Source: Flaccisagitta enflata
Lineage: Eukaryota
Direction: 5' to 3'
DNA: 64,000 nt
Assembly: GCA_965153355.1 (NCBI GenBank)
Contig: OZ231126.1
Coordinates: 15,872,001-15,936,000 of the forward strand
Of the stretch, positions 1-64,000 are shown piece after piece. The notes under the pieces were generated by a model. It did not search any database. It saw only the letters and a program-made list of their open reading frames with translations, and had not been told where the DNA came from. The number at the start of each line of letters is the position of its first letter. The stretch's first letter is position 1. Position numbers and translations under genes: made by a program.

Positions 1-3000
1 CCTCGACTTCGCCTTTTCCGATTCCTCCACCGGCGCTTCCTCAGACGCCGCCTCAGTCCACGGCTGTTACTACCACCACCAAAGTATTAGATACTTCCGT
101 TTGTCGAGACGTCGATCCCTCCTCGACGCTCTTTTCTCCGCCGCAATTGAAAGCGTCTCCGAAAGTGAGCCCTTCCTTGTTGCGACCCGTGGCTATGCCC
201 GTCGCATCATCCACCGCCCCGTCGGCTTCCGCTCTTTATTATCATCGTGGCGAAGAGCCTCCGGCGTGTATGGATAAGCAGTCTACTTTCAACGTTCATA
301 ACGACGATTCCTCGGCGTTCTCGAGGTTCCAGCAGCTCAATGGGTCGACGACGGCGTCAGCTTCCGATAGCGCTACGACTTCGATCTCCACGTGCCCGTC
401 AACTCCAACGTCCTCATCGACACCGCCACCGACGACGTCGGTTTACGAAAGTCCCGAGATTTCCACGTTGACGCGGACTCCGTTGTACGCAAGGTCCCCT
501 TCTACCAACGTCGTCGTGGATATGGATCCTAATGGGCGCTCCAATCCCATTCCGGATAATTTCTCCTCTCCGATCTCCGCGGAGCATTCTCTCGCCGTTA
601 CGCCGAAGAGTAACGCTTTGAAGTAAGTTGTTTAGAAGTAGAAGATGAGAAGGATAGCATGAATGACTTCGGAGCAGTATGGAATGATAAAAGTTGTTGA
701 TCCGTGAAGTTCTCACAGTTGGACGAACTCGAAGACAGACACTCGTTAAGATAGAGAAATAGAAATGGGAAAAAAATAATGGGAAAAAAAGTGAACTAAG
801 AGTGACAAAAGGTGAAAAAGAAAAAAGCCCTACAAAGATACAAAAACAAAAGGGCAAAACGACGAGAACCAAAAGAAAAAAAAGAAATAGATACAAAAAA
901 GTATTTAATAATAGTCGCAAAAGAGTTACATGGTCAGCGGTACCTGATGCCCCTAAGTTAGTGTACGTGGGAATAAGATTATGAGGGGCCGATGACCTAT
1001 GATTCCACATAGGACAATTTTCTCCGGTGTGAGAAGCTGGTTTGGAGGGCTGAGAGGCCTGATTTTGGCTCCAAAAGGTCTGATTTAGGGTGTGAGAGGT
1101 GTGGTTTGGGGTCTGAGAGGTTTGATTTGGGGTCTGAAAGGCCTTATTTGGGTCTGAGGGGTCTAATTTGGGGTCTGAAAAGCCTGACATGGGGTCTGAG
1201 GCCTGATTTGGATCTGAGAGGCCTAACTTGGGGTCTGAGAAGCCTGATCTGGCAGCCGGTTATCCTATAATTCTTATGATCGTAAGTTCATGGGTTAGAA
1301 GGCTTACAATCGTAGGTTTTCTGGACTCTATAACAAAGGGGAATTGAGTTATTTCTTCATAACCTTAAAAGCGCTGCTTCGATTTTTTTCATTTTTTAGG
1401 TCAGTATCTGGAGCGAGAATACTCACTTATGCATGCAAAAACTATCATCGCCACTCTTCTGTAAAAAGGTTAAATATGATAATAAATGTAGCTTTCTACA
1501 ATGCTTACGATTCTAGGTTTTCTTGCTTAGAAAGCTTACGATTCTAGGAAACTTGCATAGAAAGCTTACGATTCTAGGACTCCTTTGACTTAGTGTGCAT
1601 GTGTCAATAAAATGTTAAACAACCATATATTGTTCTTCTGCCTATTTTTGATTTGTATTTACACAAGGATGTGTAGTACAATAATCAAGTTTAAAACAGA
1701 CCTGTATATAGTTCTACAACATCCCCCCCCCCACCCTTGGGGGGCGGGAAATAATCAAAAGATTTGGAGATGGGGAAAAGATTTAAGAGGTAAAAAAGAG
1801 AAAAAAAGAAAATTTGGGAAAAATAAAAATTTTTGCAGTTCCAAATCATAAAAACCGATTAGTAAAACACAATCTAACACTATTCAAACCTTAAAAACAC
1901 TGTTTTCTTCCTATATAGGGAAGAAAATCATAACTTTTGTAATGCGACACAACATGTTGCGGGGAAGAAAATCAAAGGCAGGGGGGGGGGGGAGAAATTA
2001 ATCAAAAATTATAGAACTATATACATTCCTGGTTTAAAAACAAACAAAAGTAATACCATCACAAAAATAATTCATGAGAGAAAAACACTTGCGAGGGTAC
2101 TTACAGAACTTTCACAAACTTTATTAAGAAAGCCGTTTTTGGGCAGCGGCCCTGAAGGGGCCAATGACCTATGCTTTCACACATATGGGGAATTTTCTCC
2201 TCCTTCTTCTCCTTCCAACCTCCAGGCCCATATTTCAGCCTCGAGGCCTATATCCCAGCCTTGAGGCCCAAATCCCTGTCTTGAGGCCCAAATCCGAACC
2301 CCAAGGTTCAATTCCCAACCCCAAGGCCTAAATCCCAGTCTCAAGGGATTTGGGCCTCAAGACTGGGATTTGGGCCTCAAGGTTGGGATATGGGCCTCGA
2401 GACTGAAATATGGGCCTGGAGGTTGGGGGGAGGGGGGGGTACGGAGGAGGAGAAGGAGGAGAAAATTCCCCATATGTGTGAAAGCGTAGGTCATCGGCCC
2501 CTTCGGGGCCGCTGCCCTGCTCCCTCCTCAACTTCAACCACAACCTACTTGAGCAGGGCACGGGTACCGCTGACCATCTTGTGTCAACAAGATCTTCCCA
2601 TGATGGTCTCCCCAGTAATTTTTGCAGTTCAAATACACTTTGAGACCATCTGTAGCCAATGATTTTCCGGAACACAGGTGTAAGCAACTCGGAGATATCG
2701 TCTGTCATCATGATTGGAGACATAGACCATCTCAATGGCATTTGATAGCAAATCTATTTTCAAAAGTTTATAAAATCAGCTCTTTCACACTTCAAATCAG
2801 CCCTCGAAGACTATTGATATGCCCTCCCAGGCCTCAAATTTGCCCCTCCAGGCCTCAAATCAGAATTTTTGAATCAACACACCATATCCTCAAATCAGCC
2901 CTCTCAGGCCTCAAACCTAGTCGGACTACCCATGACAAAATTACCCTGTGTGAAATCATTGGTCATTAGCCCCTCCGGGCCTCCGGGGTCACTGGCCCAT

Positions 3001-5703
3001 TCACCAAATTCTTTCCAAACAATGATAAAAAACAATAAGCAACGGGAACTGCTGACCATGCTTAAGCGACCTGTTGTATTATTGCCCCTGCCCAACCGTC
3101 CACAACTGTCTTGCCATGTGTCCGGCGTTGTTTGATATTCATCCATTCAACAAAAATTACTGTCTTAAAACTTAGCTAGACTGGATGAGGTTGGAAGCTA
3201 GAACAATGAAATGTTTTCTTAGAATTGATCCTTGCCATAGTGTCATTCCATTGGTCTTTTTGTCCTTTATTGTGTCGGTTGCTCTCTGTCTCTGTCCAAC
3301 TAAGTTTGTCTTAATTTTGGTTTAGACTTGTTGTGGGAATATTTGTACCCTAACCAGGAAAATGAGTCAAGGAAAATGCAATGAAATTTGAAATTTGTAT
3401 GAGAAACACTCTTGAAACAATATCCTTGTCAGTTAAAAGCTATACATTCTTGACACTCCTGGCGAGTGTATCCAAATTTAGCAGACTTATCCCCTTAACA
3501 AATGCGAATGATTGATTTGTTTGAATGAATGTTGTTTATACGTTTATAGTTTAATGTTTTTGAAAAATCTATGAATGAATGAATGACTCAATAATGAATG
3601 AATGAATGAATGAATGAATGAATGAATGAATGAATGAATGAATGAATGAATGAATGAATAAATGAATAAATGAATGAGAATCGATTGGCGCTGCTTGTGT
3701 GATGAAAGAGCTTGGATTTTATAGTATTCCAAACATTTGCGTGATTGAGGGACCAACCAACCAACTAACCAACTGCCAGATCAATCGACAGACCAACAGA
3801 CACATCCCCGTATAGATATGAGAGGACGCACATAAAACAAAACAACCTGACAGCGGAAATTGATTCTGAGTCCATATCAACAAAGACCTAGAATCGTAAG
3901 CTTTCTATGCAAGTTTCTAGAATCGTAAGCTTTCTAGGCAAGAAAACCTAGAATCGTAAGCATTGTAGAAAGCCACATTCATCATCATATTTCACATGTT
4001 TATAGAAGAGTGGCGATGACAATTCCTTTTGGCGAAGATTAGTGGTCTCACTAACAATATTGAACCAAGAAATGAAAAAGATCGATTTAGCGCTTTTTGG
4101 GTTATGAAGGAAAAACCCATTTTCCCATTGTAAAAGAGTCCAGAAAACCTACGATTGTAAGCCTTCTAACCCATGAACTTACGATCGTAAGAAATATAGG
4201 ATAACCGGCTGTCTGGGGTCTGGGAGGCCTGATTTGGGGTCTGGAAGGCCTGATTTGGGGTCTGGGAGGCCTGATTTGAGGTCTGAGAAGCCTGATTTGG
4301 GGTCAGAAAGGTCTAGTTTGGAGTCGTAAAGGCCTGATTTGGGGTCTGAGAGGCTTTATTTGAGGCTTGGGGAGGGGGGGACGGACGGACGGATGGAAAA
4401 CAGAAACCGGAAACCGGAGAAAATTGCCCTATGTGGAATCATAGGTCCAAAAAGGAAGCAAGAAAAGAAATGAGAAAAGAGAAAGGAAAGAATGAAGGAA
4501 AGAAGAAAAAAGAATAGGAAGGGAATCCTCAATACGGCAATAATCAATTTCGCGTATTGCTCTTCTTTCAGTGTGGATTACCCGTCAACGTCGACATCTG
4601 TCTCGCTCGCGGAGCCCATAGTCAACTTGACGAGTTTCCTCCAGACAATATCCGGTTCGCAAGAGATGACAACTTCCGTTCCTCCGGGGTTTGAAAAGTG
4701 TCGCAGTACAGGGATCGTTATAGGACAGGAAGCTCTTCCTTCTCAGCCAGATAACGCCCTCCTGGTTGATGAACAGACTGGGGATGCGCCATCATCGAGC
4801 TTGTCAAGGGACGACTACGAGGATGCTACGGATACTCGTCACGATCATCATCGTCACCGCCGTCACGATTACAGAAATGAGGGGGAGGAGGAAGAGGAGC
4901 GCGTTATTGAAGAGGGAGAAATCGATGAGGATGACGAGGAAGAGGAGGAAGAGGAAAACACGACGCCGACGAGAAGAAACCAAAACATTACGCCTAAACG
5001 ACGTCAATTCAACGTTTCCGAATCCATGTACAAATCCGTGTTGGTCCATTCTGCTTCCAAACGATTCCAGGAGTCTCTTATGGAGGAAATCCGGAAAGAA
5101 GATGAAATGAACGACCACGAGTTTCAACGAGAGGCGGAGCGAGAGGCTGAGGATGCGACGGTGGCGACGACGGAGGATGTGGAACTGCCTGAGGAGCTCG
5201 TCGATTCTCTCGGCATGATTTCTTTGGCTAACGCGGCCGAATTACATCGTGGTGGCAAAGAGGGGAATGACGGTGGTAACCACGATGGTGTTGAATCTTC
5301 AAATTCCTCGTCGTCATCCTCTTCCTGTCAGCATCCTCTGCCTCCGGCTAGCACGCTTTTGAATCTTTCGGCCGCGATGCCCAGCTCTGACCATGTTCTT
5401 GGAGCGCCGGTCACCACCGCATCATCATCATCCACTTTGTTCGAATCGACGACCAGCTTCGCGGCTCCCATCGAGGTCGTCACTACCGAAAACGACGATC
5501 GGAACGAACAGCTCGACCTGGCTGGCCAAATGGCGCAACTTGCCAATTACTCTTACGCGATGGGCAACATGCCCTCCAACGCCTTTGATTATTTGAGATT
5601 ATACGATTCCCAAGTGCTTAACAACAATTCCGTCATTCTGGACAACGAAAGAAATGATCAGAACGCCTTCTCCACGAATGGATTTTATGAATTTCAACGA
5701 TAA
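1..5703 (+). CDS. 3' part of an unidentified Ser/Thr/Pro-rich and acidic low-complexity protein; exons <1-622 and 4572-5703
   Basis: The frame is open from base 3 to the donor AA|GTAAGT at 623. The acceptor tcttctttcAG ends at 4571. The phase-2 join gives AA+T=Asn (..SNALN-VDYPST..) and continues the 4492..5703 ORF to TAA. No domain recognised; the 5' part lies outside the window. Confidence 0.7.
1697..2031. mobile_element. hAT-type MITE
   Basis: CAG...CTG ends, IR TGTATATAGTTCTA/TAGAACTATATACA, and an 8-bp TSD GTTTAAAA at 1689-1696 and 2032-2039. Confidence 0.8.
2137..2580 (+). mobile_element. Complete copy of the asymmetric subterminal-IR element with a 14-bp minisatellite core
   Basis: TTTT then GGGCAGCGGCCCTGAAGGGGCCAATGACCTATGCTTTCACACATATGGGGAATTTTCTCC, mirrored at ~2458-2517. 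The core has GGCCCAAATCCCAG-type repeats in both orientations, followed by a ~60-bp tail ending GGTACCGCTGACCATCTT. Confidence 0.8.
3571..3676. repeat. (GAAT)n microsatellite
   Basis: Direct reading. Confidence 0.95.
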
Positions 5704-5989
5704 ACACTTTCGCTTTTGTTTTTGTCCTCATTCAAAGAATCTAAGGGTTTTCCATTTTTATTTTAGGCCATGTTTACTTTTAACGCTTTTTGTCCGCGAC
5801 GGAATACCATTCCGACGCGGACTATAATTCGAGGCGGGTGGGTGTCGTCGTTGTCGTCGTCGTTGTTGTCGTTGTCGTCGTCCACACTTTTAAAAATGGG
5901 CTAACTTTTGAACGCCTTGACCGATTTGCTTCATATTTGGAGGGAAGTTGTACTAGGGTAAGCCGCTTTGCATCCTATGCGTATGTTAT

Positions 5990-7040
5990 GATCCGACCCA
6001 CCCAACCGGCCCAACCAGCCTACCAGCCTAAAAGTGAAAAACGTGCATAACTTTGGCATTTTTCAACCGATTTGGTTGAAACTTGGTATGTAGTCTCTAA
6101 ATGGAAGGACTCAACATATGTAATTGAATTGTAAAGATTTTAGCATGCTAACCAGCCAAACCGGCCTACCACCCAACTAGCCTACCAGCCAAAAAGTGAA
6201 AAACGTGCATAACTTCGGCATTTTTCAACGGATTTGGTTAAAACTTGGTATGTTGTCTCTAAATGGAAGGACTCTACATATGTATTTGAATTGTAAAGAT
6301 TTTAGCTTGCTAACTGGCCATACTGGTCTACCACCCAACTAGCCTACCAGCCAAAAAGTGAAAAAGTGCATAACTTCAGCATTTTTCAACCGATTTGGTT
6401 GAAACTTGGTATGTAGTCTCTAAATAGAAGGACTCAACATATGTATTTGAATTGTAAAGATTTTAGCATACTAACCGGCCAAACCGACCTACCACCCAAC
6501 TGGCCTACCAGCCAAAAAGTGAAAAACGTGCATAACTTCGGCATTTTTCAACCGATTTGGTTGAAACTTGGTATGTAGTCTCTAAATGGAAGGACTCAAC
6601 ATATGTATTTGATTTGTAAAGATCATAGCATGCTAACCAGCCAAACTGGCCTACCACCCAACCAGCCTACCAGCATAAAAGTGAAAAACATGCATAACTT
6701 TGGCATTTTTCAACTGATTCGGTTGAAACTTGGTATGTAGTCTCTAAATGGAAGGACTCAACATATGAATTTGATTCATAAAGATTTTAGCATGCTAACT
6801 GACCAAACCGGCCTACCACCCAACCAGCCTACCAGCCTTAAAGTGAAAAACATGCAAAACTTCAGCATTTTTCAATCAATTTGGTCAAAACTTGGTATAA
6901 AGTCTCTAAACAGAAGGACTAAACATATGTTTGTGATTCATGAAGATTTTAGCATGCAAAACGGCCAAACTGGCCTACCACCTAACCAGCCTACCATCTA
7001 AAAGTGAAAAATTAGCAAAGCTTTGGTATTTTTCAAATGA
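5990..7040 (+). repeat. ~161-bp tandem satellite, about 6.5 copies
   Basis: AAAAGTGAAAAAC(G/A)TGCATAACTT recurs near 6030, 6191, 6353, 6514, 6677, 6839 and 7000. Confidence 0.95.
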
Positions 7041-7041
7041 T

Positions 7042-7420
7042 TTGGTTGAAACTTTGTACGCTTGACAATACCATTTGACAATGCCATTTGACAATGCCAT
7101 TTGACAATGCCATTTGACAATGCCATTTGACAATGCCATTTGACAATGTCATTTGACAATGCCATTTGACAACGCCGTTTGACAACGCCGTTTGACAACG
7201 CCGTTTGACAACGCCGTTTGACAACGCCGTTTGACAACGCCGTTTGACAACGCCGTTTGACAACGCCGTTTGACAACGCCGTTTGACAACGCCGTTTGAC
7301 AACGCCGTTTGACAACGCCGTTTGACAACGCCGTTTGACAACGCCGTTTGACAACGCCGTTTGACAACGCCGTTTGACAACGCCGTTTGACAACGCCGTT
7401 TGACAACGCCGTTTGACAAT
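7042..7420 (+). repeat. 12-bp minisatellite TTGACAATGCCA then TTGACAACGCCG
   Basis: Direct reading; two homogeneous variant blocks that switch near 7165. Confidence 0.95.
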
Positions 7421-8050
7421 GCTGATTGACCCCAGTCGCGGACCCATACTCTTTCAAGATTTTTCATTCCAATTTAACTCTCATATTGACACACTGTTGC
7501 TTTTTTCGCAATCGTGCCTTTTGTCCTTCTCTTGGGCGACGTTACTAGTACTTTGCCACGTCATTGCTTTGATTAATATTTGTTAGCGATTATCGTGTCG
7601 GGCTTGTTATATCGCTATGAGTTCAAAAGCTTTATTTATTACCTGAACCGCCTGGATGATTTTCCCTTTTTTACCCATTTCCATTTTATACTTGGCTTAT
7701 GAATCGTTTCTCATGTGCTGAGCGATAAGCAGTTTATTTTCTCAGCTAGTTGGATGCATAATCAACCAGATTTCAAACGTGAGATTTCTGTAGATATTTA
7801 ATCGAGTTTATTATTTGTTTATTGACTTCATTGCGTTGTAAATTTGTCTTTGTAATTGTTAAACCTTTTTTTGATACCAATGAAATTTTTGCATATTTTA
7901 TTTTTAGTGATAGCTGACAAAAAAGAATATTCTTCGTTGACATTTAATTTACGAATTTAGTTTAGGACATTTTTCTCTTCGGCCTTTAGTTTTGATTCCT
8001 CATCATCGTCGGACAAGGTAAGGTGGTGACACTTTCCACGTCATATTTTA

Positions 8051-8836
8051 CCACGCAAATAAAAAAGACGCACCCCTTTATTTATAAATAAAACAGATCA
8101 AAAAAAAGATTATAACTATTTTGAATTTAGTCATTTTTTAAGATTTTCAAAAAATATTTCATTCTAGACCAACCTCAGGTCTGTATCTCAAATGGTTTAG
8201 GAGCTAGAGCTCTACAAAGAGAAGCACTATTTTGCTAAAATGCACATTTTACATAGGGATTGCGAAATTGAAACAGGCAACATTTGTACTCAAACTACAG
8301 ACAGGACCCTAGTAAGAGGTGAGGAGGGACCCAAAGGTTTAGCAGCCCCCCCTACAGCTCACATGGCTCAAGTAATTTTCTCACTTCCAATAGCGGTTGA
8401 CACCTTAGGTGGATACAATTGGCGCCACCGTGGCGATTTTTGAATTTCCATTTAGAACACCCCTAAATTTAAATAAATTGTCTAAATTTGCCCCCCAAAA
8501 AATGAACATTTTTTTCCACTAATTTTGAAAATTTAGGGGTGTTCTAGGTGGAAATTCAAAAAAACGCTACGGTGGCGCCACTTAAGGTGTCAACCGCCAC
8601 TGGAAATGAGAAAATTGTTTTAGACATGTAAGCTGTAGGGGGGGCTGCTAAACATTTGGGTCCCTCCTCACCTCTTATTAGGGTCCTGTCTGTAATGCTA
8701 TTTCTAAACGAAAAAAGATAGAAATACCAGATTGGCGCCATATGAAAGTTCTTTCAAAAGGCTTTAAAATGGTTCTTTGAATTTTCATGGCTAACTGAGC
8801 TAATTAAAAGTGCGTCTTTTTTTTTTATTTGCGTGG
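8051..8836. mobile_element. TA-flanked MITE (CCACGC...GCGTGG)
   Basis: TIR CCACGCAAATAAAAAAGACGCAC / GTGCGTCTTTTTTTTTTATTTGCGTGG, with TA on both sides. Confidence 0.75.
8298..8692. mobile_element. Tc1/mariner-type palindromic MITE nested in the previous element
   Basis: TA|CAGACAGGACCCT ... AGGGTCCTGTCTG|TA with ~180-bp arms. Confidence 0.85.
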
Positions 8837-8859
8837 TAACTACTATTGATTTCTTCAAT

Positions 8860-9900
8860 TTCTTTCTATTTCCTTCTATTTCTTTCAATTTCTTTCAATT
8901 TCTTTCAATTTCTTTCAATTTCTTTCAATTTCTTTCAATTTCTTTCAATTTCTTTCAATTTCTTTCAATTTCTTTCAATTTCTTTCAATTTCTTTCAATT
9001 TCTTTCAATTTCTTTCAATTTCTTTCAATTTCTTTCAATTTCTTTCTATTTCTTTCTATTTCTTTCTATTTCTTTCTATTTCTTTCTATTTCTTTCTATT
9101 TCTTTCTATTTCTTTCTATTTCTTTCTATTTCTTTCTATTTCTTTCTATTTCTTTCTATTTCTTTCTATTTCTTTCTATTTCTTTCTATTTCTTTCTATT
9201 TCTTTCTATTTCTTTCTATTTCTTTCTATTTCTTTCTATTTCTTTCTATTTCTTTCTATTTCTTTCTATTTCTTTCTATTTCTTTCTATTTCTTTCTATT
9301 TCTTTCTATTTCTTTCTATTTCTTTCTATTTCTTTCTATTTCTTTCTATTTCTTCCTATTTCTTCCTATCTCTTTCTATTTCTTTCTATTTCTTTCTATT
9401 TCTTTCTATTTCTTTCTATTTCGTTCTATTTCGTTCTATTTCGTTCTATTTCTTTCTATTTCTTTCTATTTCGTTCTATTTCGTTCTATTTCTTTCTATT
9501 TCTTTCTGTTTCTTTCTATTTCTTTCTATGTCCTTCTATGTCTTTCTATGTCTTTCAGTTTCTTTCAGTTTCTCTCAGTTTCTCTCAGTTTCTCTCAGTT
9601 TCTTTAAGTTTCTTTTCTTTCAGTTTCTTTTCTTTCAGTTTCTTTCAGTTTCTTTTCTCTCAGTTTCTTTTCTTTCAGTTTCTTTTCTTTCAGTTTCTTT
9701 TCTTTCAGTTTCTTTTCAAGATTTCAGTTTCTTTTCTTTCAGTTTCTTTTCAAGATTTCAGTTTCTTTCAGTTTCTTTCAGTTTCTTTCAGTTTCTTTCA
9801 GTTTCTTTCAGTTTCTTTCAGTTTCTTTCAGTTTCTTTCAGTTTCTTTCAGTTTCTTTCAGTTTCTTTCAGTATCTTTCGGTTTCTTTCGGTATCTTTCG
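8860..9900 (+). repeat. 10-bp pyrimidine-rich minisatellite (TTTCTTTCAA / TTTCTTTCTA / TTTCTTTCAG blocks)
   Basis: Direct reading; it explains the spurious F/L/S-rich ORFs here. Confidence 0.95.
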
Positions 9901-11716
9901 ATTTCCCAGTTGCATACCTCCTTCACCCCTTCTCCTTGAATACTTCCTTTACTTAATTGACTTATTTAGTTGATTTACTTCCTTGACTTCATTGCGTCTG
10001 TTTTTGTGTATGATACCAGGTCTGAACCAAGGATACCTGTCGTACGTCTTGTGTGGGCCGGTCCTCATTAGCTGGCGGCTGGCGGCTCCTGGGCCCCTTT
10101 CTTAACGCCAGCTTAACGGACCACTTTGGACGTCGACCTGGCCCGGGAGCAAGGCCGGCCGCCGCACCCCGTCGCGTGTATAGTATCAGTCAAATGAAAT
10201 CAATGAAAATATATTGAATTTGCATTGAAAAATCTATGACACTACATGAAAGAAAACAAGTCGGCGGAAAGAAAAAATAGCGAAAATCTCGCGAAGCATC
10301 GAGGTAAGTTGTCAGTTGTGGTTTTGAAAATGGTAGTCAATCGGATCATTTAGAAGTTCCGGACTTTGCTATCGCCAATTTTGTCCACAGTTGAACTTCG
10401 GTTTATAGCATTCTTGGGAATGTTAAGGCGCAAAATGTATTTATAACTGTATTTTTAACTGTCACGCTTGGTAATATCTGAAATAAAAGCGCTGTTTAAC
10501 GAAGTTGTTCTGTTGTGGTGTTGAGATTCTTTTATTTCCATCTCCTTGCTTTTGCGTTCATCATTTTCCATCAAGCCAATTGCAATTGCCAACAAGTGAT
10601 AGACAAAAGGGGAGTCAAAAAGGAACAAATTTTCATTTGCCTCTTATCGGAGAATTATTTAGGCCACTCACAAGAAAAGACAAGCAAACAAATTGTGAGT
10701 TTATGTGGTTGTGTCATCCCTATTCTGAAATCATAAAAGAAGTTGATCACTGTAGTGCCAGCACTAGCCAACAATTTGGCCTTAAATCATCAGTCAACTT
10801 CATCTTCAACTTGGGCACTTCAGAGATAATTCATAGATTCCCATTGAAGCCGATTATAGGCTGAACGAAAATGGAAGCTTCCTTTTGACTACCCTACTAG
10901 GAAATGGTTGTAATATCTCAAAGGCCGTCGTTGTAAGCACCCTTACTAAGCAATTTTCATATTTGATCAGATTACGGCCCGATTGTTCTGTTCTATCACT
11001 ATACTGCTCCTAATGCGATATGAATGAGAAGATGACTATGTATTGGCTCGCTTGAGGCCAAATCAAAGCCATAAATGTGTGGTTAAAAAAGCTCATTACT
11101 GCGTTAATACACGTGATCATTGTTTGAAATCTTGTTTCTACATGCGAAATAAACGTGACTTGTCATTGCGTTTTGTCATTGAGCTAATGAGTGAGCTAGG
11201 AACTTCTAGTTTTCCACCAAAGTGAACTGTATGTTTGGAAAAAAAAACACATATGTTATCCATCAGGTTCTCCCGACTTGTCCAGTAAGGCTGTCACTTC
11301 ACAAACATCTCAGTGGAATCCTCTAGAAATGATACTAAGTAGTATAATCTCATTGAGATAAAGCAGAGAATTTAGCGTACTCTAGTGTAGATTTAAAAGT
11401 GGTTGTGGTAAAGGGGGGAGGGTCAAATGGATCACCTACCGATCCGAATAAGATAATTTTTGTTGCGCATTTTATATGCAATTTTTATACCAAGGAAAAT
11501 TGTATTGCTCTCGTTTACTTGTGAGCTTAAAATGTTCATGATACTCTTACATGAAAAGGGTGCTCTATTTTAAAGGTGGATTGAGTTCAAATAGAGGAAT
11601 TCTTTGCCGATCAAAAAGTTAGTAACACCTCACACCTGTGCACCAATTATTGCAACAACTTGTCAGACCGAAAATGAAAAGAAAGAAAATGGTGTCTCCA
11701 CTATCAGCTACTACTT

Positions 11717-12148
11717 GAACAAGGTCGGATACCCGGCTACCCCAGTCGAGTGCGGGTGGGCAGGGGCCATATTTGAGGTCACTAGAGCGTTTGGGTAAGA
11801 GAAGTGAGGTGGAAGAATGAAACAAAGCCAACACTTATAAGTCGTGTGCGAGACATACTGACTTACAATGACTTAGAATGCCTGAGAATGATTTGGAATG
11901 ACTTAAAATGACCAAAAAGGACAAAAAATGATAAAATTACCTAATGACCAAAAATGACTTAGAATGACTTAAAACTACTCAAAATGACTCAAAATGACTT
12001 AAAATGACTTAGAATGACTTAGAATGCCTTAGAATGACTAAAAATGACTTAAAGCAATAAAAGTGATAAAAAAATTAGTGTGACCGACTGACCGACCAAC
12101 CGACCGATGTACAAAGCGGGTTGTAGAGTCGCGTGCACGCGACTAAAA
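11717..12148 (-). mobile_element. HINE/DINE-1-like element with internal 10-bp repeats
   Basis: AACAAGGTCGGATACCCGGC at the left, AATGACTTAA/AG repeats (11866-12052), (GACC)n, and the terminal hairpin AGTCGCGTGCACGCGACT followed by AAAA. Confidence 0.75.
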
Positions 12149-12480
12149 ACAAAAAAAGGAGAATGTGACAGACCGATGGATGGACGGATGGACAACGTGA
12201 GTGCAGAGTCGCATAGCACACGACTGAAAATGCTTCAACTTCCTCATGGATATCATCCTGATTAGTTTAGATAAAGCCGAGATGAAACAAAATCGGTGAA
12301 AACATCTGACTCGTTTTTAGTCCAATTTCCAAAGTACCGTGGTTAAATCTTTGTGTCTAAACAACCCAAAATTTAATATTCATATCACAACCACCTCGTG
12401 AGTTTTGATTGAAAATATCTAACTTGCAACTCAGAAAAGTGATTGAAAATCATATGATTTCTTATGGCTAGTATTATTGT

Positions 12481-12636
12481 AACAAGGCCGGATACACGGC
12501 AATCCAGTCGCGGACGGTTGGGCAGGAGCAGTAATGCGAAAGCCGCTCAGAATACAAAAATGTGACGGACAGAGGGACTGACCGACCGACCGACCGACCA
12601 ACACGGCAAGGTGTAGTCGCGTGTCCGCGACTTAAA
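12481..12636 (-). mobile_element. Short HINE/DINE-1-like element; related copies near 13257-13425, 22193-22388, 49941-50245, 52925-53073, 53407-53564, 55090-55257, 55808-55953, 58573-58737 and 62781-62961
   Basis: Read in the family orientation: TTTT-AGTCGCGGACACGCGACT (5' hairpin/subTIR), (GTCG/GTCC)n, CCGTCCGCGACT (subTIR), GGCCGTGTATCCGGCC (3' stem-loop), TTGTT. No TSD. Confidence 0.8.
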
Positions 12637-15600
12637 ATAACTAAGACCAATCAAATAATTGAATTCAGTGTATTTGAGATACTGTTAAATGTCATGCTGT
12701 TGCAAAAATTGGTACACAGGTGTCATTCCACCAAAAAGGCTCATGACTTGCGGAAGATCATTCAGTAAATTCGCTAGTTCATTAAGATGGAGTGAGATAA
12801 TTAAGAGAGTTTAGACTACTCTAACGTGAATTTGAACAAGGCAAGATACACGGCCAATAAGAAGCTGTCGTGGGCAGGGGCAGTAAAGTTGGTGGGCTGG
12901 GACAGCGACGTGCGGGGGCAGTAATGCTTAGATATCACTATTTCAGTCAATAATGCATCTTCTAAAATTTATTAGCCACCTACCCTCCTACCAAGGGACA
13001 CACCCTCCTTTAGTCGCTCAGCAAGCGATTTAATGACCTTTGATGCGAAGCGGTTTATGTGCTCAAATGGAGGCAGGTTGAAAACGGTCGTTTGCCATTG
13101 ATCTTGACGACGTCCAAATAGTCGACACTGGGATGTGTGGGATCGACCTCATGTGGTAAACAGTTGCAAGTGAGCTACCGACGTTGCCGGATCTTTGGTA
13201 TGGTGTGAGAGATAACAGGATTAGGAATAGATAGGAAAATGGGATGATCTTTAGGAACAAGGCCGGATACACGGCCATCAGTTGTGGACGGGTGGGCAGT
13301 GGTGGAAATGCAACTGACCGCAACTAATAATGTTCTAAAACGCTCATTTCCTCACTTTTCGACTCGTGTCCACGGACGGACGGACGGACAAAGCCTCTTA
13401 TAGAGTTGCCTGTCCGCAACTAAAAATTCCAAGTAGCCTATGAAAACGGACCAAGGATTTTCTGAGCTTGGCAAGAAAATTTTTCTGTTTGGCATCTTTT
13501 AGCCGCGTGTAAACACTGTAAACTGCGGCGGGCAGGGGTGTAGTGATATAGCGATAACATAAACCTTGGCGGGTCAGATACTTGGAATTTGGTTTCTTTA
13601 CATAGCAAAATTAGGAAATGTTTTGGTTCACTTATGCAATATTCAAAGGTGTTATTATTATAAAGATAATTATTTTTTGGACGACAGACCGATATTTCAA
13701 CTGATGGACTAGTATGCCAACTTCTTAAGTCACATGTATTCAATATAGATTCCTAACGTTTGCTGTGTAAAGCACCGAAACGTGGTTGTCAAATCCGAAT
13801 AGCTGTTTAATCTCTAGTGAAACAATGGCGGTAGTGATTTGCTTTGGTAAATCATCCTTATGAACCTTCTTGTACTTTCATTATTGAAAAAATTACCGGA
13901 TAGGTTTGTAGTCGCTCCAACTCATCAACAATTTAGTCATCTTTTATGTATTTGCTACATTTGTCTCATCTCACCGATTTTCTTATCATCACGACTGAGT
14001 TTTTTTTGCTTTATCATAATGTAATGAGCTTTTTTAAACCGTTCTTTTTGGTTCAAGCTAAATTATACTTTGTCCTCTTAAACAAGAAGTTAAGCTGAGT
14101 TGAATCTTATTTTGTTAACTCCGGCTTTGTTGAATATCAATGTTGCAAGAAACCTTGATTAAAACTCATTTAATTGACTAAATTGCCATCTTATTCTTCT
14201 GTTGGTGGACAGCCAGAGGTTTCTCTTTAGTCCAATGCGGTTGTCAAATTTTTTACGCATCCTCACATCCCTATAAGAGCCTTAAGAGGCCATGTCTATC
14301 AGTCTGTCTTGTGGTTACTCCATCATTGAAAATGTTCAATTCCAGCCATTCCATAGGATTCTGTCATGTTATCAAAAAAAGTAGTTATTTGAAAAGGACG
14401 CTTTGTTGGCCTCTCTGGCCTTATACCTCCACAGGCTGTTATGTGTGTGAGCGAGTGTGTGTGGACTCAATGGGGTTGCCAAGTAGGGCAAAAAATGGGT
14501 GGAATGATCATGGTAAGCTTTTCTATACCCAAAGTACTAAGAAATATCGAGCTGTTGATCTCATAATCCAATGATGCATCATCACCTTAACTATTTCATA
14601 CTCAAATGTATCAAGGTACTGTGGTATTACTATATAGGAAGTAAGTATACCAGGAAATGACATGAGGCAAGTGATTAATATGAATTGACTGCTTTTATTT
14701 ATTGTAATTGATTGATATCACAATTTCATTTGACATGTGATTAATATAAACTGAATGCTTTTCAAATAGATATCAGGGTTGGTTTTTTACTTTCCTTTCA
14801 TTTTATAAGAATTGAGGCTGAACAAGTTGCAGGCAATTGCGCAGGGCCAGTTATGAAATAAGCCAATCCAGAAATTTGGTTCGGATAAAATTGCAATAAT
14901 TGAAAAAAAAAAAAACTTATAAAATAGGCAGACACTCATATGGACTAACCTATACAGATGTAGCGATTAAAGTTACATCAATGTCACTAAAGATATAAAC
15001 AAAGTGCATTCCTTTCAAAAGCTACACATTTTGGAGGATTGATTTCAGATACATGTAGTGAAGCGCTGCTAGAATAGACTTTGACCTAAATTTCCTAAAT
15101 ATATTTAAAATTTCAAGTTGCTATCTCCAATAGTTCATGAGCATTTGTTTAAGATTTAATAGAAGATAATTGATAAAGGTTTATGCCAATTTGGCTACTT
15201 CCTTTAGACTGGCCTCCTTCAATAAAGAAAAATAATTGTTGGACGAGGTAGGAGCAGCGATGGTTTATGCTTTAATGCACCTGCTTGCTTGCCTGCTAGT
15301 TTTATGGCTCATCATATTGGTATATGTAGTTTTGTTGTAAGGCATAATAACGTCTTGTCTAGATTTTTTCTTTCAATTTTAAGTGCTTAGGGCGCGAAAA
15401 AGTATCAAGGCTGGAGGCATGGCTACTAAAGTGGGTAGGGGCAGTGATAAACAAGCTAACCAATCATTTGGGTGGGCGCAGTACTGCAAAAACCGCCTGT
15501 GAATACTGACCAACTGAAATAGCAGGTTAGTTGCGTGCAAGCAGTTAAGCATTTATTAAGGTAGTAGTCAAAATGAGTCTTATAACATTTCTGTCACGAT

Positions 15601-16138
15601 TTATTCAAATTTTCTTTTTGATAGCCTAATATGATTAAGCAATTCACTGTCATTTATTTGTAATTCAATAGAATATCATGCAAAAATTGATTAAAAGATG
15701 ATGATATCTTTAAATGATCCTCCAGTTTAGGTTGATTTTGCATGGAACTTTCTGTAGTTGAGCGCCTTCAAGCTATATTGCAATTGTCCAGCAGGGTGGG
15801 GATTAAGATCATTTTATTCAGAAACCTATTTTTTTGTACTCATGCTTTCACTCATTAAAATAATAAGATTTGATAACAACCTTTGATAGGGTTATTACCT
15901 CTCATTTGGTTTTGTCTCTAAAAACAATTATTTGTCTTAAATAATTTTAGCGTGTGCTATGATATAAGAACATAAGTTATAACATAGCTTACTTAAATGA
16001 TAATTTTTCAAAAATAAAAACTGATTAGTAATAGCTATTTCAAACCGTATCAGTATATTGATTTTTCCCACTGTATTATGCAAATTAGGTCCTGCAAAGA
16101 ATTTTTTTAAAAAAGATGAGTTTTTATAAAATAATATA

Positions 16139-19100
16139 CCGTCTGAGGATTAAGGTTTTGTAGGGCTTCATAAGAGTGGCGAATCCGGTGGCACCTATCA
16201 TGTTGGGTCTTAAAATGTGCGTATTACCTAGGGGAACATTAATCCAGGCTTGGTTGACCCAATTTCGGGTGCGTGTTCCAATGCCACCAAAAAAACTGCC
16301 CAAAATGGCCGAAAATGGCCTTTTTTGGCCATTTTTGGCCCTTAAACCTATATTAAACTTGGTGGAGAGCCATAAAATTTTGCATGCACATGTGGGAGAC
16401 CCTAATTAAGTTGTATGTAATAAATATTGAAATTTTGAAAATTCTAAGGTACCTAAATTTGAAAAAAACAGTTTTTTTCCAAGTATGGGTCAAGAAAAAT
16501 GATGTCATTACCCCCCTTAATGTTGACCGATTTGGACAAAATTTTTATTGGAGGTACTTCACATCATGGACTACCTCCATGCAAAATTTCATCCAAATCT
16601 GAGCACTTTAAGTGCCCAAAATTCTGTACGACAATCAAAAATTGGAAAAAAATGACTCCCAAAATCGTCTTTGAGCTGGTGGCATTGTCATATTAGGGCA
16701 GGGATGTATGAACCATGGGCCAAAATTCCTTTAAGAGACTGTTGGTGATGCCCCCAAAAAATTTCATGACCCTGGGAGCATTTTTTGGGTGTCAAATAAC
16801 AGTTCTTTGAAGACCATCAGACCAAAAATCGCGGAAATTGCCGATTTTATGCCTTTTCAACCTGTAACCTGTAGAAAAGTTGAAATATGGTCCTGAAATT
16901 TTGCATGCACATGTAAGAGACCCTAATTATGTTTTATGGAAAAAACATGGAATGTCCAAAAAAATTTAAGGTACCTAAATTTAAAAAAAAAGTTTTTTTT
17001 GGGTAAAGTTGAGAAAAAATGATGTCATTACCCCCCTTATTGTCAACGGATTTGGACAAAATTTTTATTGGAGGTAATTCACTGTTTTCTTAAAAAATTT
17101 TAAATAAATCTAAAATAATTTTTTAAAAAAATAAAGAAATAAATCAATTTTTCCTATAATAATGGATTTTGAAATTGGTCGGGGGAAAGCCATGATTTTT
17201 TTCAATCCCATGGTGGACTCTTGAGCATTTTCTTTATCTCTTCAAACCATACAGTGAAGGGCACTTTTGAAGTGCGACCCACCTGTACCTTGGGTCTTGG
17301 AGGTGCATATATATGTATGCGGATACTTTGTGGATATTTTGATACTTTGTATGCTTATATGTATATATGTATGGGTCGAAACCCTTAAAAGTACAGGACT
17401 CCAACTGATGACCAGAAGCTGAGTGGTTTGTTAGAATATAATTTTTATTTTTTTTTTGGACATGTACTAAAAATGTTACCCCTCATGGTGACCTATCATC
17501 CATGATATATCTTTTCTAAAGATGAAGGCCTTTTTTCCCTTTAATCACTAAAAATTATAACCTTAACCAATTGTAGTTCAAATTCACCTATATCCCACCC
17601 CCTAATAGAATAAGGGATAATTGGGATAATGGACACCCTAGTTCCCTTTTTTTTCAATTAGGAAATTTTGACCAAATTTGGGCTGAGTTGGTGGTCCCGA
17701 TCAATGCCAGAAGACAGCTCTAACATACCCTTCCCCTAAAATATTAATTATTTCTCAAAAATATTAAAACATGTTTTTTTAAGATAGGAAATTATGATGC
17801 ATTTAGTAAAAAATATATGCCTAAGGAATTTTGATAGTGTTTCAAAAGACCATATTTTAGGTATGTATGTGTATGTAATGGAAGCTTACACTATATAAAT
17901 GTCCATATTATTTCCGGATTTTTTTCAATTTCTGTTTCCTTTTGATTAATTGTATGAGTTTTATGTAGGATGAATTGTTGCACATGTCACATCATGGACT
18001 ACCTCCATGTAAAATTTCATTCAAATCTGAGCACTTTAAGTGCCCAAAATTCTGTACGACAATCAAAAATTGGAAAAAAATGACTCCAAAAATCGTCTTT
18101 GAGCTGGTGGCATTGTCATATTAGGGCAGGGATGTATGAACCATGGGCCAAAATTCCTTTAAGAGACTGTTGGTGATGCCCCAAAAAAATTTCATGACCC
18201 TGGGAGCATTTTTTGGGTGTCAAATAACAGTTCTTTGAAGACCTTCAGACCAAAAATCGCGGAAATTGCCGATTTAAACCTGAAGAAAAGTTGAAATATG
18301 GTCCTGAAATTTTGCATGCACATGTAATGGACCCTAATTACATTTATGGAAAAAATGTGGAATGCCCAAAAATTTAAGGTACCTAAATTAAAAAAAAAAG
18401 TTTTTTTCGAGTATAGTTAAGAAAAATGATGTCATTAACCCTTATTAGACCGATTTGGACAAAATTTTTATGGAGGTACTTCACATCATGCACTAATGCA
18501 TGTAAATTTCCCAAATTGGAACACTTTAAATGCCCAAAATTCTGTACGAAAGTCAAAAATTGAAAAAAAATGACTCCAAAAATCGTCTTTGAGCTGGTGA
18601 CATTGCCATAATAGGGCAGGGATGTATGAACCATGGGCCAAAATTCCTTTAAGGGACTGTTGGTGATGCCCCAAAAAAATTTCATGACCCTGGGAGCATT
18701 TTTTGGGTATCACATAATAGTTCTTTGAAGACCGTCAGTCCAAAAATTGTGGAAATTTCCGATTTTAGGCCTTTTTTCAACCTGTAACCTGAAGAAAAGT
18801 TGAAATATGGTCCTGAAATTTTTCGTGCACATGTAATAGACCCTAATTATATCTTATGGAAAAAACATGGAATGTCCAAAACAATTTAAGGTACCTAAAT
18901 TTAAAAATAAAAAATTTTGAGTATAGTCGAGAAAAAATGATGTCGTTACTCCCCTTAATGTTGACCAATTTGGACAAATTCTTTATTGGAGGTACTTAAC
19001 ATCTTGCACTACTGCCATGTAAAATTTCCTCCAAATCGGAAATGACTTAAAGGTGTTGGCCTTGTTCTATCATTATTTCTGTTTTTCTATCTTGTGGGAA

Positions 19101-19295
19101 AAAATACTTAAAATTTTGTTATATCAATTATTGTTTGGGGCAATCTTTTGTACTGATGATTAGTGATCATAGTGATAATAGTCCTTGGTCTGTCTGTTTG
19201 TCAGTCTGTCCAGAGACTGCACAATCTGGCGAAGCTAGTTGCATACACTCAACGCAGAATTGTGAATGAAGTAATTTAATCTTTAAAATTGAAAC

Positions 19296-19344
<49 letters not shown>

Positions 19345-21016
19345 ACTCACTCACTCACTCACTCACTCACTCACTCACTCTCTCTCTCTGTGGCCTTGGT
19401 CGGTCATTTTTAGGTCGATGCCGCTTTTTGTTCCTTCTCCAATTTCATCATAAGTCTTCACTTACAAATTTGTCCCTTTTATCGCTTTTATCCAATTTTT
19501 GATTTTTGTACAGAAATTTGGGCACTTAAAGTGCTCCGATTTGGATGAAATTTTTTTACATTGAGGTAGTCCATGATGAAGTACCTCCAATAAAATTTGT
19601 CATTAGATCAACATTAAGAGAGGTAATACTCATTTTTCTCAACTATATAAGAAAAACTTGTAAATTTAGGTACCTTAAATTTTTTGGACATTATGTTTTT
19701 CCATAAAACATAATTAGGGTCTATTATGTGCATGCAAAATTTCAGGACCATATTTCAACTTTTCTTCAAATTTACAGGTTGAAAAAGGCTAAAATCAGCA
19801 ATTTCCGCGATTTTTGGTCTGACGGTCTTCAAAGAACTGTTGTTTTTTAAAAAATGCTCCCAGGGTCATGAAATTTTTTTTGGGCATCACTAACAGTCTG
19901 AAAGGAATTTTGGCCCATGGTTCATACATCCCTGCCCTAATATGATAATGCCACCAGCTCAACACGATTTTTGGAGTCATTTTTCCAATTTTGATTATAA
20001 GTGAATTTTGGGCACTTAAAGTGCTCAGATTTGATGAAATTTTACATGGAGGTAGTCCATGAATTACCTCCAATAAAATTTTGTCCAAATCGGTTGACAA
20101 TAAGGGGCGTAATGACATCATTTTTTCTCAACTATACCCGAAAAAAACTTTTTTTTTTTAAATTTAGGTACCTTAAATTTTTTTGGACATTCCATGTTTT
20201 TTCCATAAAACATAATTAGGGTCTCTTACATGTGCATGCAAAATTTCAGGACCATATTTCAACTTTTCTACAGGTTACAGGTTGAAAAAAGGCCTAAAAT
20301 CGGCAATTTCCGCGATTTTTGGTCTGATAGTCTTCAAAGAACTGTTATTTGACACCCAAAAAATGCTCCCAGGGTCATGAAATTTTTTTGGGGCATCACC
20401 AACAGTCTCTTAAAGGAATTTTGGCCCATGGTTCATACATCCCTGCCCTAATATGACAATGCCACCAGCTCAAAGACGATTTTCGGAGTCATTTTTTTCC
20501 AATTTTTGATTTTCGAACAGAATTTTGGGCACTTAAAGTGCTCCGATTTGGATGAAATTTTACATGGAGGTAGTCCATGATGTGAAGTACCTCCAGTAAA
20601 AATTTTGTCCAAATCGGTCAACTTTAAGAGGGGTAACGACATCATTTTTCTTGACCTATACTCGGAAAAAACCTGTTTTTTTTCAAATTTAGGTACCTTA
20701 AAATTTTCAAAATTTTAAAATTTTTTGAATACAACTTAATTAGGGTCTACTACATGTGCATGCAAAATTTCATGGCTCTCCATCAAGTTCAAGATAGGTT
20801 TGAGGGCCAAAAATGGCCAAAAAAGGCCATTTTCGGCCATTTTGGGCGGTTTTTTTGGTGGCATTCGCTCATGCACCTGAAATTGGGTCAACCAAGGCTG
20901 GATTTGTATTTCCCTAGGTAATGCGCACATTTTAAGACCCAACTTGATAGGTGCCACCGGACTCGCCCTTTTGACCCCTCTAAACTTTGAGCTAGAAATC
21001 CTTATTCCTCAGACGG
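16139..21016. mobile_element. Large foldback-type TIR element with arms built from ~530-bp tandem units
   Basis: TA|CCGTCTGAGGATTAAGG ... CCTTATTCCTCAGACGG|TA. The left arm (16139-19040) and right arm (19480-21016) are reverse complements made of repeated units; for example AAATTTTGCATGCACATGT occurs near 16376, 16896 and 18308. No transposase ORF seen. Confidence 0.85.
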
Positions 21017-22482
21017 TATAGGTCTTTAATTTGACCGATACGAATTAAGTAAACACGGTGAAAAGAAATTCCGTACTTTTGCTATGTGAAGCAACTAAAT
21101 GCTACACTGTGGTGATTAGAGAGGGGAATTTGTCAGGTTATGAATCTTAGCAAATGTAGATATTATGATGTGGGGACAGTTGTGATATTTGATAGGTTTT
21201 TAAGTAGTAAGGGGTAAGTAGTAAGGGGAAACAAAAAATTCATACCTTGTCATATATGATTTTCATAGGGTAATCTCTCCATGAGCTATCTATTAAGCAA
21301 TTTGTAAAAGAAAGTACAAGCCAGGATCGATTTTTACACAAACTAGACTAATATGGTTAACGAAAATTGTTTTGAAATTATTTCCCTTTTCTGCAGTTGA
21401 AAACAGAAGCTTCAAGTTTCTTCATTTTATGCTTAATCTCCCCATAAACATAGAATGATTAGTTTAAGTTTGCATCTCAAAACAGTTCCTGACAGCATAT
21501 AGTCTGTTCTACAAGAGATATCTAAAACTCGAGGGGACCTCGACTATGAATAGCAGTTCCATGGTGTCAAAGTTCTGTTCATGTTTCAACATTCCCATGG
21601 TTCAAAAGTATGGATTTTTTCTAGATTTTTCCCTACTCTCAGCCCCCCCCCCCCCCCGCCCTTGAAAAAACATGTTTATAGGTGTCTTTGAACATATTTT
21701 CACTTATATCGTGGAAAAAAAAAACAACAATTTATCGACATGAAGCTTTTGCTCCACACGGATTTGAGCGCTCCGACAGAGCTCAAGTTTGCTCCCTATT
21801 CTAAAACCTATAACTTAAGGTGGATCAACCTTTGGGCGGTTTAGGCGCTTATGGTGGGCTCAAGGGAGCCCTGCGCCATGTCCCCCCCCCCCAAAAAAAA
21901 AATATATCAAAAGCGTGTGGATGGGCAGGGCCGTATTTGAGGTCACTAGTTTAAGACAGAAGATGTGAGGCCAAAGATAGTGAAAACATGAAAAAAGGAA
22001 AATGTGATAACTGACCAATTGACCAAACAACTTAGGAGCGGGGTGTAATGGCACAGCTTGGCTCTAAAAAGTTAAATTATGATATTAGCTGATTATTCAG
22101 TTACACCTCAATATAACAGACCCAAGAGTGATGGAAATGCGCCTATAACAGTTGAAAAATTATAGTCCCTTCAAGTCATTTTTTTTTGTCTTTTTAGTTG
22201 CGGACACGCAACCCTATATAAAGCTTTGTCTGTCCATTGGTCTTGGTTTGTTGTAGCGTCCTTAACCTTGAGTGGAAAAATGGGTTTTAGATGCTGGGTA
22301 TGGCTGTAGAAGGGGGGGGGGGTGAGTGGGAGTTAGTACCCCTGCCCACCTGTCCGCAACAATATTTGGACCTCGCGTAACTTGTTTATTTGCTGTCGGT
22401 GGTTTGTCTATTAGTTGTTGTCCTTTATTCTGTCCTTTTGTCTCTGTTTCTTTTTCTTTCTCTGTCTCTGTCTCTCTCTTTG

Positions 22483-22569
<87 letters not shown>

Positions 22570-22643
22570 AAAATTTACCAATTGAATTATCGGGAAGGTG
22601 CTTAGTTTTCAAGCATTTAAGGAATTTCTAGAATTCAAATATT

Positions 22644-22831
22644 TAATGAAGTTGAAATTGATTTTTGACAATTTTCCTGGCATAGTACTCAACATGTACA
22701 AGCAAAAGCAACAACAAGCATAAGTGACTCTAAATGGAGAGAGTAAAAGCCATATAGAGTCACTATAACCTCAACACTAATGTTGAGTACTATGCCAGGG
22801 AAATTGTCAGAAATCAATTTCCACCTCATTG
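22644..22831. mobile_element. Small palindromic MITE
   Basis: GAAATTGATTTTTGACAATTTTCCTGGCATAGTACTCAACA is mirrored by TGTTGAGTACTATGCCAGGGAAATTGTCAGAAATCAATTTC. Confidence 0.7.
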
Positions 22832-23267
22832 AAACTGTACCTGGCATCTTATGTCCTTGAAATGTCAAATATTAAAGTTATGCTCACAAAATTTTTGGCA
22901 ATCAGATTTTTGAAAATCTTCTGCAAATTTCATGGGAGGGGGGGTAAAGGGTTTTGGGCCCTTCTCGTGGCTCTCTTTTCCTAAGGCTCTATACTATGTT
23001 GATAAGTCTCAGCCTATGACCTCGCTACTCCCACCCTATTGAGGATTTTTCTGGGCTTAAACAAGGGCTGACATAAACAGACGAATAAGTTTTTTTTTTC
23101 AGCTATAACTACAAATTGTTACTGTACTTTCATGGTTACTTGTTAAGGAACTGTTAATTACCAAAAATTTGCGTCTAATTTCTGTTTTGGGCATGTTTTT
23201 TATGGGTCCATGTAAGACCGCCGAAAAACTACGGCATTTTGCAAGTACAAATATTCGCAAAAGCGTA

Positions 23268-23860
23268 AGATGGTCAGCGATACTCGAGCCCTGCTTAAGT
23301 ATGTTATGCTTGAAGTTGAGGGAGGGAGCAGTGCAGCAGCTCGAAAGGGGTCAATGATTTATGCTTTCACACACAAGGGAAATTTTCTCCTATCAATTGA
23401 GATTTGGGACTCAAGAATGAAATTTGGGCCGTCAAGCTGGGATTAAGGCCTCCAGTCTGGGATTAGGGCCTTGAGCTGAGGCTGGGATTTGCGACTTAAG
23501 GCAGAAGTTTGGGTTTAAGGATGGGATTTGGCCCTCAAGGCCAGGATTTAAGTACGTGGCTAAGATTTGGGCCTCAAGGCTGGGATTTAAGCCTCGAGGA
23601 TTGGATTTGGCTCTCTAGGTTGGGATTTGGGTGGCGAGGGTGGGATTTGGGCCTGAAAGGTGGGATTTGGGCCTAGAGGGTGGTATTTGGGCCTTGAGGA
23701 CAGGATTTGGGCCCGGAGATTGGGATTTGGGCCTCAAGACTGGGATTTAGGCCATGAGACTGGGATTTTAGTTGAAGGTGGGGATGGAGGAGGAAGAGGA
23801 GAAAATTCCCCAGATGTGTGGAAGCATAGGTCATCGACCCCTTCAGGCTGCTGCCCAAAA
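23268..23860 (-). mobile_element. Third copy of the asymmetric subterminal-IR minisatellite element
   Basis: The reverse-complemented tail AAGATGGTCAGCG...GAAGTTGAGGGAGGGAGCAG, IRs at ~23333-23390 and ~23797-23856, and a 21-bp TGGGATTTGGGCCTCAAG-type core. Confidence 0.75.
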
Positions 23861-24909
23861 AGCGTCGTACAATTGCTGGGCTGAAAAATACAATTCCCGT
23901 GGCAACCGGCTGAGAGGCAACTCATCATTTCGCATACCACGAGTTCATGAATCTGGCAAAAGCAAAGAGCTCAATCGGTAACGAATTGGTTGTTTTACAC
24001 ATCCTCGAGGCTTCCGTTTAATCACCTCCCCTTTTCTCTCCCGATTCCGACATTTAAATTTAAGGATCGAATTAGTTAAAGATGTCTCATGTAGGGTAGC
24101 GAGGGGTGGGAGGGGTGGGGGGGGGGGGGGGAGACCACCCCTCGCCCCACCCCTCCCACCTCTCGGTTGAAATTGACCACCCCTCAGTTTACCCCTCCCA
24201 CCCCTCGGTTTACCCCTCCCACCCCTTGGTTAACCCCTGGGTCCACCCCTGGGTCTACCCCTGGGTCCACCCCTGGGTCCACCCCTGGGTCCACCCCTGG
24301 GTCCACCCCTCGGTTTTTTTTTTATACTTCAAAAATTTGATAAAATTGCTAGTTTGCAAATAGTACAAAAATCTTATTTACATATTGCAGTCTCAATACC
24401 TTTAAGTTCAAGGGATTTCATAATTCCAAAAACCAAAAAAGGTGGTGGCGGGGGAGGGTGGTTGTTCAAACTGAAATTGTTTATAAAATGCATAACCATT
24501 ATCTAAACTAAAATGAAAATGTCTACCTCTGGGTCTACCCCTCGGTCTACCCCTCGGTCTACCCCTCGGTCTACTTCCGGGTCTACCACTGGGTCTACCC
24601 CTCGTTTTTTTTTTTAAACATCAAAAATTTGATAAAATTGCTAGTTTACAAAAAGTACAAAAATCTCATTTACATATTGCAGTCTCAATACCTTTAAGTT
24701 CAAGGAATTTCATAATTCAAAAAACCAAAAAGGGTGGTGGTGGGGGAGGGTGGTGGTTCAAACTGAAAATGCACAACTATCATTTAATTTACAGCCTAGA
24801 GAAAAGAAACATTTTACAGATATATATATAGACATTTTTCTCACAGCAAGTAAAATATTTCATTGGTGGTAAAACAAAACTTTCTACCTTCAGCAAATTG
24901 AAATATGCC

Positions 24910-25260
24910 TAACCCCAACACAACCCCTAACCCTAAACCCAACACAACCCTTAACCCTAAACTCAACCCGTAACCCTAAACCTAACACAACCCTTAACCC
25001 TAAACCTAACATTACCCTTAACCCTAAACTTTGACAACCTTTAACCCTAAACCTTACACAACCCTTAACTCGCACCAACAACCCTTAACCCTAAACCTAA
25101 CACAACCCTTAACCCTAAGCCCAACACTACCCCTAACCCTAAACCCAACACTACTTGTAACCCTAAACCCAACACTACCCCTAACCCTAAATCAAACACC
25201 CCTTAACTCTAAACCCGACAACCCTTAACCCTAAACCCAACACAACCCTTAACCCTTAAC
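24910..25260 (-). repeat. Degenerate telomere-like array, C-strand on + (24-bp unit TAACCCTAAACCCAACACAACCCT)
   Basis: Direct reading; built from CCCTAA/CCCTAAA. Confidence 0.9.
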
Positions 25261-25304
25261 TTATGTTTAGTCCTTCATGTTAAACCTAATTAAGACTAAC
25301 TTAA

Positions 25305-25922
25305 CACAGTGGGCCTTAATTGGATATGAGTTCAAAATAATCCTCGATGGTAGTGACTTGTGTAAGTTGGTATAATTTTTAGTGGAGAATAAATGTTGAC
25401 CCTTTAAAAAAGAATTTCCTTGAAATTTTTTGCAAAAATGACTAAAACGTTTTAAATTTTTCAAATATTTGATATAAAACTTAAGGATTTATCTGTTTTG
25501 AATTTTTGATACAAGATTCATTTTCCTGATAAAATTTTCAATCATTTGATAGGTCGCACTATATAGTTTTATTAATAAAAAAAATCTTCAATTTCTATAC
25601 CATTGTTACAAATAAAATAACGGTGGCCTGAAACATGAAAATCTTATTTTTTCATAAAACTATATAGCGTGACCTATCAAATGATTGGAAATTTTACCTG
25701 GAATATGAATCTTGAATCAGAGTTTTAAAATAGATATATCCTTCAGATCTATATGTAAATATAAGGGAAAATTGATAATTTTTAATGAATTTTACAAAAA
25801 TTTTCAAGGGAATTTTTTTTTTAAAGGTCAACATCAATTCTCCACAATGAATTCTACCTACTTATACACGTCACTTCCATCGAGGATTTTTTTGAACTGA
25901 TATCTGATTAAGGCCCACTGTG
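25305..25922. mobile_element. Palindromic MITE with CACAGTG termini and a TTAA 4-bp TSD (Chapaev- or piggyBac-like)
   Basis: TTAA|CACAGTGGGCCTTAAT ... ATTAAGGCCCACTGTG|TTAA with ~290-bp imperfect arms. Confidence 0.8.
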
Positions 25923-26017
25923 TTAAAACAGACCCAAACCCTTTCCCACGAAGGCACTTCATTCATGCAGGTTATTTAAACAGGTTTTTTATGCAAGGTT
26001 ATGATTTCAAATTAAAG

Positions 26018-26347
26018 GTTAGGGTTGTGTTTTTTTAGCGCTAGATATAAATGTTAAGGTTAAGGATTGTGTTGGGTTTAGGGTTAGGGGTTGTATTGGG
26101 TTTAGGGTTAGGGGTTGTGTTGGGTTTAGTGTTTTTTTAATTAGGGTTGGGGCTGGATATAAATGTTAGGGCTGGATACAAATGTTAAAGTTAAGGTTAG
26201 GGGTTGTGTTGGGTTTAGGGTTAGGGGTTGTATTGGGTTTAGGGTTAGGGGTTGAGTTGGGTTTAGGGTTGGGGGTTGTATTGGGTTTAAGGTTAGAGGT
26301 TGTGTTAAGTTTAGGGTTAAGGGTTGTGTTAGGTTTAAGGTTAAGGG
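26018..26347 (+). repeat. Degenerate telomere-like array, G-strand on + (GGGTTTAGGGTTAGGGGTTGTGTT)
   Basis: Reverse complement of the 24910-25260 array unit. Confidence 0.9.
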
Positions 26348-26756
26348 CTGTATCAAGTTAAAAGTTCATTACCCCTCACTACCCCTCAAACCACCCCTCA
26401 CCCCACCCCTCGCCTTACCCCACCCCTTGCCCCACCCTCGCCTTACCCCACCCCTCGCCCTACCCCACCCCTCGCTTTACCCTTGCCACCCCTCGCTACC
26501 CCTACATAATTTCAAACCACCCTTCACTTCTTGACCACCCCTAGCTACCCCTCACTACCCCTCACTTCCCCTCATGAGACATCTATAACTAATTTTAGCC
26601 AAATTTAATTATAACTCTTGGTGTAACTCGCCGATTTCCTTTCCAGTTTGTTCCTCCAGATCATTCAGCAGGCGATGTTCGTGGGTCGATAGCTCGCGAC
26701 AACGGCAAATTCTCTTCACTATCTAGGCTTTCCGCTCCTAATTGAAAAGAATCAAG

Positions 26757-37844
<11,088 letters not shown>

Positions 37845-37930
37845 ACGGAAGGACTGGACTCTTTGAGGACGAGCTGCGAATTTGAACCTGATGAAATTTC
37901 TTTACCGCCCCGTTTCCATGGTCGGCCATA

Positions 37931-40058
37931 CAGTACGAGAATCAAAGAACTGGGTAACTGGAGGGAAGCTATATCTGTAAAACGGCTAGGATTCATGATC
38001 AAATTTTTTACCACAAAATGCACCTATACGTGTACTATGTTGTTTAAGGTTTTGGAGCCATTCCAACAAATTCATTTTTTTTTTGTCCAAAAATTTTTTT
38101 TCTGTTTTTGGCTGATTTTGACCACAAAAATCACACTAAAAAAATATTCTTTTACATGTATATTAGTTAGATGCGATAACACAAATTTCATTTTTTGTTG
38201 GGGATTTTCCGCCAATTTTTGTGGCTATGGCACCCAAAACTCAAAAAACACAAAAAGTGGGATATTTCCTAATATTTTCAACAAAATCCCTTGATTTTTG
38301 GTTTGGTAGTAGTTTTAGGATTCACTAATAAGTGTCCCAAATTTCAGCTCTTAAAATGAATTTTTGATACAGTTATGAAATTTTAAATTTTTCACAAAAT
38401 GCAATCTAGGACGATTTTTGGCCAAATTTTTTTTTTCAAATAAAAAATTTTGCCAATTGTTATTTTTTGATAAAATAAATAACAAATTATGAGTTTCTAA
38501 AAAAATTTTTGAACTAGCCCTCTTATTAAAAAAAATTTTTTCTCAAAATTTGTGAAAATGACCCATTTTTTGAAGTTGAATAAAAACTGTTCCTGTGATC
38601 CGATCATCTTCATTTTTGGTAGAGTTGTTACCTGTTATCTACCTTAACTTCACCTAAAATTTGAGCTCACTGCTACTAACGGTTGCGGAGATATTGACGT
38701 TCAAAGTTACTTTGTCAGAGCAAAATCAGCAAAATTGACATTTTGGCCATTTTTGAGCTTTTATAAAATTGTATTTTTTCCTTCACACACCTCCATTTTG
38801 GCTGAAGTTACTCATTTTTATGCATATATTCATATTGCAAAATTTCACACCTGTCAGTCAAGCCGTTTTACGGTTATGGTGGTCCAAAGTTTTAAAAAAT
38901 GCAAATTTTTCAATCAAATCTTAGGCGGAAAAATCAGCAAAAATTTTTCAAAAAAAGGTCTCCAAAGGGGGGGGGGTCCAAAAAATTAGAAATTATTTTA
39001 TTTTCCCAACTCAAAAACCCTGATGAAAACTTTTTTTTCAATTTTTTTTTCAAATTTTCACAATAGTTTTTGTTGAAAAATTTGCATTTTTTGAAACTTT
39101 GGACCACCATAACTGTTAAACGGCTTAACTGACAAGTGTGAAATTTTGGAATATGAATATTTGCATAAACATGAGTAACTTCAGCCAAAATGGAGGTGTG
39201 TGAAGGAAAAAATACAATTTTATAAAAGCTCAAAAATGGCCAAAATGTCAATTTTGCTGATTTTGCTCTGACAAAGTAACTTTGAACGTCAATATCTCCG
39301 CAACCGTTAGTCGCAGTGAGCTCAAATTTTAGGTGAAGTTAGGGTAGATAACAGGTGACAACTCCACCAAAAATGAAGATGATCGGATGACAGGAACAGT
39401 TTTTATTCAACTTCAAAAAATGGGTCATTTTCACAAATTTTGAGAGAAAAAAATTTTTTTCTAAGAGGGCTAGTTCAAAATTTTTTTTAGAAACTCTTAA
39501 TTTGTTATTTATCTTATCAAAAAATAACAATTGCCAAATTTTTTTATTTGAAAAAAAAAAATTTTGACCAAAAAACGTCCTACATTGCATTTTGTGAAAA
39601 ATTTAAAATTTCATAACTGTATCAAAAATTCATTTTAAGAACTGAAATTTTGCACACTTATTAGTGAATCCTAAAACTACTACCACACCAAAAATCAAGG
39701 GATTTTGTTGAAAATCTTAGGAAATATCCCACTTTTTGTGTTTTTTGAGTTTTGGGTGCCATAGCCACAAAAATTGGCGGAAAATCCCCAACAAAAAATG
39801 AAATTTGTGTTAACGCATCTAACTAATATACATGTGAAAGAATATTTTTTTAGTGTGATTTTTGTGGTCAAAATCAGCCAAAAACAGAAAAAAAATTTTT
39901 GGACAAAAAAAAAATGAATTTGTTGGAATGGCTCCAAAACCTTAAACAACATAGTACACCTATAGGTGCATTTTGTGGTAAAAAATTTGATCATGAATCC
40001 TAGCCGTTTTACAGATATGGCTTCCCTCCAGTTACCCAGTTCTTTGATTCTCGTACTG
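37931..40058. mobile_element. Tc1/mariner-type foldback element: ~1-kb near-identical inverted arms with a short spacer
   Basis: TA|CAGTACGAGAATCAAAGAACTGGG ... CCCAGTTCTTTGATTCTCGTACTG|TA. The mirrored pseudo-ORFs (37863+/39695-, 38735+/38934-) are nearly identical. Spacer about 38930-39065. Confidence 0.92.
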
Positions 40059-40767
40059 TATGGTATTTACCATCTACCATGATTTCAATTTGAATGGAGA
40101 TACAACAATAACGTTTTGAGATATTTGACATTCTATTTCGTACGAATTCTCGAATTTAGACGTGCGTCAACAGCTTCCCCGAAAGCTCGTGGATACTTTT
40201 TTTTCAAGTTTTGGTCGAATCTTTGTTTGTCGCTTGTTATAAATAATTTTGTGTTGAAATCAAGACGATTAGCAGAATTCTTCATGATACATGATAAGTT
40301 TGTCTGTGTGTTTGCGAGTGGATGTAATAAATCGTTTTTTTTTCCCTTGTCTAGATGACATGAAATACGTAGAATGTGACTTGGACGGCGTCTCCAGCAA
40401 GCTGAGTATAACCGATTGGTGACGATGGCGTTATTGGTTATCCGGATATAGTTCTTTGAGAGAGAAAGAAAAGACATTTATTGTACATGTAAAGCGGAGT
40501 AAACAAGTACAAAGGGACGGTATGGATTAAACAGAAGTAAAATCCCTTCCCCCAATTCAATTATTAAATAAGGCATGATAGGCATGCGAATAAGTTAAAA
40601 AACAAAAACAAAAACAAAAAAACAAACAAATGTTCAGGTAACATTCGCGGTACGAATCAGTAACAAAAACAATGGCAATATGATTAGAAAAAAATGTTTT
40701 TTGTCAAGGCAGTTGTGCCGAGAATAGTGAAAGATTAATTTTTTTTAAATGTATATCATCGATCTGT

Positions 40768-43596
40768 CTAAGTAACGAGTAAGTTGTCTAAAGGAGAGAG
40801 ATGGCGATTGTCGGTTGAAGGCACATGATCATTAACAAGAGATTCAATGTGTGGGTTTTTCGATCTCATAGTATTAAGTAATTTTCCGTTTAGCATTAGT
40901 AGTCTCACAAATATTGGTTCAATAGCCGCATACTCATGAAGCAGTTCTGTTCGTATGTATCGCGGAAGACGCAGACAAATTCTAATGGCTTCATTTTGTA
41001 AGTGTTGAAGACGAGAAAGTTGGGTTTTGGGCGCCGACATAAATGCCGCACTACCGTATTCTACAATCGGTCTCACATAGACTTTATACAGCCGCATTAG
41101 AGTTGGTGCATCTGTACCATTAGAAGCCAGGACCCTCAGTACGTTCAGTCGCCGCGATGCTCGGTCAAGAACAGAGTCAGTGTGCTTTTTGAAAGCGAGA
41201 AGCCCATCAATTTCAATGCCGAGAAACTTAGCCGAATTTGTTGGTCGAATGATGTTGTCAAATAGATGCAACGCATAATTCTCTTCCTCGATACCGCGAT
41301 TCCTTGTTATGATGAGAAAGTTGGACTTATCACCATTGAGCTTAACTCGCCATTTCCGGCACCATGATTCTAACAGGTTCAGCGCCCTTTGTAATTTGCT
41401 AATTGAATAAGATCGAGTGAAGGCAGAAGTCCAAAGTGCCGTGTCATCAGCAAATTGCGACAAACTACAGAGCTCTTGGATTCCCTCCGGGTAATCATTA
41501 ACGTATATAATATATATGAGAGGAGAAAGAGGACTGCCTTGAGGTGTTCCTGCGTTTAAAGTGACTGTTTGAGAGTAGCATCCCTCGTAGAGTACCGTAA
41601 GCGACCGATCCGTGAGAAATGACGAAAGCAGTCGTATGATTCGTGATGGCAAGTTAAGATTCTTTTTTAACTTGTATCTAATACCGTTATGCCAGCAACG
41701 ATCAAATGCCGCTTCGGCATCCAGAAACAGCGCCGCCGTTGTTTGTTGTCGTTTGAACCCAGTATGACATTCTTCCGATAGACGTAGTAACTGCTCGCTC
41801 GTCATGTGCTTCCGCCGGAATCCGCTTTGAGAAGCTGCAAACAGGTTGTTTTCTTCAAGATGAGAAGAAAGTCGATTTGCCACTATCCTCTCCAGAACCT
41901 TTCCAATGCAAGAGAGAAGCGAAATTGGACGATAGTTTTTTGCAAATTTTGTATCTTTATTTGGCTTGGGGATAAGCTTAACAATAGCCGATTTCCACTT
42001 GACGGGAAAGTATCCAAGGTGAATGGCATCGGAGAAAACTTGACACATGTTTTGCTTCATTTTCTCTGGCAATTTTTTGATAAGGAAATAGCTTACGCCA
42101 TCTTGCCCAACTGCTGAACGATTCTTACATTTTGCAAGATTTAAATCCAGCTCATCAAGACTGACTTTTTGGCAAAGACTTGAATCGTCTCCAGGTTCCT
42201 CCTGTAGATAGGTCTCATTTTTGTCAATGGTGTAAGTTTTTTCATTTTGTTCTAGAAACCTCTCCACAGAAACTTTCCATCCGTCGTCAAAACCAACATA
42301 GTCTGGCTCTTGATGGATTCTCTGAAGTCGTTGAGCAAAGAGGTCTGCCTTCTCCTGGCTTGTTGTTGCTTTGGCACCATTCTCGTCTTCAATGCGTTTT
42401 TGTGACGAAGGCGGGGCATCTCCATCCGTGACTGATCGCGCTACAATGCCGAAAGTATGAAAGAATTTTCTTGAGTTTTTCTCGCGGTTTAGACTTTCAC
42501 AATGGCGCTCCAAATCTTGTTGCTTCTCCTTCTTTTGAAGTTTTTTAATTTCGTTACCAAGGCGATTGATCTTAGTCATAATCTCTCGGACCAGCATCAT
42601 ATTTTGCTGCTGCAAAGCATCATTTTTCTGCCTTCTCAATTTACGCTTCTCTTTCACCTTGACCTGGATCTCGGGAGTAAAGCGGTTCAGACTCGGTTTT
42701 TTTATTAATGTATTTGGGCAACTGCTTTCGAAAGCCGATGTTATTTGACTTGTCAGTAATTCCACATTTGCATCCAACTCGGCAGGTGTGGATGATGATG
42801 GAATGGGCCGCTGATTGTTCAAGATTCGATTCCATTTCGCCGTGTTCATTTTTTCTGGTTTTCTAACATATCGAGGCGATGGCGCTGACATGGCATCAAA
42901 TTGCAATAGAACATGCACTGGATAGTGGTCGCTCCCAACGTCGAATCCGACCCAAAAGTCCTTGAGCAATTGCGCTGAGTAAACGTTTCCAATCATGAGG
43001 TCGAGGCTTTCTTCCTTGCCCGTGGCTGGGTCACAACGTGTCATACTGTCGTTATTGAAAACGACAAGATTGTTTGTGACTAGACTCTGCATCAGTTCAG
43101 TTCCTCGCGTATCAGTTCGAGTGGAGCCCCAGAAAGTATTTTTGCAGTTGAGATCTCCAGTAAGTAGACAATTACCTCTCATGGATCCCACATAATTGAT
43201 AATGGCATCGTTTGGGGTGGTTAGAGGCGGATTATAATATGAGAATATTTTAAGACTTGGTCGCTTTCCATCACTTAGTATCTCTATGCCAATGATCTCT
43301 TCAGATCTAAATTTGTCTTTCACTTCTTCAATTTCAATTATGTCCTTTATATCTTTTCGAGCTAAGATCATGCTTCCGCGTGAGCCGCCAATCGAGTTAT
43401 GTTCGCGTCTTGCCGCAACATTATAGCCATTTACTTCATAATTTAGGTTCAACGGGAGTTTTGTTTCATTCAGACAAATCACTTCCGGGAACTTCATTTC
43501 AGCAAGATAATTTTCAAGGTTAATCTTATTGCTTCTTGCACCGCGAATGTTCAAGTGAACAACTTCATATTTGTACAAATGAGCTGGTTGATCCAT
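40768..43596 (-). CDS. LINE ORF2: APE endonuclease + reverse transcriptase, 942 aa
   Basis: APE motifs HLNIRG, CLNETKL, GDLNC and GSDHYPV. RT motifs YRPISLL, QSGFR, FLDAEAAFDRCWH, GTPQGSPLSP, FADD and KFLGI. No RNase H domain recognised. Confidence 0.95.
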   Translation of the reverse strand: MDQPAHLYKYEVVHLNIRGARSNKINLENYLAEMKFPEVICLNETKLPLNLNYEVNGYNVAARREHNSIGGSRGSMILARKDIKDIIEIEEVKDKFRSEEIIGIEILSDGKRPSLKIFSYYNPPLTTPNDAIINYVGSMRGNCLLTGDLNCKNTFWGSTRTDTRGTELMQSLVTNNLVVFNNDSMTRCDPATGKEESLDLMIGNVYSAQLLKDFWVGFDVGSDHYPVHVLLQFDAMSAPSPRYVRKPEKMNTAKWNRILNNQRPIPSSSTPAELDANVELLTSQITSAFESSCPNTLIKKPSLNRFTPEIQVKVKEKRKLRRQKNDALQQQNMMLVREIMTKINRLGNEIKKLQKKEKQQDLERHCESLNREKNSRKFFHTFGIVARSVTDGDAPPSSQKRIEDENGAKATTSQEKADLFAQRLQRIHQEPDYVGFDDGWKVSVERFLEQNEKTYTIDKNETYLQEEPGDDSSLCQKVSLDELDLNLAKCKNRSAVGQDGVSYFLIKKLPEKMKQNMCQVFSDAIHLGYFPVKWKSAIVKLIPKPNKDTKFAKNYRPISLLSCIGKVLERIVANRLSSHLEENNLFAASQSGFRRKHMTSEQLLRLSEECHTGFKRQQTTAALFLDAEAAFDRCWHNGIRYKLKKNLNLPSRIIRLLSSFLTDRSLTVLYEGCYSQTVTLNAGTPQGSPLSPLIYIIYVNDYPEGIQELCSLSQFADDTALWTSAFTRSYSISKLQRALNLLESWCRKWRVKLNGDKSNFLIITRNRGIEEENYALHLFDNIIRPTNSAKFLGIEIDGLLAFKKHTDSVLDRASRRLNVLRVLASNGTDAPTLMRLYKVYVRPIVEYGSAAFMSAPKTQLSRLQHLQNEAIRICLRLPRYIRTELLHEYAAIEPIFVRLLMLNGKLLNTMRSKNPHIESLVNDHVPSTDNRHLSPLDNLLVT

Positions 43597-45038
43597 TATG
43601 AGGTGGCTGAGGTACTTCCTTCTGGTTGCATGTTTGGCAAATCAGCTGGTGCAGGTTTTGGGAAGCATTTGGCCATGACACGCTCCTTGACGTCGTTGTG
43701 GTCAATCGGCGCTGAGGCTGGTCCAAATGGCAGCTTGTTGGCAGCATTGCTGACATTTGCAGCAATTTTTCCGACTTTGAGTGGCAAACCGATTTTGCTC
43801 ACATTTCTGTCTTGAATGTCGTAAGTCAGTTCGCAGACACATTGAGCCAATGCCTCCGTAAGCATCATGACAACACTTTCCTTAACCTCTTGAAGGATTT
43901 GCTGCAGGTATTCCCGCGTAACAGATGCAGAGGCGACTTGGGCAAAGGTCGGAGTTTTTTTCGAGTCAACAGCTCCACGTAGATTAGGACATTCCAATGA
44001 CCAAGCAGCATGTGAACCAGAGCAGTTGGCACATTTGAAGTTTTCTTTGGTCACTGTGCACTCTGATTTTCTATGCGGCCCGGCGCATAGGACACACTTT
44101 TGCTCAAAAGGGCAGTCTGCCACAAGATGATCTGCAATCTTTTGACACTTAAAGCATTGTTTTACCTTCGGATAGGATTTTGCATCTTCTTTAGCTGTTT
44201 CACATTTGTAATGCATCTGATCTAGATTAATGCCCGAGCGGAGGAGACTTTTTTTTGTTTCCTCATCTTTGAGGATAAGACGGAACAATTTTGTCGGTTT
44301 GCCATTAGCGCGACTTATGATCCTTTTCACTTTGCGGTAAGGAAGCTCTTGCCGCTGCAAGATCTCATCCATCTCTTCCTGAGTCACAGACTCGTCGACG
44401 TTTTTTATGATGACTTGATGAGTTATTTGCTGCTCCTTTGGAACACGTGCACTAACATTACTTCCAAGTGGACACTGTGCGGGAAAGGCGTCTTTCTTAA
44501 GAAGCGCGTTGCAATCCTTAGGATTTTTCGGTTTAACGAGGACGTCTCCAGATGCTGTCAATCGAAGACCATCTGGACGAAGCATAACATTTGGTTTTGC
44601 CTCTGCAAAAGCCTTGGAGAGTCGAGTCGGATGTTTTTTTGTCGCTTCGTCGACGCCTTCAAGAATGACGACCTGAGTAGCGTAATCGGTTGTTGATGCC
44701 GTTGACGACGACGCTGTGGACGCCGCTGACGACGCCGCTGACGACGCCGCCGACGACGACGCCGCCGATGACGACGAGGATGACGCCGCATTCGGTGGAG
44801 CCTTTTTCCTTTGTTGTTTTGGCGCCGGCGTCTCTTCAAATTCCGAGTCACTGTCGTCACGCTCACTAGAAAGCCTCGCCCTTCCTCGTTGCGTGTTTGA
44901 GCTGCAGCTGCCGAGCATATCTTGCAGTTTGTTGTTGAGCAGGGTCGTAACGGCGGAATCGAGGTTGAATCCGTTCCCGCCTGAGACAACAGCCGGCTCT
45001 TTCCCTTTTTGTCCCTTTTTGTTCTTGGATTTTGTCAT
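43596..45038 (-). CDS. LINE ORF1 gag-like nucleic-acid-binding protein, 480 aa
   Basis: Three Cys-His knuckles (CFKCQKIADHLVADC, CVLCAGPHRKSEC, CANCSGSHAAWSLEC) after an RRM-like region. Its stop codon overlaps the ORF2 start (TAATG). Confidence 0.92.
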   Translation of the reverse strand: MTKSKNKKGQKGKEPAVVSGGNGFNLDSAVTTLLNNKLQDMLGSCSSNTQRGRARLSSERDDSDSEFEETPAPKQQRKKAPPNAASSSSSSAASSSAASSAASSAASTASSSTASTTDYATQVVILEGVDEATKKHPTRLSKAFAEAKPNVMLRPDGLRLTASGDVLVKPKNPKDCNALLKKDAFPAQCPLGSNVSARVPKEQQITHQVIIKNVDESVTQEEMDEILQRQELPYRKVKRIISRANGKPTKLFRLILKDEETKKSLLRSGINLDQMHYKCETAKEDAKSYPKVKQCFKCQKIADHLVADCPFEQKCVLCAGPHRKSECTVTKENFKCANCSGSHAAWSLECPNLRGAVDSKKTPTFAQVASASVTREYLQQILQEVKESVVMMLTEALAQCVCELTYDIQDRNVSKIGLPLKVGKIAANVSNAANKLPFGPASAPIDHNDVKERVMAKCFPKPAPADLPNMQPEGSTSATS

Positions 45039-45311
45039 GATGACTTGTTCTCAGCAACCGAAGAATGAGGACATGAAAGAGAAAGAAAGGAAGAGGGAAA
45101 ATGTTTAGGTCACGTCGGTCACTAATATCAGGCCGAAGGACTGACTCTCACCAGATTCTGGTCGAATTCGCGCCCTGAAATATCTCGACGGTCGATTGAA
45201 TTGGTTGGCCTGGATTTGTCGTGGATCGTCCTATAATCTTTGATCACGTGTTTATCACCGACGTTCCCAAACAAGGTTTCCCGTGAATGGCCGCTTTTTG
45301 CAACGTATATC

Positions 45312-45312
45312 G

Positions 45313-45394
<82 letters not shown>

Positions 45395-45478
45395 GACGTT
45401 GTTGTTGTTGTTGACGTTGTTGTTGTTGTTGACGTTTTTGTTGTTGATGACGTTGTTGTTGATGACGTTGTTGGTTTT
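45312..45478. repeat. (GTT)n microsatellite
   Basis: Direct reading. Confidence 0.95.
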
Positions 45479-46277
45479 GTTGTTAAACAAAGCGAAATCG
45501 TTGGCAAAATGAGGCACAGTCACGTATTTCTTTTCACCGCGAAGCTGGGTACACTTTTTGCTTTTTGCGTAAGGTTGTTTCTAGGGTTTATTGTTTATTT
45601 TTGGTTTGACAAGTACAATTTAGTTTGTGATACAACCCGAAGCTAGGTAAAGCAAACGGGAGTCTCAGCGAAAATAGGCAGAAAAGTGTTCGTATTTTTT
45701 TCTCTCCTTACTTGTGATGATTGTCCTATACTTGTGATGAAACGGAAAATCAAAGGTCTGTTTTAAGCTCCATCAAACGAAATTACGCTTATTCAAACAA
45801 GGTTTTCGATCATCTGTGGGTTTAATTAAGCAAATAAAAGAATTTTAGCTTCTTTGATTACGAGACTCGCCCTTTCAAGACTACACCAAAAACTCTCATT
45901 CACGAGTGCGGATTGACTCCATCATTTGGAAGGAATTGTAAGGGGAATTGGCTCAATCCCAGAAAAGAAGTCCTTTCCTCCCAAATCCGCGATCGTGGTA
46001 TTATTATTTTGCTCCAAAGCGATGATCTAATCGTCATCGTTATCATCATCGTCATCGTTATCATCATCGTCATCGTTATCATCATCGTCATCTTCTCCGC
46101 TTGTGGATCATAACTGACTTTAAAACAGCGAAAACTCAAGCGATACTCGATAGCTCTTTTGAACGTGGAGAATTCTGACTTCGAAATCGACTTTTCTGTG
46201 CCTTTGGATAAACTCGATAAACGCTTGAAAGGGGGTGATTCTAGTCGAAAAAACAAAAACAAAGAAAAAACACAAAA

Positions 46278-48729
46278 ATGTCTAAAGTCAAGAAAATCGT
46301 GGAGGAGGTCAAGGCTGACCAAATTCCCGAGCTGGACCTGGTGGACAAAAATATCAGCAACATTTTAGAAATTCCCGGATTGTGTGAGTATCGAACTTGC
46401 GTATGAAGGGGGTTGGGGAGCAGAGGTGCCGATTCTGTGTAGCATGGTAGCAATGCTACGCGGCAAACAAGCGCCAAAGTGCGGTAGATGTGGCGGGGGG
46501 GGGGGAAGAGACTGTTAAGGGGGCATCAAGGGGGAGAAAGAATGTAGGGAGGGAAGAACCGAAGCCAGATTTTCGATTTCGCGCAACTGCTTGCTGGTCT
46601 GCCTTGTCTCGGTAGATGAAATGCTCATTTGCATATTGCAGTTATAAGTTTCATACATGCCTTTAAAAGTTCCTAAAACAACAATTGAAATCGTTCGTAG
46701 TGTGAAACATTTCTTTATTTTTATGGCCGAGTAAAGGCCCGATGATTTCGTATTAACGATGAAAAATGGTGAATCTGTCTAAGAAAAGTTGACTGTCAAA
46801 CACGATTGCGTTTTGTTCAAAGGGATGTTGAGTGAGAAAAAATTACTCTAAGAAAAAGGAATTTAATTCTTCTTTCGTCTTTATTTTTGGGCGCACGCAG
46901 CGAGGATTGCGTTTACACTTGCTTTGCGGCTCCATCATGAAATCAGATTTGACGGAGTTCAAGTGTCCGATGGTAAGGGTTTTTGAGCATTTCAGAAAAA
47001 CAGGGGGCGGGAAAAACAAACACACGGTCCAGAGCTAATGTACGAGCTTGTGAAAAATGCGGCAGCTTGTGCTGAATTTCCCTTGCTACGAGGCAGCTAA
47101 GCAAAATCGGCACCTCTGTTGGGGAGAATTTGTATTGTTGTTGTTGATGCTTGTTTTACCGCACTTACATTTGTTCTATGAATTAACTCAGGTTTATCTT
47201 ATTTGTTCTGATACTTTTTTTCAGTTTCCCTCAATCACCTGACGCGGATTACTCTAAGCCACAACAAAATTTCGAGTGAGTTTGCCTTAGGGGTTTTCTA
47301 ATTTCTGTAGGGGTTTTCTAATTTCTGCAGATTTTATCAACGTCACTTTGCCTTTGATATCTCGTGAAAGGAGCTCGTAAACCATGAAATATCGTAATCC
47401 ACCCAGATCTCCCACCGAATGTTGCCGAGTTAGTCAACCTCGAAATCCTGAACTTATTCAACAACCATCTCGAAGAGCTGCCGATTGCCATTTCCACGTT
47501 GCCAAAGTTAAAAATCCTCAACATTGGGTTAGTATAGCTTTCATTTCTTACGGAAAACGATCAATCCGCGTACCCGCTTGATTTCATTCTACCTGCCGTT
47601 CTGCCTCTTATATTGTTGTTAGTGCGTCAGCCTTTCCATCTATGTATCGGTCAATCGGCCTGCCGTGATTCAAGCCGGCCAGCCCGTTATCCAGCGTGTC
47701 CCCCATTGTCATCTTTGTTGACATCTGTTCTATTTACTTCTTTCGACTTAGGATGAACAGGCTTAACAGCCTTCCAAGGGGTTTTGGCGCGTTTCCCGTT
47801 CTCGAGGTATTGGACCTCACTTACAACAATCTGAACGAACGAGGACTCCCTGGAAACTTCTTTTGTTTAGAAACACTGAGGTACTATTTACTTAATGTCA
47901 TTAAATGAATTTGATTTTTTTAAAAATAACTTTTAGGTATCAATAAATATAATTTGGTTGTAATAATTTCATAGAAAAAAATTCTCATATCCTGTGCAGG
48001 GCGCTCTTCCTTGGGGATAACGACTTCGAAACGCTGCCGGCCGAGATTGGGAACCTTAAGAATCTGCAGGTAACTGTGCAACGGATTAGTGCATCTAGAG
48101 ATGTTTGAAAATGAAATGCAATTGTTTTGAACATTCACGTTCAACTCGTTTACTTCTCTTAGATTCTCGTGCTGCGTGACAACGAATTGATTGGAATTCC
48201 TCCCGAGGTCGGCACGCTTCATCGATTGCGAGAGCTTCATATCCAAGGAAACCGTCTCACCATTTTACCTCCAGAACTAGGTGTGTGTTTGTGCATGGTT
48301 CATTTGTTTGTATGTTGTATGTGTTTGGGTTCGTCTTTATTTCAGTGTTCTTGTCCGATCGCTTGTGTGTATGCGTATGTGACAGGTGACAGGCTTTCGT
48401 GACAGGTGGCAGGCTTTTGTGACGTGTGTGTGTGTGCGCGCGCGCGCGCGTATGCGACTTGTGACAGGTGACGTGTGTGTGTGTGTGTGTGTATATATAT
48501 ATGTGTGTGTGTGTGTATATATATATGTGTGTGTGTGTGTGTATGTATATGTATGTGTGTGTGTGTGTGTATGTATATGTGTGTGTGTGTGTGTGTATAT
48601 ATATGTGTGTGTGTGTGTGTGTATATATATATGTGTGTGTGTATGTATATATATATGTGTGTGTGTGTGTATATATATATGTGTGTGTGTGTATATATAT
48701 ATGTGTGTGTGTGTGTGTGTATGTATATA

Positions 48730-48760
<31 letters not shown>

Positions 48761-48853
48761 ATATATGTGTGTGTATGTGTGTGTATGTATGTGTGTGTGT
48801 ATGTATGTGTGTATGTATGTGTGTGTGTGTGTTTATGTGTGTATATGTATGCG

Positions 48854-48891
<38 letters not shown>

Positions 48892-50436
48892 TGTGTGTCT
48901 GTTCATCTACATTCTACTCGATTTACCAAGTATGTAAGACTAAAATTGCTTCTTAACTTGCAGGAGAGTCACCTTTTGCGGAATTGTTTTACTGTAAGAA
49001 TATCGCCGGTGTTGAGTAATTGCCTAAGAGTTATTATAACCATGATCAGTTACCAATATTATTTTCCTAGAATAATCGTTGTATTCCTTAGTAACTGCTA
49101 GCGAATATTAAGTTTTAATCCTCGATTGATGCTCCGTTTAGTAGGTACCTAACTCAAGTGTACAAGTCTACTAAGTTACTAACAGTAACAAATCACGCAT
49201 TGCGCTATATCCAAGTATGTCTCTGATCCTTTTCACTACGATTTCTTGAGGGCTAGGTCGACCCAATTGTCACTTGTGGCAGGGCAGCGATGGTGAAATA
49301 ATGAAAATGGGCCCTAAATGGACACACGTGTCCAATCAACTGACGGACGGACGGACCGGAACATGCCGCATTGAGTCGCGAACTGCGAGAAAAAAAAAAA
49401 CACATTTTTTTTTGGTTCTTTCAATTCTATAGGCCTAATTTATCATGTCAACAATCTTTTGTTTCATTCCCACTATCCCTAAAAAGAAATTATGATAGCT
49501 ATGTTCTATAACATTCTCATATCCTGTTGCCCCTCGGCCCACAATTAGGCAATCTGGATTTGGCCGGATCTAAGCAAGTTCTGAAGGCAGACAACAATCC
49601 TTGGGTGGCTCCGATTGCCGATCAATTTCAAATTGGAATCACTCACGTCTTCGACTTCATCCGATCTGACACATACAAATAGTAAGTACACAGCGGGAAG
49701 ATGTTGATGTATGATACTAAGAAGTTAGTCAGGGACCCCGACCAACTAGCAGGTGCGAGTCTGTCTGTAAAACTCATCGATTCAAAGTTTCATGTATCTC
49801 GTTCCGTTTTATCTCGTATGTAGCTCGTTTGAACCAGCCATTCCGTTTGTGACTTCTGTCTGACTTGCCATCCACTCTGTAAAACCCATCTTGTATGCAT
49901 TCGCCTGGTTCGTCAGCCCTCAAGACAAAATCGTGAAAAAACCAGGCCAAGTTATGGCGAATAAGTGCGCCTCGCTTTATAAAGAATCTATGAATGAACG
50001 TTTGTAACGAACGAATGAATGAATGAAAATGTATGAATGAAAATGTATGAATGAAAATGAATATGATACATGAAAGGCATGAGAGGTGATAGGAATGAAG
50101 AAATACGTCCGAATCAGCCGTTCTGCACACATCAAACGTTTGCGTGACCGACCGACAGACCGACCAACCAATCAACCGACCGACCAACAAACTAACCGAC
50201 GGGCGGACATGACCTCTTCTAGAAGCGCGAGGACGCATTTAAAAACGTTGCCTGTTGAGCAATAGGCATTAGGCAATGAGGCATTGAAATAGGATGATAA
50301 GGGTAAAATGTTTCCTTCTCTTTTGCTCTCACTCACTCGCTCGCCCAGCTTGTATGGGCGTCACATGCAGGCGAATGCTCCGCCCCCGCCTATCACCAGC
50401 GACAAATCCAAAAAAATCTCTCGTTTAAGGAAATGA
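46278..50436 (+). CDS. RSU1: Ras suppressor protein 1 (LRR protein), 271 aa; exons 46278-46383, 47225-47275, 47407-47527, 47752-47880, 48000-48069, 48163-48280, 49549-49681, 50349-50436
   Basis: Spliced translation MSKVKKIVEE..LSHNKI..GMNRLNSLPRGFGAFPVLEVLDLTYNNL..LRELHIQGNRLTILPPELG..NNPWVAPIADQFQIG..YKYLYGRHMQANAPPP..DKSKKISR matches recalled RSU1 motifs. All introns are GT-AG; 816 nt in frame. Confidence 0.95.
48424..48898. repeat. Compound (GT)n/(AT)n microsatellite in an RSU1 intron
   Basis: Direct reading. Confidence 0.95.
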
Positions 50437-50897
50437 GATTAAGCGCCTATAGGCGGAAAACAAAAAAGTTCTACGAAGTTCTGCTTTTGACTTGTTATAT
50501 TGACCAATCAAAAATGCCATGTTACTTACTGATTTTCTATCGCGTGTGCAATATTTGTTAATTATTTTTGAAAAGCTCAACTCTTAATATTTCTTTGCAA
50601 CTAACTTTCTATCCAAAACGCTAAGATTGCGAGGTCCTGAATTAAGTCAAATCTATTCATTCAGCTTCATAGTTAACGTAGTAATGAATCTCTTCTCATA
50701 GTTTTGATTTTAGGTTTAATAAGATTCGCAACAATCACCGCACAATTAGCGAGAGAAACGAGACAAACATGATTAGAGTTATTTAAGAGAACATCTACAC
50801 ACAACCATTCTAGATCGATTGATAACCATATAGGTAAACAACAGCTTGGAGTTTTATCATGAGCACCATAAGCAATAGGTTGATGCAAAAAGAACTA

Positions 50898-51245
50898 CCG
50901 TATTTTTTCTAATTAGCGCCCCGGGCGCTTTTGAAATTGGAAAAAAAACATTGTCATTTTACCCTCCAATAAGCGCCCCCTTTTGATTCATAAACATTCT
51001 CTTTTCCTATGTTTTTTACAATGAATGCTATTTAGAATATCAAAAATGTGATATTAAATGTATCAGAGTGATATTTTTTGCTTGTTTTCTAATCAATCCC
51101 TGATAATAGACACTGAAATAAGCAAAATCAGTTTTCTTTCAATAGTCATTCACTTCTTCATCTTCCCCCAAATCATTATTCTGAGGAGCAGAAAGAGGGG
51201 GGGGGCGTTAATTAGAGGGGGGGCGATAAATGGAAAAAAATACGG
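50898..51245. mobile_element. pogo/Tc-type MITE
   Basis: TA|CCGTATTTTTTC ... GAAAAAAATACGG|TA with repeated TAAGCGCCCC-like subterminal motifs. Confidence 0.8.
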
Positions 51246-51301
51246 TATTTCGTCGTATTTTCACCCGATCCATACGCTGCAGGGAATGAACTGTTTTGGT
51301 T

Positions 51302-53072
51302 CTAAGAAAAGTTGACGTATTGAATTTCACTACGATAAAACGATTTGATGTCGTCTACGGGAATTTCAGTGAGAGGGGAACCGAAGGTGATGTCAGTCTC
51401 TTCTTTCTGGGAGCCGATTTGGAGTGGGGGTTTGACTAGAGGAGGAAGAACTCCCGGAGATATCACGATCCCTGAGTCCGCGCCTGGGTCAAAGATTAAA
51501 ATGATACAGTGGTTAGTATATGAAATGATATGATATGATATGAGCATGAGGTTTGTGAGAAAGATAGAATGCCAAAAAAATAGGATTAGGAGAAAAGGAG
51601 GCTGAGGAGAACGTAGAAAAGAGAGTTTGAACGGAAACAAGGGAAGTAGTGAGTGAAATGAGCGTAAACAAGAAAAAAGATGGGAGAAAAGCGAGCGGAA
51701 ATGGAAAAAGATTAATAACAAGAACATGGATATTCTATTCACGACATACCGGTTGATGGTCGTCTTTGTGCTATTGTTGGCGTGACGTCGTATCCGGATT
51801 GACTTTTGATCCCCAGCTCCGACTCATACCTCTGCAGGAGTAGAACATCATAACAATAATATTCTTGTATACATTTAGTTTTTTCTGTCATTGTGTAAAA
51901 ACCTGTAAATCTCACGACTATAATTCGGTCGCCACCTTCTACCTCGATTGTCTGCGCGAGATCCGGACTACCGGGTTTCTGTTTCGTCTTCTTACGCGTC
52001 TTCCGTTTCCGCTTTTGCTTTGACGTCACCGCCGGCGACGCTTCGCTAGATGAAGACCTTCCGTCGGTCGTTGGGTTCCTAATGCTGCTTTTGGGCGATA
52101 CGTCGGCGCCGAGCGTCAGTCTTTGTTGCGCCAAGGGTGGCACCGACGTCGACGACGATGGTTGTGGTGGTGGTAATCCCCACGATGGGCTGGTAGCCAA
52201 TTGAGTCGGTGGCCGACATTGTTTTTCACCCACGCCGTTTCTCAGTTCCATTCCAAAATTGCGTTTCTCTTCCTCGTTGAGCCCACCCGGTTTATCGTTA
52301 TCGTTTGTTTTTGCCGGCCCCTGCTGCTGATCGCTCGGAGCCACTCTGCCTTTATTCTTGGCGGAGCAGGAGGGAGTGTCCTCTGCAGCTTCCTTCGCCT
52401 TCTCTCGATTGGCTATTTCGCGATCTCGCATTAACATGATGTACGAGTACGTTGACAGTTTTTTGCTGGTGAGGTTGAGGGGTATCACAATAAATGAAAA
52501 ATATATACAGTAGATCTCATTCTAGACAAGTGAAGTCGCTGGGATTTCACCCTTCAAACTAACAGTACGCAGTTTCGCCGGCAGTAATCGAGCATAGCGG
52601 GAAGAAATTCAGCGTGATAAAAATTATCAATTTTTTTTAACGAGGAAGACACTCTCGCTTCGGATTAAAAACCCAATCCTGTTGGGGGGATAGTGGTGAA
52701 GGATGGATTTGTCATAAATTTTTCACGTAGGAGGCTCAACCATGGATTCTGTAGCCTAGAAGGAAATGGTCTTGAACAAAATAGTTATCAAGGGGTGAGA
52801 TTAAACCCCCTTGATTACTCGGGGTAGAACCCCGAGCCAACCCTGAGCAACCCAAGCTAGGAGTTGGCTCGGGGTTGCTCGAGGTTTGCTTAGGGTTGCT
52901 CGGGGTTGCATTGTTTGAAAAAAAAACCAGGCCGGATACACGGCAATCTAGTCGTAGACGGTTGGCCAGGAGCAGTAGGGCGAAAACCACTCTGAATTCA
53001 AAAATAAGACGGAGGGACCGACGGAGGGACCGACGGAGGGACCGACCAACACGGCAAGGTGTAGAGTCGCCT

Positions 53073-53162
<90 letters not shown>

Positions 53163-56100
53163 TATGTACAGCTGAGCTTCACTAGAGCGCATGCCAAGGG
53201 ACTGGGCAAAATTATACCTGATAGTAAAGCTGCCTTATTGCCAATATAGAAACAACTACAAACTCTCTCATAGGACTGCAAGTTCTATGCCTTACAGGCG
53301 GGCATGCCTTATTAGCGGGTGCGCTCTAGCGGTGCTCCACTGTATGTGCACTGAACTCACTAACAGAGTGATACAAACAACGAAGGCATTACATTGACTC
53401 TTTCTATTTTTAGTTGCGGAGACGCAACTCTAAAAGAGCCTTTGTCCGTCCATCCGTCGGTCCGTCCGTTGGTCCGTAAGCACGAGTCGAAAAGTGTGAA
53501 AATGCGCATTTCCGCCCCTGCCCACCCGTCCGCAACTGGTATTGGCCGTGTATCCGGCCTTGTTCCTAATCAGTTAACTATGGCCTGAACGAGGTTACAA
53601 TTCTCTCGAACTTGTTAGCTCTTTCATCAAAACAGTGTAAGAGGGGAAATCAGGGTAATAACTTTTTTTCTATTTCCCTAACAACCAGGAGACCGCCGTT
53701 GGTAACGTAACCACAATTCTTTCATGCGTCTAGACTTGAGATGACGGGGGCAAGGATAATGGGAAGAGAAATGAAGCGAGGGGACTGATATTTGGAATGT
53801 AAATAAATAAAACATTAATTTATTCCCCAGGATAGTCAGTTGCCATGGAAACACATTTCTATGTAGTTTCGCTAAAATATCAATATTTTTAGACGTTTTT
53901 TTAGGGAACATAGCTTAAAAAGAAATTTGCTACAACTTTTCCACAGTATGTTTTATGAAAATGTCGCTTGCTTGGCCATTGCTAGGGAGCATATCCATGT
54001 GTGACAACCCCCAGCAACCACTAAATGAGCGACATTCTTACAGAACATACTGTAGGAAAGTTATAGCAAATTTAATTTTCAAAAATATTTCCTCATAAAA
54101 TTTCTTAAAATGTTGATATTTTAGCAAAAATACATAGAAATGTTTCCATGGCAACCAGCTATTATGGGCAATAAAGCATCCCTTTATTAGTCTATGTTTC
54201 AAATACCACTCCCCTGCCTTTATTTATATTTCTACAATGCTTGCCCCCATTATTTTAAGTCTGGACGAGATCTACTGTATAAGATATATCAAAGATGTAC
54301 AAATATGTACAGATATATGTGATATTATCATGCTTTTAGGTGAGTGTTTTCATTGAAGTAAGACCCCAAGTTAGTCTTCGGCGATGAGCTTAAAAAAGCT
54401 ACTATCTTGCTAATGAATATATCGACATCTGAAAAAAAGCATCAACTTTAGAAAAATACTGCTCCCAAACAAAAAAAGCTACAATTACCAGATTGGTCTC
54501 ATTTTAAATATTTGTTTAAACTCTTTGAAATGCGACCAATCTGGTAATTGTAGCTTTATTTCTTTAGAAGCAGTACTTTTCCAAAGTTGATACTTCTTTT
54601 CAGGTGTTGATATATTTATTAGCAAGATAGTAGGTCTTACCTCATCAAGTAGATGTGGAATCCGAGCAGATGGCCGATTAGCCCCATGGCTAGCACGTTA
54701 AGAACGAGGTAAAAAAATGCAACCGCCAGCCATACTTCTTCGCTAGAAGGTGTCATGAAAATATAAAGACGCGCCGTAGTATTTGGAGTCGTAATGGACT
54801 GCGAGGTGCTAGTTGGCGATGCAGTTGTAACCGCGTCATCCTTGGATGGTCGCCAGTTTGAGTATAGCAAATCTCTATTTACAAAGTAGAGGACAATTTC
54901 AGTAACGGTTACGCCGAAGGCCAGGAAACAGAAGAGTATTGCAGAGACGAGACAAACGATGAATATTCGATAGTTGCGACCTCCGATACAATTGTTCAGC
55001 CAAAAGCAATGATGATCGAATTCCTGTTCGATGGCGTGCGTCAAAACAGTTAATGAATTATCTCGGCGTCATGCCCGCTATATGCCAGGGTCGTGAAGGC
55101 CAACCAAATTTTTAGTCGCGAACACGCGACTCTACACCTTGCTTTGATGGTCCGTCTGTCCATCGGTCGGTCGGTCCATTGGAAATGTTTTCGAAATATT
55201 TTGTCTTCTTGTGTCAATTTCTGTTATTTTCAGTACTGCTCCTGCCCAACCGTCCACCTTTTTTTTCTTCGTTGAGCTTGTTGATATTAAGTTTTGCTCA
55301 CCTCTATACATTTGTTGCAGTATGAACAATGCTTTGCTTCGTCCGTTACATTCGTCTCGCAGATATTGCAGTACAGATTTTCAATGACGTGCGCGTGCTT
55401 TGAGCGGTCAAAAGCTGGCAACGGAACCTATAAACAATTGAAATTAAGATCGAACAAGAAATATTAAAGAAAATTACTATTTAAATGATTTTGAAAGTGA
55501 TGGGATGGCAGACCATAGGAATACCTCAACTCTACCCACTAGTGCCCACAGGGTGGGAAAAAGTTCAGGTTGAGTGACCATTGCCCCCACCTGGTTTTTT
55601 AGGCTTTACACAATGTGGGGAAGTGTTTTCTAGCAAGAATTAAATCATCCTTGGGGCGCTTTTTAAAGTATATGAAAAATTCAACATTTTTGTTTGGAAA
55701 AAGTTTGCAGGTTGGTTTGACTTATTGTTTGACAGCATATTGTTAGTCCTGGTAAAATTCCCTTTTGTTTGATAGGTTGCACTATAGAGTTTCAAAAAGA
55801 AATACAATTTTTAGTTGCGGACACGCAGGTCTATAAGAGGCTTTGTCCGTCTGTTGGTCGGTCCGTGGACACGAGTCAAAAAGTGGGAAACTGCGCATTT
55901 CCACCCCTGCTCACCCGTCCGTAACTGGTATGGGCTGTGTAACCGGCCTTGTTATATTCTAGGCAGCCATTATGATATTTGTAATGGTGGTATAAAAAAT
56001 CAAGCTTTTATTTCTTTTCAAAACCCTATAGGTCATGGTGTACAGGAACAGGAAATTTTGGTTTCATATCACTTTTTGCTTGTGATTTATATTTATAAAC

Positions 56101-57368
56101 TAAAAATATTATTGTGATTTCAGTTAAGTATTTTTGATTTAATGTATTAAATGTTTTAACAATGTTTTTAAACCCAGAATACTGACTATAGTTTCATAAG
56201 AATCAGTAATAACAATTGAATGTTTGAATTCTTTAGAAAAATGGTGAACAAGATTTCAAAATGTTGTTGGGTGAAATTATATCACGGCCTCAGTAAAAAT
56301 AATTTTGTATTTCTAAGAACATGGCCCTTTTCTTATATGTTTTTATAAAAAGGCCATGTCTTTGTTCATGCAAATTTCTTTATTTCTATGCAATGATATA
56401 ATTTCACCTAATAGAAATGAGACGACAAAGTATAATTTTCTATAAAAAATCTTCTTTTTTCTACCTTATTTCAATACATTATGTACATCAAATGTGTATG
56501 TTAGAGATTATCTATGCAAAAATTTATTGTTCATCACTTAAAAAATGTTTTTTCAACAAAAAAAATTATAAAAAAATGATACCAAAAATATCTAAAAAAT
56601 TCAAATGACGCATGAAATTTCTTCTTCCCGTACATTGCGTCATAGTGCAACGTATCAAATTAAAGGGAATTTCCTTAGAAAAAAATAAGTCCGACCAATC
56701 TGCTAAATTTTTTTCTCAAAATCATGTTAAAAATCATGAATTTTTCATTTTTAAAAAAAAGCGCCCTAAGGAAGATTGAATTTGGCTAAAAAACACTTTC
56801 CCACATTGAGTAGAGCTTAAATACCAGGTGGGGGCAATGGTTACTCAACTTTACCATGATATACGACGTATAAAGATGGGCTGCTTATACTCACCTTTAA
56901 ATCACGGCCTCGGATATTAGGGTCGGCCGGATTCATGGAGACGCAACAAAATTGAGTGACAACATGTATAAAAGCTACCACGGCGGGTATCGTATAACCC
57001 GGGTATATGAAATAAGACCACAGCGCCGTTGCGATAGTGCAAAAGTAGTAAGAGACGATGAACACGAGAACGATCCAGGAAATCACTTGGCGAGGATGCA
57101 GAGGCCAGGTCCATCCATTTTTGCGACTGTTTAAGAAGAGAATATCATGGAAATTTGTTCACGAAGTTGACGTAGAAATATCAAAATGATTAATGAATAA
57201 TGATGAGAAAATTCGGCACTGTGCCAACCTGTGAGAGGAAAATTTCCGTATTTCCGTGGGTGGACCACCTTGCGACGATTGATGTCCATCAGAAACGCTG
57301 CTTGCGTATGAGTCAATGCTTTCTGTATTGTTTTCGACAGTTTGTCTTGAATTGTTTCTGCTCATCAT
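51302..57368 (-). CDS. DHHC palmitoyltransferase, ZDHHC1/ZDHHC11-like, about 555 aa; exons 57368-57229, 57126-56895, 55427-55302, 55023-54641, 52465-51943, 51831-51750, 51483-51302
   Basis: SRKNGWTWPLHP, two TM helices, FDRSKHAHVIENLYCNIC..AKHCSYCNKCIE|EFDHHCFWLNNCIGGRNY, two more TM helices, then LGFHIYLM|SKKLSTYSYI. Phases are consistent (1668 nt). The start codon and last two exons are less certain. Confidence 0.88.
52508..54277. mobile_element. TA-flanked palindromic MITE (arms ~53727-53990 / ~54020-54267) whose left tip is displaced by about 1.2 kb of inserted DNA
   Basis: TA|CAGTAGATCTC at 52508 matches GAGATCTACTG|TA ending at 54277. TCTAGAC appears at both 52521 and 53729. Each arm carries GTTGCCATGGAAAC. 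Confidence 0.6.
54399..54633. mobile_element. Hairpin MITE with ~110-bp arms
   Basis: CTACTATCTTGCTAAT...AAAGCTACAATTACCAGATTGGTC is mirrored by GACCAATCTGGTAATTGTAGCTTT...ATTAGCAAGATAGTAG. Confidence 0.85.
55568..56850. mobile_element. TIR element in ZDHHC intron 2 with a nested HINE-like copy
   Basis: GTTGAGTGACCATTGCCCCCACCTGGT..CAATGTGGGGAAGTGTTTT is mirrored by AAAACACTTTCCCACATTG..ACCAGGTGGGGGCAATGGTTACTCAAC. Confidence 0.75.
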
Positions 57369-58166
57369 TGTGAAGTATCATTTTCCTCACATTAGTCAAC
57401 TATCCGATGAACTTTGTTAAGGTGACGGCGAAGAAATTAAGTAGGTACATTGCAAAAATAGAAAATGAAAAACTGTTTTTTTAAGGCCAAAAAATTTTTT
57501 TGCCTCGCCTAATTCAATCTTCTCAGTTGAAAATATGTCAGAATAAGGATAGAAGGCATTTGTGGTCGTGACGAAAAAATAAACATTGAAGCTGAGACAA
57601 GACGCTGTCAGTTCTTTTTTAAATCGATATTTCTAGGAGAGAAAGAAATTAATGAGATGTACTATCTCAGTGCGAAAAGATAAAAAATGGACTGGTTCAT
57701 ACTTAATAAAGTGTGTTGTCGGCTGTTAAGACTACATTGTTTGCAATAGTGCTGATTCTATAGTTTTGAGAACCTTGTTAGCTGTAAGGCACGTTAACCA
57801 GACCTTAAGGCATGTTATTCAGACCTTGTTCGGAATTCTTCTGCTTTGTTGTATTTGTTACATGATAATGAACGATTAATAGTGCTAGTGGTAGCTTTTA
57901 GGTACAACCTCTTCTTTTATTTCCCAACATTCATCAATTTTGTCCTAGTTAGTAGAGCGAACATGGACGACTGATTAAGACAATTATTAGAGGAAAAGTG
58001 AATGTCCTGAGGCGTTTTTGTTTTCTTTAGCATCCCAAGTTTCTGTCCTAATCCAAGGCAAATATTTTGAGCGCTTATGTCACGAAATCAACCCGAGGAT
58101 AGAAGAACGCAAAAAAATCGCGCGTGCTTCTTGGAGACTTTCTTCTTGTCGCCGTCAATTGTGGAC

Positions 58167-60487
58167 TTAGGGTTTCCATGTAATGACTTTAACGGCGATT
58201 TCTGCTGCTCGGCGAACTGCCTCGCTCTTTTCCAAATCAATAGACGTTCGACTTCGGATCTAAATAACGATGATTGATGAAAGGAGAAAATTATCGATCG
58301 ACACAGGAAAGAAAAGGGGGAAAAAGGACGGAAATTCTTCCCACGACCAGATGAATGCTAGCCTGTTATATCATTAAAGTATGCGCCCTCGGAACTCCTT
58401 TACGCTTTTATTGGCGATACTGTTGGGGCGGTCGGTCGGGCTGTCATGCTTGCTCTTTGGCTGTTCACTTACTATTTGGCTCATTGTCAATTACACAATT
58501 GCTTCTCTTATTCTCTGCTTCTCTGCCCTGGCCAAATTGAATGCTCTCAGGACTTATTTCAAGTTGACAAAGAACAAGGCCGGATACACGGCATTGACGG
58601 CAATCCAGTCGCGGACGCGGACGGTTGGGCAGGAGCAGTAATGCAAAAACCGCTTGAAATTCAAAATGTGACGGATGGACCGACGGATCTACCGACTGAC
58701 ATGGCAAGGTGTAGAGTCGCGTATCCGCGACTAAAAAGGTCACTGTGTAAATGGTCATGTCACACCTGGTCAACATGATGGAGGAGATTCCTTCTGCCTT
58801 CCGGCGCTTCCGAAAGACAAGTAATGGCCTTGAGCGCATTGAGGCGCACTTCTGAGTTGTCAACGTTGACTAATCCCACCAAGTCCTTGATGGCCCCGCT
58901 TCGGATCGCGTTCTTCTTTCCCTATTTGTTTTAGATGCAAGTTTGAGAGAATGTAAACCCCATAATATATGATAAATACTACGTAGAGAATGATGATCAG
59001 TGGGGGCTGAACATTTTTGGGATGACAAAACTCAGTCTCACCTGAGTTGTGATCGTTATGGTCATGATAGCCCCTGCTGCTTTGGCCCTGACGTCAGTGG
59101 CTTTATCCTGGAGTAGTGTCACCAACGCTGGAAGCGCGCGCACTTCTACAGCCTTGTTCTTGCCGGCGAGTGGAACGGAGAGATCCATGATGTCCCTCGC
59201 GGCCTAAGTTTTGGAACAGATAGCTTGAATATCTTTGAAACAGAATTTTCTATCTCATGACTTCCCACAATCGGAAATTTTACCTTTGCTCGGATAGTGT
59301 CTATCGAATGAGTAAGCAAATCAGTGTAGACTTCCATGGCACCCGCGCCAAGAGCGTGATCAGTGTCAACCCGCATGCAAAAATGAAGGGTGTCCAAAAT
59401 CAGCTCTTTTATTTCATCCACTTCCGCTTGAAGTTTTGCTACCAACTGTGTAACAAATGAATTCGTCATCAATAAAATCCATCAAGCATTACTAAATCAA
59501 ACCTTCACCTGTTCCCTTATAAATCTTTTCATTTACCTTCGGTACGAGATTCGCTTCCACAATACCGGCAGCCCCAGGGGGCGTTTCTGAAATCATTTCC
59601 ATGGCCTGGACAGTAAGAACCGACGATGTTAATCTTTTCTCTGTCCATTCCAATCGCTGTTGGCGACGCAATTCTCCCATGCATTGGGTCTAATTCAACC
59701 TCACCTTGTGCGCGTTCTTTCTGGCGATGTCAACGGGGTCGTCGAACAACTTGGACACTGGGATTATGATCTCATTTTCGAGAAAGGCGTCTCTACCCAC
59801 CGCGTGACCCGCCATGACGTAAAGACATTCTGTCGCTTTTTGCCTAAAGATAGAAACTCTGAATAAATTTAATGTTTTTTCAAAGCTACCTTTTCTGACA
59901 ACGTGGAAATCTAAGCGCACAATTAAATAAGATGGGGATGCCTACCTGACAGTGGAATCGTCATCTGTCAGTAATCCTTTCAGGCTCTTTGCGATGCCCA
60001 CTCTTAGTGCCTCCGCGATATGTTCCGGATCGTGCAGGTAGTCGCATAGCGACATTAAAGCTCTTTGCCTCGTAAGCAACACATGATCCTAATAGGGGGA
60101 ATTAATTTCATGGCAAATATGATTCTAATAAATGCTGTTGCGGTTTCTGAGCAGACTCGCGAGAGGGAAAGAATACTGAATTCCACGGAGACGCTCATAG
60201 TCACAACGCAATCCTCCCTATTTCCTCCATACTGATAATGGGTCAGGGATCATTGTCTCAAGGGTCAGGGATCTTACAACTAGTTTTCATTGGATCCTGT
60301 TCATTCAATCTTATTCCCTTGTAAAATAAAGTTTAAAGAAAACGGTTCCAATTGGATCCGGAACCCGAGAGTACTGAGGTTTTTTTAATAGGTAGAAGTA
60401 AGCGCAATTTTTCTCTGAATGGTGATGATTCGCTATATAGCAGTAAAGATTTATGGTGTTTCAATTTAACTAAAAAAAACATAGAAA

Positions 60488-60527
<40 letters not shown>

Positions 60528-61093
60528 AGAGAGAAAGAGAGACAGAGAGAGACAGAGACAGTGGGAGAAACAGTGTATGTAGGCTGATGAGCCCCATGTT
60601 TTAGTGCATTATTTTTGCTCATCTTTAATCAAACTGAACAAAAGAAAATAATACATTCTCTTCTTGTGTCTTTTTCTTTCTCTCTTTTTCTCTCTTCATC
60701 ATACTATCCTAGCATTACACTGAGTGTCATCCACTGAATCACATTTTTTCTGAAAAAACTGAGCTTACTTTGTTTAGCTAGAAAGATAACCGGATCCGGT
60801 TCCAAACCTGGAACAGGATCCCAAAATCATTCTCTCAGGTTCCTAAGAAAGAAATAAAAGGAAAGAACCGGAACCGCTCAAATTAGTAGAAATGTCCCGG
60901 TTCCAATACAAATGGATCCATGTTCCATTAATGACAGCCTAAATGTGTTGTGTAGTGGGCAGTCATGACCATTTAACGGCGCTACCTGTAATTCTCGATT
61001 GAGCTTGGGCAAAGCTCTGTCGCCGTAGGCAAGCGGTACCCGGGTTGGGTCAATTTGCGGAGGGTATTTGGCGGAAATTACGGTGAATGCCAT
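58167..61093 (-). CDS. RSPH14: Radial spoke head 14 homolog (ARM-repeat; RTDR1), 343 aa; exons 61093-60986, 60088-59946, 59843-59705, 59605-59537, 59445-59284, 59203-59042, 58921-58766, 58259-58167
   Basis: Spliced translation MAFTVISAKYPPQIDPTRVPLAYGDRALPKLNRELQ|DHVLLTRQRALMSLCDYLHDPE...RLNALKAITCLSEAPEGR...AAEIAVKVITWKP* matches recalled RSPH14 N- and C-terminal motifs. All introns are GT-AG; 1032 nt. Confidence 0.92.
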
Positions 61094-61190
61094 GATTAGT
61101 TTTTGCTTCTTTTTTGGCGGTCGGGATAAATAAGTGCCTACACTGTTGAAATACGATAACAAATTACGCCAGTGGAAAAACGAGACTAAC

Positions 61191-61196
61191 TTTATT
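61191..61196 (-). terminator. Probable poly(A) signal AATAAA of DNAAF11
   Basis: About 50 nt after the stop codon and followed by a GT/T-rich tract. Confidence 0.55.
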
Positions 61197-61247
61197 TACT
61201 ATGAGAATGTAGGTCTTATGAGCACACATAAATGTCGCGATTCGTCA

Positions 61248-62759
61248 TTATTCAAGGGGGGGAACGTCCGGATCATCCACGAAGCCCTTGCTGTTCGGTC
61301 TCTCTTCTCCCTTAATCCATCGTGGCACGTCCTTAGCACAGTTCCTTTGATTTTCTTGGTCCTTGAGAATGTTTTTGTAATCGACTATTGGCTTGGTTTC
61401 TGCATTGGGAACTTCCAAGTAGGCCGTGGTTCGTTTGACGTCATCGCCGTAATTGTCGAATCCACCTTTTGACTTGTTCTCCTCTTTGATTTTCTCGATC
61501 GGTTTCTTCTTCGGCGTCTTCTTCTCTGTGAGAAAAAAAGGATGAGAAATTGAAAATGGGATTGAGCAAGAAACTAGAAAGTGAACGATGCTTAGATTGA
61601 CTTCGAGAAAGATTGACTGCTCACTGACAAATTGGCCAACCGCCAATATCCGATAGGCAATGGTGATTAACTGAATGGTTGATTAAATGGTTGGGTAATT
61701 AACTGAATGGTTGATTAAATGGTCGATTTATTAAATGGCCGATTTATTAAATGGTTGATTAAATGGTTGATTAAATGGTTGATTGAATAAATGGTTGATT
61801 GAATAAATGGTTGATTGATTAAATGGTTGATTGATTAAATGGTTGATTGATTAAATGGTTGATTGATTAAATGGTTGATTGATTAAATGGTTGATTGAAT
61901 TAATGGATGATTGATTAAATGGTTGATTGAATTAATGGATGATTGATTTAATGGATGATTGATTTAATGGATGATTGATTTAATGGATGATTGATTAAAT
62001 GGATGATTGATTAAATGGATGATTGATTAAATGGATGATTGATTAAATGGTTGATTGATTAAATGGTTGATTGATTAAATGGTTGATTGATTAAATGGTT
62101 GATTGATTAAATGGTTGATTGATTAAATGGTTGATTGATTAAATGGTTGATTGATTAAATGGTTGATTGATTAAATGGTTGATTGATTAAATGGTCGATT
62201 GATTAAATGGTCGATTGATTAAATGGTCGATTGATTGAATGGTCGATTGATTGAATGGTCGATTGATTGAATGGTTGATTGATTGAATGGTTGATTGATT
62301 GAATGGTTGATTGATTGAATGGTTGATTGATTGAATGGTTGATTGATTGAATGGTTGATTGATTGAATGGTTGATTGATTGAATGGTTGATTGATTGAAT
62401 GGTTGATTGATTGAATGGTTGATTGATTGAATGGTTGATTGATTGAATGGTTTTGTGGTTGATTGTGTTTGTGTGGTTGGTTGATTGATTGAATGGTTGA
62501 TTGAGTAGCAGAACGCTTGACTGATTGAATGGTGGGCTCTTCGCTCGCGACGCAGAAACTGTTGCTTTCGTTTACCTATGAGCTCGTCTGTGATTTTAGG
62601 CATCGTAACCAGGAGATGTCCCGTGACCTGCGACCGTTTGGCGGTGCTACTATCCGGCTTGACTTCCGTGTGAAGACGAAGTTGAAGAATTTTGCCCTTC
62701 AAAGTGACGCGAACGTAGAAAGGTTGCACGTCCACATCCACCAGTGACGTATCCATGTG
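61248..62759 (-). CDS. DNAAF11: Last two exons (62759-62576, 61525-61248) of dynein axonemal assembly factor 11 (LRRC6); no further upstream exon found in the window
   Basis: CS-like domain [55 protein letters not shown] and C-terminal [11 protein letters not shown]. The phase-1 join G+AG keeps the frame. Confidence 0.9.
61665..62530. repeat. 16-bp minisatellite (TTGATTGATT[A/G]AATGG) filling the last DNAAF11 intron
   Basis: Direct reading; variant blocks. Confidence 0.95.
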
Positions 62760-63028
62760 CTGGCAATGGAAAGTTGTACGTAGTCGTGTGCACACGACTC
62801 TATAACCCGCTATGTCCGTCGGTCCGTCGGACCGTACACTTTGCTTTTTTTGGGGCATTTTTAACGTTTTTTGCATTACCGCTCCTGCCCAAACTCTTGG
62901 TTAGGCTTTTTTATTACTGCCCCTGCTCACCCGTTCGCGACTTCGGTATTTGGCCTTGTTTGGTTTCTACCACGAATTATGATGAGTTTTAATTGTGGTG
63001 ATTTTTCCGAGCCAATTGATACAATCTT

Positions 63029-63382
63029 CAGGGGTGTATAAAGTGAATTGGCATTTGATTTTTACCCTCGCTGCGCCCCCCCCCCCCATGGTCTTTGATT
63101 TCCTTCTCCGGCCAGTCGAGGAATGGCTTGATATTACCTAATACTACCCATTTCTACCCCATAAAGCGTGAATATGGTAAAATTTGAGTCAATATAGTAT
63201 TAAATTGTAATATGGTAATCAAATATCACCTTTTTGAAATACCAAAAGTGTCAGATCCGCAATTTTTTTTTTCTTTTCAAGCCTTTGATTTTTTCTCCCA
63301 TCTCCCAGCCCTCTGATTTTATTCTCCTTCCCCTCACGGGAGGGGGGAAGAGGGAAGGAATGTTCAACTACATACACGCCTG
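63029..63382. mobile_element. hAT-type MITE
   Basis: CAGGGGTGTATA ... CATACACGCCTG with the 8-bp TSD ACAATCTT at 63021-63028 and 63383-63390. Confidence 0.85.
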
Positions 63383-64000
63383 ACAATCTTTGATCCATCT
63401 AGTCCCGTCTCTTAAAGGAATAAAAGAAAAGAACTCGGCGTTTTTGGGGCAAAGCGTGAAAATTTGCAAACAGGGTCAGTTTTTCGTGCTGAACAAGACT
63501 AGATGGGGTACACGTCTGATTTTTTAGTGTACCCCATTCAAAAACGCGTTTTTTCTTCAAAAAAATACTTTGAAGAGGCGCTGACGCCAAACCCATCGAC
63601 AGATGACTATAAAATTTTAGGTGAAGAAAAATATGCCTTTTTTCTACTTGCATGCAAAATTTCAGCAAAATCGTTTCAGTAGAAGCGAAGATATTGCCGT
63701 ATAAAGTCTAGGCCTATTTTCAAAAAAAGGGCTATGTTTCAATTTTGGGGTAAAATTGTGTTTTTTTGAGCTGGAAGTCTGAAATTGGTTTCACTCATTT
63801 ATATTACCCTCATTTACCCTAAATACAAAAAAAATTGAAAAAAATCCATGTTTTTTTCATTTTTTGGGCCAAAAAAAAAAACAAAAAATCAACCTTCAAA
63901 ATTTAGGCCTGATTTTCAGAAAGGGCTAGTGCAAGGAAAATATGAAAATCATTGACGCCCACTAAGGGAATCTATTGTCATAAAGTGTACCAACTTATTC

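Follow-up and report, generated by a model that had tools for sequence, protein, structure and literature searches.

Do two adjacent genes for motile cilia form an operon whose RNA is resolved by spliced-leader (SL) trans-splicing, or are they two transcription units that lie close together? The question arises in the window (the whole 64,000-nt stretch of DNA analyzed here), where the stop codon TAA (61250-61248) of a DNAAF11/tilB-type gene is followed, on the same minus strand, by the ATG (61093-61091) of an RSPH14-type gene, with 154 nt between them (61247-61094). The earlier note, made from the sequence alone, had read this gap as part of a trans-spliced operon. The same-strand spacing of 154 nt that it gave is borne out by the minus-strand coordinates, and the confirmed gene models provide at least two same-strand genes with a short intercistronic region (Table 1). 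DNAAF11 and RSPH14 are a real tight tandem pair. Our best single reading, which we put forward only tentatively, is an operon whose RNA would be cleaved and polyadenylated after 61191 and trans-spliced to an SL at 61143; an independent or overlapping start of RSPH14 is nearly as likely.

Table 1. Features of the DNAAF11-RSPH14 locus, in the order of transcription. Exon borders are marked by a slash; the last column compares the reference with one other allele (the contig from RNA run X4) and thus describes a single allele pair.
Feature	Position	Strand	Length (nt)	Evidence and remarks	Substitutions, indels
DNAAF11-type penultimate exon (CS-domain part)	62576..62759	-		tblastn of P0001; borders cAG/CAC and ATAG/GTAAAC	
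DNAAF11 last intron	61526..62575	-	1050	mostly a 16-nt tandem array (61664-62452); X1 and X4 RNA contigs leave the genome here	
DNAAF11-type last exon, including stop TAA	61248..61525	-	278	88 of 90 residues (98%) identical to P0001	4, 0
DNAAF11 3'UTR up to the poly(A) signal	61192..61247	-	56	short upstream ATG at 61231	0, 0
AATAAA, likely DNAAF11 poly(A) signal	61196-61191	-		sole AATAAA/ATTAAA in 61000-61260	
GTTAGT	61190-61185	-		directly 3' of AATAAA	
U-rich linker from poly(A) signal to acceptor	61154..61191	-	38	fast-evolving	6, 3
Branch-like CGTAAT	61168-61163	-		3' of a T-rich stretch; same in the X4 allele	
Candidate 3' splice (trans-splice) acceptor	61143..61160	-		GTTATCGTATTTCAACAG; 9/15 pyrimidines; X1 RSPH14 contig starts at 61144	0, 0 (last 11 nt)
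RSPH14 5'UTR, if the acceptor is used	61094..61142	-	49	covered by X1 and X4 contigs	2, 0
RSPH14-type exon 1	60986..61093	-	108	36 codons; donor CAG/GTAGCG; P0002 residues 1-36 at 100%; X1 and X4 contigs exit the genome at 60985 with identical exon-2 letters	1, 0
RSPH14-type exons 2-8 (stop included)	60088-59946, 59843-59705, 59605-59537, 59445-59284, 59203-59042, 58921-58766, 58259-58167	-		gene model	

The identities proposed for the two genes held when examined through the relatives of two proteins, P0001 and P0002, and through a match in the PDB. P0001 is a 455-aa protein from a transcript-sized contig and carries precomputed hits to LRR-family Pfam entries; 2080 of 8000 candidates scored against its whole length reached E≤0.001, and the top-scoring named proteins were dynein axonemal assembly factor 11, protein tilB, and LRRC6 (E about 1e-113 to 1e-126). 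The Pfam hits and the named relatives together place the gene in the DNAAF11/LRRC6/tilB family. Only its last two exons fall within the window, the earlier ones lying past the window end, and jointly these two match the C terminus of P0001 at 151 of 154 residues. The CS-domain exon had no significant match in the PDB (E 0.27 and 0.55). The tandem array in the last intron repeats its unit ∼50 times (94% matches), and periodicities of 12 nt overlap it and extend up to 62504.

P0002 (343 aa) is the nearest match to the downstream gene and maps to its eight exons with its start exactly at the ATG at 61093; the gene model likewise encodes 343 aa, 327 of them identical to P0002. P0002 is itself 61-74% identical to 15 named RSPH14 proteins. 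One exon of the gene matches PDB entries titled ‘Radial spoke head 14 homolog’ (8j07_T, E 4.8e-6; 9fqr_Fj, E 4.5e-5), and the same exon matches 26 proteins among 57 candidates. In length and orthology, the gene belongs to the RSPH14/RTDR1 family, whose proteins of ∼340 aa are made of armadillo-type repeats. Its introns measure 897, 102, 99, 91, 80, 120, and 506 nt, which agrees with the 80 nt given by the earlier note for the smallest intron. The same list qualifies that note's description of many introns as kilobases of transposons, since all but two of the seven RSPH14 introns measure just 80-120 nt, and the 1050-nt last DNAAF11 intron is a tandem array rather than a transposon. RSPH14 intron 1 is matched at 60814-60954, over 58-139 nt, by a pair of small X4 contigs (189 and 1322 nt), which then run on into unrelated sequence; they may derive from a repeat fragment expressed elsewhere or from an allele with a rearranged intron.

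Several other features of the surroundings were observed. A dispersed repeat at 58570-58740 has copies at 12079-12149, 12481-12637, 52921-53073, 53506-53565, 55109-55255, and 62781-62892, which align over ∼70-170 nt at 70-93% identity, occur on both strands, and lie inside introns of three neighbouring genes; from its sequence it looks like a SINE- or MITE-like element. The minus strand at 40768-45050 has a long open frame of 957 aa that resembles an endonuclease plus reverse transcriptase and, head to tail with it, one of 484 aa that bears cysteine-rich knuckles; the region looks like a young non-LTR retrotransposon. The plus strand carries, at 26742-27815 and 31437-37844, a gene, one exon of which is giant (2135 open codons, with abundant Pro, Ser/Arg, and Glu/Lys) and whose N-terminal exon we presume to resemble RBBP6 (ubiquitin-like start, zinc knuckle, RING-like cysteines). 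Downstream of RSPH14 lies a DHHC-type palmitoyltransferase gene (54637-57368, minus strand), whose likely ATG at 57368 is ∼800 nt past the RSPH14 stop (58169-58167), with an AATAAA at 57921-57916 between the two.

If the pair is an operon, RNA polymerase would start at a DNAAF11 promoter outside the window and run through the 154-nt gap, the upstream mRNA would be cleaved and polyadenylated slightly downstream of the AATAAA, and the RSPH14 mRNA would receive its capped 5' end through SL trans-splicing at the acceptor ending at 61143, which would leave it a 5'UTR of 49 nt. The alternative of nearly equal weight is that the two genes are separate or overlapping transcription units: RSPH14 would start either near 61144, where a pyrimidine-purine step (C-A) lies, or farther upstream, within the DNAAF11 3' end; the acceptor would be unused, and any RNA that joins the two genes would reflect read-through or overlap between the DNAAF11 3'UTR and the RSPH14 5'UTR.

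The anatomy of the gap is as the earlier note described it, with AATAAA, GTTAGT, and ...TTTCAACAG at exactly the positions claimed. The predicted acceptor closes the stretch ...TTATCGTATTTCAACAG, which ends at 61143 on the minus strand, with the ATG 49 nt further 3', and its pyrimidine count lies within the range of 6-13 found for eight real acceptors. Such motifs are not rare. AATAAA was present in 12.9% of 20,000 shuffles of the gap, and of the 1383 YAGs on the minus strand 446, or ∼7 per kb, are acceptor-like in that pyrimidines fill 9 or more of the 15 positions before them; among 2554 random stretches of 154 nt, 68 (2.7%) contain an AATAAA followed 10-80 nt later by an acceptor-like site. 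The abundance of acceptor-like sites and the frequency of the whole layout both favour separate units, and the gap motifs by themselves are weak evidence. What goes beyond chance is their position, exactly between two confirmed same-strand genes.

Promoter motifs were sought in the same region. No TATA variant was present in 61090-61400, and a loose X-box pattern, built like its strict counterpart on the X-box consensus, was absent from 60900-61800 and occurred 123 times window-wide (1.9 per kb); the strict X-box pattern was absent from the whole window. The missing TATA and X-box motifs would count, as weak evidence, against a promoter between the genes and so against separate units.

RNA was available from public sequencing runs, of which 16 were listed; 14 contained part of the stretch, and 13 of these were RNA, from 7 studies. 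All of the matching RNA runs are marine metatranscriptomes, and the proportion of sampled words found was below 0.5 in each (maximum 0.49). Four of the listed runs (X1, X4, X5, and X15) were aligned to 60600-61660. Contigs assembled from such runs show presence and not absence, so that holes in their coverage prove nothing, and a contig over two genes may be a merger of overlapping transcripts in the De Bruijn graph. The loose ends of the X1 and X4 contigs at 61532 reflect the aligner, which runs 7 similar bases past the true exon border at 61525.

In X4, one contig of 1767 nt is unbroken over 60985-61532 and covers both genes and the entire unspliced gap, differing from the reference at 14 letters and 5 gap positions. 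At its upstream end, 111 letters correspond to the previous DNAAF11 exon, and at its downstream end more than 255 letters correspond to RSPH14 exon 2; because the contig runs into neighbouring exons on both sides, it represents spliced RNA that holds both genes and the gap. The gap is transcribed through in at least one natural population. This crossing RNA is what a polycistronic precursor would look like, and we infer that it may be one; the tendency of De Bruijn contigs to fuse overlapping transcripts speaks for separate units instead.

In X1, each of the two genes has a contig of its own. That of DNAAF11 ends at 61238, and that of RSPH14 (1865 nt) starts, with no extra letters in front, on the A of the predicted acceptor AG, at 61144. 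Between them, 61145 to 61237 is uncovered; a long collinear 5'UTR is thereby made less likely for that population, to the extent that a hole in contig coverage can do so, as holes prove nothing. For separate units, the start of this contig exactly at the predicted AG would be a coincidence. Judged from lengths only, and if it is collinear with the genome, the same contig would extend ∼780 nt beyond the RSPH14 stop, to within ∼20 nt of the palmitoyltransferase ATG. X5, an oligo-dT run, gave one contig of 203 nt, restricted to 61221-61423, and its coverage fits a DNAAF11 mRNA 3' end with a poly(A) site within the gap. X15, examined as raw reads, yielded only 9 partial reads at 90-95% identity on 61411-61460 and does not inform on the gap. 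These reads are from a related species and match just a 50-nt piece of the DNAAF11 last exon, the flanks being diverged; judging from this conservation, 61411-61460 is probably one strongly conserved C-terminal motif of DNAAF11. Pattern scans of metagenome contigs for RSPH14 exon 1 and for the DNAAF11 last exon returned 0 and 0 transcript contigs.

A spliced leader is what an operon of this kind should leave behind. None of the aligned contigs contains a non-genomic leader joined at 61142, it being a property of contigs that they tend to lose 5' leaders that are shared and poorly covered. Nor did a translated leader appear in the RSPH14 protein cluster (13 members), in which two proteins have N-terminal extensions: P0157, a 390-aa protein called from the X4 contig with the gap read through, and P0154, whose extension of 13 residues resembles the 5'UTR translated with small indels. 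A search of the whole 64,000-nt window against Rfam at gathering thresholds gave 0 matches. Because the X1 RSPH14 contig starts with the genomic AG, some RNA there is collinear with the genome and does not carry a leader, and the X4 contig likewise passes through the acceptor collinear and without a break. All of the RNA at the acceptor thus follows the genome, with neither a leader nor a splice joint, as separate units would have it. The trans-spliced operon proposed by the earlier note is partly supported, in its genes, their order, the anatomy of the gap, and one contig that holds both genes and the gap; the leader expected at 61142 was found in no contig and in no extended protein.

The leaders tabulated for two arrow-worm species are 33-36 nt long and all end in ...TTTAAA or ...ATTAAA (PMC2481426, Table 3). 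Since these leaders end in A, a break in the assembly graph between leader-bearing and collinear RNA would be expected at 61142 rather than at 61144, and the start at 61144 is not simply explained by a leader of that type. It could be a coincidence, a break caused by polymorphism or coverage at the margin of the variable linker, a genuine start of transcription at the C-A step, or the mark of an upstream partner that ends in AG.

Comparison of the reference with the X4 allele, a single allele pair, gave a graded pattern across the gap (Table 1). The 3'UTR, the acceptor, and the RSPH14 5'UTR are constant or nearly so, and the U-rich linker between them varies freely. From the sequence, this pattern would suit an intercistronic region and not a core promoter, which for a start at 61144 would have to occupy -10 to -47; under separate units, that promoter (61154-61191) would coincide with the 38 nt that vary most at this locus (6 substitutions, 3 indels). 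In the X4 allele the linker carries four G to T changes on the coding strand and is more U-rich, with CGTAAT the same, and its indels shift the frame; the gap is therefore non-coding. In the X4 allele, which is the one that reads through, the AATAAA is also changed, to AATAAG, with an adjacent insertion. Its crossing RNA may perhaps reflect an allele-specific failure of termination, helped by the weakened poly(A) signal.

Is the organism one in which such operons are to be expected? DNAAF11 is only 48-55% identical to its counterparts in every phylum sampled, which is the level seen between the other phyla (median 54) and less than the within-phylum medians of 57-85, and its highest median identity is to rotifers (54). 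In a quick IQ-TREE analysis (63 rows), it was sister to bdelloid rotifers with an SH-aLRT of 89 (unstarred), both branches being long, and three starred clades, Mollusca (97), Echinodermata (98), and Tunicata (98), did not include it; the Cnidaria clade had an SH-aLRT of 93, unstarred. No arthropods were present among the best 120 DNAAF11 hits. On these grounds we reject a mollusc, tunicate, echinoderm, or arthropod and, on identity only, a cnidarian. This divergence would fit Chaetognatha. By elimination, we consider it somewhat more likely than not that this abundant animal of the marine plankton, with its motile-cilia genes and slight pull towards rotifers, is an arrow worm. Arrow worms do have SL operons. 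Trans-splicing affects 10,197 of the 21,072 genes of Paraspadella gotoi, and operons defined by a gap of less than 250 bp number 2,151 candidates, 1,470 of them validated by a leader; there is no operon-specific leader, and the operon genes are biased toward housekeeping functions, yet are prominent among germline markers (PMC12460157). An RPS14-PCNA operon is described in Spadella cephaloptera, and the same study includes an operon with 3 nt from the poly(A) site to the acceptor (PMC2481426).

The likeness to these operons (PMC2481426, PMC12460157) lies in same-strand genes, a gap of less than 250 bp, and a poly(A) signal near the downstream 3' splice site, with germline or cilia-bearing tissues as plausible sites of expression. 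There are also differences. No leader was present in the contigs here, and the ...TTTAAA end of the published leaders does not explain a start at the genomic AG; the published operons are enriched for housekeeping genes, whereas the present pair consists of two specialised motile-cilia genes; and P. gotoi has a compact genome, in contrast to the repeat-rich surroundings of this locus. By analogy with arrow worms, we infer that this animal may have spliced leaders and that the acceptor ending at 61143 would be used in trans.

Outside arrow worms, two systems invite comparison. SL2-type operons of Caenorhabditis elegans have a poly(A) signal, a U-rich linker of ∼50-100 nt, and an unpaired 3' splice site, a layout that matches the one seen here; the phylum and the leaders differ. 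Read-through or conjoined tandem genes, in animals without trans-splicing, are usually rare and spliced exon to exon. They share with this locus a collinear RNA over two adjacent same-strand genes, and the crossing allele here does have an altered poly(A) signal; unlike in conjoined genes, however, the RNA here keeps the gap unspliced, and each of the two mRNAs is also present by itself.

The balance can now be drawn. For the operon we count the 154-nt spacing, the X4 crossing RNA, and the start of an X1 contig within 2 nt of an acceptor predicted from sequence, together with the DNAAF11 3' end in X5, the allele pattern, the lack of promoter motifs, and a DNAAF11 divergence that fits Chaetognatha. 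Against it we count the lack of a leader, the start at 61144, the merging of contigs, the common kind of acceptor (∼7 per kb), the altered AATAAA in the crossing allele, and a phylum placed by elimination and by one weak single-gene tree with long branches.

The remaining alternatives are all improbable. In the first, RSPH14 would begin with a distant non-coding exon, located upstream of DNAAF11 or inside it, and cis-splicing would join this exon to the acceptor at 61143. It would account for the X1 start at 61144 as a graph break between two upstream contexts that both end in AG, as 7 of the 7 RSPH14 exons that precede an intron do; it also needs a same-strand gene nested in another, and the four runs aligned show no joint or loose end at 61142-61144. 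More improbable still is a stable bicistronic mRNA as the functional product, with RSPH14 translated by re-initiation or internal entry. The X4 contig, which spans both genes at one mean depth, is what it predicts, but X1 has the two genes on separate contigs, the oligo-dT run X5 points to a DNAAF11 3' end in the gap, and the upstream ATG in the gap (61231) differs in frame between alleles. The least credible is the caveat that the earlier note itself had raised, that a 48-nt intron in the 5'UTR uses GTTAGT at 61190 as its donor and the RSPH14 promoter lies inside the end of DNAAF11: the GT at 61190 and the AG at 61143 are indeed present in both alleles, but none of the four runs aligned has a 61190-61143 splice joint, the X4 contig keeps the 48 nt, the donor (AAA/GTTAGT) lacks the exonic AG and the +3 purine of 7 of 7 RSPH14 donors (AG/GTR), and the length is far below that of the smallest RSPH14 intron (80 nt).

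For the SL-resolved operon that we tentatively prefer, a further claim could be made: that DNAAF11-RSPH14 is a selectively maintained motile-cilia operon, in which the genes for an axonemal dynein assembly factor and a radial-spoke protein would share a transcript that trans-splicing then splits, in a phylum whose operons are biased toward housekeeping genes. We regard this stronger claim as unlikely, and less likely still a variant of it in which the animal comes from a lineage where trans-splicing is not yet known. The palmitoyltransferase gene ∼800 nt downstream might be a third member of the operon. A literature search, which covered sources other than the possibly relevant operon table of PMC12460157, found nothing that links RSPH14, DNAAF11, LRRC6, or RTDR1 to an operon or to trans-splicing.

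What the locus means depends on which reading holds. If the promoters are separate or overlapping, this is an ordinary compact gene pair, and either way the locus adds little to genome-wide operon surveys. If it is an arrow-worm operon, it is one of the thousands expected in the phylum, unusual solely in that the two genes share a role in motile cilia. As a rule, animal operons mix functions, and a true functional operon would be a rare animal case of an operon that groups genes of one organelle function. As an operon, the motile-cilia pair would then offer a small, clean example of functional clustering and a marker locus for the way in which arrow-worm-type operons are resolved.
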